From: an uncultured virus (IMG/VR IMGVR_UViG_3300019378_000034)
Lineage: Duplodnaviria; Heunggongvirae; Uroviricota; Caudoviricetes
DNA length: 64,000 nucleotides
Virus record (IMG/VR): IMGVR_UViG_3300019378_000034
Direction: 5' to 3' (one strand)
Shown here: piece after piece, positions 1-64,000 of the stretch
Layout of the letters: each line of letters starts with the position of its first letter
How positions within the stretch are numbered: the first letter of the stretch is position 1
Notes under the pieces: generated by a model
What the model was told of the DNA's origin: nothing
Database searches by the model: none
What the model saw: only the letters and a program-made list of their open reading frames with translations
Program-made: the position numbers and the translations under genes

Positions 1-49
1 AGGTATTTCAAGATGGCGAGTATGATGAAGTGGATTGGGAGGTAATTGA

Positions 50-166
50 ATGATTGTCAAAAAGTATTGGCGTAAATATAAAAATAGCCGGCATAGTGAT
101 CGTATGGGCTGGTTTCTTTTTGGATTTATTCCGCTTTACGTTGAAATGCATCCTTGGACTTTTTAA
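50..166 (+). CDS. small hypothetical protein (38 aa)
   Basis: GGAGG RBS, ATGA overlap with the upstream partial gene; MIVKKYWRK...GWFLFGFIPLY, TAA stop. Below the ORF-track cutoff. Confidence 0.55.
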   Translation: MIVKKYWRKYKNSRHSDRMGWFLFGFIPLYVEMHPWTF

Positions 167-181
167 GAAAGGAGTAACATC

Positions 182-436
182 ATGGCAAAGGTTCATTATT
201 CTCCCTGCGACAAGCTCACCTATAAGGTGCTCGCGCAGTATGGTTGTCAGTCCTCTCAGCAGGTTCGCACTTGTATGAACCGTCTTTATGATGATTCCTA
301 CTCTACTGGCTCTATCGGAGCCAGTCTGCGCAAGATGGCGCAGAAAGGTGTGGCCGCTTCCTCTTTAAATGAACGTGGTCAGAAGATTTATTGGATTACC
401 GACTATGGTAAGGAGTGTGCAAAGGATTATGAGTAA
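182..436 (+). CDS. small winged-helix-like DNA-binding protein
   Basis: AAGGAG RBS; SIGASLRKMAQKGV...KIYWITDYG resembles a wHTH recognition helix and wing. Confidence 0.6.
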   Translation: MAKVHYSPCDKLTYKVLAQYGCQSSQQVRTCMNRLYDDSYSTGSIGASLRKMAQKGVAASSLNERGQKIYWITDYGKECAKDYE

Positions 437-614
437 AAAGAATTATTGGATTGTTAATAACACCTACAATAATTCCAGGATGCTTATCATTTGTCCTATT
501 TGCGCAGAATGGTATGAGATTCCCAACAGTCTTGAAGAACTGAAGTGTTATCGTCATTGCCCTTGGTGCGGTGAGCCATTGTTCGTAAAGGAGAACAAAG
601 ATGGAGCGAATTGA
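429..614 (+). CDS. zinc-ribbon protein
   Basis: CPIC...CPWCG; ATG 429 overlaps the upstream gene end. Confidence 0.65.
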   Translation: MSKKNYWIVNNTYNNSRMLIICPICAEWYEIPNSLEELKCYRHCPWCGEPLFVKENKDGAN

Positions 615-741
615 AGTTCAGTATGTAAATGAATATAGAAAGAAAGAAAGTGTGGGTGGCTTGGCTTTTGTCGTACTGACAAGTCTTGGTTTTCTCGTAG
701 CAGTTGGCGCCCTGTGTACTCTCTTGTGGGTAATACGATGA
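601..741 (+). CDS. small membrane protein (46 aa)
   Basis: AAGGAG RBS; one hydrophobic stretch GLAFVVLTSLGFLVAVGALCTLLWV; ATGA overlap with the next gene. Confidence 0.55.
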   Translation: MERIEVQYVNEYRKKESVGGLAFVVLTSLGFLVAVGALCTLLWVIR

Positions 742-1052
742 TTAAAGAAGAAAAGAAAGATCTCGTAGATAGACGAGAACTTTATAGGCTTATGGTTAAT
801 AGAATGAATGAAAAAAGCAATGGTGCAACTTTGAATTCATCTTTAACTTTAGGTGAATTTATGGAGATTCTTTTTGATTTGCCTTTACAAGATGAACTTA
901 ATGCCGTATGGATTTTAGATGGCTCAATTTGGCGTTGCTCCTGGTGCAGAATGTCTGCGCTTGAAAGTTTCGGCAAATCTTTTCCTTCAAAACATTGCCC
1001 TTATTGTGGCCGTCGTATGAAAATGGAGGGTAATCTTGAAAGTAAAACGTGA
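738..1052 (+). CDS. zinc-ribbon protein
   Basis: CSWC...CPYCG; start at ATG 738 inferred from the ATGA overlap. Confidence 0.65.
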   Translation: MIKEEKKDLVDRRELYRLMVNRMNEKSNGATLNSSLTLGEFMEILFDLPLQDELNAVWILDGSIWRCSWCRMSALESFGKSFPSKHCPYCGRRMKMEGNLESKT

Positions 1053-1248
1053 TGAACATTGGATAGCAAAAATCCAAATGTTTCCTGGTGATAGATTAAT
1101 GAACCGAGTAGTCTGGATTTATCAAGTTGAGAAGAGCGGTGATATTGGATTCATGTTAATTGGTGACGAAGATGTATATTGGCGCTCTCAGGTTGAATGG
1201 TTTGAGCCTATTCGGAGATTGGCGGTAAGTGAAAATGATGTTGAGTGA
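1036..1248 (+). CDS. hypothetical protein
   Basis: GGAGG RBS, TTG start, tightly packed in the operon. Confidence 0.55.
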   Translation: MKVKRDEHWIAKIQMFPGDRLMNRVVWIYQVEKSGDIGFMLIGDEDVYWRSQVEWFEPIRRLAVSENDVE

Positions 1249-1423
1249 AAATCATGAATTAGGTTTTAGTGCTGCTAAAGCAAAAGGCAAAGGTTGGGAA
1301 GAGGTCAAGCCTCGTCCCATCAGAGTTGACTATGGCTTTAAGTGTAGAGACTGTGGCGCGCAGATTGATGGTTTTGTAGTAAGTCCTCGATTCTGTCCTT
1401 ATTGTGGAAAGGAGCATGGATAA
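1238..1423 (+). CDS. zinc-ribbon protein
   Basis: CRDC...CPYCG; exact start uncertain (1229-1238). Confidence 0.6.
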   Translation: MLSENHELGFSAAKAKGKGWEEVKPRPIRVDYGFKCRDCGAQIDGFVVSPRFCPYCGKEHG

Positions 1424-1684
1424 ATGGCTGAAATAAAGCGTTTTACTGCAGAACAAGCAAGAGCTATGATGCCTTCAAAGAAAACATTTTCTGGATATGA
1501 AATATTGTTAAATTATACTTATCGAAATATTAAAGGTGCAGCAGTAGCTAATAAAAATTTTGTTTATATTAACACTTCTTCTTTTTTAGGCAACAGTATT
1601 GTCAATGTTCTTAACACTCTTAAAGAAGATGGTTATTCCGCTGAATATGATTACAGCGCAGACCGAATTATAGTGAGGTGGTAA
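1424..1684 (+). CDS. hypothetical protein, tandem paralog family copy 1
   Basis: FTAEQARAM...LKEDGY...IVRW pattern shared with the next genes. Confidence 0.7.
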   Translation: MAEIKRFTAEQARAMMPSKKTFSGYEILLNYTYRNIKGAAVANKNFVYINTSSFLGNSIVNVLNTLKEDGYSAEYDYSADRIIVRW

Positions 1685-1685
1685 A

Positions 1686-1940
1686 GTGTTTGATCGTAAA
1701 GATATTAGTGCAGTAGAAGCGAGAGGAATTGTAGCAGGCGTAAACTGGGATGATTTTGTTGATAGCAAAATCAAGCAGTGTAATGAACAAATTCGTACCT
1801 ATGCTAAGTATGGTTATCGTGAAGCACGTGTTGACCTTTGGTCAAAAGAACAATATGTTTGGAACAAGGTGATAGAACATTTTGAACTCAAAGGCTTTGA
1901 AGTAAAGCGTGAGTGGTGTGGCCTTATTTTTAAGTGGTGA
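1686..1940 (+). CDS. hypothetical protein, paralog copy 2
   Basis: ISAVEARGI...FELKGF...IFKW. Confidence 0.7.
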   Translation: MFDRKDISAVEARGIVAGVNWDDFVDSKIKQCNEQIRTYAKYGYREARVDLWSKEQYVWNKVIEHFELKGFEVKREWCGLIFKW

Positions 1941-1948
1941 GGAGATTT

Positions 1949-2236
1949 ATGAAAAGTTTTTCCAAAAAATCTGAGCGCAAACCCGAACGTTTAACTGCGG
2001 CACAGGCTCGCGCGATTCCTATTGAGGATTCTCTAGTTGAGAATGTGTTGCAGGAAATGTACAAGGGGATTCGAGAAGTTGCTAGTCATGGTGGTTCTGA
2101 AATTCTTTGGCGCCATAGTTCCTTTTCAGATGGTGTAAAGGAAATTGTTAAGCAGCGACTTATTGATGATGGTTATCATGTTGTTGATAGTAGAAGTGCT
2201 TTTGTTTGGAAGATAATTTGGAGGGAGCTGTGGTAA
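1949..2236 (+). CDS. hypothetical protein, paralog copy 3
   Basis: LTAAQARAI...LIDDGY...KIIW; GAGGAG RBS before ATG 1949. Confidence 0.7.
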   Translation: MKSFSKKSERKPERLTAAQARAIPIEDSLVENVLQEMYKGIREVASHGGSEILWRHSSFSDGVKEIVKQRLIDDGYHVVDSRSAFVWKIIWRELW

Positions 2237-2506
2237 ATGACTTGGAGAGAAGTTGGCTATAAAATTTTGGTTATTTTTATTGCTTTGGCGCTGTGTACGT
2301 GTCTAAGTGTGTTTCTGAGTTCTTGTGGACGACCAGGTCCTGGATATGATTCCTATGGTGGAACTTTGTTTGAACGAGTGACTACTTATGACGATTGTAA
2401 TGTTTATCGTCACAAAGGCAACAATGTATTATACGCCTACAGTGGCTCTGGTTTTACTGTGATGCTTAATCCAGATGGTACAGCTATGGTATGGGAAGGT
2501 CGTTAA
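2237..2506 (+). CDS. putative lipoprotein/membrane-anchored protein
   Basis: Hydrophobic N-terminus ending LSSC (lipobox-like). Confidence 0.6.
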   Translation: MTWREVGYKILVIFIALALCTCLSVFLSSCGRPGPGYDSYGGTLFERVTTYDDCNVYRHKGNNVLYAYSGSGFTVMLNPDGTAMVWEGR

Positions 2507-2517
2507 GGAGGAGTTGT

Positions 2518-2672
2518 ATGGAAAAGTTTACTGCGGCGCAGCTTATAAAGTAAAAGATTTTCTGGAAAAAGATGAAGGATATAGCGTTATCTTGTCACTA
2601 ATGATGACTTCATTTAGTTTTTGTATCAATTGGCGCGAACCCGAAAATTTTTCCAAAAATCCTGTCGGTTGA
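2518..2672 (+). pseudogene. internally deleted, frameshifted fourth paralog
   Basis: AGGAGG RBS then MEKFTAAQ (family N-terminus), stopping after 11 codons; the family C-terminus LEKDEGY...CINW lies in another frame. Confidence 0.55.
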
Positions 2673-2688
2673 TGCTGTTCGCGCCGAA

Positions 2689-3117
2689 TCAATTAATTTC
2701 ACCAAACCAGCCTTTTGCTTTAGCTAATTCTTCTTTTTGAATTGTCTCAATTCCTAAATATGGTTGTTGTTTTAATTTTAGAGTCTGAATAGCTTCAAGG
2801 TAATTACAAGGAATTCTTTGATTATTGGTTGAAAGTTGTTGATTGAATAAAGGCTAGTATAGAAATATATAATCTCTTTCTTTTTGTTTTAGATTTTTAG
2901 GATTTACACTTTCTATGATATTAAAAGATATTTCGTGACCTCTTTCAAGAAAGTTTTTCATAAGAGGATACCACAATTCTTGGCTATTTAAAATATTATA
3001 ACGATGAGAAAGAGCACGACCATATAGGTCAGCGCTCTACCCTATATATACCACTCTGCCATCAATACTTATGGAGTAAATGCCACTTTTAATTCCATGA
3101 TTATTAAAATCAAGCAT
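2689..3117 (-). CDS. GIY-YIG endonuclease (TAG=Gln, 142 aa)
   Basis: SGIYSI...VYIG*S (YIGQS) and E..YI..Y*PLFN motifs; in-frame TAGs at 3037-3039 and 2854-2856; TGA stop. Confidence 0.8.
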
Positions 3118-3265
3118 TATTTTTGTCCTCCTGTTCTAAGAATTTGATGATTGCGCGCCGCATAATTGAACTAACACTTTCTTGATATTTGGCGCAAAGT
3201 TGGTCAATTTTTTCTTTGGTTGCGCAGTCTACATAGGTTTGAACTTGATATTTTTTATTAGTCAT
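3110..3265 (-). CDS. ribbon-helix-helix (CopG-like) protein (51 aa)
   Basis: GGAGG RBS; KYQVQTYVD strand, KEKIDQLC helix, SVSSIMRRAIIKFL helix; overlaps the GIY-YIG start. Confidence 0.7.
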   Translation of the reverse strand: MTNKKYQVQTYVDCATKEKIDQLCAKYQESVSSIMRRAIIKFLEQEDKNNA

Positions 3266-3852
3266 TGATTAGACCTCCAAATATTTTCTAGAATTTTCTA
3301 TAATTTAAGTCAAATTATCGTAAAATAAGGCAATTTATTTGAGGACTGAATTTTGGCATATAAAAATTTTCTGAAAATTCTGTAGCAACTGATGGACAAT
3401 TTACACATTTAAAATGTAAGTAAACTTATAAATATACTTATAATTAAAAGGGTACCGCAAGGTACTCCGCAACTTGTACTTCTACTTATAAGTATATGTA
3501 TAATTTATCTTATATTTAAAGGGCTAGTTGCAGCTGGCGTAGCCACGTACTCGGCCCGTACGTACATCTTCTTGTACATATAAATGTACATATATACGTA
3601 CATTTAAAGGACCTCAATCCGGCCCGTCCGTACCGCAGCTGGTACAGCAGGAGGACACCTCCACTTATAATTATACGTATATTTATTGGGCATGGGCCCG
3701 CAAGTCCAGCTCGTAATGTGGCCTCGTAAAAGTCAGAGGAGACCTCGTCGTGCACGATGGCGGCTTGTTAGATAGTGAGTTATTTGAATTTGTTTTAATT
3801 TGTTCCTGGCGCAAATTTTTATATACATCAAATTATAAGTATACTTATAATT

Positions 3853-4007
3853 AGAAGGGAGCATAAATAACACTTAAATCACAGCTCCCTTACAAATTTA
3901 TTTATATGTATTGGAATTGCTTTTTTCTTACCTCCCTTACCCATCATTGGCAATTCCTTTACTTACCATGACCGTCACTCAAGGCCGAACGAGTGGCGGT
4001 CTTTCTT
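3853..4007 (+). ncRNA. putative three-hairpin small RNA with anti-Shine-Dalgarno loop
   Basis: Stems AAGGGAGC/GCTCCCTT (3855-3891), GGAATTGC/GCAATTCC (3913-3957) and GACCGTCACTC/GAGTGGCGGTC followed by TTTCTT (3970-4007); a U-G wobble favours the + strand; no ORF. Confidence 0.55.
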
Positions 4008-4081
4008 ATACGAAAAATTGTGAAAACTTGACACCAATGAAAATTTGACGTGACGGGCGCCGCATAAGTTTATACACAAAG

Positions 4082-4112
4082 AAAAATCCCCTAGACCCGT
4101 AGGTCTAGGGGA
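4082..4112 (-). terminator. intrinsic terminator
   Basis: TCCCCTAGACC/GGTCTAGGGGA hairpin with a U-tract on the - strand, just after the 4131 stop. Confidence 0.8.
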
Positions 4113-4130
4113 CAATTCACTTGAGACAAC

Positions 4131-4511
4131 TCACTCAGCCGCAACAGCGGTGTAAGCTTTCTGAGTTCCCTTCTTGGGAATCTTAACCTCAGTCTGGACA
4201 GCCAGGCCCAGCTCAACAGCCTTACGGCACAGGGAGCTTGCCTTCTGAACCTTGATTTCCTCGCCCAGCATCTCGGTCAGCTCAGCGGCAACATCAGTTG
4301 CAGTCTTGGCTTCAGCGCCCAGAATTTCAGCAGCGACACGACGTGCCAGTGCTTCATTTGCATCACGCTTAGCCTGTTCCTTCTCGGATACCTTGCCCTT
4401 ACGAGCTGCCAGCTGAGCATCCATCTTGATCAGCTGCTCTACAGCAAAGTCCTTCATTTCCTCGGTCATTTCGCCTTCGGATACCTTAACAAAAAATTCA
4501 CGCTTAGTCAT
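4131..4511 (-). CDS. putative winged-helix DNA-binding protein, paralog A
   Basis: MTKREFF...KASSLCRKAVELG...VKIPKKG; clear paralog of 7131-7523. Confidence 0.7.
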   Translation of the reverse strand: MTKREFFVKVSEGEMTEEMKDFAVEQLIKMDAQLAARKGKVSEKEQAKRDANEALARRVAAEILGAEAKTATDVAAELTEMLGEEIKVQKASSLCRKAVELGLAVQTEVKIPKKGTQKAYTAVAAE

Positions 4512-4593
4512 TTGCGTTTCTCCTTCTCGCGTTGGTCGCGACCCATAAAATGTTTATAAGTTAAGAGTTACATCTCTCTTACTTTCTATATAT

Positions 4594-4723
4594 ATTATAC
4601 CAGAAATTTGTAGCTTTTTCAAATTTCGGCAAGTAAGATTTCCCAAAAGATTTTACAGCTTTTTCTGTTATATCTCTCTCAACCTTACACATATATTATA
4701 CCTTAAATTTCCAGCTTTTTCAA
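4594..4723 (-). promoter_or_regulatory. tandem duplicated sigma-A promoters
   Basis: TTGAAA-N17-TATAAT at 4622-4594 and at 4723-4695, with similar flanks. Confidence 0.75.
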
Positions 4724-5035
4724 AGTTTAGCAGCTGCTATGAAAATTTGACAAAACGCAGCTGGCGCAGCTGATGTAGCTGGTTTGTAGCTGCTTTGGAA
4801 ATTTGACAGGGGTGGAAACTTGACACCGACAGTGGTGCCGTGCCGGACAAGTCAAATTTTAAGTGATGTCAAATTTTGGCCCGCATAAAATTCCATAATT
4901 ATTTGTCAACTTGTTATGTCAACCTAAAGGAAAATTGTGTAAATTGCACAAAGAAAATTTGAAAAAATTAAATTTAGACGCAACACGTCTAAATAACTGC
5001 CCATGAAAAATGTCCGCCAGTGGCGGACACTTCTC

Positions 5036-5944
5036 TTAGAAATCACAGTCGATGTAATCAGCAAATTCGGGATGCTGATATACAAACTTTTTAACAGTGC
5101 CGAGGATACGGAAGGGGAAATACTCAATTCCCATTTCAACCTGATTCTTGGCTTTCTTGACAATCAAGGCGAAAATCTCACTTTCGATGTCGGCATCGTC
5201 AATGGCGGTGTGGGCTTCATCAAAGTCCAGTTTACCAGAGGCGAATCTGTAAGCGGTTTCGGCAGAGGTCTTGAAATATTTTCCGCTTTCGGTCTGCCAT
5301 CCGTTGCGCAGGCAAGTCGCCTTATATTCATCATTATCCATGATGTACTTACAGGACAGGCCCCAGAGGTCAAACAGGGGATAAACTTTGCCACGGAAGC
5401 GGAAAACATCGGGGTCAAACTCTTTGGAATTGGAGGAGCCAAAACCGTTTGCGATTTTTTCGCAAATCTGATTCTGATTTCTCAGCCAGTCATGGAAGTC
5501 GGGGGAGTAAAGCTGATTGATATACAACTCAGTAAAGGGGATTGCTTTCTTGAAGTCAAACATGGAGTTATAGGCGCCGACAGCTTCGACGTGCTCCATG
5601 TCCGCCACCAGTTCAGCGGAAGCGGTTTTCCAGTCGGTCAAAGTGATTTCGCCCCGGTTCAGCTTCTCGATATATAAAGGACGTTTGGAAGCATAATAGG
5701 CGGTATCGAAAATGGAAGGGACGGAGAAGATCTCAGAAATCAGAAAATTTTTCCGGCTGTAGACTCTACCCTTTTTGTCGATAATTTTCCAGCCCAGGTC
5801 ATAAATGAGCGGTTTTGCAATCGCCACATTTTTCTTTGCTTCTGCCGGCAGGTTGCCCGCGCAGGGCAGGGTTGCGGATTCGCAATCCAACACAAGATAA
5901 TACTTGCGCCGACGGTCAAACTTCACACTAACGCTTGCTTTCAT
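5036..5944 (-). CDS. DEDDh 3'-5' exonuclease
   Basis: LDCE (ExoI), AYNSMFD (ExoII), HTAIDD (ExoIII) motifs. Confidence 0.8.
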   Translation of the reverse strand: MKASVSVKFDRRRKYYLVLDCESATLPCAGNLPAEAKKNVAIAKPLIYDLGWKIIDKKGRVYSRKNFLISEIFSVPSIFDTAYYASKRPLYIEKLNRGEITLTDWKTASAELVADMEHVEAVGAYNSMFDFKKAIPFTELYINQLYSPDFHDWLRNQNQICEKIANGFGSSNSKEFDPDVFRFRGKVYPLFDLWGLSCKYIMDNDEYKATCLRNGWQTESGKYFKTSAETAYRFASGKLDFDEAHTAIDDADIESEIFALIVKKAKNQVEMGIEYFPFRILGTVKKFVYQHPEFADYIDCDF

Positions 5945-6006
5945 AATAAATCAAATCCTTTCTTTATTGGTGGGGTGTACCTTCGTTTCCCTCACCTGAC
6001 ATGGAT

Positions 6007-6035
6007 ATAATACCATATATGAAAACAAAAGTCAA
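6007..6035 (-). promoter_or_regulatory. sigma-A promoter
   Basis: TTGACT-N17-TATTAT with extended -10 TG. Confidence 0.7.
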
Positions 6036-6101
6036 TACATTTTCCAAAAATTCCAGAACTTATTTAGGCGTAATACGTCTAAATATAGGAAAAGCGGAGC
6101 A

Positions 6102-6440
6102 TTACTGCCCCGCCTCCTTTTTTGCTTCCTGCTTTGCTTTTTTCTTTGCGGCTTCGGCTTCCTTTTCAGCCGCCTTTGCCGCCTTTTTCTCAAGGCTCAT
6201 TTTGTAGTCCTCGGCCATGGAGTAGCCGTCATAGGGGTCGCCGCCACGCTCGCCAGTAGGGACTTTGAAGGTCAGCACAAGCCAGCGTTCCTCACCGTCA
6301 CTGTCAACGACAGGCAGGGCGATTTCGTTGGACTTTACGCGCAGAACTTCCTCACCGCAATTTTCGAGATGCTCGGAAACACCCTCCAAAAAGCGCAACT
6401 TGATTTCTTCGTCAAGTTGCTTCCTAGTCAACTTTGCCAT
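6102..6440 (-). CDS. hypothetical protein with Lys/Ala-rich tail
   Basis: AAAGGA RBS, own promoter, KKAAKAAEKEAEAAKKK C-terminus. Confidence 0.7.
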   Translation of the reverse strand: MAKLTRKQLDEEIKLRFLEGVSEHLENCGEEVLRVKSNEIALPVVDSDGEERWLVLTFKVPTGERGGDPYDGYSMAEDYKMSLEKKAAKAAEKEAEAAKKKAKQEAKKEAGQ

Positions 6441-6475
6441 CTGTAATCATCCTTTCCTTTCTGATTTACATGGAT

Positions 6476-6504
6476 ATTTTAACATATAATTTTTTATTTG
6501 TCAA
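6476..6504 (-). promoter_or_regulatory. sigma-A promoter
   Basis: TTGACA-N17-TAAAAT with TG extension. Confidence 0.75.
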
Positions 6505-6552
6505 TAGAAAATTCCAGAAAATTTAGACGTGTTACGTCTAAGTAAAAGTCAT

Positions 6553-6984
6553 TCATTTCTGAATGACCTTATCGAGAGAAGTTTCTGCGCTGACTTCTTC
6601 CCAGTTTTCGACGTTGTAATATTCTACAACTTTATCTGCGCTGGAAATCATCATCATAGAATATGTAGTGTTGGGTTCGCCGCAAAGAATTTGTACAACT
6701 CTTTTCCCAGCGGCCATAGCATAGCCAGCTTCCCAAGCTGTGCCGCTGTCGGAGTACATACCATGGTTCATAACGAGAACTACATCACAGTCATTGATGG
6801 CGCGCACATCTTCATCGAATACATAGCCAGCCCAGGTTTTATTCGGCATCTGCCAGGCACCTTCGATTGTATGCTCACGAGGAACATAAACATCATAACC
6901 CTTGGCGCGCAGACCTTCAATTGCCCCTTCGTACATGAGGATTTCATTGATATTAAAGAAGGGAGAAGCAAGATAAATTTTCAT
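6553..6984 (-). CDS. nucleoside 2-deoxyribosyltransferase-family protein
   Basis: KIYLASPFF, DVRAINDCD, DSGTAWEAGYA family motifs. Confidence 0.85.
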   Translation of the reverse strand: MKIYLASPFFNINEILMYEGAIEGLRAKGYDVYVPREHTIEGAWQMPNKTWAGYVFDEDVRAINDCDVVLVMNHGMYSDSGTAWEAGYAMAAGKRVVQILCGEPNTTYSMMMISSADKVVEYYNVENWEEVSAETSLDKVIQK

Positions 6985-7017
6985 TTTTATTTTTCCTTTC
7001 TTTTATTTTCTATAAAA

Positions 7018-7046
7018 ATTATATCATAAAATTTTATTTTTGTCAA
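7018..7046 (-). promoter_or_regulatory. sigma-A promoter
   Basis: Consensus TTGACA-N17-TATAAT. Confidence 0.85.
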
Positions 7047-7097
7047 ATTATTTTTGTTTATTGTTTAGACGCAAGACGTCTAAATAAAAATTTTTGA

Positions 7098-7123
7098 GAA
7101 AAAGGGCGAGATTTCTCTCGCCC
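7098..7123 (-). terminator. intrinsic terminator
   Basis: GGGCGAGA/TCTCGCCC hairpin plus U-tract after the 7131 stop. Confidence 0.75.
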
Positions 7124-7130
7124 CATTTTA

Positions 7131-7523
7131 TCATTCGGCATCAGCCGTGGTTGCCACGGCGTACTGCTTCATCTTGCCCTTCTTGGGAATCTTGATTTCG
7201 GTCACGGTCAGGCGACCATCTTCGACCATCTGGCGACACATGGAGGAAGCCTTGGAGGTGGAAACTTCATCGCCATCAGCGGTGGTCACGCCCTGCTTGT
7301 TGAGAGCTTCGGCAATGTCGGGAGAGGTCATGCCACCCTTTTCGGTCAGCAGGTTCAGAATGGAAATCTTGAGGGGTTCGTTCGCCTTGGACTTGGCGGA
7401 CTGCTGTTCAGCACGCTTGGCGTTGGTTGCATCCAGCTTCGCAATCTGCTCCAGGGCGTGTGCAACTTCGGCTTCGCCAACGATATTCTTGGACACATTC
7501 ACAAAAAACTCACGGTTAGTCAT
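7131..7523 (-). CDS. putative winged-helix DNA-binding protein, paralog B
   Basis: MTNREFF...MTSPDIAEAL...KASSMCRQMVEDG...IKIPKKG. Confidence 0.7.
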   Translation of the reverse strand: MTNREFFVNVSKNIVGEAEVAHALEQIAKLDATNAKRAEQQSAKSKANEPLKISILNLLTEKGGMTSPDIAEALNKQGVTTADGDEVSTSKASSMCRQMVEDGRLTVTEIKIPKKGKMKQYAVATTADAE

Positions 7524-7603
7524 AATAGACTCCTTTCATATTCGGCGGTAGGTTCGCCACCCATTTTATTTAGCAGAGGGTTCCTGTCCCTCACTGCTTT
7601 ATC

Positions 7604-7632
7604 ATTATAGCACATATTGTACTGGTTGTCAA
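7604..7632 (-). promoter_or_regulatory. sigma-A promoter
   Basis: TTGACA-N17-TATAAT. Confidence 0.8.
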
Positions 7633-7775
7633 GGGGTTTTTCAAAAATAATTTTTGAAAAATTTTGTCTGCCGAAAAGGTAGGACAGTTACAGCATCTGA
7701 CAAAAAGGTTCGACCATCGTGGACAACATCACGCACCGCAGAGCCTACTTGGGTTGGTTCCCCTCCCCTTGACAC
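7627..7775 (-). ncRNA. putative structured RNA (ORF-less cassette)
   Basis: Downstream of TTGCAT-N17-TATTAT (7808-7780) and a palindrome; ends pair through TGTCAAGGGG/CCCCTTGACA; internal TTTTGTC/GACAAAA stem. Confidence 0.45.
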
Positions 7776-7862
7776 CAATATAATATCATAGATTTTCCAA
7801 AAATGCAAGAACTATTTTCGGATGATTTAGACGTAATACGTCTAAATGAAAAGAACTTGACC

Positions 7863-8312
7863 TTAAAGGCCAAGTCTTTTCAGAATTGTGAACAGCTCCT
7901 GCTCATCGTATGCGCCATCGCCCCAGTCGTGGCGGACAGCTTCATTATCATCAAACAGGATTCCGCCAGGTTCGTCACCAACCAGATGTTTGGGAGTGCC
8001 GTAGGGAACAACATGAATTTCATCCCAATGTACAGCCGGGAGATTAGTTGCCAGCCAATTCAGCTTTGCAGTCTTGGTTGCTTCATCAAATTCCGGTGTA
8101 GACTCTTTAGAAGTCCAGGTGATGATTCTCAGCTTATAACCACAACCCTGTAAGCGGTTTAGCTGTCGGGTCATCCATGTGCGATGGAACATAGGGCGCG
8201 CCACCTCATAAGGATGTGTATCAAATGCGCGAATTGCTTCGAGCCAGTGCGGAACATTGTAGAAATCTGCAATCGTTCCATCCATGTCAAAATTGATATA
8301 AACGTTTTTCAT
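7863..8312 (-). CDS. HAD-family 5'(3')-deoxyribonucleotidase-like phosphatase
   Basis: FDMDGTIAD motif I, IITW, K, LFDDN motif IV; start 8312 chosen from RBS spacing. Confidence 0.8.
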   Translation of the reverse strand: MKNVYINFDMDGTIADFYNVPHWLEAIRAFDTHPYEVARPMFHRTWMTRQLNRLQGCGYKLRIITWTSKESTPEFDEATKTAKLNWLATNLPAVHWDEIHVVPYGTPKHLVGDEPGGILFDDNEAVRHDWGDGAYDEQELFTILKRLGL

Positions 8313-8453
8313 TTGAATCATTCCTTTCTTTTCTGTAACAATATAATATCATATATTTTCTAAAAAATCAAGTTTTATTTTGAAAATGTTTAGACGCAAT
8401 ACGTCTAAATATTCTACAAAAAGAAAGGAAGGGGAGTTTCCTCCCCTCCTATA

Positions 8454-8852
8454 TTATTCCGCAGTAACTTCTGCGATAACTTCTTTCATAATGGTTGCGA
8501 GTTCTGCTTTGGTTGCGCCGAGTTCCAGACTGATGAGAATGGAGTCAACCGCTTTCTTGCGCTGGTCACGCACTTTCTTTTCATGCTCATTACGAGCCAC
8601 GGACAAGGAGCTGTTCCAGTCCGAGTGGGACAGGTAGCAGTTGGAATTGTGGTAAATCTTGAAACCTTCGGGCAGGTGGGTGACACCAGCAATCAGCTGA
8701 GCCGCATATTCATTTATCTTTTCATTCAGTTCCTCTGTAGTCTGAATCATAGCCGCTCTAGCGGTATTGTATTCCTCGGTGGGCGCACCGTAAGGGATTG
8801 CCTTTTCTACTTCCTGGCGCACAAACTCTGCAATTCTTTTGGACACTCTCAT
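8454..8852 (-). CDS. hypothetical protein
   Basis: AAAGGA RBS before ATG 8852; promoter TTGACT-N17-TATTAT at 8927-8899. Confidence 0.7.
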   Translation of the reverse strand: MRVSKRIAEFVRQEVEKAIPYGAPTEEYNTARAAMIQTTEELNEKINEYAAQLIAGVTHLPEGFKIYHNSNCYLSHSDWNSSLSVARNEHEKKVRDQRKKAVDSILISLELGATKAELATIMKEVIAEVTAE

Positions 8853-8982
8853 AATTTTACTTCCTTTCTGTCTTTGGGTATCTCCCCTTGACACCTATAT
8901 AATACCATAGACCTAATCGAAAGTCAAGAACAAAATCATCCTTGTTTAGACGTAATACGTCTAAACAAATAAAAAGAGGAAG

Positions 8983-9309
8983 TCATTCGACTTCCTCAAT
9001 ATCCACCAGACAATCAACGTCAACAATCAAATCATCATAAATGGATTCAGTATTGTTGTCATTGAATGTAATAATGACCAACTGGTCAACCACATAACCT
9101 TCACCACGGATACACCATGCTTCACCAGCCCAGTCAACGAATGTGACCCAGCCAGTAGATTTATCAACTTCTATCACCCGTGCAGGTGAGGTGTATGTGC
9201 TGGTTGGGTCGAAAGATTCGCCTTGAGTCCAACCAAAAGTATAGGCGCCAAAGGCAACGAAGATGAGGGCGAGGATGACACTGATTAAATGGATAGTATT
9301 CTTTTTCAT
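8983..9309 (-). CDS. membrane-anchored hypothetical protein
   Basis: N-terminal TM (LISVILALIFVAFGAY); promoter TTGACT-N17-TACAAT at 9370-9342. Confidence 0.7.
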   Translation of the reverse strand: MKKNTIHLISVILALIFVAFGAYTFGWTQGESFDPTSTYTSPARVIEVDKSTGWVTFVDWAGEAWCIRGEGYVVDQLVIITFNDNNTESIYDDLIVDVDCLVDIEEVE

Positions 9310-9414
9310 ATTGGTATTCCCCTTTCGTTTTCTGTAAGTACATTGTACCATGGACGTGCGGAAAAGTCAAGAATATTTTTCAGAAAATTTAGACGTGATA
9401 CGTCTAAATAGAAC

Positions 9415-9577
9415 CTGGTTATTCGTTACCAGAAAACGCTCCACCTTAGTTAAAATTATGGTGGCAATTGGTGCCAGGTTTGGGCGGAGTGCCTGCTTCC
9501 GACTGCCTCCCTATCACCCACGGCAGCAAGGGGAGAGTTGCCATGCCCGTGTCCGTTACTCTCAACCGACCTTGTAC
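9415..9577 (-). ncRNA. putative structured RNA (ORF-less cassette)
   Basis: Promoter TTGACT-N17-TATAAT (9610-9582) plus palindrome; GC-rich; stems GAGAGT/ACTCTC, CTGCC/GGCAG, CCACC/GGTGG, CTGGT/ACCAG; no credible RBS-led ORF. Confidence 0.55.
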
Positions 9578-9698
9578 CTGTATTATACACAATAAATTCC
9601 AAAAAGTCAATAACTAATTTCCCATGATTTAGACGGAACACGTCTAAATAAAATTCTAGAAAGGAAACGGCGCATTTCTGCGCCGAATCTGTCAAATA

Positions 9699-9902
9699 TT
9701 AGATAGACTTTTCCTGAATGGGTTCGCGCAGTATTTCTACAATTTTTGCTACTCCCTCGGTAAGGTCTTTCGCTTTATCAAAATAAATTGTTTGTCTCTC
9801 ACTGTTGTGATAACGAACTTCCAAAACAGTGCTAGATATTGGAGAAATTTTTGCAAAATTTTCCAAAGAGACGATTTGATCCTTGTAGACAAAAATTTTC
9901 AT
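9699..9902 (-). CDS. hypothetical protein
   Basis: AAAGGA RBS; promoter TTGCAA-N17-TATACT at 9978-9950. Confidence 0.7.
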   Translation of the reverse strand: MKIFVYKDQIVSLENFAKISPISSTVLEVRYHNSERQTIYFDKAKDLTEGVAKIVEILREPIQEKSI

Positions 9903-10042
9903 ATTTTTCCTTTCTGGTTTTTGGGATTTTCCTTTCCCTTTCTAAAATTAGTATATCACATGAATTAGGAAATTGCAAGAAGTTTTTTCGCTTCATTTAG
10001 ACGTAACACATCTAAATAAAAATTGAGAAAACAAATGGGTGA

Positions 10043-10375
10043 TTATCTCACCCATTTGCCAGTTTTTGCAAAAATTGCGGCATCTTGTACGCATCTTTTT
10101 CCAGAACTTGTCTTTTCTCTCAAAAGTCTAAGTCTTTCCTGTACTTTGACCACCTCACTATGAGGATAGATTTCTTCCTGTCTGCGGGCAACTCTTTCCA
10201 TAAGCATGGAAACAGAACTTTCATGAATGATAATATATTTTACAGTACCATTACCACGATTGGATAAACGTCTTTTGTGTTCTCTTGCTTCCTCAATAGT
10301 GGGAGCATTGCGCTGACAGTGGCAAATAACCTCACCACTTTTCATGTTTTCTCTGTAACTATAAACTTTATACAT
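10043..10375 (-). CDS. hypothetical protein
   Basis: AAAGGAG RBS; last gene of the four-gene operon starting at 11570. Confidence 0.65.
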   Translation of the reverse strand: MYKVYSYRENMKSGEVICHCQRNAPTIEEAREHKRRLSNRGNGTVKYIIIHESSVSMLMERVARRQEEIYPHSEVVKVQERLRLLREKTSSGKRCVQDAAIFAKTGKWVR

Positions 10376-10404
10376 ATTATTCTCCTTTCAAAATGTGAGG
10401 GCGA

Positions 10405-10653
10405 TTACTCGCCCTCGTCCTCAGCTTCCATGTCTTCGCGCTCATCCAGCATCTTGCCGATAAGGGTCTTGGCGCGCTCAACGTAGTCTTCCATCAGCTC
10501 GCAGGTGCGGTAGCACACTTCCAGTTCTTCGGTGCTTGCTTCCAGTCTCACGCCCTCGCCCAGGCGGTCACTCTTCAGCATGGCAGCATCGCTCTCCAGC
10601 AGGAACAGTAGGTCATGGATGCGCTTGATAGTCTTCTCGTTGTTGTACTCCAT
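10405..10653 (-). CDS. small acidic protein
   Basis: AAAGGAG RBS before ATG 10653; Glu/Asp-rich. Confidence 0.7.
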   Translation of the reverse strand: MEYNNEKTIKRIHDLLFLLESDAAMLKSDRLGEGVRLEASTEELEVCYRTCELMEDYVERAKTLIGKMLDEREDMEAEDEGE

Positions 10654-10678
10654 TGTTATACTCCTTTCAATGGGGCTG

Positions 10679-10978
10679 TTAAAACAGCCCCTCTTCCTTT
10701 CTTTCATCATACAGCATATCACCGAGGACTTCCATTGCTTCCTCGTAGCTCAGCGGCTCGTCATCCAGCTCAAGCAGGTGGCGCATATCAGCTTCATACT
10801 CTGCGTAGTCAACTTCAGCTGCGGCCATAGCTTCTTCAGCAGTTTCGTAGCCATCAAAGCCATCCTGGGTCATGATGTGCTCGTAATACCAGCCGTTCTC
10901 GTCTTCAGCCACACGATACACATAGGTGTCATCGTCAAAGCCCAGGTGCTTTCCATTTTCTTCATACCATTTCAGCAT
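10679..10978 (-). CDS. highly acidic small protein (possible DNA mimic)
   Basis: AAAGGAG RBS before ATG 10978; about 30 D/E against about 6 K/R in 99 aa. Confidence 0.7.
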   Translation of the reverse strand: MLKWYEENGKHLGFDDDTYVYRVAEDENGWYYEHIMTQDGFDGYETAEEAMAAAEVDYAEYEADMRHLLELDDEPLSYEEAMEVLGDMLYDERKEEGLF

Positions 10979-11012
10979 AATAAAACTCCTTTCAAAGTGG
11001 AAAGTCTGGAGC

Positions 11013-11570
11013 TTACAGCTCCAGACCCTCGAACATCCAGTCCTCGTAATCAGCTTCGGGAGAGAATTCCATATCGGGGAAGTTCTCAGCATAGGCAATC
11101 AGTCGCTCAAACATCCGCTTGGAGCTGGGCTGGATTGCAATGCCGTCTACCTCGCCATTGTGGCGGACTTCCTTGATTGCGTTGCAATCAATCAGCATAG
11201 CGGTGAACAGGTTAGTAGGAATCAACAGGGCAGGGGTGGAGCGGATCTCTTCCCATGCTTCCGCTTTCTTGGTTGCCTTGTGCTTCTGAACGAAGTCCAA
11301 CTTGTAAATCACGAAGCGGGACTTGTTAGAGCCGTCAAGCAGGTCATTGACTCGTCCGCCATTGGTCTTGCACTCAGCGGGCAGGTACTTGGCTTTGCCA
11401 TTGACAACCACACGGACAGACACATCGGTCTTGCCTTGCTTAGCAACAGCGACTTTGCGGCTCTTTTCACGGGCGCACATCAGCTCGAAAGCTCGACCCC
11501 TTGCGCCTTGATTAGTGGTATTGCTCAGCTCATACTGAATAGCGGAAATGCGTCTTTCTTTAATAGTCAT
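11013..11570 (-). CDS. PD-(D/E)xK-like nuclease-fold protein
   Basis: GRAFE...TDVSV...AECKT spacing resembles the restriction-endonuclease-like core; AAAGGA RBS. Confidence 0.55.
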   Translation of the reverse strand: MTIKERRISAIQYELSNTTNQGARGRAFELMCAREKSRKVAVAKQGKTDVSVRVVVNGKAKYLPAECKTNGGRVNDLLDGSNKSRFVIYKLDFVQKHKATKKAEAWEEIRSTPALLIPTNLFTAMLIDCNAIKEVRHNGEVDGIAIQPSSKRMFERLIAYAENFPDMEFSPEADYEDWMFEGLEL

Positions 11571-11792
11571 AAAATCAAATCCTTTCAAAATTAAATTGTT
11601 TTTTGTGTATGCTTTTATGCGTCTAAACTCTAGCTTTTTATCGGTGAAACTGCCTTGCTACCATCCGCAACTATCCGACACATACACGCACAACGGATAC
11701 CGCACGACCCCACAAGGGTTGAAACCATTTATTTAGTTTTGCTATCGACCGAGGGAAACTTGCGTTGGTGTCTTGTGTTCCCCTGTGTCTAT

Positions 11793-11821
11793 ATACTATC
11801 ACAGCATAGCACGGAAGTCAA
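11793..11821 (-). promoter_or_regulatory. sigma-A promoter of the first early operon
   Basis: TTGACT-N17-TAGTAT with TG extension; leader of about 215 nt to ATG 11570. Confidence 0.65.
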
Positions 11822-11958
11822 GAAAAACTTGCATTTTTTCGTTCGTCAAAATGCACAAAGATGGGGGTGGGGTTTTGGGAATTTTGACAAATCGCACAAT
11901 CCAAATCTCCCGGCCCTGGAAACAAAAAACACAGAAATAAAAAACTGGTGGAAACGCA

Positions 11959-12456
11959 TTACACGTATTCCACCAGCTTATATTTGCCTTCATAACTTCT
12001 TTGTTTGTTGGCCCATCTAGATATCGTTCCTTTCGCCACTCCCATTTCCTTTGCCGCAGCAGTTACTGTATCATAGAATAATTCTTCTCCGTTTAATTTA
12101 ATTATATGTACTTTCTAAGCAGCATTACCCGTTTTTAAAATTTCTCTAGAATATTTAGTATTTTCAGATTGAGTCATCCATTCCAAATTTTCTAAATTAT
12201 TATTCAAACAATTACCATCTATATGATTAACGGTTAAAGTTTCCCATCCTTCTACGGGCGCGAAAGTAGACAATACAATACGATGCACTAAACCATAGTA
12301 GCTTTTTCCATCTTTGCGAAAATCAATTCCAGCATATCCAGCACTAATCTTGGGTTTTAAAATGCGTCCTTCTTTTGATTGCTTAAAACTTTTTATCTAA
12401 CCTTGGTTTGAAACCTAATATCCTGGATATTGTTCTATATCTCTCCAAATTTCCAT
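11959..12456 (-). CDS. NUMOD4-HNH homing endonuclease (TAG=Gln, 165 aa)
   Basis: MEIWRDIEQYPGY*VSNQG*IKS (NUMOD4), VHRIV, VNHIDGNCLNNNLENLEW (HNH); AAGGAGG RBS; 3 in-frame TAG; TAA stop. Confidence 0.85.
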
Positions 12457-12588
12457 TTTATTCCTCCTTGCTTGTTCTAAATGTAAGTGGAAACATATAC
12501 GAAAAACTATATAATTTTGGAAACATCTACGAAACGAATTTTTCAAAATCGTCTACCACCCCGGGGTATCCTTTCAGTATTTTCAAAT

Positions 12589-12618
12589 TTGACAACCAAT
12601 TAACAAATATGATATAAT
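12589..12618 (+). promoter_or_regulatory. sigma-A promoter heading the virion module
   Basis: TTGACA-N18-TATAAT with TG extension. Confidence 0.7.
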
Positions 12619-12690
12619 ATAAGTATAAAAAGCGGATAGCTTGCGAGTTATCGCGCAATCAATCACTAAAAAGGAGTTTTAAGCTTACAA

Positions 12691-14025
12691 ATGGCAAACC
12701 GATTACACTTGGATTTTTCAATCCAATCTACCGATGGGCGCAGTGACTTTGTAAATGAATATGTACAGCAACCTTAGTTTTAGCGTACTCCTCTTACAAG
12801 TGACGAATTAGAAACCATCGCTAACTACATTTTATGGGGCAAGGACCCGGATGGTCTAAATGTGACCTAGCGTGGTGAAATTTAGATTGAAACCCGTAAC
12901 AAAACATGGCAACGAGATGATACGGAATCCCTTGATGCCCTGATGGAGTCTCCCACATTTTCTGAGGCCAGTTTACGTCGCCCCACCGAAGCGCGCACAC
13001 GTGTTGCCCGCGAAGTCTTCGACCGCAAAAAGACCTTGAGTGAATGTCCTGCACACTTAGTCCCCGTATTCGAAGACCTCTTCAAACGAATCGACACAAT
13101 CGAACTCATGCTCAACTACTACGAATTTTCGCACGGGCGCCGTAAAGAGCCACCTCGTGCTGCCCTTTTAAAACGTTTTTCACAAGAGGAACTCACCAAT
13201 GCTGAAACAACTGCTTCCAAATGGAACCAATTCAAATATCTCAAATAGCGCCATCTCATCGTCGAATTGCGCCGAGAGCAATTCACATTGCGCGACACCT
13301 ACATAGAGAAACATATCCGTCATACTCCTATTGAACCAGAGATTGACCCAGTCGACCCCGACTTTGATGCAGAAATTCCGGTATTTCCCTTGGGACTTAA
13401 AACTGGCTCAATTGGCGCCCTGTTGTTCAAAGCAGAACGAGATTTAAACCCTTCTACTTATAATGAGTCAGACCTACAAAAAGTTTTATAGTTCTATTGG
13501 TCCAAAAAGTCCGAATCGCGCCCTGCAATTTTCTTCGACTTTGGAAATCTTGAGCACATATATGAACTATTCGGCCAACTCAATGAACTCGAAGAATCAA
13601 TCAGCGCCCTGCCCGTTAACTCAAATCTTAGCAAACTTTTGGACACTCTAAAATATTATATCGAGATGACCGACTTAACTGAAGCCTAGCGTGAAATCCT
13701 CGACTTGAAAATCAACAAAACAAAAAATCAAGACATAGCGGACATTATAAACAAGAAATACGACAAGTCCTACACGGCTAATTATATTAGCACCATCTTC
13801 CGTCAAAAGATAATTCCGCGCATCAATGAAACAGCTGAGTTCCATGCGAAGATTATAGAGAATCTAAGTTTTCCAGAGAATTTCAAAAAATGCACAGGAT
13901 GCGGAAAGGTCTTGTTGATTGATCCGGACAAATTTGTCCGAAAATCCCGTTCAAAAGATGGCTTCTCAACTCGTTGTAAAATCTGTGATAGAAATGACCG
14001 CTAGAAAAAGAAGGTGAACAAATGA
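12691..14025 (+). CDS. putative transcription regulator (HTH plus C-terminal Zn ribbon), TAG=Gln, 444 aa
   Basis: Track ORFs 12943, 13267 and 13705 share a frame and are separated by TAG only; LTEA*REILDLK...NQDIADIIN resembles sigma region 4; CTGC...CKIC; ends TGA overlapping the next ATG. Confidence 0.65.
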
Positions 14026-14348
14026 AAATTTTTGAAAAGAGAATCGAATCTGATTTCGAGTTTTTTGTAAAAAGCTTGCCTGCGCTGGAGCCGGTGGAAT
14101 TTTTGGGATTGGCAAAGGTGCTATGCGTTCCTACTTCGCACGAAGGTGAACTTGTAGAAATTGATAAGAAGCTGATTGATGAAAGCGCTGGTGATGAAGA
14201 AAAGCAAAAAGTCATGGCTGAAGTTATGATTCCTGCTGATGAAATCTTGGAAGCTATGATGGATAAGTATTTGACCTTGAGCAAGAAGCGCAGAGGAGAA
14301 ATCAATCAAATCCTAAAAGAAATCAAAAAATCCAAGAAGGTGAGATAA
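14022..14348 (+). CDS. hypothetical protein
   Basis: Overlaps both neighbours (ATGA, TAATG). Confidence 0.7.
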   Translation: MKIFEKRIESDFEFFVKSLPALEPVEFLGLAKVLCVPTSHEGELVEIDKKLIDESAGDEEKQKVMAEVMIPADEILEAMMDKYLTLSKKRRGEINQILKEIKKSKKVR

Positions 14349-15340
14349 TGGGACTACAACCGAACATTGCGCGACGCCGTAATTTTGCTATAAAGTAGTG
14401 CAATCGATGTGGTAATTCTTTCGCGCCTTCTAATTTTGCGATGACCAAATCAATTTTTTATCCAGATGGCTCTCTTCCTATGTGTAATGATTGTGTTGAA
14501 TTATATTTGATTGATGTTGATTTCGATTGGCGCGAAGTGAATAAATTATGCCAATATGCCGACATTCCTTTTGTTCCTAAGGAATGGGAGAGAATGCGCG
14601 AAATGAATGGTGACAAAGCTTTTCCCAAATACGCTGAAGTTTTCGCTCAATCTGAATATGAAGACTTGGGTTGGCATGACTACTTTGAGGCTTATTAGAA
14701 GTTAAAAGCTTCAGGTGAACTAGATGATGAATTACCTGGTATTGCAGACCAAAAGCGTCGTAAACTTTAGGAGCGCTGGGGCGCCAATTATGATGATGAA
14801 GCCCTTCGCTATCTTGAAAATCTTTACAATGGTTTGATGACTACTCAGAATGTCAATGGCGCCCTGTAGGTCGACCAAGCTTTGAAGATTTGTAAAATGT
14901 CTTATGAGATTGACTGTCGTATTCGTGAAGGTGTAGATTTTGATAAAATCTTGGCTTCTTATGACAAGCTGGTTAAGACTGCGGAATTCACTCCTAAAAA
15001 TGTTAAAAACATCAATGACTTTGACTCTGTGGGTGAATTAATCAAATGGCTAGAAAAGAGAGGTTGGAAGAACACTTTCTATGATGATGTTCCTCGGGAC
15101 ATTGTTGACGAAACAATGCAAAACTTCCAAGCTTTTAACCAGCGTCTTTATACTAATGAGTCTGGTATTGGTGAACAAATCACAGAACGTCTAAACAACT
15201 TGAAGAACGTTGCGCTGATTGAACAAGAATCTTACTATGGTACTAATGCAGAATATGATTTAGACGCCTATGAAAATGAAGGTTATAGTCAGTTGGTTCT
15301 TGAAGAAGAATTTGACCCTGGTGTTCCGGAGGAAGATTAA
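14348..15340 (+). CDS. Zn-finger protein, probable terminase small subunit (TAG=Gln, 330 aa)
   Basis: K*CNRC...CNDC; same-frame fragments; directly upstream of terL with TAATG coupling. Confidence 0.6.
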
Positions 15341-17142
15341 TGGCTAAAAAGATTTTATTACCTGCAGAAAGATTGATTGACTCAAACATCAAAATTGGTT
15401 AGCGCGATGGTACTATTATTGAGAAAGGTGTTATTCTAAACGAGAATTATTTGGAAGCAAATTTGGAAAAGATTGGCAATGTTATGTCAATCTTTTCCGC
15501 TTATCCAGATATTTATCTTGATGTTATAAAACCATAGGAATCATCATTTACTCTATTCTTTTACCAGAGAATTACATTGCGCGCACTGATGCGTTTTAAA
15601 GATGTTTTCGGCACGGCGCCTCGTGCGTTCTCTAAATCTTTTATTACTATTTTAGCAATGATGCTTCAATGCATCTTCATTCCTGGTACAAAGCGATTTA
15701 TTTGCGCTCCTAATAAAACTCAGGCCGCGCAGATTGCAAAAGAAAAAATCGTCGAAATTTATGACCGATGGCCCCTACTTCGCAAAGAAGTTTTGGGAGG
15801 GGAAATCAGTGATACACCCGGCAACTTTGGTAAAGACTATGTTACCCTCAAATTCCGCAATGGCTCACAATTTGACGTTGTTGGCGCCCTGGACTCTCAG
15901 CGTGGTGGTCGTCGACATGGCGGCCTAATTGATGAGGTGCGTGACCATGATGAAACTCCTATCAATGAAGTTGTTCTTCCTCTAATGAACGTTTCGCGCC
16001 GACTGCCCGATAACACAGTAAATGAAAAAGAGCCAAATCAGCAGCGAATATTCATGACATCTGCGGGCGTAAAAACATCGTTCGCATATGACCTTTTAAT
16101 TGACGACTTTATTGACTCAATCATTCACCCAAAATCAACTTTTGTTTTTGGTTGTGATTATCGTGTTCCAGTTATTCATGGCCTACTTGACAAAACCTAT
16201 ATCAACAAACTTAAAACATCTTCTTCCTTTAAAGAAGAATCTTTTGCCCGAGAGTATGCATCACTTTGGTCAGGTTCTTCAGAAGAAGCATGGTTTAATT
16301 TTGATAAATTAACCAAATATAGAAAGATAAAAAACCCAGAAACGTCCGCAAAATTTAGAGCTAACTCTAACCAGTTCTACTTATTATCAGTAGACGTTGG
16401 TAGATTGAATGACCAAACTGTCTGTTGTGTTTTTAGAGTTAACGTATCTGGCGAGGGCAAATATTTTGCTACTCTTGTAAACCTATACGTCCTAGGCCGT
16501 CAGGCTGAGACAAAAACTTTTAATCGACAAGCAATCGAACTCAAACGCATCATCAAAAAATTCAATCCTCTAGAAGTTGTTATCGATACCAACGGTCTAG
16601 GTATTGGTTTTGCTGATGAAATGATTCGTGAACAAGTCGATGAATTCGGAAACATTTACGAGCCTCTAGGTTTCAAAAATGATGACGAATTCCTAAAAGT
16701 TCAACCAAAAGATGCAATGTGCATCCTGTATGGTATCAAAGCCAATGGACCTCTTAACTCCAAAATCCACGGTAATGCTTACACCCGCATAAATGGCGGC
16801 CTTGTTCGCTTCCTCATAAAAGAACAAGAAGCAAAGAATGCTCTATTATCTACCAAGGTCGGTCAGAAAATGACGGTCAAGCAACGCGTACAGCGTCTAA
16901 TGCCGCATGAAATGACCACAAAACTTTTTGAAGAAATGGCTAACCTAAGACTACGCCGCACCGGTGTTTCTCTTGATATTGTCCTCGAACAAATTAATCC
17001 ACGTTATCCAAAAGATAAATATTCAGCATTTGCTTATGGATTATGGCGTATTAAGGAACTCGAAGAAGAACAAAACAAGAGACGGCGCCGTCGTGGTATG
17101 TTCGACAAACGTTAGCTAGTTTTCTGTACTGGAGGAGTCTAA
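15340..17142 (+). CDS. terL: terminase large subunit (TAG=Gln, 600 aa)
   Basis: APRAFSKSF Walker A variant, GLIDE Walker B, SVDVGR RNase-H-like nuclease, KDKYSA; TAATG coupling. Confidence 0.9.
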
Positions 17143-17145
17143 GAT

Positions 17146-18651
17146 ATGAGCGATACTAATAACATGGAACGACTTCATAACTTTGACCTCGCTTCTTTCC
17201 GGAAAGCTCAGGATGCTATGATTGCGACCAGCGCTAACTCCTATGGTAGTTATCGTGGTCACGAATATCGCGATAGAGTCCGAGACTACACAGAAGAAGA
17301 AGTAAAGAAAATAATTGAGAGTGGTTCGCTGTTTGCGCAGCAAGCTTTATCTCGTAATTATTTCAAAAAAGATGGTTTTTATAAATAGTTGATTCTACAT
17401 TATGCAACCTTGCTAAAATACATTGGAATTTTAATTCCTAATCCAACACCGGGTAAGAGTCTCTCCACATCTCATATCTCAAAAAGATATTTTCAAGCGT
17501 TGGATTTTGTAGATAAGATGAATTTACAAACTGTCTTAGTTGATTGGGCTTAGAAGATATTGGTTAATGGATGTTACTATGGCATCTTGGTCAATAATGA
17601 TAAGCTGAACTTCTGCGTCTTAGACTTGCCCGTCGCTTACTGTACAACCAGATTTAAAGATTATGCTGGCAATGATATTATTGAATTTGATGTTTCTTAT
17701 TTCAATAGTTTAGACAAAGACTCGAAGAAAGCAGCGCTAGCTGCTTATCCCGACTTTATTGTCAAAGCCTATCGCCGCTGGAATGTTGGCAAGTTGAAAT
17801 CAAAATGGGTGGTTATTCCTTCTGATATTGGAATTTGCTTCCCTATGTTTGATGGTTGCCCATTCTTCATTCATGTTATTCCTTCTATAATTAAATATGG
17901 TGAAACAGTAGAAACTGAGCAGGAAAGAGACAAAGAGGAAATCAGAAAAGTTATAGTTCAAAAGATACCTCATTTAACTGATGGCCGCTTGCTATTTGAA
18001 CCAGATGAGGCTGTTGAAATTCACAATGGCGCAGTTGGTATGGTAAGAAATAATAAGAATACCAGTGTGTTAACTACTTATGCTGATGTGGATGCAATAG
18101 TGTCTAAAGCTTCTTCAGAAAATAGTGGCACTGTGTTAGAAAAAATGCAACAAAACATTTACAGTTAGGCTGGAATCAGCAGCGAGATATTCGCAGCTAC
18201 GGGCGGCAACACGACCGAAACGTCATTGAACTTCGACACTGCTGTAATGATGAATTTGGCAAATAAGTTTGCTAAGTTTGTAACTAATATAGTAAATGTT
18301 GAGTTTGCGAACTCTAATATCAATTTCAAATATACCATCTTACCAATTACCCACCATAATGAAACCAAGTATATTGATAATAGCTATAAGTTAGCAACTG
18401 CTGGCTATAGTTTAATTGTCCCAGCTCTCGCGCAAGGGCTTACTCAGCGCGACTTGGTAAATGTTAAGGATTTGGAGAATGATGTTTTGAAGTTAACCGA
18501 GAAACTAATTCCTCCTATTACTGCTTTTACACAAGATGGTGAAAGTGGAGGTAATGGGCGCCCCACCAAAGAAACTGGTGAGAAAAAGGATAAGACCCTT
18601 GAGAACGAAAAGTCTATAGAAAAGTCAAAAACGCAAGGAGGCTCTGAATAA
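17146..18651 (+). CDS. portal protein (TAG=Gln, 501 aa)
   Basis: Three same-frame fragments joined at TAGs; position after terL; C-terminal GRP motif. Confidence 0.75.
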
Positions 18652-20102
18652 TGTTTGATGAAAACATTGGTTTAGAATTTCCCGTAACTGTTTATGGCAA
18701 TTTAGAAAAATATAATGAGACCATTTCTAAAGGACGTTGCCGCATTTTTTATAAGTACGGCAACCGAAATGGTACTTATATAACCGATGAGTTTGCAGAA
18801 AAATTGCTTTCAACCGTTCCTTATGCGCCCGTTAAGGGTATTTATGAGGGAGATGAGGGTGATTACACCGACCATGGTAAAGCTCGCAGTCAAGGTAGAA
18901 TTTATGGTATTGTTCCAGAAAATCCTAACCTCAGCTGGGAGGACCATGAAGATGAAGATGGCGTTGTAAGAACTTATGCTTGCGTCGACGTTTTGATTTT
19001 CACTGGTTTATATACCGAGGCTAATGCAATCGTTGGCAAATCTCAATCTATGGAAATTTATCCTCCATCTATTAAGGGTGCTTGGAAAATTATCAATGGT
19101 AAAAAATATTATGTTTTTGAGGAAGGTCATTTTTTAGGACTTTAGGTTCTGGGTGATGCAGTTGAACCTTGCTTTGAAGGCGCTGCTTTCTTCGCCTTGT
19201 ATCAAGACCTAAAGAGAATGGTTGACCAAATTCAAGAATACAATCTAAATGGACATAACGGAGGGAATACTAAGATGCTTAATTATAAGTTATCTGATAA
19301 CGCCAAGTTTAATGCTCTGTGGAGTCTGCTAAACGTCAACTACACTGAAGCTAATAATTGGCTGATTGAATATGATATTTGCGAAATCTATGATGACTAT
19401 GCAGTCGTGAGAAATTATTCCGAAGGTTGCTTCGAGAGAGTTTATTACACTAAGAACGACGAAACTGATTCAGTAGAGTTGGGAGAGCGCGTTCGCTGCT
19501 ACATTATGGATGTAAGCGAAGCTGAAAAGAATGCTCTAGATGCTCTTCATGCTATGAACGAAGGCACCTACGAGAAGGTAGATGAAAACTACCAGGCCGC
19601 TAAGGATGCTGCTGAAACTGCCGCTAATGACTTGGCTGCTAAGGTTGAAGAGTACAACGTCCTATCTGGAACTGTTGAAACTCTAACAACTGAAAAATCA
19701 AATTTTGAAACCAAAATTGGAGAGTTGGAAGAAAGCATCTCCACTTTAACTACAGAGAGAAATGATGCGCAGACTCAGCTAGATGCTGCTAATAACACTA
19801 TTACCACTCTGACTGAGGAAAATGCTTCTTTGAATTCTTTCAAAACAGAGATTGAAAAAGAGCAAAAGCAGGCTGTCATTAGTAAGTATAGTGAACTGTT
19901 GGATGAAGATGTGTTGAACACTTATTCTGAAAATCTAGACAACTACACCGCTAAGGACTTGGATAAGGAACTGGCTTATGAGCTTGTTACTGCAAATCAA
20001 TCTGTATTTACTAATGGCAGCAAGGGCCAGGCATACATTCCTAAGGAAGAGCCTGCCATGAGCGGCCTAGAAGAAATTCTATCTAAGTATAAGAAGAACT
20101 AA
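18651..20102 (+). CDS. prohead protease-scaffold fusion (one TAG=Gln, 483 aa)
   Basis: His (DHG), QSMEI and FLGL*VLGDAVEPCFEGA protease motifs, then an acidic coiled coil. Confidence 0.75.
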
Positions 20103-20116
20103 TTGGAGGTTTTACA

Positions 20117-20695
20117 ATGGCTCTAAAGAGATTTATTATCGATGGATTCGGCCAGCTGGAATTGAACCAGGTTGCCTTCCCTCGTGATGGTCGTATCGAA
20201 GCACAGTGTGCTTTGGGCGAAGATTTCGCAGAAGTACCCGCTGAGAACGGTATGCTTCTAGCTGTTGACAATATCAATCGTATTGTCAAGTTCCCTGTTG
20301 CCGGTGAAAAGTTCCCTATTGCTTTGAACTACAGCACCGAGCATATGTATGATGAAAGATACCAGTCTTTGAAGAACTTCAACATCAAGAAGGACGAAAA
20401 GTTTGGTTATTTCTATCCCCGTATGGGTTATCTATCTGTACAGGATAAGTTCACCACCAACTGCCTATGCTTCGACACCGACGAGTTCGCTGATGAAGAG
20501 GCACTGATGGAAGCTTATAAGCCTGAGAATTTGAAGGCTGCTCCTCTGTATGGTGGTATCTCCGAAATGGGCGCTATCAAGGTTTCTAAGACTGCTCCTA
20601 CTGAGGGTCCTGTTCTGATGGCTGCTCTAGGCACTGGCGCCGGCTCTATGCCTGATGGTCAGTTCGCTATCAAGTTCCATGTTGTTGCAGACTAA
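20117..20695 (+). CDS. head decoration/cement-like structural protein
   Basis: Between scaffold and MCP; AENGMLL motif; strongly biased codons; TAG-free. Confidence 0.6.
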   Translation: MALKRFIIDGFGQLELNQVAFPRDGRIEAQCALGEDFAEVPAENGMLLAVDNINRIVKFPVAGEKFPIALNYSTEHMYDERYQSLKNFNIKKDEKFGYFYPRMGYLSVQDKFTTNCLCFDTDEFADEEALMEAYKPENLKAAPLYGGISEMGAIKVSKTAPTEGPVLMAALGTGAGSMPDGQFAIKFHVVAD

Positions 20696-20713
20696 TCAAG
20701 GAGGTATTGTGTA

Positions 20714-21766
20714 ATGGCTACTATTAAAGAACTAAAAGAGTTGGCTCTGCACGCTGTCCGTGGTACTGCTCCTGCTAACTACACTGCTGAGACCGTTGAT
20801 GAGGCTCTGCGCGGCGAACTAGCTGCTATGTGTGATTCCATCAACAACTTCCAGCGCAATAAATATGATATTTTTGAAATTTTGATTACCGCTGCTGATG
20901 AAGTCGTTCCTAAGAAGGCTTTTGAGGTTATGGGTATGTTTGCTGAGATCAAGAACGTTCCTCAGGGTCAGAAGGCTCTGTTCCGTGTAAAGGGTCTAGG
21001 CAAGGACCGTGCAAAGAAGTTCCTAACTCGCGTTGGTCTATCTGGTCTTTACGAGACCTTCCGTCTAGATAACGAGACCTTCGAACTAGGCGCATACGCA
21101 ATTGGTGGAGCTGCTAGAATTGACTTCGAGCGTTTCCTAGATGGCGCTGATAACATGGCTGACCTGATGGAAATCGTTACCGAAGGTTTGACCGACGCTG
21201 TATTCGGTGAAGTTCAGAAGGCTTTGATTGCTGCTAAGGATGCTGTTGGTCGTCCTGATGCTAACAAGGTTATTTCCGATAAATTCGAGAGCGACAAGAT
21301 GTTCAAGCTGGTAAGTGTAGTTAAGGCTTACGGTGGTGCTGCTGTTATCTTCGCTCCTCCTGAGTTCGTTGGTGAAATGGGTCCCGATGCTATAGTTCCT
21401 GTTAGTGTTGCTGGCCAGCAGGCTGTTTACCATCCTAACGACATTGAGGCTATCTATAGAACTGGTTATGTGAATGTCTTCCGTGGCACTCCTATCGTTC
21501 AGATTCCTCAGTCCTTCATTGACCAGAAGAACGACAGAACTTGGATTAATCCTCAGTTTGCTTACGTTCTACCTGCTGGTAAAGAGAAGGTTGTTAAGAT
21601 TGTCTTCGAAGGCGCTACTCAGATGTGGGATTTCATCAACCGTGACCAGTCTATCGAAATCCACACCTACAAGAAGATGGGTGCTGCTATCATGACCCAC
21701 CACAATTGGGGTATCTATCAGAATACCAGCATTCCTGACACTTCCGATTTCCCCTACGGTATCTAA
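20714..21766 (+). CDS. major capsid protein
   Basis: 350 aa, AAGGAGG RBS, highly biased codon usage, synteny, followed by a terminator. Confidence 0.8.
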   Translation: MATIKELKELALHAVRGTAPANYTAETVDEALRGELAAMCDSINNFQRNKYDIFEILITAADEVVPKKAFEVMGMFAEIKNVPQGQKALFRVKGLGKDRAKKFLTRVGLSGLYETFRLDNETFELGAYAIGGAARIDFERFLDGADNMADLMEIVTEGLTDAVFGEVQKALIAAKDAVGRPDANKVISDKFESDKMFKLVSVVKAYGGAAVIFAPPEFVGEMGPDAIVPVSVAGQQAVYHPNDIEAIYRTGYVNVFRGTPIVQIPQSFIDQKNDRTWINPQFAYVLPAGKEKVVKIVFEGATQMWDFINRDQSIEIHTYKKMGAAIMTHHNWGIYQNTSIPDTSDFPYGI

Positions 21767-21774
21767 GTTTTTTC

Positions 21775-21800
21775 AAGGGGTGAGTTTACTCACCCCTTTT
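21775..21800 (+). terminator. intrinsic terminator
   Basis: AAGGGGTGAG-TTTA-CTCACCCCTT plus T tract. Confidence 0.85.
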
Positions 21801-21832
21801 ATTTTAATTTGAGTTAAAAGGAGAGTTCTATA

Positions 21833-22297
21833 ATGAATGATAAAGTAATGGTTACAAGTATGGTCGGTGGCACTGTTAGCGCTTCTTCTCTGGAGCACAG
21901 AGTTTGGAATAAGAAGGGTCAGAAGTTACCTGTAAGTAAAGATGTTCTGCGCGAAGCTATTTACGAGCCTGGCGTAGAATATATGTTTAAGAATGGTATT
22001 CTATATATTGATGATATGGAGTTCAAGATTGAACTTGGCTTGGAAGCACCTGGTACTGAAACTCCCACTGAAGTTTTACCTGTTGATGACAAGTATTTAA
22101 ATCGTGTCTTGAAGTTAATGCCAGTATCTGAAATGAAGGCCTCTATCGATAAAATGAGTATTGTTCAGAAGCAAGAATTAGTTGATTATGCTTCCAAGCA
22201 GAATGACATCTAGCTAGACCGTCTAGCTATTGTTTCTGAAAAATGTGGTGTTGATGTTTTAAAAACTATTGAATTGAACAGACAGAAGGAGGTATAA
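21833..22297 (+). CDS. virion-associated hypothetical protein (TAG=Gln)
   Basis: Read through TAG 22211 to TAA 22297, abutting the next RBS and ATG. Confidence 0.7.
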
Positions 22298-22298
22298 T

Positions 22299-22727
22299 AT
22301 GACTCCTTTTAGTAAGGTTTATGATGCTTTCTTGTCAAGAATCCTTGAGGATGAGTGGTAGCATTGGATGATGGAAGAAGCCAAACAAGATTGGTTTCAA
22401 ATTATGACCAACGCTTTATCTTGGTTTAAATTTCCAAGAGTTTCTTTAGAATACGATGAAGAAGGTTTTGTAGACGATTTAAACAATGAAGAAATCCAAA
22501 TTATAGCTGATTTTATGAAGTGTGAATGGTTGAATCGCTGTATCATGACCTGGGAAAATGTTAAGCCCTTATATGAAGAAAGAGACTTTTCTTAGGCTAA
22601 TTTGCTTGATAAATTAAATAGTCTTTATAAGGCTCAAGAGGAGAAAGCGCGTTGGCGCGAAGCGACTTATTATCGCTCTAGAAAGGGTAAACCTTTCGAT
22701 TTCTCTAAGTTGGCAGGTGGTAATTAA
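22299..22727 (+). CDS. putative head-tail adaptor (TAG=Gln)
   Basis: MTPFSKVYDAFL...DFS*ANLL; TAATG coupling; synteny. Confidence 0.6.
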
Positions 22728-22981
22728 TGGATAAGCAGATTAAAGAGGCTTATAACAACAAACTAAAAAGCAAACTATTCGGTTTGCTCTGTGAGAGAGA
22801 GAAGGGGCGCGATTGGGAGAAATTTCTCGATTCAATCTTGATTGAACTTATGGGATATAGCGAAGAAGAAAAGACCATCAACTACTACACTTTATATCAC
22901 AAGTTATCTACTTTGAAATATTTAAGATACGAATATTTCAGAGGAGTTATTTTTGATTGTATGGATTTGATTTCAAAATGA
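22727..22981 (+). CDS. hypothetical protein
   Basis: Coupled at both ends. Confidence 0.65.
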   Translation: MDKQIKEAYNNKLKSKLFGLLCEREKGRDWEKFLDSILIELMGYSEEEKTINYYTLYHKLSTLKYLRYEYFRGVIFDCMDLISK

Positions 22982-23703
22982 ATTATTTTGAAGATGTTTA
23001 TTTAAAGCGTTTAAATCGTTATGGATATGATTACCAAAGTCGTGTTCAAGCATAGCGCGAGTAGGTTTTTGAAGGCTTGTTATTAAAGAGCATTTATAGA
23101 GTGGATTTTGTTTATGATAATGAAATGCATCCTGGCCTATTAGAAAGATACAAGCAAGATGAAACTGAAACTATGCAATATTTGCTCACTAGAGTGGGCC
23201 TTAATATGCCTAGCGGGACTGTATTAATGATTCCCGATAAAGATATGAAAGAATAGCCTTGGCTTGTTTATTGGTTGGAATCCATTAAAGCTAGTGGATA
23301 TAATCGATATATCGTTTTAAAAATGACACATTTTATTACTTGGCGCGATCGTAGTGATATCGAGCGTTCTACTTGGTGTTATCTATATGGCCAAGAAGAT
23401 AATATGTTAAAAGACGAAATCAGGTCAAGAAGTCGCTCTGACGTTATCTATGCTGAAAATTTAAAATCTAGTTTCTTTGTATGTCCTACGAATGAATTTA
23501 TTCGTAAAGATGATTATATGGAAATTGGAGTTGGTACATTAAAAGAAGCTTATCGAGTAACAGGCTATGATATTATTTCAACTCCTGGAATTGAATATGT
23601 CACTGTAGACCCTGCTTATTTGAGAGACCACTCTGAGCCACCAATATAGAAAGAAGGAGACGACCCGGCTGCATTCTTCTGGTTAAATGGAGGCGTTGAA
23701 TAA
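22978..23703 (+). CDS. putative head-closure/neck protein (TAG=Gln)
   Basis: ATGA and TAATG overlaps once TAG is read through; synteny. Confidence 0.6.
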
Positions 23704-24194
23704 TGGGCGTTAGAAATTGTCGAGAAATAGGTGAAAACTTATAGAAAATAGTCCAGCGACTTATGGCCAATGATAGATTAGTAAATTTATTATACTATAC
23801 CGACAAAGACCCTCTAAGTCAGCCACATTTAACTTAGGAGCAGAAAAAAGAACTAATCTTTGAAAAATTGATAAAACTGACTCCAAGAATTGGTCCAAAG
23901 GAAGATGCAAAATCCATTATAGTGATTAAAGCAGTTAGGGCTAACAAATTAAATAGTAATACTGAATTTAAGGACGTAAAGATTCAAGTTGAGGTAATAG
24001 TGCCGTTAACTCAGTGGTTTATTAAAGATGTTAATTTGCGCCCATATCTTATTTTAGGTGAAATAGAAGAATCATTAAATGGAAAAACAGTAAATGGTTT
24101 AGGAAAAATGACTGGCGGAGATTTTGATACAAACTTTTTTACTGATGAAGTAAGCGATTTCGAACAAACCTTTTGGATAACTTCTTATGAGTAA
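23703..24194 (+). CDS. putative tail terminator/completion protein (TAG=Gln)
   Basis: In-frame read-through; synteny. Confidence 0.55.
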
Positions 24195-24936
24195 AGAATT
24201 ATTTTTTATTGGCGCGCCGGTCCAATTCAAAACTGGTGTTTAGATATATCCGCCAACATTGAAAGAAGTTATAACAAACTAGGGATATGGAAATTATTTA
24301 AGAGTATTGACTTACTCTCAAGAAGAAATAGAAGATATTTTTGTTAAAGAGAAAAAGGATTTGTCTAGCTTTCCAACTCCAATTGAGTTTTTATTGAATA
24401 ATTGTTACCATAATGCAGATTATGAAAGAATTTGCAAAGAAGCTTTTAAGTTTTTCTTAAAAACAGATGTTGACTTTTTGTATGATAAAAAACTTATTTT
24501 AATTGGTAAGATAGAAGATGTTCTTAAAAACATTCGATCCTTAAATGACTTAGTTGTAATATCCGAAGCTGAGTTCTTTGATTTTTAGAATCTAATTCGT
24601 TTAGCTACTGATTAGAAACCAGTTGAGCCGCCTAATCCGAATGAACATCCTAGAATTAAAGCAATGAAAGCTAAAGCTCGTTACAGAGATAAGATTAAAG
24701 CTAAACAAGCAGCTAAAACTGGAATTACACTTTTTAGTACAATGGCTTCAATTTGCTGTATGGGCATTGGATTGACTCCACTTAATATCGGAGAGATAAG
24801 TTATGTGTCCATGTAGGCTATTTTGAATCAATATCAGACTAAAGAAAAGTATGAGATTGATATTGATAGTTTACTTGCTGGCGCAGACTCAAAAAAGATT
24901 AAACCCAAATATTGGATTAGAAATTTGGAAGAATAA
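24187..24936 (+). CDS. tail-region hypothetical protein (TAG=Gln)
   Basis: Read-through to TAA 24936, just before the tail tube RBS. Confidence 0.6.
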
Positions 24937-24952
24937 AATAGGAGGCTTTTAA

Positions 24953-25813
24953 ATGGCTAATATTCTTGATAGATATGGCATTAAGGAAGTTGCTGACGTA
25001 ACCTTCTACGAGCTAAGCAACACTGGTATGCCTACTCATCCAGTTCTATACCTGGATACCTTGAAAGTTTCTACCATTGAGCAGACTGCTGAAGAAGCCG
25101 AAGCTCGCGGTGGTAAGGGTAACGCTGCTCTAATCGCTTGGGACTACGGTAAGGAAATCAACGTCACTCTGGAAGACGCTCTGTTCTCTGCTAAGTCCAT
25201 GGCTATTATGTTCGGTAATGGTACTGTTAAGGATTTTGATTCTAGCAAAAATACTGAAACCGACGCTAATGCTGACTTCATTATGAAAACTATTCAGATT
25301 GTTCCTACTGAGAAGGGTAAGGACCCTAACGCTGATGCAGATGGTAAGTCTTGGTGGATTGGTCCTGACGGCAAGAAGTATGAAATGCTAAATGCAAAGT
25401 ATTATGATGCAAAGGGCACTGCTATTGCAGCAACTGCAATGGAAGTTGGTCAGAGATATCTATGCACTTTTGACTTGAAGGCTACTGGTGCAGTTATCGA
25501 AGTTTCTGGTAACAGTTTCCCTGGCACCTATTATGTTGTTGGTGATACTTTCGCTCGTTCCGAAGCTTCTGGTAACGACGAAATGTTCCAGTTCATCATT
25601 CCTAAGGCTAAGGTTACTTCTGAGAATACTATCACTCTAGAGGCTGAAGGCGATCCTTCTGTCTTTAATATGAGTTTGAAGGTTTTGCGTCCTGCTGACG
25701 GTATTATGATGAAGCTGATTAAGTATGAGCTAAGTGGTGGCGATGATGTTGCTACTGATGCAGCTGCTAAGTTGGTTCACAACCACGTTTTGACTGAAGT
25801 AGCTGCTGGCTAA
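24953..25813 (+). CDS. major tail (tube) protein
   Basis: TAG-free, biased codons, YGIKEVADVTFY...ITLEAEGDPSVF; followed by a terminator. Confidence 0.75.
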   Translation: MANILDRYGIKEVADVTFYELSNTGMPTHPVLYLDTLKVSTIEQTAEEAEARGGKGNAALIAWDYGKEINVTLEDALFSAKSMAIMFGNGTVKDFDSSKNTETDANADFIMKTIQIVPTEKGKDPNADADGKSWWIGPDGKKYEMLNAKYYDAKGTAIAATAMEVGQRYLCTFDLKATGAVIEVSGNSFPGTYYVVGDTFARSEASGNDEMFQFIIPKAKVTSENTITLEAEGDPSVFNMSLKVLRPADGIMMKLIKYELSGGDDVATDAAAKLVHNHVLTEVAAG

Positions 25814-25830
25814 TAAGTAAATAAGAATTT

Positions 25831-25859
25831 AGGAGGATGGCAGGTGTCATCCTCCTTTT
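25831..25859 (+). terminator. intrinsic terminator
   Basis: AGGAGGATG/CATCCTCCT hairpin plus T tract. Confidence 0.8.
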
Positions 25860-25935
25860 CTTTTTAAGGAGAAATTTGGTATGAAAGTTTTATATTTATA
25901 ATTTATTCTTTTTACTTAAATATAGAGGTGAGAGA

Positions 25936-26613
25936 ATGATTGGTTTTATTTATAAATACACAAGTCCTAGTGGGAAATCATATATAGGACAAACAATAAA
26001 AACGGTTGAACAAAGAGCTAAATATACTGGAGAAGGATATAAAAAATGCCCAGTTTTTTATCAAGCAATTTTAAAATATGGTTTTGAAAATTTTACTTGT
26101 GAAATTTTAGAGTAGATAGAGGCACAAACTAAACAAGAACTAAAAGAAAAATTAAATATATTAGAGCAAAAATATATAATTCAATATAGAACCTTGGCGC
26201 CATTAGGTTATAACATTCGCTCGGGTGGAGAATCAGATTCTTGTTTTTCTAAAGAATCTAAGGTATGCGCTACGGGTTCTTAGCATTTTAATTGGCGTTC
26301 TGATTTAGACGAAGAAAAAATACGTCAATTATATGAATCTGGTTTAACTTTAAAGAATATTTCTGAATATACTGGTATATCAAAAGGAACAATTAAGCGT
26401 CATATATAGGATATGGGCATTTTAAAAGAAAAAAAATATAATCAACCAGTAGTAAAAATAGATAAAAATGGTAATATTTTAAAGAGGTGGGAATCAGCTT
26501 CTGAGGCAGAACGCGATGAAGGCAAAGGTAAAAATTCTATCGGAAGATGCTGCCGAGAACGGAGACGCCCATATAAAGGTATTACTTATCGTTTTGAAGG
26601 AGAGAGTTTGTAA
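25936..26613 (+). CDS. GIY-YIG homing endonuclease with HTH/NUMOD1-like tail (TAG=Gln, 225 aa)
   Basis: GFIYKYT...SYIGQT, LGYN, WESASEAER...IGRCC motifs. Confidence 0.85.
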
Positions 26614-27407
26614 TGGATAATAATGAGTTTGGCTTAAAAGAGTTGACTGACATCACCTTAAAAGCTACTTATCCTATAGAAATGGCTGGTCGAAAATTCG
26701 AGCCAGGTGAGGTTGTGGCGCGATTTGATAAAATTCAAATTGCTAACTTCAAAGAAATTACTTCAAGAGTTAGCGCCAATGGTGGTTATGATAATCGCGC
26801 TCATGTGATTTGGGAGGACCCAAAAGAAATTCAATTAAATTTTACCCAAGGAATTTTTTCTGCTCGTTAGTTTGCACTATTGTGCAATTCGCGCCTTGTA
26901 TATTAGCATCCAGAAGAATGTATATTAGTACCAGTTCATTTTAAAGGTGAAACTAATGAACATGGTTTAATTGAAGTGGGTAAGACTAACATTTCAAATG
27001 TTTTTGTATATGATGCAAAAACTTTTGAGAGAATTATTCCAACAGCAATTGATTTGGAAAAAGGCAAAATTATGGTTGAGCGACCTTTCACAGATATAGA
27101 AGTTGATTTTGATTATTGTTATCAAAATGGAGGAACTTCTTGTTATCTTGGCCGCAAACTGATTGAGGGTTATCTTCAACTTGAAGGTAAATCAAGAGTA
27201 AAAGATGATATAACTGGTAAAACTCGCACTGCGATTTTACGAATCCCACGATTAAAGTTAGTATCTGATTTAACAATGCGTCTAGGACGTGAGGCTACTC
27301 CGGTATTGGCGAATTTCAATGCCATTGGTTTACCTGTGGGTGGAAAAGGAAGCAAAAAGATTATGGAATTGCTTTTTCTAAACGATGATATAGATGCAGA
27401 TATGTAA
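26613..27407 (+). CDS. second tail-tube-like protein (TAG=Gln)
   Basis: FGLKELTDITLK and ANGGYDN...WE..KEI mirror YGIKEVADVTFY and ARGGKGN...WDYGKEI of 24953. Confidence 0.6.
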
Positions 27408-27411
27408 GTAA

Positions 27412-27448
27412 GTCAGTATTAGCTCTTGTGGGCTAATACTGATTTTTT
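27412..27448 (+). terminator. intrinsic terminator
   Basis: TCAGTATTAGC/GCTAATACTGA hairpin plus TTTTTT. Confidence 0.8.
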
Positions 27449-27468
27449 GTTTATGTGAGGTGTAGTGA

Positions 27469-30400
27469 ATGGCTGACAAAAAGATAAACTTGGAGTTTTA
27501 GGCTAAGGTTTCAACTGATGTTGGCAATGTAAAAACAATTATAGCTAATCTAAAAAATGAATTAGGAAAACTTTAGATTCCTGCTGGCGCGACTAAGGGA
27601 TTTGAGCATAGTTTAAATAATTTAAACAGAGAAGTGCAAGAATTTGAAGCTTTATTGGCTGGCGGAGTTAGTTCTTTAAATGATACTCGCAAATTAGAAA
27701 CTTCTTGGAAAAGAGTTACTACTATTTTAGATACCATTGGTGTTTAGATTAAGGATTTAGGACTGGCAGGCGATAAAATTTTCCCCAAGTCTGTAACCAC
27801 TAATATTGAAAAAGCCAATAAAGCTATGACTGCATATCAGCAAAAAGTGGCTGCTATTAGAGAAACTCAAGAGTTCAAAGATAAGTAGGCAGGTCAAAGC
27901 GAAGCAGTAACCAAGCGTAATTAGGCTCAAGCTAATTTAGCCAGAGAAGAAAAAAGACTAAGAGATTTGTAGGTAGAATATGATTCAAAGAAGGCGGCCT
28001 GGGATAAAAACCGTGCAACGGAATATGCTGCATAGCAAAGTGAGATTGCTGAATTAACTACCAAAATAAATTAGTAGACTGCTGCGCTTGAATAGCAAAA
28101 AGAAGTTCAAAAGCAACTTGCTCAGCAAGGAGTTGTGACCCAAAAGGGCGAAATAACTGATAGACATTCTAAAGCATTTCCAAAAGTAGACGCTGAAATT
28201 GCTAGACTTAAGGAAGCAAAAAGAGTCGCAGATGAAGCTAAAAAGGCGGCTGAAGCTGAAGAAGAAGCAGCTAAAAAGGCTTAGTCTGTAGCACGCGGAA
28301 AAGTCACTAAAGCAAAGAATAAGCATGGCGAAAACAGTAAGGAAGTAAAAGAGGCCGGTGCTGCAAAAGTAGAAGCTGAAAATCGTTATGCTGAAGCTCA
28401 CAAAAAGACCCTTGAAGCTATTACTTAGGTAGAGCAGGCAGAAAAGGACCTATAGACTGCTCAACAAACAAAAGCTGATTTATAGAAAAAGTCTTAGGAA
28501 GCCGAAAATAGCAAATCTTAGGTAGACGCTATTACCAAATAGAAAGAAGCCTTAGAAAAGCAAAGAGATGCTTTATAGACTAGCACCCAAGAGCATGAGA
28601 GATACAAGGCAAGTTTGGATAGAACTGAAAGTGCGCTAGAAGATTAGAAAACTAAGGTTGAAACTTATCGAACAGCGCTTAGTACTGCTACCACAGAAGT
28701 GCAGCGTTTTGACGCCGAATTAGAACAATTAGAATTAGATGGCTCCAAAACAGAATGGGAAGAGATAGTCCGAGTAGTAAAGGAATTTACTGGCGTTGAC
28801 CTATCTGGATTCCAAGGAGATATGTCTAAAGTAACTTCCATACTTGAGCAATATAAGATGGGAGAGATTTAGAAATCTCCTGAAACTATGAAGAGACTTG
28901 CGGCGGAACTGCAAAAAGTTATTGCTCCTGCTTAGGGTACTAAGCAAGCGATAAATGGGCTTTCTGAAGAATTTAAAGAGCTTAATCGCGCAGAATAGGA
29001 CATGGAGAGATTGAAGAACTAGGTTCTTGATTTCTTCTCTTTAAGTAATGCCATTCAGATTTTCAAAAATGCCATTCGTGATGCTTTTGAAACTGTTAAA
29101 GAACTTGATGCAGCTATGACTGAAACTGCGGTAGTTACCGATTTCTCTGTTGGAGATATGTGGGATAAACTACCAGAGTATTCTGAATAGGCTACTTAGT
29201 TGGGTACTTCTATTAAGAGTTTATATGAAGCAACCACACTTTACTATCAGCAGGGCTTGAAAACCGAAGCAGCTATGGGCGTTGGTATTGAAACCATGAA
29301 GATGGCGCGAATTGCCAATATGGATGCTGCGGCAGCAACTGAGGCTATGACTGCAGCATTGCGTGGTTTCAACATGGAAATCAATGAAACTAGTGCAACT
29401 CGTATTAACGATGTTTATTCTGAGCTGGCAGCTATTACTGCTTCTGACACAGAGCAAATTGCAACTGCTATGTCCAAGACTGCTTCCATTGCAGCATCTG
29501 CTAACATGGAATTTGAGACTACTGCGGCTTTACTAGCACAAATTATTGAAACCACTCAGGAAGCACCAGAAACTGCTGGTACTGCAATGAAGACTATTAT
29601 TGCTCGTTTTACTGAGGTTAAGCAATTATTTAGTGAAGGTATGCTAACTGGTGAAGACGGTGAAGGCGAAGAGATTAATATCAATAAGATTGATGCTGCT
29701 TTAAAGACTGTTGGTATTTCTCTAAAAGACTTCTTAAATGGCACTAAAGGTATTGATGATATTTTCTTAGAACTAGCTTCTAAATGGAATAGTCTTGACC
29801 TAGCAACTTAGCGTTATATTGCTACTACTGCGGCTGGTTCTCGTCAACAGTCCCGTTTTATTGCTATGATGAGTAATTATGACCGTACCATGGAACTTGT
29901 TGAGGCTGCTAATAATAGCGCTGGAGCAAGTTCTGAGCAATTTGGTAAAACACTAGAAAGTTTAGACGCCAAGTTACAGAAATTACAAAATGCTTGGGAT
30001 ACATTTACTATGGGTTTGGCTAATAACCAAGCTATTAAAATTGCGGTTGATATGCTAACTGGCTTATTAAATATTGTTAATGACCTAACTGGCGCTTTGG
30101 GCAATGGCATTAGTGCGATATTAAAATTAGGCGCTGCTTTCGGCGCAATGAAGCTAGGTAAATCCTTCCTAGGTGCCTTGACCATTGGTTTAAATCCTAA
30201 AAATGATACTTCTACTCTACAAGCTTTGGGTATGGAGTATACGAATTTAGGAAAAGCAGCAACAGAAACTTGGGAAAAGATGAAGGCTAATAAGATAGGT
30301 AATTGGACTTCTGGTATTAGCGCCATGATTGGTCTTGTTGCAAAATTAACGGCGGAAGTTGGTAAACAAGCTGGATGGAATAAGCAATGGACTAATAGCC

Positions 30401-33400
30401 TAGAAACTGTTGCTACTGCCGCATCTACAGCAGCAGTTGCAATTCAATTCCTAAATATGGTAGGCTTGTCTAATCCATATTTTGCTATCGCGACGGCAAT
30501 ACTAGCTCTTGGTTATGCCATTTATAAAATAACTAGTGATATTAGCCATGCAAAATCTATTGAAGGTTAGATTGAAGCAGCAGAAGAACAAACTAGAGCT
30601 GCTGAATCTGCGGCTAATGATGCGCGAGAAGCCTATATGAATTTATTCAATATGGGCAATAGCTATACAGATACTCAGGAGAGATTGGCTGAATTAACTG
30701 AGGGTACTGAAGAATATACAAGAGCTTTAATAGACGCCAATAATCAAGTTTTAGCTATGATAGAAGCATATCCCGGCTTGTAGAAATATTTGAGAATGAC
30801 TAATGGTGTGCTTTCTTTCGATGAGAGGGGCTACCAACAATACCTGGCTGACTTGGAGTCTGGAACTGTAAAAACACAAACAGCTACAATTGCAGCTAGA
30901 GCCAGTGAGGCTCAATTAAGATATAAAGAGAAATAGCAAGAAATTAGCATTGATTTTACTAATTGGATTAGTAATGAAAGCAACCATTCAGTCGAAGATT
31001 TAGATAAGATATTTGAGTTTTTTAGCTATGGAGCTATAGGTTTGGATTATGGCTCTTCTATTTTGGCGCTTCGTCTTTAGGAAGCTGGCAACTTAGAGGG
31101 AGGTCTGGCCGCCTATGCAAATCAATTTAACATTCCAGAAGAAACTTTACAATAGTTTAGCAGCTTTATTACTGAAAAATGGACTCAATCTGCAGAAGGA
31201 TAGAGCTATTTTAGCAGATTGGAAGAATCACGATACAATGTAGATTCTTTGAATAATTAGATGGCTCGAGATATCGTTGATAACAGCATTATTTCAGACG
31301 AAGGAACTGAAAGTGTTATTGCAAAAATAATAGCAGATAAAATTGCTGTTGGCGATGAAGTTTAGTCCGAAGTCGACCTTATTAAAGATAAAAACTTAGA
31401 ACAATTACAAGAAATGTATAAAGAAGTCTTTGGTATTGATTTTAGCTTAGTTGCTGATTCTTATATGACCGATGGAGAAGTTGATAGAGAAAAAGTAATA
31501 AATGCTATAGCGACAGAGCGTGCGCGGTCTACTTACGCTAATCAGGCTAAAGACTTAGAAGCTGGAATAGAATAGTATTTCAAAGCTAATCCAGACAATT
31601 CTGATACTTTTAAAGCTTTGCTAGCTGGCGAAACCAATGATGGAAATATCATTGATAAAATTCTACAGATGGGCGGAGATTCTGGAAAGCTTTCTGTAGA
31701 AAAAATCTTGGGTGAATTTGATATAGATGCTTTAGCTGAGATTTTAGATACGGATGCTGAAAATATAAAAACTTAGCTTACTGTATCCTTAAATAAATTT
31801 GCTAAAATGAGAGTTTAGCTAGTTCAAGATGTGGCTGGCAAACTTGCTGAAGGCGGATTGTAGAGAGACGCTGCTTTGCAATATGCGAATAAGCTTACCT
31901 TTGAAAATGCTACTTACTTAAACGAAGTTGCTTCAGCTTTGTAGCAAGGTTTAGGTGAAGGTGGATTAACCGCACTTAATACTATGTTGCAAGAGGGATT
32001 AAGCGAACATTTCTTTGCTAATCAAAAAGAAATTTCTGAAGTAATAAATAGCATCAATTTTAACAATCCTATTCAAGCAGTTGGATAGCTAACGAGAGCA
32101 TTTGAAAATGGTTCTGATACCATGAAAACTTTCGTTAATAACATTCTAGCTATTAATCAAAGTACCTTAGGTCTTAGCGCACAATTTAAATATTTACTAA
32201 CTACTGCTGAATTTGGTGAAATCAAAGATGACATTGCTGATATGGTTAAAGAAACCGGCCGTGTCGATGCCAAGGGTATTACCGAGTTGGCTGAAGAATG
32301 TGATTATTTAAATGATATTATGGAACAAACTGGTATAACTGCTGAAGGCATGGCCAAAGCTCTAACTATGTTAGAAGATGGCACTTTAGAGGTTAATCAA
32401 TTAACAGACGCAGTTTTGGCTAGTTTTAAGGCTTTTGATGGTCTTGAATCTATAATTTCTAGTGTTCATTCAAAGTTTGAAGATTTTGACACCACTGATC
32501 GGCAAGGCGAAATTCAAGATTTCGTAAATAGTGCGGCAGAATAGGTTAAAGAAAGCGTTGAGATGGGCGCTTGGGGTAATGAGTTAACTTTTGACTATTT
32601 AGCTGAGCTATTTGGTACCGACTTTGTTGACGCTGCAGCAGATGATTTACGTGGTGCTATTGAAAAATATAATGCCGTTCTTTAGGAATTAGGAACTGGC
32701 AGTATGTCTGCTGTTTTTGAACGATTAGCAAGAGGCAAAGACGTTTTAGGTAATACTATTAAGGGTGCTACTGGCAGTTTGCAAGAAGGATATACTTACA
32801 CAGATGAAAATGGTAAATCTTTCTCTATGCAGGAAACTGAAGGTATGTTAACTTTAGATGGTTATCAAAACTTCTCTTCTTCTGTTGAATTCGTTGACTT
32901 TTTAGCCAATACCGCTGGAATGAGTGAAGCAGGTGCAAAAGCTGCTCTTGCATGGTGGAGCAATTATTCTACTGATATGAGAGAATATTTTGCTAAAGCT
33001 GACGAGCAAATAGCAAGAACAGAATTTATTGAAGCTTTAGGCGGTGTAGTTGACCAAAGTGAAATTGATGCTTATGCTAGTATTTGGAATTTAACAACTG
33101 AATAGGTAGAAGCATTAAATGCAGAACTGGCTGAGGCATAGATTAGAGTTACCGATTTTTATGAAGAAAGTGGAAAGTTAAAAAAGACTGAAGATATTAT
33201 GAGTTCTGTCGCCGAAGCCATGGCCGAGGATGGCCGCTACGGTGGCTTGGAAAGAGTAGTAGGTGCCGCTTATAAAAAGGTTGACGGAATAACTCAAATT
33301 GGAGAAAATATTTAGCTTCTCAATTTAGATAGTTTGTTTAACTATTTGAGAGAATATAAAGTGCCAGAAGGTGCTTGGGATGGAATCATTGAATAGTTAG

Positions 33401-35991
33401 CAGAAGGCGCTGATTAGGTTACTCAAACAATTTAGGGACATCCTATTACAGTAGATATTACTCCAGATATGTCTGTAGCAGATATCAATGCTGAATTACA
33501 GAACGAGCTACAAAGATAGTTATGGAGAGAATAGGCAGAAATTCAGGCTTAGGTTTATGGTGAATTGGAAGTCGCGCCAACATTAGACGAAACTGCTTAT
33601 AATTCAGTTCAATCTTCAATTGATAAATTAACTACAACTCGCTATGCGAAAGTTGTTGTTAATGAAGTATGGGGAAGTCGTGTTGATAGAACAAGTACAA
33701 CAACCACTACAGTTACTGTCCCAGCAGGAAATAGTGGATATAGTTCTACCGCTTAGAAATATTTATCAGATAGAGGATATATTTCTGTGGCATCTGGTAC
33801 TAAAAGTGCGAAAGGCGGAATTTCTCTGCTGAGTGAAGAAGGAGTAGAAATTGTTTGGAACAAAGAAAAAGGCTATTCTTATATTACCGGTCAGAATGGG
33901 CCCGAATTCTAGCGTCTGAATCCTGGCGATCAAGTTTTCAACGCCAAAGACACAAAAAAGATTCTCAAAAATGGAATTAATCCAACTTATGCTAGTCATG
34001 CTTCTGGAACCTTCCAAAGCAATGCAACTTCAGTACCAGTTGGTGCGGGTAAAAACCCAATTTCAGGCGGCTCAGGTGGTAACGCATCTGAGAAGGAAGA
34101 AGACAAGTGGGAAAATCCGTTCGACAAACTCTATAATCTAGTCCGCAAAATCGACGAAGAGCTTCGTCAGCGCGAGCGCATCGAACGCCGCTACGAAAAG
34201 CTTCTCGAAGACATTGGTGTAAGCGCCAACAAAATCGTAGCAGTTACGGCAGAAGAACTGGTCCAGCTAGAGCGCGAGCGTATGCTGCAAGAGCAACTTA
34301 TCTCTGGTCGTAGATATCAAATCCAGCAATTCCAAAATGAAAACCCAGACCTGACAGGCTACGCCAACGTCGTTCAAAATGAACGTGGCGAAGACGTCCT
34401 GCGTATCAACTGGGACCTGATTAATGGTATAACAGACCCAGATCAAGGTCAGCGTATCGAAGACTATGTAAGTCAGCTTGAGGAATGGTTTGATGATTTG
34501 CAAGAAGCCGAGGACGCTCTGTGGGACATTGAAGATGCCGTAGATGAAATCAAAGAGCGCGGCAAAGACTAGTACTTCGAGTTGGAAGACATGATAAAGG
34601 ATGCTTTAACATAGAGTTATCAAGAGTAGATTGATACATTGACTGAAATCAACAACTCCATTAATGACACAAATGCCTCTCTGTTAGATGCAATTCAAAA
34701 ATCTGTTGACAAGCAGCGCCAAGACCGTGAGAATGAGCGCACTGAAGATGAGCTTGCTGAAAAGCAACGTCGTTTGATGTATCTACAACAAGACACATCC
34801 GGCGCGAATGCAATGGAAATTTTGAGATTGCAAGATGAAATTGCACAAGGTCAAGAAGACTACACTGATACTTTGATTGACCAAAAGATTTCTGAACTAC
34901 AAGACCAAAATGATGCGGCCGCAGAACAACGCGACAAGCAAATCACTCTGGCACAGGCTCAGCTAGACCATTATATTGAAACTGGTAGAATCTGGCAAGA
35001 AGTTCAGGCTCTGATGGATGAAGGACTTGACAAGGACAACGGCTTAATTCGTGGCACTCGTCTGGAAACTATTTTGAAAAATGCCGCCAATTTCAAAGGA
35101 TTGTCTGACTTAGCAAAGGTCGAATGGATTAATGATACTAATCAGTTAATTGCTGAAGCTTTGGCATATTTGGATATTGGCGAGAAGCTGGATGAAATCA
35201 TCGGAAAGATAGATGCTCCTACAGTTGAGGGTCCTGCTTCTGGTGGTACTATGGGTCCTCCTAGTAGTGGCGGTTCTGGTGGTTCTGGTGGTTCTGGAAG
35301 CTCAGGTGGAGGCGGAGGTTCTGGTGGCTCAGGCGGAAGCGGAACGATTACTGTTACTTATGGTAATGGTAATAAAGTTACCTATGATAAAAATGCGCCC
35401 AATCTTGATAGTATTATCGCTTATTGGGAGAGTCAATGGGGAGAATCTGATTACAATGGAGGAACTCCCACACCACCTTCTAACAATGGAAATTCTAATG
35501 GAACAGGTAGTTCCAATACTGGGAATAACGGAGACACTCAGACTGAAAAGAAGCCTAAGTAGGTAGTTGTTACTTATGGTAACGGCAAAGTAGTTACTTA
35601 TAATTATCCAGAACCCACTAGTACGGTTGCATATTGGGAAGGTTAGTGGGGTAAGGTTAAAAATAGAGTTTATAAATACAAACAAGGTGGCTTAGCCGAT
35701 TTCACAGGTCCTGCATGGCTTGACGGCACCAAAGCTCGTCCTGAGCTAGTTCTAAATGCCCGCGACACTCAAAACTTTATCCAGTTGAAAGACATTCTAG
35801 CTTCCTTAATGAACGGTTCTATCAACAACACCTCTACTGAAAATAATGGAGATATCATCTATGATATTGACATTAATGTAGAAAGTATTAACAGTGATTA
35901 CGATGTGGAGCAAGTAGCTAATAAGGTCAAATCCTTGATTAACGAAGATGCTCATTACCGTAATAATAACACTGTAAGTTTAAAGAGATAA
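27469..35991 (+). CDS. tape measure protein (TAG=Gln, about 2840 aa)
   Basis: Eight track ORFs (29200 to 35785) are in frame with ATG 27469; TP901-type TMP core (ELDAAMTETAVVT...AGTAMKTIIARF); the gaps were not checked codon by codon. Confidence 0.85.
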
Positions 35992-36004
35992 AAGGAGGAT
36001 TAGA

Positions 36005-36928
36005 ATGAGCGATTTGAATATTTATGGAGTTGGAGATTCTCAATATAGCTCTGACTACATTGGATTCACCTTTAATGGAGTTCATTCTGACACCCTAGGC
36101 ATTAAACGTACAAGTGAAGGAAGTAGGTTCAATGAGAACCTACTTCCCACTATTTAGGACAAGACAGTTCAAGTGCCTGGTGGAGATGGAATGTATTTGT
36201 TTGGAAGTTATTATACGCAAAGATAGTTTAATATTTCTTATGCGTTTGACGCTTTGGAAGAAGATGACCTTGCTAAAATCAAGGAACTCTTTGGCGATAA
36301 AAAGATACATGAATTGATTTTTGATGAAGCGCCTTATAAGGTATATCAGGCTAAAGTAACTGGTGCTGCTTCGATTAAACATATCCCATTTGGGGAGGGA
36401 GAACATAATCGAATTTACAAGGGAGAAGGTAATATTCAGTTTACTGCTTATGACCCCTATGCGCGCAGTGTTCATAAGTATTTGGATTAGTATGTCAATT
36501 CTAATAAAGAAGAATGGAAATTGGCCGCTGATTTGTTGCCTACTTAGGGCAATTATGATAAAATCACTAATAATAGAGAAATCAGATTATACAACCCTGG
36601 TGTGAAAGAAACTGATTTTATTATTACTTTTAATTTTGCAAATGGTGTGATTCCTAATGGTGGCATTATTCTTGATGCTGACCATCAGCTTCATTTTAAT
36701 CGTATGGAAAGTCAAGATGGTGACGACCAAATCAGAATCAATACTAAATTGAATTTGATTGAAGGTTATAAAAACGGAAAGAAGAGCGGAAAAATTTATA
36801 ATCGCTATATTAAGAGCGGTTTCTTCTTTAAGATTCCTGTAACAAAAACAGCTATATTAACCATTGACAACACAAGTACTTTGCCCAGTTGTTTTGCTGG
36901 TATTGATTATGATTACATTTACTTTTAA
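36005..36928 (+). CDS. distal tail protein (Dit)-like (TAG=Gln)
   Basis: FTFNGVHS...VPGGDG...LIFDEAPYKVY...FTAYDPY; follows the TMP. Confidence 0.75.
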
Positions 36929-36939
36929 GGAGGTATTTA

Positions 36940-39900
36940 ATGGGAATTATTAAAAAACCATATGAAATATCTCTTTGGGAAGATATACTTACTTTTAAGT
37001 ATGAAGATGGCACTGAAACAGAAGGTGTGATTGAAAACGGACACGGTCCTGTGGTTCACCAATACTACAAGGAAAGAAAAATTTGTATTATTGGCTCAGA
37101 TATTATGGATACACCCATTCGTGCGACATCGCCGAAGTTAGTTTCAAAAGTTAATGGTGAAAACATATTAACATTTAATATGTATTCTCATTATTACGAT
37201 ACAGACGCTAATGAGTATTTCGTCAATCCTTTCATTGGTTTAATAGTCAATGAAAGAAAGATAAAATTACGTTATGGAGCACTTGGCGCCGAAAGTACAA
37301 AATGGTATGATTTTGTAATCAAGAATATTCAAGAGAATTCTGATACCAAAACTTATTCTTATACTGCTAAGGATTTATTCGTAAATGAGCTTTCTAAGTC
37401 TGGTTTCAACCTAGAGTTTGCCGCAGAGTTAGAAAATAACATGGGCAATATAAATACTTTGGCTGAACGTGTTCTTGATGAAAGTGACTGGAAGCTACGC
37501 GATTCTGGCGAAATTTTAAAATAGACTATTGAAGAACCCTTATATCAAATTCAGTTATCAAAAGACGTAACCTTAACAAACATGGAAGATTCAAGCGATA
37601 CGCTCACACTAGCTGCCAACAAGTTTGTTTATGCGTTCTATAATAACATAGTGAATGAACAACCATATGTTCAGTTCCTATATGCTGAAGAATATGAAGT
37701 GGATGACGACCATATTATTACTAACAGCCCGAATTGGTTCTTAGATGGCGTAACTTATAGTAGTGATGGCAAACCAGATTTCGCTGCTTCTATGGCTATT
37801 TCTGATATTTACCGCGGCCGGCGCCTTGTACGAAAAGTCAGAACTAAATTTGACGCTACTATTAACAAATATATTAATGTATATAAAGAGTCAATTGGCA
37901 ATGGCCAATATAGAGAAATCTATGGTTATACCGAGAGTGATTATACTTCACCTGGTATTATTTAGTCTTATGTAACCAATCCAAATAACTATGATAGTTA
38001 CACTGGATGGGAGACTGGTTGCTCCAGCGAAGGAAACTTCCCTGAGCTAAACCTTGTTTCTGTGCCAGATATTAGAGATGTAAATCCTGATACTGTTTTA
38101 GATGGCACAGCCTCTTTTGAATCTTGCTTGAAATTTGAGGTTATTGATACCGAGCAATTGTTGTTTAACTCTGGTGTTGTTGATATGCGACATCATATTG
38201 ACGGTTTTGTTAAAGATGAAAAATATATATTTAGAGTTAAATACGGACGGGCCGGAGTAGCAGGAGAACATGGCGCGAAAACATTACTTGGTAGTGATAT
38301 AAGTTTAATATTAAAAGTTAGTGAATATACACTTGAAAATGGTAAATATACTTTAACTGGTACTCCTTATTTTGAATGTGAGTTAGGTACTTCTAACACC
38401 AGCTCAGTGCCCGACTATCTTGTTTCTAATCCTATTGCTTGCACTTAGGCTTTATCATATAAAGAAATGATAGAGATGAGTCATTCATTAGGTATGTTTA
38501 TTCAGCTGAAGACTCCTGGTACTATTTACATTTAGGATGTCCAATTCTTCCCTTATGTTGACAATAATGGTGAGGTTTTATTACCTGACGAAATTTAGCA
38601 AGGTAAAGTTCGTACTCTTTATTATTATTATGTTCCCAGTGATGAATACAAGAGTATTGATGATGTTAAGCCTATTTATAAGGGAGAAACTCCTTCTCCC
38701 GCATATGAGGAAGCCTATAATGAAAATAGCTATGAAAAAATTCGTAGTATTACAGCTTCTGAATCAAATAGATTTAATTTACTGCAAGAGCTTTGTGAAA
38801 TTTTTGAATGCTGGGTAAAATTTGAGATAGACCATGACCCACAGACAGGCATGATTCTAATGGACGAAGAATATCGTCAAAGAAAGTGGGTTAGTTTTCA
38901 TGAATATATTGGAAACGAAAATTACTCTGGCTTTAAATATGGTGTTAATTTAAAGAACATTTAGCGTACAATTGATTCTGAAGCAATAGTTTCTAAATTG
39001 ATTGTAAAGAATAATTCTAACGAATTTGCAGAAGATGGTTTCTGTTCAATCGCACGAGCTGATGAAAGTCCTAATGGTGAAAACTTTATTTTAGACTTTA
39101 GTTATTATATTCAACATGGTATGTTGGGTATGAGTGAAGTTACTAATGATTTATATTTAGGACCTAACATTAGCAGTGGATGGCTTGGTTATTACAAAGA
39201 ATTAAAACGCATCAATGATTTGCGTGATAAATATATCAAAGAGCAGAGCGGTTTGCTTGTTGATATAACTGAATATTAGGCTTCTTACCAGACTTATCAT
39301 TTATCTTCTTAGGAAGCGGCCAAGCAGTAGGGCGATAAGTTAAATTATCTCGAATCTTTAACTGGCTATACCTTTACTTAGTTAATTAGTGCAGATAGTG
39401 ATACAACTATTGATTCTAATGAAAGAGAAAAAAGAAAAGAATGGCTAGAGAACGACCAAGTTTTGGCCACCTTAGCATCTATTGCTCGTTTAGATACGGT
39501 ATATAAAAATCATAGTGATTTGGCATTTAAAGCAAAAACTAATTTAGATAATGCTCAAGCGAGATATGATGAAATAAATCGTATTTTAGCAAGCAGAAAA
39601 GAAGAAGATGCCGAAATTAGCTTGTTGATTCAAAAAGAAGTATTGCATCGCGCCTTCTATAAAAAATATTCTCGTTTCTTACAAGAAGGCTCTTGGATTT
39701 CAGAAGATTATATTGATGACAATCTTTACTTCTTAGACGCGCAAAGCACTTTAGCAACTTCTTCTAAACCTAAGATTACTTACAATATTTCTGTTTTGGA
39801 ATTAAGCCAATTAGAAGGTTATGAAAATTATACCTTTGCGCTGGGCGACAAAACAACAATTGAAGATACCGAGTTCTTTGGTTGGGTTTGGATTGATGGA

Positions 39901-41367
39901 GTTTAGACTCCCTATCGAGAGGAAATCGTTGTTACTGAGCTAACTATTATGTTAGATTAGCCAGAACAAAATCAAATTAAAGTTTAGAACTATAAAACTC
40001 AATTTGAAGATTTGTTCCAGCGTATGGCGGCGACTACTCAATCTGTTGAATACAGCACTGGCAAGTATATGAAAGTTGCTGGTATTGTTCAGCAAGACGG
40101 TACTATTAATATTACCACTTTATAGAACTCTATTGCTAATAATGCTTTAACTCTGCAAAACGCTAAAGACCAATCTGTAGTTTGGGACGAAACTGGTATT
40201 ACTACAACCAGCATGAAGAATCCTGCAGAAATTTTGAGAATTGTTAGTGGCGGTGTATTCTTGTCTGTTGATGGTGGTGTTACTTGGAATACTGGTATTA
40301 CTGGTAGAGGTATTAACGCAAGTTATATTACTAGCGGTCAAATGAATGTTGAAGAAGTCAATATTCTAAATGGCTCATTTCCTTCTTTTAGATGGGATAA
40401 GACGGGTATCAGTGCTTATGAGTTTACTATAAATGAATAGACTGGTGCGGCGTAGAATTTTAACTTCAGTAAATTTGTTCGTTTAGATCAATATGGATTG
40501 TACGGTATAAATGGATATACCGACTTTAATTCTACTGTTAAAGATCCTGAAACTGGTAAGATAGGTGAAGATAGAATTTGGGATAGAGCTAATTTTGCCT
40601 TAACTTGGCGTGGTTTCCAAATTCGTTCTAAAAAGTTTGGTTTAGATGGCTATATAAGGATTACTGAGGAAGATGACATTTAGTTAATAAACAAAGTAGT
40701 CTTGAATGGTAAAACTATTGAAATAGACCAAGTTAAAATTGGTTTGTTGGATAAAAAGGGTGATGAAGCCATCTATGGTTTGCGTCTAAAAGACCATTTA
40801 AATCAAGTTGTACTAGAATAGTCATCTCAAGGTAAGGTGTGGATTCGAGATGAACTAAAAATTGGTACTGCCGACACATCTACTGTAAGTCTGGGTTATT
40901 TAAAGAAATATCGCAATGATGAAACTGCCATAAAGGATGAAGAAGGTAATATTATTGGCGGTGTTAGCTAGGTAATTCGCGCTGGAGACTCTGGAACAAA
41001 ACAAGAATTTATTGTTTATGAGGATGGTCGTTTGGAAGCCACTGGTGGATATTTTAAAGGCGAAATTCATGCTGATTCTGGCACCATTGGTGGAGTTAGT
41101 ATTCAAACTATTCTTGGTGCAGAATACGAGGTTCTAATTGAGGTTACTAAAGGAACCGTATTTAAAGATGAAACTGAAGTAAAAACTTTAACTGCACGAT
41201 TATATAAAAATAGAGAAGAAATTTCTTCTTCAGAAATAACTGGCTATAAATGGTATTTAGACGGTTAGTTGCTATCGGCGACAACTCAATCAATAGATGT
41301 AGTCGCTTCAGATTTTGATGGAAATGCAGAATATATCTGCGAAATTGAGTATGGTTCAGATGAGTGA
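36940..41367 (+). CDS. tail tip/baseplate hub (Tal-like) protein (TAG=Gln, about 1475 aa)
   Basis: Eight same-frame fragments; YGVNLKNI*RTIDS, LGD and GINASYITSG motifs; follows Dit. Confidence 0.7.
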
Positions 41368-41375
41368 GGTGGATA

Positions 41376-44156
41376 ATGGCTAAATATACTGGTAGCATTA
41401 GTTTGGTTGATATGAGTGATATTACTGCTACTGCAGGAGTTGGTATTTCTCACACCAAAGTTTTATATGCTTTAAGTAGTACTGGTGACCTTCCACCGGA
41501 CTTAGAAGGGGCCAGTTTAAAAATTAATGGAGTGGATGGTGCCCTAAGTTTTAGTGACTTAGGGACCAGTTTCCACGTTGAAAATGGTATCTTATATGCT
41601 TATTATAACGATGCTAAAGTTGAATTAAAAGTCGATGGTGGGAATAATATTACTGGCACAGAAGGATGGCTTTCCACTGTCCCAACTGTAGGACCTGGTC
41701 AATATTTATGGACTAAAACAATTTATTATTACACAAATAATAATGAAACAGTTGTTTATGGAGTTTATAGATGGGGCGAGAATGGTGAAGAAGGTAAGCA
41801 AGGTCCTCCTGGTACTTCTTCTTCTAGCTATAGAATTAGTGCCAATCAAACTGAAATTTTAAAGTTTGTTAGCTTAGACGGAAATACAGTTACCTTTAGC
41901 CCAGAAAACTTACAATTTGCAGTTTATAAAGACTAGGCGGCGCCAGGTAGTGGTTTGTATTATGAACAAGTTAGGGGATTATCAAAAGAAAAATTCTCTA
42001 TTTCTGTTTATGATATAAATTCTAATCAATATATAGACATATCACCAGATTTTATAAATTTTGATGAAACTTAGGATACTTTTAATATTGACTTATACAA
42101 CTTAAGTAGAGATGCTCTTGCTTTCAGAATTTTATTGGATGAAGAATGTTTAGTTAGATATACCTATCTTTTAGAAAATGAAGAAGGTAATTTTAATTTA
42201 ATTGACTATTTAAATGTCCGATATGGTATAAAAAAAGATATGGCTGCCTTATCTGTCGAAGCAGGGAAAATTGTACAGTCAATATAGGATTCTTACTTAA
42301 CTTTTTCGGCAACAGGTTTGACCATTTAGAATGGTGGCTTTTAGATTCTTAATAGAAATGGTGAATAGGTATTATGGTCTTCTGCAGACACTGGCAATCT
42401 TACTATTACTGGTACTATTAATGCAAACAATGGTTATTTTGCTGGTGAATTAAGAAGTAAGTCAGGTTATTTTGAAGGTTCAATTACCGCAAAAAGTGGT
42501 AAGATTGGAGGCTTTAATATTCTAGAGGATAAGTTAACCTCCGAAAAAATTTATATTAAAGTCGTTGACGGACAGGAGACCTATTTACCAAATATCACTT
42601 TAGATGGTACAACTGGTTAGATTATTGCACACGATATCATATTAGGCGCGGGCGCAGTAATTGAAGATTATATTAAAATAGGTAATGCCTTTATTTATAA
42701 TCCAACTAATCACAGAGATAAGTTTATTGAAGCCGGTAATATCAATCTGAACCAAACAGGTATTTTAAATTTAGGTTCTATTGAGATGCATGGTGGAGAT
42801 GATACCACTCAAGCATATATGAAATCTGAAAACGGCAATTGGCTAATTCGTGAAGATGGCGTAGCTATTTTTAATGATATTTATGCTGATAATGTTCATT
42901 TACAAGATACAATTCTTGAAATTGGCACTGTGCAAGCTATGGGTAGTTTAATGGTATTTAAGGATAGCTGGAGTATAACAAGTGCTAATAATAATATTAT
43001 TGTAGTAAGTGGTTTGACTAATTTAAGCGCAAATGATTGGATTTATTCTGGCAAGAATATTTACAAAGTAGTTAGTTTAACTCAAAATGACACTACCACA
43101 ACTATTACGCTAAATAAATCCTATATTTTAGATGATGGTTTAATTATCACTAAATTTGGTAAAACTTCTGATTCTCAAGTACCTGGTTTTATTTTATCTA
43201 TACTTGGTGAATAGGCTATTATAAATGATAACAGAGCCTTTGCCTCTGGTAATGCCTTAACAATCAGTGATTTTGTAGAGGAAAATGGCGCGTTAACCTA
43301 TACTAAGAGATTGGTTTTAGGTTAGCTGGATGGCGCAGTGGATAAAAATATTACCGGTCTTGGCCTATATGCAGATAACGTTTTCTTAAATGGTTCTTTA
43401 ACGACTAAAGTAGACGATGATAGTTATGCAGGTATAAACACCATTGGTGAAGCAACCGCCACTGTCTTTGGTAATAAAGATAACTCTAGAATTATTTTCT
43501 GGGCTGGCTCTGCTTCTAGTACTAATATAGATATTCAAGAGTCTCCTTTTTAGGTTACTGAAATGGGTTCAATATATGCAAGAAAAGGCATCTTTAGAGA
43601 TTCCATTATTTCTGATAGTATAATTTAGGGCGCTGATATTTATGCTGCTCGAATTCATGGTGGTACTACTAGTTAGTCCAATTCATTAACTATTTATGAT
43701 ACCTCTATGGGTATTATATTTAAAGAGGGTTATCAAACTACAGAAAAAGAAGTATTTGCCATTCGGGCAGATGGATTACAATAGAATAATGATTATTTTA
43801 TCGAAATTAAAAATGATAAGATCGGTTTTTATGGAGATAGTTTTGTAATTGATACAAAAGAAGAAAATTATTTAGAAATTGTTTCTAATACTATAAATGG
43901 TGTAGACCTATCTATGAAAATTATTTCTGATGGCTTATCAAGTGAAAGAAGCTACTAGAATTTTACCAATGATAAAATAAGTTTTGGTTTTAATTAGGGA
44001 TCTGGTAGGGAAGATAGTATAATTATTAATAAAGACAAAAGTTAGATAAAATCTTTGGCAACATGGTTGGAAAAAGATGTTTATTTTGGTTCTGGCACTT
44101 CTTATATGTAGTATAAGAAGGCAGAAGAAGGTTATGATTTATTTATAAATGAGTAA
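41376..44156 (+). CDS. tail fibre/host-specificity protein (TAG=Gln, 926 aa)
   Basis: W.STVPTV..GQYLWTKT motif, short collagen-like GENGEEGKQGPPG, G.I.A.SG.IGGF repeats. Confidence 0.7.
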
Positions 44157-44171
44157 AAAGGAGGAAAGTAA

Positions 44172-47100
44172 ATGGCTAGTAGCGGCTCTGTAAAAGCTTA
44201 TCATCCTAATAATGGAGCTTATTGGTCTTTTGAGTGGACGGCTAAGGCTACCTCAACTAAAGGACAAACAAAAGTTAGTTATGATATTTACAAAAGAGGA
44301 CGTAGTAGCTCTCCCACGTGGTTAGCTACTGATTGTGATATATCGGTATATTACAACGGGTCTTGGCATGATATATTGAGCACTGGTAGAAGGGTACCAG
44401 GTTCTAGTGATAATGGCTGTAGCTTTGCCAACGATTTTGAAGATGACGGTAGTTTTACAGTAGTTCACTCTTCAGACGGTTCTGGTAGTTTTATAGTAAG
44501 TATTTCTGCATATATTGATAGTGGTTATAACTGGGAACATAACGCTTCAGCATATGAAACTTGCACTTTGAATACAAACTTAGCCTATTCTAATTGTTAT
44601 GCACCAACTTCGGTAACAGCTTCCGGTTTGGTCGCACCTAATGGGGAAGTTACAGTGTCTTGGTCTGGCGCAAGTGGTGGCACAAGTAATTCAATAAACG
44701 GATATGATATTTATTGGAGAATTACTTCCGAAGGTTCTGCACCTTCAACTAGCACTTATACAACCAAAACTAGTATATCTTCTACAAGTAGTTCTGGTAG
44801 CGCAAAAATAAATATAGGTAATGCCACTCGTGGACATACGGTTGTTTTTGGAGTGGTAACTAAGGGTTCGGCTGGTTCTTCTTACTATTCTGGAATAACA
44901 ACTGGCGGCAGCGTAAAAATTAATAACTTACCTACCAGACCTTTGGGAGGAACGGTTTCGCCCACTTTAGTGCCAGCTTCTGGTGGCACCGTTACTTTTA
45001 ATATAACTCCTGGTACAGATTCTGATGGGCAAACAGTTGGCTTAAAATATGCAACTTCTGCAACTGGCACAAAAACTGCTTGCGCTTCTTCTTTTTCTTT
45101 ATCAGGGGTTGGCGCAGGAACTTATTATTTTTGGTCGAATGATGGTTTAGAAGACAGTGCTGACTACTACACGGTATCTGTCTCAAGCAATACGAAACCA
45201 ACTGTTACAATAAAAGTGACAGGAACTTAGTTGGAAACAGTTAATACCTTGAGTGGTGCGACTTATATTCTAAATCCTACAATTACTTTAACCAAAGGTA
45301 ATAATGGTTAGTAGGATAATAATACGTATAATTATTATATACATTATAGTACCGATAATAGCTCTTGGACTAAAAAAACACTTTGGGAAAACGATTCATC
45401 TTTAACAAAAACAATTGATGATGTTCGTGCCTTAGGCTATTTTACTAATTTGGCTACAACAAGCTATTACTATTATTTTTCAGCTACTAGAAATGATGGA
45501 ATGGATACTTCTAATGCTGTTAATACTTCTAGTACAAAATATTATGCGTCAAAACGTCCTAGTTTATTAGGTATGTATAATACTCAAAATTATTAGAATA
45601 TTAATTTATCAGAATTTTAGGGATATTTTTCCAAAGCCCTTTCTTTTAAATTCTAGAGAGATACTGGATATAATAGTTTAAAAATTTTTAATGGGACAAC
45701 TCAGGTTGGTACAATTTCCCTAACTGCCGCGTCAGATGGTTTAAGAGGATAGTGGTTAGGTATTAATCTTACCAAGGGTTCTTATACTTTTACTGGTGAA
45801 TTAGGCCATGCCGCAAATAACTTTTATACATCAAAATTAAACTTAGGCTCCTCTTATAAAATTGAAAATTTAGAAGCTAAAAATTTAACAGCTTCTTCTG
45901 ATTTTTAGGTTTATACTTCTGGAGTAACTTATGATTTTAGTATATATAATACCTTTAATGTCTCTTATTCAGAACTAACGCCGAGTAAATATAAGGAATA
46001 TGGTATTTCAGATATCTCAAGTAGTTTTTATGCAAAATTAACTGTCGATTCTGCAACAGGCAAATCATAGTCTTTAACAATAGTTTAGAAAACAGTTAAT
46101 GGCAATTCAACAACAAATGATACCTTATATTTTAGCTTAACTGCTGCTCAATTATATGCCATGCTACCTACCGTATCTAATAAAAATAAAACTTATCAAG
46201 GAACCTTAACCGTTGGTTTTACAGATGTTTTTGGAACTGACACAAGCACTTCTATAAATTATGTGGTTAATTATGGTGTAATTCCTTAGGTTACTTCTTG
46301 TTCTATTAAAATAAATAATAGTAAAGAAATAAATACTTGGGAGTATCTAAAAGAAGGTATGCCATTAACCGTTAATGGAACTGTAAAATCTTATAATACT
46401 AATCCAAAAATTCAGATTTAGATTAATCGTATTAAAAATGGAGTAGAATCTGGGTATGTTAATTTTGGTAATCCTATAGATTTAGCATCTAAATCTTCTT
46501 CTATTTCTAATACAACACCTTCTCAAGGAACTCCCACCACCTATACTTTTTCTAACTAGAAGATTATCACTGTTGGTGAACTAATTGAATTGGATTATTA
46601 GGTTAATTTTAGAATTAAGGTTATAACTGATGCAGATAGCAAATATCATTATACTGGTTCTAAATTATATGCTGGAAATGTAAAAGTGTGCGGTCATACC
46701 TCTTAGGGTGCGGTAACTTTAAATGAAGCTGATTATAGCTCTACTGAGGTCACTAGAGCTACCTCTTATTTAAATTATCGTTATACCAACAATCATCCTG
46801 GCGCATTAACCATAACCGATAATAGTAATTATTCTTTAACATTGACTGCAAAATTAGAATATAGAAATATTGCAAATATCGATTGGAATGGTGCAAGTTC
46901 AGTTGACATTGGTATTAATTCTCTTGCCTCTTTCTTATCTTATTCTGGAACAAGACGTAGTGTTATTTTTGTTTTCTCCGAGGGTGCAGATGCATTTGTG
47001 TGCCGTTTAGTTTTAACCACAACGCAAACAGTAACTAACGGAACTGAAAAATATACTACCACTAAAACAGTATACACCAATGAGCAGGCTGTATATAATG

Positions 47101-47300
47101 TTTTACCAACTGTTTCTTATCGTAAGAATTTATTGGGAATCAATGCTTCTAATTTAAATAATTATGAAAATGCTGTTATTGTTGTTGGTGAACATAGCTC
47201 AAAAAATATAATTTATTTAGTTTCTTCTACTGGAGTTAAATAGATAAATACTTCTACTGGTGCGTTAGATGGTTTTATGATAGATGGCGGTAAATGGTAA
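44172..47300 (+). CDS. tail fibre/adhesin with fibronectin-III-like domains (TAG=Gln, 1042 aa)
   Basis: Ser/Thr-rich beta segments, APTSVTAS...VTVSWSGA...GYDIYW; ends IDGGKW. Confidence 0.65.
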
Positions 47301-47360
47301 AATTTGATTTTCTTATATTTTTATGTTATAATAATTATAAAGAAAAATGGAGGAAATTAA

Positions 47361-47735
47361 ATGAAACTTTATGAAGTCTTATCAATTCAAAACTTTTACA
47401 ACTTAATCATAAATGCGAAGCTTCCCATTAAAACCACCTACAAGTTAACTCGTTTAATGCGCCGGGTTGAAGAGGAAACTCAATTCTATCAGACTGAGTT
47501 TGCAAAAATTGTAGATGAATATGCTCTCAAAGAAAATGGTCAGCTTGTTTATTCTGAAGACATGACTTCCATTAAAATTATTGAAGGCAAGGAAGATGAG
47601 TGCAGTGCAAAGATCGCCGAACTTAAAAATCTTGAAATTGATTTAAGTGAGTTCAAATTTTCTATTGAAGAATTTGAAAAGCTCGAGCTGTCTGTAAGTG
47701 ATATGTACGGAATTTTACCTCTAATCACCGACTAA
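47361..47735 (+). CDS. hypothetical protein
   Basis: GGAGG RBS; upstream TTGATT...TGTTATAAT promoter; followed by a CTCCCTAATGC/GCATTAGGGAG hairpin. Confidence 0.7.
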   Translation: MKLYEVLSIQNFYNLIINAKLPIKTTYKLTRLMRRVEEETQFYQTEFAKIVDEYALKENGQLVYSEDMTSIKIIEGKEDECSAKIAELKNLEIDLSEFKFSIEEFEKLELSVSDMYGILPLITD

Positions 47736-47865
47736 AACAAAATAAACAAAAACTCCCTAATGCTTTTTGTGCATTAGGGAGATTCTTTTTGTCCATCAGT
47801 GAAAAACAATTATCCATAGCCTTCTAGCCTAACTTATAGTCAGAAGGGTAAGAGGAGGTAAGAAA

Positions 47866-48300
47866 ATGAATCCAGTAAATAATAACAATTATATGAATTT
47901 CAATCAACCTGCTAACTTTCAGCCATATCAAATGACACAATACTTCCCACAACCATAGGGCAGTATTTACATGATAGGTAATTCAAGTGAGGTGGCTAAT
48001 GTTCCAGTGGGTGTTGGATTATCTGCTGCTATTTGTTTGCGCGAAGGACTAATATATTTAAAGACAATTCAAAATGGTAGTCCAATGCTACTAAGTTATA
48101 AGCTAAGTCCTTTAGAAAACAATACACTAATCCAAGAAAAAATAATTCAAAATCCTAACCCAACTGATGCTCCGGTATCGGCACCGGAGACATCAATTGA
48201 ACAAAGAATTTTAAACGTTCTGGAAGAATTTGATGCTAGATTGAAAAAGCTAGAAACTCCAGAAAAATCAAAGGGAGGAAGTGAAAAATGGTAGCTATGA
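47866..48300 (+). CDS. Cys-rich module gene 1, Asn/Gln-rich N-terminus (TAG=Gln)
   Basis: GAGGAGG RBS; TAG at 47956 and 48292; TGA stop. Confidence 0.65.
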
Positions 48301-48530
48301 ATCCAATGAATTTAATGATGATGTTAAAGCAAGGCAACCCTCGGCAAGTTGCTATGCAAATCATCCAAAATAACTATCCCAATGACCCGCGCATGAGTCA
48401 ATTGGTTCAAATGGCGGAAAGAGGAGACGTTCAAGGATTGCAAAGAATTGCTGAAGAGACTTTTGGTATGCAAGGTAAAAATTTTTCGGCCGAAATGAGT
48501 AACCTACTGCAAAGCATAAGAAACTTCTAA
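48288..48530 (+). CDS. module gene 2, Met/Gln/Asn-rich helical protein
   Basis: MNPMNLMMMLKQGNPRQ; GGAGG RBS (alternative start 48297). Confidence 0.7.
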   Translation: MVAMNPMNLMMMLKQGNPRQVAMQIIQNNYPNDPRMSQLVQMAERGDVQGLQRIAEETFGMQGKNFSAEMSNLLQSIRNF

Positions 48531-48571
48531 GCAATTTATATAAATAAAAAACCTTTAAGGGAGGTACAAAA

Positions 48572-49354
48572 ATGATGGGTAATGAAGGAATCTCTGTAGC
48601 TGATGCTTTGGCGCTTCGTGGTAATGGTGGCTATAATGGCGGCTCCGGCTTTGGTGGTTGGGGCGGCGATGGCGCATGGTGGATTATTATTCTAATTCTA
48701 CTGTTCGGCGCAGGTGGCTGGAATCGTGGCGGTTTCGGCGGCAATGGCAACGGTGGAGGCGGTGCTTGTTGCACTCCTGCAACTGCTCAGGGCTTAGCCG
48801 ACGCTTTCAATTTCAACCAGTTAGACAACAGCCTAAGAGGCTTAGAGAGAGGTCTATGTGATGGCTTCTACAACAACGCTCAGCAAGTAAACTCTGTTCT
48901 AGCAGCTTTGCAGAATTGCTGCTGCGACACAAAGATGGCTATGATGACTGGCTTTAATGGTGTTAACCAGGGTATTTGCAACCTAGGTTATAATATACAA
49001 GCTGGCTTCAATGGCGTAACTAATCAACTAGCTTCTTGCTGCTGCGACATCGAGCGCGGCCAGGATGCTATAAAGTATGAAATCGCTAACGTAGCTAACA
49101 ACTTGCTAGTTGCTGGCGATAAGAATACTGACCGTATTATCAATTATCTAAATCAGACTGAAATGGATAAACTGCGTACTGAACTACAGTCCGCTCAGTT
49201 CCAGCTATCTCAGCTATCTCAGACTGATAATATCATCAATCGTCTAATGCCTGTGGCAAAGCCTGCCTATCTGACTTGCTCTCCTTATGCTTCTGCATTT
49301 GGTTTGAATCAGAATTTCGGTTTCGGTTTTAACAATGGTTGCGGTTGCTGCTAA
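48572..49354 (+). CDS. module gene 3, Gly-rich/TM/coiled-coil protein with CCC motifs
   Basis: GGWGGDGAWWIIILILLFG, two CCCD motifs, C-terminal GCGCC; biased codons, TAG-free. Confidence 0.8.
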   Translation: MMGNEGISVADALALRGNGGYNGGSGFGGWGGDGAWWIIILILLFGAGGWNRGGFGGNGNGGGGACCTPATAQGLADAFNFNQLDNSLRGLERGLCDGFYNNAQQVNSVLAALQNCCCDTKMAMMTGFNGVNQGICNLGYNIQAGFNGVTNQLASCCCDIERGQDAIKYEIANVANNLLVAGDKNTDRIINYLNQTEMDKLRTELQSAQFQLSQLSQTDNIINRLMPVAKPAYLTCSPYASAFGLNQNFGFGFNNGCGCC

Positions 49355-49421
49355 TCAACTACTCCGCTAATGCGTGATTCTGGCGGGCGCTTCGGCGCCC
49401 TCCATTGAGAGGTGAAAAGAA

Positions 49422-49814
49422 TTGAGTTGTCCTAATGTAAGACGTCTATGCAAAAATCTGGTAATTTCTACCGCAGTTACTTTTGCAGATGGCACTTTAA
49501 CTATTAACATTCCTGCTGGAAATTACGGAAATGGATGTAAGTATTGTCTGGTGGTGGCACAGGCTATTCCAGCAGAAACAACTATTACAGCTCCAGTAGT
49601 AATTACTATTGGTGATGGAACAACTGAATACGACCTAGTAGGATGTGATTGCAGTCCAATAACCGCTTGCTCTATTAATACTAGAACAAGATACAGCACT
49701 ATTGTTAGCACCAATACTACAACCGGCGTATTCAAACTTTTAGGAAAGCTACCTTGCTCTCGCTGCACTGAAAACTTAGCTTCTCTACCAGTAGCAGAAG
49801 CGCCAACTCCTTAA
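49422..49814 (+). CDS. module gene 4, Cys-rich beta protein
   Basis: GAGGTG RBS, TTG start; several Cys, Thr-rich. Confidence 0.7.
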   Translation: MSCPNVRRLCKNLVISTAVTFADGTLTINIPAGNYGNGCKYCLVVAQAIPAETTITAPVVITIGDGTTEYDLVGCDCSPITACSINTRTRYSTIVSTNTTTGVFKLLGKLPCSRCTENLASLPVAEAPTP

Positions 49815-49829
49815 TGTGAGGTGACGTCG

Positions 49830-50309
49830 ATGCATAAACTGATGGAACAAATCAAAAAAGAGCTTGTAGAGATTGAACAGAAAGGAGTCAATGCTAGCAA
49901 TTTAGAGCTAATCGGCAAACTCGCTGATATCTACAAGGATTTAAGCGAAATCGAAAATATGGATAAGGGAGGTCAAGGAATGATGGAATATGGCAGATAT
50001 CGCGAAAACTATCGCGATGGAGGCTACAACGCTCGAGGCAATTATCGTGACGGAGGTTATAATGATGGCTATGGCCGCCGTTACAGTCGTATGAGAGACT
50101 ATATGGACCGCATGGTAGATGGTATGGACCAGTATGAATATGGTAAAGAGCGTTATATGCACGGTGGTGATGATGGCCGTGTCATGGAAGGTCTCGAAAA
50201 GCTAATGTATGCTATGTGTATGTTTGTTGAATCAGCCATGGACTTTGCTGAGACTCCACAGGAAAAAGAGATTATTAGAAAACATCTTCATAAAATTAGT
50301 CAACTATGA
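49830..50309 (+). CDS. module gene 5, protein with YRDGGYN repeats
   Basis: GAGGTG RBS; Tyr/Arg/Gly low-complexity middle; start 49821-49830. Confidence 0.7.
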   Translation: MHKLMEQIKKELVEIEQKGVNASNLELIGKLADIYKDLSEIENMDKGGQGMMEYGRYRENYRDGGYNARGNYRDGGYNDGYGRRYSRMRDYMDRMVDGMDQYEYGKERYMHGGDDGRVMEGLEKLMYAMCMFVESAMDFAETPQEKEIIRKHLHKISQL

Positions 50310-50686
50310 TGTTCTGTTTTTATAATGCGAATCCTCGTGGACGTCATGTAAATGATTGCACTGTCCGTGCGATATCCAAAGCAACAAACAGAAGCTGGGA
50401 TGAAAACTACCGAGAGCTAAGTCATTATGCTTAGTTACTATGTATAATGCCTGATGATGTAACCTATATAGATGAATATCTAGATACACACTTTGAAAAA
50501 ATATATTTATGCAAGAAATGTCGTCTAACGATAAGAGAGTTTGTGGAACACAACCCACTTGGAACCTTCTTGATAACGATGAACGGTCATATAACTTGCG
50601 TTATTGACGGAGTGATATATGATACCTTCGACCCTTCTAATAGGTTCATTTGGGGTGTTTATAAAGTAAAAGAGGGAGTCTTATGA
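50306..50686 (+). CDS. module gene 6, putative papain-like cysteine hydrolase (TAG=Gln)
   Basis: NDCTVRAI (Cys)...GHITCVIDGVIYD (His/Asp); ATGA overlap; TAG at 50432. Confidence 0.6.
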
Positions 50687-50699
50687 CTCCCTCAATTTT
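50672..50699. terminator. hairpin at the convergence of the two arms (probable bidirectional terminator)
   Basis: GAGGGAGTC-TTAT-GACTCCCTC with an A tract upstream and a T tract downstream. Confidence 0.7.
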
Positions 50700-51427
50700 T
50701 ATTCCCAATTTACAACTTCTATATTGTATAAATCGGCAACATATTTGCCTATACCAATTGCGTCCGCTTCGTCATCACTTACTGTGATATCATGCCATTC
50801 TTTGGCTTTATTTTGCATTGAGCGTTTCTTATCGATGCGAGTTCTTCCTGTAACGCCACAGTGGTGGCGCCAGGTATTGGTTGGGCAAACTGTGTATTCT
50901 ATTTTCTTTTCGTAACAGGTTTCCATTAAGATTCCCTGTAAACGAGCCAATGCTTGGAATACAGTGACTGAGGCTTTTTGTCCAGATACCTCGTCTTGAT
51001 ATTGGATTCCTTCCAGTCCAATAGCGTCTGGCTACCAGCTTTCAATCATTGATAACATCCAATTTTTTATTGTGCTATCGCGTGCGATTTCATCTTTTAG
51101 ATTAGTAGTAAAAGTTCCATATCGTATCAGTTTATTTCCATCATATATAGACCAGCCACAGGTATGTGTTGCCTAGTCAATAGCTAAGATTCGTTTCTTT
51201 CCTTTAGGTTTTGATTCTACAGTTAATACTTTTTCTTTTAGCTTGTTGTCTTTACATCTTGGGCATTCGCGCTTTGAGCGTATCTTTTTCCATGTTGCTT
51301 GAATAGTATGACCTTCATCACATTCAAATTCAAGTGGTGTATCGAGATTTTGATAAGTTTCGGAGACACATTTCCAACCGGTTTCTTTTAATTCTTCATT
51401 GATAGATTCAATGGTTATGCGAGCCAT
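50699..51427 (-). CDS. RuvC-like Holliday junction resolvase with N-terminal Zn ribbon (TAG=Gln, 242 aa)
   Basis: ILAID*AT...GW, W*PDAIGLE, DDEADAIGIG; TAG at 51173 and 51032. Confidence 0.8.
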
Positions 51428-51804
51428 TAATCCACCACCTTGACGCCAAACATTTTTTCTATATCTGCTTTTTTAACTTTTGGTTCTGATTTACCTAAAG
51501 CTATAATATAGAACAAGACATCTCCTTCCTTAGTAAGAGATTGGTTAAGTTTAACTTCTCTTACAGTATAGGGTTTGTCGCACCAAAGCAGATAAGGATT
51601 ATAGCTTTCTTCATCAATACTAATTGCAGTCGTAGCTCTTGGGCAATAAATCAGATAGGGCTTATCTTCATCAGTACGAACAAAAACTGCGGTAGTAAAG
51701 TAACCTTTATCAGTAGGATGCGGCCATGTAAAAGCTGCATCCACTTTCTTAATTCTTTCCTGAACTTCCAAAGCCGCCACCTCTGTCTTCACCAATTCCA
51801 TCAA
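51427..51804 (-). CDS. hypothetical protein
   Basis: TAATG coupling to the resolvase; start uncertain. Confidence 0.6.
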   Translation of the reverse strand: MMELVKTEVAALEVQERIKKVDAAFTWPHPTDKGYFTTAVFVRTDEDKPYLIYCPRATTAISIDEESYNPYLLWCDKPYTVREVKLNQSLTKEGDVLFYIIALGKSEPKVKKADIEKMFGVKVVD

Positions 51805-52690
51805 CAGATTGGACTTGATAGAAATTTACAGTTGGAACTTCGACCAAACGCATCTGCGCAAAACGTTCACCTTTTCCTATATAGTATGGCTTACCATGCT
51901 CAATAGATGTAATAACGGGGCGGCCTCTATCATCAAATTCATAAGAAATGTCTTTGATAGGAGGCTCAATATTTTCAACAATGACACCAATGACACCTTT
52001 GTACTGAGAGTCTACAAGTCCAATGGAGTTTGCAACTCTGAGCTTTGTCTTAGCGCTGGTTCCGCTGCGAGGATGGATAAGAAAGGCATAACCATAAGGT
52101 AAAGCTACTTTTATATCACAAGGAATAATAACGGTCTCACCAGGATTGATAGTATAATCTGCAGGAGAATATAGGTCAACTGCGCCATCTCCCAAATGAG
52201 CGTATTTAGGCATCTTTGCATTTTCGCTTGTTAATTCGATAGGAACGTTAATTACTCTTTTTGCAATTCCTTCTGCATCGGCAATACAATTATAAGTAAT
52301 ACCAAGCATCTGTTTTAAGAAATCGCGCTTAGGAGCAGAAAGAACTTCGGCAAACTGTTTGTCAATATTTTCAATCAACTTCATATATGCTTCTTGCAAT
52401 TCTTCCAACTTTGTACCATTTAAATTCATTGCTTGAACCAATAGCAACTTGTCGTCAATATTATTCATTGACTTTTGCATCTCATCTAAGAAGATTGGCG
52501 CGATAAGAGCAAAGTGCTCATCGGGCATTGCTAACAAAGCGCCAAGTTCCTCGAAGCCACCGAGAGAAGGATTGATTTTTTCAATCTCATTCATTAGTGC
52601 TTCAAAGGTACTTTTTCTTTCTTGAGATGCTTCTTGCATTTTATTTGTCATTTCTGCCGCAGCTTTTTGTGCTGCGGCAGGGGTATTCAT
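51749..52690 (-). CDS. dut: trimeric dUTPase with long N-terminal helical extension
   Basis: GAVDL, PRSG, GLVDSQYKG, RFAQ and RGGGFGSSG motifs I-V. Confidence 0.9.
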   Translation of the reverse strand: MNTPAAAQKAAAEMTNKMQEASQERKSTFEALMNEIEKINPSLGGFEELGALLAMPDEHFALIAPIFLDEMQKSMNNIDDKLLLVQAMNLNGTKLEELQEAYMKLIENIDKQFAEVLSAPKRDFLKQMLGITYNCIADAEGIAKRVINVPIELTSENAKMPKYAHLGDGAVDLYSPADYTINPGETVIIPCDIKVALPYGYAFLIHPRSGTSAKTKLRVANSIGLVDSQYKGVIGVIVENIEPPIKDISYEFDDRGRPVITSIEHGKPYYIGKGERFAQMRLVEVPTVNFYQVQSVDGIGEDRGGGFGSSGKN

Positions 52691-52691
52691 A

Positions 52692-52916
52692 TTAATTATC
52701 TAGGCCATCCCAGAAACCTCCATAAACTTTGACGACTTTCACAAGATAGCCGTCGTCAATTATGTCTCCTTTAGACTTCTTTTCCTTTTTAGTATAAGCG
52801 AAAGAATTAAGAATGTAGCCTTGTTTTCTTGCTTCTTCCTTGAAGTCTTCATTCATTTGCTTTGCTTCTTCCTCAGATTCCGCACGGTATTCTGCGGTGA
52901 CTTTTAATAATCTCAT
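52692..52916 (-). CDS. hypothetical protein
   Basis: Packed in the operon with a 4-bp overlap. Confidence 0.65.
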   Translation of the reverse strand: MRLLKVTAEYRAESEEEAKQMNEDFKEEARKQGYILNSFAYTKKEKKSKGDIIDDGYLVKVVKVYGGFWDGLDN

Positions 52917-53530
52917 ATACCGCGCAACTCCTTTGCTAGATTAGTGAAAGGAGTATCTTCAACAGCCTTCTTTGCGCCATTTACATTGGTGCTACTAATG
53001 GGATTGGTAAACATAGAAACAGGGTCAAACTTACCATTTAGAATAGCGTCAACAGTTTTTGCCAGTTCGTCCAGGTTAAAGACCATTCCATTGCTTTCGC
53101 AAGTTTTAGCGGGAGCTTCCTTAGATGCTACTTTTTCAGTTTCAGTTTCAGTTTCAGAGGCCTTGTCTGCACTAGAACAAACATCAACCTTGATTACATT
53201 GGAGGGAGCAATCGCGGCTTTGGCTGATGTAGCAATACTGTTATCGCAGACACCAGTGATAGAAGTACTATCACAAAGGGTTGCAGTGCTGGCAATACCA
53301 TCCACGGTATTGGAGCGCAGAAGACTACCGTTATCGCAGGTCACGGTACCATAATAGGGGGTATTGGTAACAGTAATACTAGGAGAGGTCCAAGTCCAAT
53401 AATTGCTCTTGGCATGGTTTTCACCATCAGTATAACCTTCACGATAAGTTTCGTTCAACAGCTTTTCCAGTTCACAACGAGTGAACTCAATCTTACCTGC
53501 TCTGTTAGTTTTAAATACTTTTACACTCAT
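52913..53530 (-). CDS. hypothetical Ser/Thr-rich protein
   Basis: AAGGAG RBS, 205-aa ORF. Confidence 0.65.
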   Translation of the reverse strand: MSVKVFKTNRAGKIEFTRCELEKLLNETYREGYTDGENHAKSNYWTWTSPSITVTNTPYYGTVTCDNGSLLRSNTVDGIASTATLCDSTSITGVCDNSIATSAKAAIAPSNVIKVDVCSSADKASETETETEKVASKEAPAKTCESNGMVFNLDELAKTVDAILNGKFDPVSMFTNPISSTNVNGAKKAVEDTPFTNLAKELRGI

Positions 53531-53535
53531 TTTAA

Positions 53536-54234
53536 TTACTCCTTTGCTTCGTCAGCTTTTTCTTCATAACAAATCAGTTCTTTTGCATAGGGAAGAGTTT
53601 CAATCCACTTACAGAAAGCTCTCCATTCAGGAAGACGATGATTACGTCTCTGGCGCCAGATATTCTTTAGACAACGATAATTAGTTGTCAGACGGGCAGT
53701 TAGCATAAAGCCCGCAGGATTAGAATATAGAATCTCAAGATATTTCTGAGTAATTAGCTTCTTTAGACGCTCTCTATTGTATTCATCATCAATAGGAGTT
53801 TGCGCTAATTCAGCAAGTAGCTTATTATGCTGAACTACCTTTTCCTCCATAATCTCAATGATTCGAGGGTCAACATACTCATTATACTGATTACGCAAGT
53901 CAAACTTGGTAATACGATGCATGGTAGACTGACTAGAAACAAATTCCAAGAATCTGTAACGCTCTGCTTCTACCCAAGCCTTATTAGTAAAGGTTAGGTC
54001 AAAAGAAACTCGAATACCAGTTAGGAACTGGTCATGTGCGCCCTGCCAATCAGCGGCATGGGAAAGATTGGTACCACGCTTTAATTCTGACTCACGAGTT
54101 TCTTCCCATTCAGTAGAAGTTCTCATGGGATAGCCAGCAGCGTGGAAGCACTCATCCAAATCATAAATTCTTATGTTGGAAACAATATTGTTAGAAGGTA
54201 ATTTTAGTTCCATTAAATTCTCCTTTTCTCTCAT
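53536..54234 (-). CDS. ThyX/Thy1-like flavin-dependent thymidylate synthase homolog
   Basis: ERYRFLEFVSSQSTMH, NPAGF, NYRCLKNIWRQRRNHRLPEW; start may be the ATG after AAGGAG. Confidence 0.65.
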   Translation of the reverse strand: MREKENLMELKLPSNNIVSNIRIYDLDECFHAAGYPMRTSTEWEETRESELKRGTNLSHAADWQGAHDQFLTGIRVSFDLTFTNKAWVEAERYRFLEFVSSQSTMHRITKFDLRNQYNEYVDPRIIEIMEEKVVQHNKLLAELAQTPIDDEYNRERLKKLITQKYLEILYSNPAGFMLTARLTTNYRCLKNIWRQRRNHRLPEWRAFCKWIETLPYAKELICYEEKADEAKE

Positions 54235-54277
54235 TTTCTATATATATTATATCATAAATTTACCACTTTTTCAAATT

Positions 54278-54532
54278 TTAATCACAGAAACATTCGGCAT
54301 CATCTTCAGCGTTATTTGTATTGTAAGCCTCCCTCATGCCGGCAATATATCCTAAAGTATACTGATGCTTTAAAGCATCTTGCACATTATTCCAACAGGT
54401 TGGAAAAAAGGCGGTCAGAATAAATTCAAAACTTAAATCTACGTCAGTGTCGCCTACATTTTTCTTTACAGAAGCAACCATTCTTTCAACATCTGAAAGT
54501 TTAATTGGCTCAATAGCGATTTTCTGTTCCAT
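54278..54532 (-). CDS. hypothetical protein
   Basis: TAATG coupling to nrdG. Confidence 0.65.
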   Translation of the reverse strand: MEQKIAIEPIKLSDVERMVASVKKNVGDTDVDLSFEFILTAFFPTCWNNVQDALKHQYTLGYIAGMREAYNTNNAEDDAECFCD

Positions 54533-55011
54533 TAGTTCTCCTTTAGATTGATAATATTTTGATTAGAGCTTCCGCGCATTTTAAGAGTTATATCTCTTAA
54601 AGGTTTAACAAAAGGACCATCAATTAAAACATCAACTTCTTTTAAAATCAAAGGTATTTTAGGATCCGGTGATTTTAATAATTCTTCATGATAGTAACCA
54701 GTCCAAAGATAAATTTTTACTTCTGGTAAATGCTGTTTCACATATTGAATAGTCATTAAAGTTAATAAAGTATTTTGTTCGCATAGCGGCTCTCCACCCA
54801 TAATACAAAAACTTCGTTTAATACCATTCTTAGTAAGACCAGCTACTATTTTTCTTAGCACTTCTGGAGTAAATTCCTTACCACCATCAAAATCCCATGT
54901 TTCTGGATTATGACATCCTTCGCAGTGGTGCGGGCACCCCTGTGTGAATAAGGTTACAGACACACCGGGCGCCGCACACATATCATTATAATTTATTCCT
55001 GCATATCTCAT
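54532..55011 (-). CDS. nrdG: anaerobic ribonucleotide reductase activating enzyme
   Basis: GCPHHCEGCHN radical-SAM motif, GGEP, DVLIDGPF, RGSSNQ. Confidence 0.95.
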   Translation of the reverse strand: MRYAGINYNDMCAAPGVSVTLFTQGCPHHCEGCHNPETWDFDGGKEFTPEVLRKIVAGLTKNGIKRSFCIMGGEPLCEQNTLLTLMTIQYVKQHLPEVKIYLWTGYYHEELLKSPDPKIPLILKEVDVLIDGPFVKPLRDITLKMRGSSNQNIINLKEN

Positions 55012-57260
55012 TTATGTTTCACCCTATATTTTACTTCATCTTGCTTGCCACGATTGAAAGCGGTGGTATAATTACCAGTTAAATATCCAGTAACTCTACG
55101 TAATTGTTGGATATGTTCACTGCCACACTCGGGACAATGATCATTAAACTCATCGCAATATCCGCACTCTAAACAAGTATCATTAGGAACATTTACTGCG
55201 AAATAGGGAATATCTTTGTCCATTGCATAGTTAACTAAAGTTTCAAGAGCTTCTAGATTATTTTTAATACCACTATCTAACTCAACATAGGTAATACAAC
55301 CAGCAGAAGAATAACCAGTTAACTGTGATTCAATATCAATCTTTTCAAAGGGATTCATTTCCTTCCATACAGGAACGTGCATGGAGTTAGTAAAGAATTC
55401 CTTGTCACTAACATTCTTGATAACACCATAACGCGCCTTGAACTTTTTTAGAGCAGTATGGCAAAGATTTTCTGCAGGAGTGTAATAAACACCAAAATTT
55501 AGTTTATATTCTTCTTTAAATTCAGCACAACGTTTCTTGAACAAAGCTTCGATTCTTTTTGCTAATTCCATACCCTTTTCTTCAGTATGGTCGCATCCAA
55601 TAAGAATCTGTAAAGCTTCAGCCAATCCTAGCTGACCCATTGCAAGAGTACCATGCTTTAAGGCAGAACGAATACCTTCTTCTGGTACATAGCCAGCCAT
55701 TAGACCATTCTCATACATAAAACGAGCGGAGGCAGGATTCTGAGAGCAAATCCAATTAAAACGTTCAATTAACATATCTTTGGCTTCGTGGATTTTTTCA
55801 TTTAGAATGGCTAAGAAAATATCTTCAACACTTTCGCCCTGCCCCTCAGCTAACCACTCTTCCTTAGCCATCATGGCCAAAGTAGGCAAAATAATGGTTA
55901 CTGGACAGATATTTCCTCGTCCATCCTTTCGCTGACCGAGGCCGTTAATATCGTATCCATTGGCAGTTCTACATCCCATCGTACTGAAATAGGTACAGGG
56001 GTCATTGATGTCGTATCCATCATTGCCAGTCCAGTCAACATTTGCGTAGTTGGGATACAATCTTTGGGCGGTTGAGCGTAATGCGAGTTTAAATAAATCG
56101 TAATTTGGGTCTTCGGGTTCACGGTTTACTCCTTTCATACACTGGAAGATTCCACATGGGAAAATAGATGTTTTGTGTAATTTACCAATACCTTTAATAG
56201 AAACATCAAGTAAAGCCTTGGTAATCATTCTACCTTCTGGCAAAGTACAGGTTCCATAGTTTATAGATGTAAATGGAAGCTGATTACCACTACGTGATTG
56301 TAAGGTGTTAAGATTGTGGTACATAGCTTCAACTGCTTGATATACTTCACGTTCAGTCATTTCAAGAGCATAGGTCCAAGCTTGTGGATGAAGGTCTTTA
56401 AATTCGGTATTATTGAAGCAAATGACACCATTTTCACAACCTTCTTTGGTATTTTTTAACCATCTGTCAAAACGTTCTAGTTTATATTCAGATTTTCCTT
56501 CACAATATCTCATGCCATCTTTTAAATGTTTGGTAAAGCTCTTTCTAACATAAGGAACCATAGTCCAATCTAAGTGAGTTGCACTAACTCCGCCAAACTG
56601 CTGTAAGGATTGCAACTGGAAGATAACAGCAACTAACTGGAAAGCTGTACTTATGGATTGAGCTGGACGTACATCAGTCTGTCTTGTATTGAAACCTTTA
56701 GCCAATAAATCATCAAAGGGAATAGATAAGCAATTATGAGAACCAACGGCATAATGGTCTAAATCATGAATATAAATCATGTTATTCAAGTGATTTTCTT
56801 TAGCCATAGGACTTACAATATAATCAAGCGCATATTTACGTGCAACTGCGCTATTCATTTCACCCATACGGCCACCAAATGAATGTTCATCGACATTTGC
56901 ATTTTGATTCTGAACATTTGCTGCACTTAATTTTTCACCAATGGTGTCCATCAATTCCTTGTAATTATGGCGAGCCATTTCACGCTTATAGCGATAACGA
57001 ATATAAGCTTTCGCCAAATCTGGTTTGGGACCATTGATTAGATTCCATTCTACTAAATCTTGAATCTCTTCAACTGTAATACATTCTACAGTATGATATT
57101 CAAAATAGTTTTCAATACTTGTAGCAACATTTTCAGAAATATACTTAGAGTAAATATTACCATCTACTTCAAGTAACGCCTTATTGATTGCACAAATAAT
57201 TTTATTTCTGTCATAAGGAACTTGAGTTCCATCTCTTTTTACTACAATTACGTTAGTCAT
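55008..57260 (-). CDS. nrdD: class III anaerobic ribonucleoside-triphosphate reductase
   Basis: ATP cone (VVKRDG), YIHDLD, NC, MGCRT, TPAENL, CLEC/CPEC, RRVTGYL glycyl-radical loop; GGAGG RBS before ATG 57260. Confidence 0.95.
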   Translation of the reverse strand: MTNVIVVKRDGTQVPYDRNKIICAINKALLEVDGNIYSKYISENVATSIENYFEYHTVECITVEEIQDLVEWNLINGPKPDLAKAYIRYRYKREMARHNYKELMDTIGEKLSAANVQNQNANVDEHSFGGRMGEMNSAVARKYALDYIVSPMAKENHLNNMIYIHDLDHYAVGSHNCLSIPFDDLLAKGFNTRQTDVRPAQSISTAFQLVAVIFQLQSLQQFGGVSATHLDWTMVPYVRKSFTKHLKDGMRYCEGKSEYKLERFDRWLKNTKEGCENGVICFNNTEFKDLHPQAWTYALEMTEREVYQAVEAMYHNLNTLQSRSGNQLPFTSINYGTCTLPEGRMITKALLDVSIKGIGKLHKTSIFPCGIFQCMKGVNREPEDPNYDLFKLALRSTAQRLYPNYANVDWTGNDGYDINDPCTYFSTMGCRTANGYDINGLGQRKDGRGNICPVTIILPTLAMMAKEEWLAEGQGESVEDIFLAILNEKIHEAKDMLIERFNWICSQNPASARFMYENGLMAGYVPEEGIRSALKHGTLAMGQLGLAEALQILIGCDHTEEKGMELAKRIEALFKKRCAEFKEEYKLNFGVYYTPAENLCHTALKKFKARYGVIKNVSDKEFFTNSMHVPVWKEMNPFEKIDIESQLTGYSSAGCITYVELDSGIKNNLEALETLVNYAMDKDIPYFAVNVPNDTCLECGYCDEFNDHCPECGSEHIQQLRRVTGYLTGNYTTAFNRGKQDEVKYRVKHK

Positions 57261-57450
57261 TAACATCCTCCAAATGATAGCAGAATTCACATTGTCCCTC
57301 TACATAATGATGATTACATTTCTTCTGCAAAGATTCAATTTCATTATTAATTCTGACTACTTCTGGATTTAATGTAAACATACCTGGCACAGTAGCTTCT
57401 TCAAGCTACCAGCGCAATTCATCAATTTTTGCTTTAATCTCTTTTGACAT
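57253..57450 (-). CDS. small Zn-binding protein (TAG=Gln, 65 aa)
   Basis: GGAGG RBS; MSKEIKAKIDELRW*LEE...KCNH...QCEFC; fills the gap and overlaps the nrdD start. Confidence 0.6.
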
Positions 57451-57452
57451 TT

Positions 57453-58583
57453 TCAACCCTCCATCTTGTTGATATAAAATTCATAAAAATCTTCAAAGAG
57501 TTCAGGTTTCTCTTCTCTGACAAAAGCAAACAGTTCTCGTATTTCTTGTCTGGTCATGGCTTTAGCATAATAGGTTGGCAAGTCATCATAAGTAGCTCGC
57601 GCGAAGTCAAATAAAGTGTCCTCTCCAATACGCTTAAAATAAGTTGATTGTGGAAGACACCGCATACTATTATGATAAAAATTGAACAAATCTAAGACTT
57701 TTTCCCATCTACTGTCGATAAAGAAATTTTCCTCATATTTAAGTGAAAAGAAAACCCTATAGCTACGTGCTTTTACAACCTGATGAAAAATCCGAACAAT
57801 ATATTTATCAAGAAACTCCTGCTGATTAGCAGAAGAAGCAGTGACATAATAATCTAACTGTTTGTAAACGGCCTTTTCTCTTATATAGCCGACGAAATCA
57901 TCGAAAGCATCGTCATCAATAACTCCGTCATATCTAAGAGAATAAAATGTACTATTTGGGCGCAATGAAATCCAATTCAATAAGTCTTGTCCTTGAGTAA
58001 CAGTAGGAGGAAATTTCATTCCCACTCTTGTTGCCCAGCCATCAGTTCTGGCGCGAGCCAACAACTTTTTAACTTCTTCAAAACTGCCTTCGATTTTTCC
58101 TAAATCAAAGTCATGTAACATCAAGTTACGAGCAGTTTTTAGAAACTTAAATTGTCTTGGGTAATCTTCCCAAATTGTCTTCCCATCTAATGACAATCGG
58201 CAATGCTCAGCTTCCATCATGTTTTGAAAAATTTTCTTCTGATCGCGCCCTTTAGAAGCCATAATAGTCTTTTCCATATTTTCATATATAGAAGTGTCTG
58301 GATGCATAATTTCTATTTCTCTTGGTAGTGGTGCATATATTCCATCTGTAAATGCATAACCACCGTACTCAAGATTGGGAATATTTTCAAGTCCCATTAT
58401 AAAGTTTCCATCATCATAGTCTTTTCTTAAAAAGAATTTCTGATGTCGCTCTGGCGTGAAGTAGGGAGATAGTACAACTACCTCCCTCTTTTTCTTGTAG
58501 TAAGCAGAGAGTTTCATCAGTTCTAGATTGAATGGAACTAAAGTATAAGTTGCCATGTCCTAATCATATAAACCAATACTCAT
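57453..58583 (-). CDS. radical-SAM-associated N-terminal domain protein lacking CxxxCxxC (TAG=Gln, 376 aa)
   Basis: MSIGLYD*D...FNLELMKLSAYYK; ATGA overlap with dnaE; TAG at codon 8. Confidence 0.6.
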
Positions 58584-61500
58584 TCTGCTGCCTCCATTCT
58601 TTCGCCCTTGGTGTATAACCAACCATCTTCGGTAACTTCGGTAATAAGCTCAACCAGATGATAAGGAGTCTTATTATATTTCTTTGCTAAGAAACCATCA
58701 GACTGCTTAATACCAGTTACAATAATCTTATTACCACGAGCCAGCCAAGACTTTTCAATAACGTGCTTCTTTCCATCTGCACCTTTTTCGGAAATTTGCT
58801 TGTCATAATGAGAAAATACTTGGCCAAAAATCTTAACAGTTACAACTCCGCTTGTAGTTAGAAGTGTAACAGTTTTCTTGTTCTTATCTTTATCCAAAAT
58901 TGTACCTGCAATTCGATACAATTTGAAAATAGGGATTTGGCGCCCTTTAATTGGAATGATTCTTTCAACTACAGGAGTTTCCGGAATCTTGTCAAAATCA
59001 GTAATGTCATAAGCTCTTGTATTTACATGGGCCAATTCATGCTCGTGAGAATAGAAAGATACTGCATCCATTTCCCACTTACTCAAACTACCTTGGCAAT
59101 ACTTATTCCACATATCGCTTGTCAAGCGATTATTTACTTCCTCAAGCAAAGTTGCAGAATTTTCTTTTACCCAAGGACGAATCTTATCCATATGGCTCTG
59201 ATAAATCTTATCCCAAACTGTTTGCTTGATTAAGAAACCGCTTTCAGACATTTCACTAGGAATTAAATTATCCATATCAAAATGCTTCTCATAGAAATTA
59301 AAAGCGATATTATCAAGAGCATAATAAGTTTCCCACTTTAACTTCTTTACATACTTGTTAAAGTTATAAACTCTACGCTGCATATCATACTTATCTGGAA
59401 TCAAACCAAAATCAATTAACATCTTCATATTCTGAAGAGTAATTCGCTGCTTTGTATCAGAGACACTATTGATGTACTGTCGCATGATTTGCACGCGGTC
59501 TCCAAAGCTATCAAAAGCTCCGGACTTGATAAGATTAATGACTTGAGCCTTGTTGATTTTAACTCTAGAGGTAAGGTCGGCCACAGAAGTGTAAGGACGT
59601 CCATCCATAATTGCCTTGACGAGGTCTTCACCAACTTTTGTAATTCCGCTAAGTCCATATCTAATTGTATTACTCTCTACATCGGGATAGAAGGTAAAAC
59701 TGGACTTGTTGATATCAGGTGGGGCCACATCAACTCCGCTTGACTTGATTTTACCAATAGCCGTTGCGATTTTACCATAATTGGCGGATTTTGTTTTCTT
59801 TTTCTTTTTAGTAGCTGCTGATACTGTCTCTTCATCTTCGTCTTCGTTTTCATCTTCATCCTCTTCCGCGCCGAAATCTTCAAAAGAAGAATATTCGACT
59901 TCTTCATATACATTATCTACTTCTTCTACTTCTTCTTCGTCGTCGTTTTCAGCGCCACCACTATCAGAAATCAAACACGCACAATTCCAGAACATGATGG
60001 GATAATTATATCCTAAGTTCATTTCTTGTAGTGCAATCAAAGAATAAGCAAGAGTGTGAGAAGCATTAAAACCATAACCACGAGAAGTTGCAACTAGAAC
60101 ATTCCATACATAATTGCATAGATTTTTACTCAAGCCTTTCTTTTCTACAGTTTCAAAATATTCCTTCTGCAACTCTTCATAAGCCGCAGGATTCTTTTTA
60201 GCGATTGACTTACGCAGTTTATCTGCCCAAGTCAGGTCAAAGCCACCACATTCAGGCATCTGCACCAACTGCATAAACTTTTCCTGGGACTCAGAAATAC
60301 CATAAGATAGCTTAACAACTGGCTCAAGCAATTTCTGCTCTTCTTTGGTTAGCCCATACTTATCCATTTCATCATACCATAACTGAATATCATTCTTAAA
60401 ACGAGCGAACTTATTCAGCGGCTGCTCAGCGCCTTTCTCCTGCGCCATCAATCGAATAACAGAGTTAAGAACCGCAAGGTCATCAACACTTTGAGGATGG
60501 GTTAAAGCAATACCCTGAATACCAGATTGCTTTTCCATCTGGAACAAAGAATGAATCTCATGGTTCCAAACCATCTGCCACATCTGAGGTGCTTCACGCA
60601 CCAAATTATAAATACCGATAACACTTTCATAAGTGTCTCTCAAAGTTTCTTTCTTTTCAATGTAATTCTGTTCACAAAGCAAATCAAGACAAATATGAAT
60701 TTTATCCATTGCCTCGACAGAAAGTAAGTCGTACTTAATCAGAGAACAATCTTCACAATCATGCAGGTCAAACTGAGTCATAATATCACCATTAGGTGCG
60801 CGCATTAAAGCGGTGGAATTTTCAAAGTCCTCATCAACAAAGATAACGCCACCTGCGTGTTCACCTAAACGACAAACCAGACCTTCAATCTTTTTTGCAA
60901 CCTGCCAAACTTCGGGATAGTTTTCTGTCATTTCATATACAAACTGCTTATTTGGCGCGAAGTCACTTTCTTCATCGCCATAGAATGTTTGGTCGAGAGT
61001 TCTTAACATACCACGGTCAGAAGCAATCATAGAAGCTAGATACTGTGCAATATCAACATCAATACCCAAACCACGGCAAGCAGTCAAAACCGCAGACTTA
61101 GATTTTTCAGTACCAAAGGTTGCAACGTTAGCAACTCTATCTTCCCCATAGACTTTTCTTAGATGGTCCAAAACCTGCTTACGGCGCCCGCCTTCAATAT
61201 CAACGTCAACGTCAAGAACAGATACACGAGCAGGATTAAGAAAACGCCAGGCAAAAGTTTTGGTCGTTTCCCATTGAGGATTAATTTGGGTAATTCCCAA
61301 AAGGTATAGCAGTATGAAACCAACACCAGAACCACGGCCACAGCCTACAAGAGTTCCTGCATTCCAACACTCCTCAATAATCTTTTGTAGATTTAGATAA
61401 TATGCAGACCAATGAGTTTTGTTGACTTCGGAAGAAATCCAAGTCATTTCAAGACATTCATTGATTGCGTCATAGATTTCTTGAGTTTGTAATTTCTTGT

Positions 61501-62569
61501 CTTTGGACAGAGCTAAAGAAATAGCATCACATAAATGATGGTCACCTACATAATCAGACCCCATAAAGGTTTTCATATAAGGAATCTTATCAAACCATTT
61601 ATAAGGTGCAGGTGCGCCAAAAGGTTCACTCCAAGGAAGCTGAGGAATTTTTAGAGGCTTCATCAAGCTATAATCTTCACACATTTCTTTAATATGATGA
61701 ATATTATTATATGCTTCAGTTAATTCTTCTCTGGTCAAACCCATAAAAGATTCAAGCTCTTCAGTATTCATCATATAAGTAGTTGCATAGAAATCATCAA
61801 CTTCTCGATCACCATTCTGAGAGTTCAGATATGCCTTATGAATGGGTTTATCTTCTTTCTTCAAATAATGACTATCAGTTGTAATGATATAGGGGAAATG
61901 GTAAGTATTCGCAATATCAATCAGCGCTCTATTAACATAACGCTGGTCACGGTTTGCTGCAGGTTGAAGTTCTAGATAAAAATTACCAGGTCCAAAAATC
62001 CATTCCATCTGCTCGCACCAAGCGATGATTCTTTCATATAGTTCTTGACTACCAGAATCTCTATGTCTCAGAAGCTGAGTAGGGAGGGCGCCACCAAGAC
62101 AAGCAGTAGTTCCAATAACATGACCTCGATTTTCACCAATGACATCGATTAAATCTTGATAGTAAGTGGGAACTCTACGCATACCTCGTGCCATATAACT
62201 GCGATGCCAAGCTCTAGTAGAAATCTCACGAATTTGTTTATGACCAATTGCATCCTTTGCTAAAAGAACAAAGTGATAATATCTATCATACTCACGATTG
62301 AAATTGTTTGCATTTAGTCCATTACGACAAAGATAAATCTCATTACCAAGAATTACCTTAAAGTCTGGATGTTCTTTTTTTATTTTTTTGTAAATCTTTT
62401 CGACCTTAACTGCGTTGCATACAGCTTCATGGTCTGTTACTGCCACAACTTCATGACCAAGTTCTACGGCATATTCAATCAAATCTTTTTCTTTGATGAT
62501 ACAGTCACGCAAACGTAAGTTAGAATATTGGGTGTGATTATGTAGTGAACCAGGAAAATTTGTCACCAC
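58580..62569 (-). CDS. dnaE: DNA polymerase III alpha subunit
   Basis: PHP motifs (HNHT.YS, VTDH, TTDSHY), GRGSG, LDVDVD, GEHAGG, KYDLL, YGFNASH, C-terminal OB fold; no in-frame TAG. Confidence 0.95.
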   Translation of the reverse strand: MVTNFPGSLHNHTQYSNLRLRDCIIKEKDLIEYAVELGHEVVAVTDHEAVCNAVKVEKIYKKIKKEHPDFKVILGNEIYLCRNGLNANNFNREYDRYYHFVLLAKDAIGHKQIREISTRAWHRSYMARGMRRVPTYYQDLIDVIGENRGHVIGTTACLGGALPTQLLRHRDSGSQELYERIIAWCEQMEWIFGPGNFYLELQPAANRDQRYVNRALIDIANTYHFPYIITTDSHYLKKEDKPIHKAYLNSQNGDREVDDFYATTYMMNTEELESFMGLTREELTEAYNNIHHIKEMCEDYSLMKPLKIPQLPWSEPFGAPAPYKWFDKIPYMKTFMGSDYVGDHHLCDAISLALSKDKKLQTQEIYDAINECLEMTWISSEVNKTHWSAYYLNLQKIIEECWNAGTLVGCGRGSGVGFILLYLLGITQINPQWETTKTFAWRFLNPARVSVLDVDVDIEGGRRKQVLDHLRKVYGEDRVANVATFGTEKSKSAVLTACRGLGIDVDIAQYLASMIASDRGMLRTLDQTFYGDEESDFAPNKQFVYEMTENYPEVWQVAKKIEGLVCRLGEHAGGVIFVDEDFENSTALMRAPNGDIMTQFDLHDCEDCSLIKYDLLSVEAMDKIHICLDLLCEQNYIEKKETLRDTYESVIGIYNLVREAPQMWQMVWNHEIHSLFQMEKQSGIQGIALTHPQSVDDLAVLNSVIRLMAQEKGAEQPLNKFARFKNDIQLWYDEMDKYGLTKEEQKLLEPVVKLSYGISESQEKFMQLVQMPECGGFDLTWADKLRKSIAKKNPAAYEELQKEYFETVEKKGLSKNLCNYVWNVLVATSRGYGFNASHTLAYSLIALQEMNLGYNYPIMFWNCACLISDSGGAENDDEEEVEEVDNVYEEVEYSSFEDFGAEEDEDENEDEDEETVSAATKKKKKTKSANYGKIATAIGKIKSSGVDVAPPDINKSSFTFYPDVESNTIRYGLSGITKVGEDLVKAIMDGRPYTSVADLTSRVKINKAQVINLIKSGAFDSFGDRVQIMRQYINSVSDTKQRITLQNMKMLIDFGLIPDKYDMQRRVYNFNKYVKKLKWETYYALDNIAFNFYEKHFDMDNLIPSEMSESGFLIKQTVWDKIYQSHMDKIRPWVKENSATLLEEVNNRLTSDMWNKYCQGSLSKWEMDAVSFYSHEHELAHVNTRAYDITDFDKIPETPVVERIIPIKGRQIPIFKLYRIAGTILDKDKNKKTVTLLTTSGVVTVKIFGQVFSHYDKQISEKGADGKKHVIEKSWLARGNKIIVTGIKQSDGFLAKKYNKTPYHLVELITEVTEDGWLYTKGERMEAAE

Positions 62570-62598
62570 GCATCTACCTCCTCTCAGTTTATATAAAT

Positions 62599-62627
62599 AT
62601 TATATCATAAATTTATATTTTTGTCAA
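62599..62627 (-). promoter_or_regulatory. sigma-A promoter for dnaE
   Basis: TTGACA-N17-TATAAT with TG extension. Confidence 0.8.
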
Positions 62628-62911
62628 TTATTGAGCAGTTCGTCTAAACCATGGTTAATTATTCTTTGCTTAATAGTTGGCATGAGAACTTCATAGAAAG
62701 TTTTTTCATCAAGTTGTTTATCCAAGATTACGTGTGCATAAGCTGCTCCACGTCTAGACTCGGGAAATCCACTTCGAATATGGAATATGAATAGCTTATT
62801 ACGTATTTCAGTATATTCTTTTGTCTGGATAGTAGTATCAACTTCCATCATATTGATAATTGTGTGATACCATCTAGTAATTCTATCTGTTATAATCAAT
62901 ATCTTAATCAT
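62624..62911 (-). CDS. hypothetical protein
   Basis: 95-aa ORF with GGAG RBS. Confidence 0.6.
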   Translation of the reverse strand: MIKILIITDRITRWYHTIINMMEVDTTIQTKEYTEIRNKLFIFHIRSGFPESRRGAAYAHVILDKQLDEKTFYEVLMPTIKQRIINHGLDELLNN

Positions 62912-63064
62912 TCAGACTCCCATTATTTTAACGGCTCGTTCTATATGCCAAATCGTATAGAGATACCACATTCCATCTTTATCTGCAATAAGAGGGATAA
63001 TAGGAAAGGGGCTTTCTGCTATTACTTTAGGTATATCATATATGTAATTAGAATCCAAGCGCAT
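62912..63064 (-). CDS. small hypothetical protein (50 aa)
   Basis: GAGGTG RBS, MRLDSNY...; fills the gap between recJ and 62911. Confidence 0.45.
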   Translation of the reverse strand: MRLDSNYIYDIPKVIAESPFPIIPLIADKDGMWYLYTIWHIERAVKIMGV

Positions 63065-64000
63065 TATCCTTCACCTCAATATCTTCAATAAAAATCTGAG
63101 GAGTTACTCTTCCGCCCCATTCATTCAAATTGGCACGACCAACAACTTCTATCTTCATGTCGGGATGCTTATTTAATTCTTCAATCAAATCTTTTGCATG
63201 GAACTTCATATAAGCGATACCAAATTTCTCAAATTTTACAGTATCCTTATTTTTACCCATAATTTGAACATCACTTGCAGAAATGTTAATATCTGTTACA
63301 TGGATCAAAGGTTCTGGATTTTGCTGCCCCCAAATGCCACCATGTGCCCCAATATCATGAATAATATCTGCTAAATCATCATCAGCGGCAATTCTATCAA
63401 AATTTACATCATAGCAGTTTTCACCAAAATCAATTCCAATAAGAGCCTCATTTGCCCACTTGTGGAAATCAGTTAAATGAGAATTAGGGATAGAACAACC
63501 AGCCGCATTGTCATGACCTTGGACATATTCAAACATTCCGCTTTCAGTTAAGAAATCTTTAAAAGAAACCAATTCACTTTGATTCAATCCGCGCATAGAC
63601 CCACGATTAAAGCCTTGCTCATTCAGTCGTGCAACAATAGTGGGACGCTTGAATTTGGCGCTTAACTTCATAGCTAGTAGACCATTTAATTCCGAGGGGA
63701 ATGTATCTTCTTCGTCCAGACGAACAAACAAAATTCTGTTTTCCAACAAATCATACTTATGAATTTTGATTTCAGTTCTATCCATAGCGGTTTCCAAAGA
63801 TTTATTTTGACGATTGCGCGCGTTGCTACATTCACGTGCGGCTTCAACACCAGCTCTTTCCATAGTTCCCTTCGCTCCACGCTTGCCACTAGGAATCATT
63901 TTATCGCCATCTAAGAAAGCTTCAAACAGTCGACACTTTTCATCCATGGTGCCAACACGAATCATCGCATTGACCAGAGGGACAATGTAAAAAGCTACGC
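63048..64000 (-). CDS. recJ: single-stranded DNA exonuclease RecJ (5'-partial)
   Basis: PLVNAMIR.G, GLLAMKLS, RGSMR, QGHDNAAG (DHHA1), WGQQNPEP, NEWGG...QIFIED. Confidence 0.85.
   Translation of the reverse strand, partial: VAFYIVPLVNAMIRVGTMDEKCRLFEAFLDGDKMIPSGKRGAKGTMERAGVEAARECSNARNRQNKSLETAMDRTEIKIHKYDLLENRILFVRLDEEDTFPSELNGLLAMKLSAKFKRPTIVARLNEQGFNRGSMRGLNQSELVSFKDFLTESGMFEYVQGHDNAAGCSIPNSHLTDFHKWANEALIGIDFGENCYDVNFDRIAADDDLADIIHDIGAHGGIWGQQNPEPLIHVTDINISASDVQIMGKNKDTVKFEKFGIAYMKFHAKDLIEELNKHPDMKIEVVGRANLNEWGGRVTPQIFIEDIEVKDNALGF

What the first reader, a model, noticed from the sequence alone, without database searches (positions are those of the whole stretch)
3853..4007. Putative trans-acting sRNA whose loop is antisense to the RBS of a module 44 kb away
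Seen: three consecutive hairpins ending in a terminator-like stem with a U tract. The loop of hairpin 2 holds TTTTCTTACCTCCCTTACCC (3923-3942). Its reverse complement GGGTAAG-GGAGGTAAGAAAA matches GGGTAAGAGGAGGTAAGAAAA at 47846-47866 (20 pairs, one bulged A), which covers the Shine-Dalgarno and runs to the A of the ATG of the first Cys-rich module gene. On the - strand this SD-like word has no start codon after it. Both loci carry the ACTTA-N5-AGA motif. Established: loop-exposed anti-SD sequences are how many Firmicutes sRNAs block translation. Inference: a phage sRNA controls the uncharacterised module. Caveat: purine-rich RBS sequences raise the chance of a match.
Basis: partly seen in the sequence, partly recalled or inferred. 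Interest (0 to 1): 0.8.

Follow-up and report, generated by a model that had tools for sequence, protein, structure and literature searches.

The report
Phage small RNA targeting split cassette
An uncultured phage carries a previously undescribed ~150-base folded RNA whose exposed loop matches the ribosome-binding sites of several genes of one unstudied gene cassette, including a member that has moved far away in the genome, so it is probably an off-switch for that cassette, though no experiment has shown it yet.

Summary
Observation confirmed and extended. Window 3853-4007 (+) folds into three hairpins (z -6.8). It is kept in one ~80%-identical relative with two compensatory stem pairs, an unchanged 12-nt loop core and no shared ORF. 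The core's five best partners among 166-168 called starts of this TAG=Q phage all belong to the Cys-rich cassette family: ORF1, ORF3, ORF2, an internal ORF5 start, and a 68-aa gene 96 kb from the cassette. I picked that gene by complementarity; its homologues then proved to lie inside the cassette in 14 of 14 other viral loci. In the relative the top three of 146 starts are again ORF1, ORF3 and orf68, whose leader changed at four bases yet still pairs. In five complete relatives without the RNA only 1 of 25 cassette starts ranks in the top five. Best reading: a trans-acting anti-SD sRNA that represses the cassette (0.7). Limits: two related genomes only; transcription not shown (three RNA runs gave no cover); RNA and targets share one promoter motif, so the timing is unexplained; host targets untested. 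No Rfam match. The scan has noted anti-SD phage RNAs and this cassette separately on other DNA; I found no note of this RNA.

The parts
3842..3855 (+). Phage promoter-like motif (TACTTATAATTAGA), probably late class; predicted start near 3853. Overlaps a weak sigma70-like match and the right half of a 22-bp palindrome
   Evidence: right half identical in the relative, left half changed; start site inferred, not measured
3853..4007 (+). Predicted small RNA, about 150 nt, three hairpins
   Evidence: the minus strand folds less well
3855..3891 (+). Hairpin 1 (5' stem); two of 8 pairs changed on both sides in the relative, loop variable
   Evidence: stems compared by hand; RNAalifold on the MAFFT alignment counts one two-sided change
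3913..3957 (+). Hairpin 2 with 27-nt open C/U-rich loop (3922-3948)
3931..3942 (+). Conserved 12-nt anti-SD core CCTCCCTTACCC (pairing seed)
   Evidence: identical in the relative although both loop flanks are shortened
3957..4007 (+). Invariant linker, hairpin 3 (terminator-like) and U-rich tail
   Evidence: 3957-4004 is 48 of 48 identical in the relative; no partner found for the linker or loop 3
47831..47844 (+). Same promoter-like motif ahead of the cassette
47843..47866 (+). Predicted target 1: leader and SD of ORF1 (22 pairs, -34.2 kcal/mol)
   Evidence: core match kept in the relative
48271..48287 (+). Weak predicted target: RBS of ORF2 (not kept in the relative)
48556..48572 (+). Predicted target 2: RBS of ORF3, the 260-aa Cys/Gly-rich protein (11 contiguous pairs)
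   Evidence: kept in the relative
49959..49980 (+). Predicted target 3: SD of an in-frame internal start in ORF5 (match weakened in the relative)
47866..50686 (+). Six-gene Cys-rich cassette (ORF1 47866-48300, ORF2 48288-48530, ORF3 48572-49354, ORF4 49422-49814, ORF5 49821/49830-50309, ORF6 50306-50686). A seventh family member and predicted target 4, orf68, lies outside the window at G000:C1:4079-4285 (+), site 4060-4073
   Evidence: no Pfam or NCBIfam family

Best explanation
3853-4007 is the gene of a trans-acting phage small RNA. It is made from a phage promoter at about 3853, folds into three hairpins and displays a C-rich loop. The loop core pairs over the Shine-Dalgarno sequence of a small set of the phage's own mRNAs (ORF1, ORF3 and the displaced orf68 in both genomes; an internal ORF5 start and ORF2 in this genome) and blocks ribosome loading, which damps or delays the Cys-rich cassette as a unit. 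Shown from sequence: fold, conservation, complementarity and its restriction to cassette-family genes. Inferred: transcription, pairing in the cell, and that the outcome is repression.
For: Fold z -6.84 and -6.18 in the two genomes; compensatory pairs in hairpin 1 and no shared ORF on either strand; plus strand favoured. Core ranking: the top 5 of 168 starts are all among the 8 cassette-family starts; the relative's top 3 of 146 are ORF1, ORF3 and orf68. Nulls: 4 of the top 4 in the cassette in 2 of 700 random and 5 of 400 shuffled flanks; as strong in 0 of 700 and 2 of 400. Controls without the RNA: 1 of 25 cassette starts in the top five of five complete relatives; orthologous RBSs elsewhere as good as ours in 0 of 14 (ORF1), 0 of 37 (ORF3), 0 of 12 (orf68). 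Independent check: orf68 was picked by its leader and then found inside the cassette in 14 of 14 viral loci and in Dulem virus 36. Its leader differs at four adjacent positions in the relative and still pairs; 6 of 81 such four-base changes would bind as well. C-rich unpaired loops block initiation in Firmicutes sRNAs (PMC2790875, abstract).
Against: Only two distinct versions of the RNA were found, in genomes about 80% alike, so most agreement can be shared ancestry; the relative is three contigs assumed to be one phage. No transcript: three RNA runs that hold the neighbouring gene have zero cover over 3853-4007 (contigs of other strains, so weak). No two-sided compensatory change between loop and RBS. 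In the relative the ORF1 duplex alone is reached by 20 of 500 shuffles, and the ORF2 and internal ORF5 matches are lost. A cassette start is top in 189 of 400 shuffled loops, so these purine-rich RBSs are favoured by composition. With the full loop and opening energies, two unrelated genes outrank ORF2 and orf68. ORF4, ORF5's main start and ORF6 are not matched. RNA and targets share one promoter motif, which does not explain why one would repress the other. Host mRNAs were not examined.
Confidence: 0.7

Rival explanations
1. The RNA pairs with the same leaders but its main effect is to protect or store the mRNAs (blocking 5'-to-3' decay) or to set the ratio of cassette proteins, not to switch the cassette off.
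For: The ORF1 and orf68 sites lie within about 25 nt of the predicted 5' ends; RNA and targets share a promoter motif and would be made together; RoxS bound at a 5' end blocks RNase J1 (PMC5419742, abstract).
Against: All sites cover the SD itself, and the target leaders have no strong inhibitory fold to be opened; the ORF3 and ORF5 sites are internal to the message.
Confidence: 0.1
2. It is a real RNA, but its important targets are host mRNAs or it works through a protein; the cassette matches are a by-product of strong purine-rich RBSs.
For: The 3' 48 nt are invariant with no phage partner found; composition favours cassette RBSs; host unknown and untested.
Against: Cassette RBSs are not favoured in five relatives without the RNA; 1 of 130 other cassette RBSs has the matching 9-mer; the displaced orf68 carries the match.
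Confidence: 0.1
3. The loop is an inverted copy of the ORF1 leader picked up by recombination, now neutral; the hairpins are terminators or part of the adjoining palindromic DNA element.
For: The match to ORF1 is long (21-24 nt); 3400-3860 is a palindrome-rich region whose repeat unit forms arrays in relatives; no RNA cover.
Against: Does not explain ORF3 and orf68; the core is kept while both flanks were shortened; the neighbouring minus-strand gene has its own terminator at 4113-4086; G-U pairs and the T tail favour a + strand RNA.
Confidence: 0.07
4. The shared word is a protein-binding site (a translational repressor or DNA operator), and a minus-strand transcript shows it in a loop as a decoy.
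For: On the - strand the word also lies in a hairpin loop; four RBSs share it.
Against: Minus-strand folds are weaker (z -2.49, -3.15); no promoter-like site was found for that strand between 4007 and 4086; no terminator tail on that side.
Confidence: 0.03

Closest known systems
C-rich-loop sRNAs of Firmicutes: RsaE/RoxS and other Rsa RNAs (PMC2790875, PMC5419742; abstracts seen)
   Same: Unpaired UCCC-containing loop that pairs with G-rich RBSs of several mRNAs; terminator-like 3' hairpin.
   Different: Phage-encoded, no sequence or Rfam match, found in one phage lineage only; one long loop with a 12-nt seed; predicted targets are the phage's own genes of one cassette.
c4 antisense RNA of phages P1/P7 (as summarised in PMC12197685, section 7)
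   Same: Phage RNA that pairs near the RBS of a phage mRNA through loop-displayed sequences and blocks translation.
   Different: c4 controls the antirepressor in temperate coliphage immunity; here the predicted targets are 3-5 starts of an uncharacterised cassette up to 52 kb away in a TAG-recoded phage with Firmicutes-phage relatives; no Rfam match.
SviR of the Vibrio phage satellite (known only from a passage in PMC10884466)
   Same: Small RNA acting in trans on phage transcripts.
   Different: SviR is made by a satellite against an invading phage; this RNA matches its own genome's leaders and 1 of 130 cassette RBSs of other phages.
Stop-codon-recoded gut phages, Agate-like in size and code (10.1101/2021.08.26.457843, passages seen)
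   Same: Large genome, TAG=Q in late genes, CTA suppressor tRNA.
   Different: Clade membership not tested; the passages I saw deal with recoding as the timing control, not with an sRNA.

Membership tests
RsaE/RoxS | Match to the Rfam model / sequence homology | tested here: not met
   0 Rfam hits at gathering score in the window; none of the 12 weak hits in 3300-4150 covers the RNA as a bacterial sRNA
RsaE/RoxS | Unpaired UCCC motif | tested here: met
   loop holds UCCC, unpaired probability >=0.97; open in the relative's fold too
RsaE/RoxS | Pairs with target RBSs and blocks initiation complex formation | tested here: inconclusive
RsaE/RoxS | Chromosomal gene of Staphylococcaceae/Bacillaceae | tested here: not met
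   15 pattern hits in genome contigs, none a model match better than E 0.1
c4 antisense RNA (P1/P7) | Homology to c4 | tested here: not met
   no Rfam match
c4 antisense RNA (P1/P7) | Target is the antirepressor (ant) mRNA of an immunity region | tested here: not met
   predicted targets are cassette genes with only unknown-function PHROG matches or none
c4 antisense RNA (P1/P7) | Loop-displayed sequence complementary to a phage RBS, acting in trans | tested here: met
   in silico only
Type I antitoxin RNA | Encoded beside or opposite its toxin gene | tested here: not met
   targets lie 44-46 kb and 52 kb away
Type I antitoxin RNA | Target is a small toxic protein | not testable with these tools
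   orf68 is 68 aa with no assigned family; toxicity to the bacterial host unknown

The most novel reading that the evidence does not exclude
A recoded phage holds a split operon together with RNA: after one gene of the widespread Cys-rich cassette moved 96 kb away, a lineage-specific late sRNA and the leaders of the cassette's independently started genes became matched, so that one 12-base seed sets timing or dose of the scattered set, as a second lock on top of TAG recoding (ORF1 and orf68 carry in-frame TAGs, ORF3 does not).
Probability: 0.35. Interest if true: 0.8.

Novelty: new variant of a known kind. Interest (0 to 1): 0.65.

Why it matters
A 2024 review says the role of non-coding RNAs in lytic phages is still to be worked out (PMC10884466, passage). 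This is a specific, testable sRNA-target set inside one large phage. It also gives a handle on a common gut-phage cassette of unknown function: it suggests the phage limits the cassette's dose or timing, names the genes that matter, and adds orf68 as a member even where it has moved away. Using a loop seed to find scattered members of an operon worked here and could be reused.

Tried and rejected
RNA evidence: 8 runs listed; 4 were laid on 2600-5600. Three RNA runs cover only the neighbouring genes, with zero depth on 3853-4007; the fourth, of unrecorded type, covers it. These are contigs of other strains from random-primed libraries, so this neither shows nor excludes the RNA. Search for more homologues: model R1 found only the window and the relative among 79 sources including five complete relatives, only the same three records among 100 pattern loci, 0 of 10 further phage records, and only the relative among 44 more loci; no second copy in the own genome; no hit in isolated phages; both metagenome pattern hits failed the model. 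R1 rests on two sequences and would miss diverged forms. No orphan antisense copy of their own cassette RBSs was seen in five relatives. Targets for loop 1, both linkers and loop 3: nothing convincing, longest exact matches 10-12 nt. Coding reading: the 46-aa minus-strand ORF over the 5' end is not kept in the relative. orf68 homologues were not found beside the cassette in the 80 loci fetched with ORF3, so the link holds for orf68-bearing phages, not for all cassettes; Clostridium phage CS266P4 has orf68 without an ORF3 match nearby. GC skew peaks near the locus but follows the coding strand, so it does not place an origin. Atlas searches named neither ORF3 nor orf68. Supplements of the papers were not looked at; the review's table of 38 unassigned phage sRNAs (PMC12197685, Table S1) was not checked.

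Full report
Setting. The window is 52,012-116,011 of a 122,525-base linear virus record, estimated 82% complete. Structural genes are open only when TAG is read as Gln, and the genome has 36 tRNAs, one with a CTA anticodon. The capsid-like protein's matches among isolated phages are mostly phages of Bacillus, Enterococcus, Clostridioides and staphylococci, so a Firmicutes host is likely but not identified.

The observation. 3853-4007 folds into three hairpins, -45.8 kcal/mol, z -6.84, 0 of 200 shuffles as good. The 27-nt loop 3922-3948 is open. Scanning both strands of the genome, the best non-self duplex is the ORF1 leader. Among 166 starts called by my own script it is first, -34.2 against -26.6, and 0 of 400 shuffles that keep the anti-SD hexamer reach that value. 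No Rfam family or tRNA matches.

Is it an RNA gene? One diverged copy was found (L003, record G006). It folds the same way (z -6.18). Compared stem to stem, two of eight pairs of hairpin 1 changed on both sides (the automatic alignment counts one). Both flanks of the loop are shortened while a 15-base run with the 12-nt core is unchanged; 3957-4004 is 48 of 48 identical, against 97 of 131 just upstream and 54 of 78 just downstream. No ORF is shared. The minus strand folds less well in both genomes. The upstream motif behaves like a phage promoter: a pattern that I tuned after seeing the sites occurs 17 times, 11 of them 23-40 bases before a start, and 10 of those 11 genes contain TAG codons (p 0.0003). 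Many are homing-endonuclease-like genes by their N-termini (family names recalled), so I read it as a late promoter; this is inference. Transcription was not shown.

The target set. Two words complementary to the loop core each occur three times in the genome: once in the loop and twice at an RBS. The four RBSs are ORF1, ORF3, an in-frame internal start in ORF5, and a lone 68-aa gene at genome 4079, outside the window, behind the same promoter motif. Ranking all starts with the conserved core puts these four and ORF2 in the top five of 168. Random flanks give four cassette starts in the top four in 2 of 700 trials, shuffled flanks in 5 of 400. With the whole loop the order is less clean: by duplex energy orf68 is fifth and ORF3 sixth, and with opening energies the order is internal ORF5, ORF1, ORF3, two unrelated genes, ORF2, orf68.

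The independent test. When I picked orf68 nothing tied it to the cassette except my recollection of similar genes. A profile search gave 105 relatives. With a subset of nine, 14 viral loci were retrieved; in 14 of 14 the homologue lies just after an ORF3 match, as in Dulem virus 36. Several of the 14 are near-identical phages, so they are fewer than 14 independent cases. One isolate, CS266P4, has it without ORF3, and the 80 loci fetched with ORF3 showed no orf68 match. So orf68 is a cassette member in other phages and has been displaced by 96 kb here, yet carries the match.

The relative. G006 (RNA), G007 (cassette) and G011 (orf68) share a sample prefix, do not overlap and are each collinear with this genome at roughly 70-94% identity by segment, about 80% overall for G006 and G007; I treat them as one phage, which is inferred. 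There the core ranks ORF1, ORF3 and orf68 first to third of 146 starts. The ORF1 leader keeps the 12 core pairs, and the extra eight pairs are lost on both sides; this is joint loss, not compensation. The orf68 leader differs at four neighbouring positions inside an otherwise nearly unchanged stretch and has moved to the other pairing register; 6 of 81 possible four-base changes bind as well. Against: the ORF1 duplex alone is matched by 20 of 500 shuffles there, and the ORF2 and internal ORF5 matches are gone.

Controls without the RNA. In five complete relatives with the cassette and no model match, cassette starts rank 27th to 181st except one (ORF5 of G001, first), i.e. 1 of 25 in the top five. 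Orthologous RBSs from other phages reach our values in 0 of 14, 0 of 37 and 0 of 12 cases for ORF1, ORF3 and orf68, while our ORF4 and ORF5 are ordinary (start calls for orf68 homologues are uncertain because of gene overlap). The match therefore goes with the RNA, but that rests on a single lineage.

Mechanism. Most likely the loop pairs over the SD and blocks 30S loading, as shown for the unpaired UCCC of RsaE (PMC2790875, abstract) and described for c4 of P1/P7 (PMC12197685, section 7). The matched starts are the first genes of both transcription units and the separately started ORF3; ORF2 overlaps ORF1's end and may follow by coupling. Since RNA and targets share a promoter motif, a threshold, delay or dose limit fits better than an early/late switch; a weak sigma70-like site (10 such sites against 5.0 expected in the region) could give the RNA a head start. 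ORF1 and orf68 have early in-frame TAGs and ORF3 has none, so the RNA would add a control that recoding does not supply. All of this paragraph is inference.

Literature. Seven searches returned nothing on this RNA or cassette. Seen: passages of 10.1101/2021.08.26.457843; the first sixth, passages and section 7 of PMC12197685; abstracts of PMC2790875 and PMC5419742; passages of PMC10884466. No supplements were read. Earlier notes of this scan describe the cassette and other anti-SD phage RNAs on other genomes, none on this DNA.

Verdict. Real structured RNA gene: about 0.9. Pairs with cassette leaders in the cell: about 0.8. Represses them: 0.7. It works like a C-rich-loop sRNA but belongs to no catalogued family; new variant of a known kind; interest 0.65.

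Noticed in passing
G000:C1:4079-4285 (outside the window): 68-aa orphan gene with TAG at codons 3 and 20 and its own promoter motif; a displaced member of the Cys-rich cassette.
   Followed up: yes
window 49964-49982: Strong SD plus in-frame ATG inside ORF5; a similar SD and start codon lies inside ORF5 of several other cassettes (L030, L032, L037, L038, L044, L048, L056, L057), suggesting a second, shorter Arg/Tyr/Gly-rich product.
   Followed up: partly
window 3400-3860: Palindrome-rich non-coding region with the unit TATACTTATAAGTA; tandem arrays of it occur near the same gene family in relatives (L170-L187, G002:62549-62597) and near GC-skew maxima in several genomes. Possible origin, terminus or partition site.
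   Followed up: partly
window 3493-3452 (-): Second copy of the promoter motif on the minus strand followed by a hairpin and T run: a ~45-nt RNA or the leader of the RHH (3110-3265) and endonuclease (2689-3234) genes; well conserved in L003.
   Followed up: no
window 4131-4511 (-): 126-aa protein with a paralogue at 7131-7523; the best-covered gene of this stretch in three gut RNA runs of related strains. No family assigned; lies next to the palindromic region in relatives.
   Followed up: no
G000:C1:15146-31054: Cluster of 36 tRNA genes including a CTA (amber suppressor) tRNA at 15442-15516.
   Followed up: no
G000:C1:268-2331: Avd-like gene and a reverse-transcriptase-like piece of a diversity-generating retroelement; a 101-base repeat pair at about 117-217 and 808-908.
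   Followed up: no
G000, 17 sites incl. window 3842, 12489, 47831: Promoter-like motif ACTT(A/T)-x-(A/T)-x-T-x-AG ahead of many endonuclease-like and TAG-containing genes; the main structural operon at 12691 lacks an obvious copy.
   Followed up: partly
L052:4047-5093 and L055:4049-5095: A 348-aa ORF is inserted between ORF3 and ORF4 of the cassette in these relatives.
   Followed up: no
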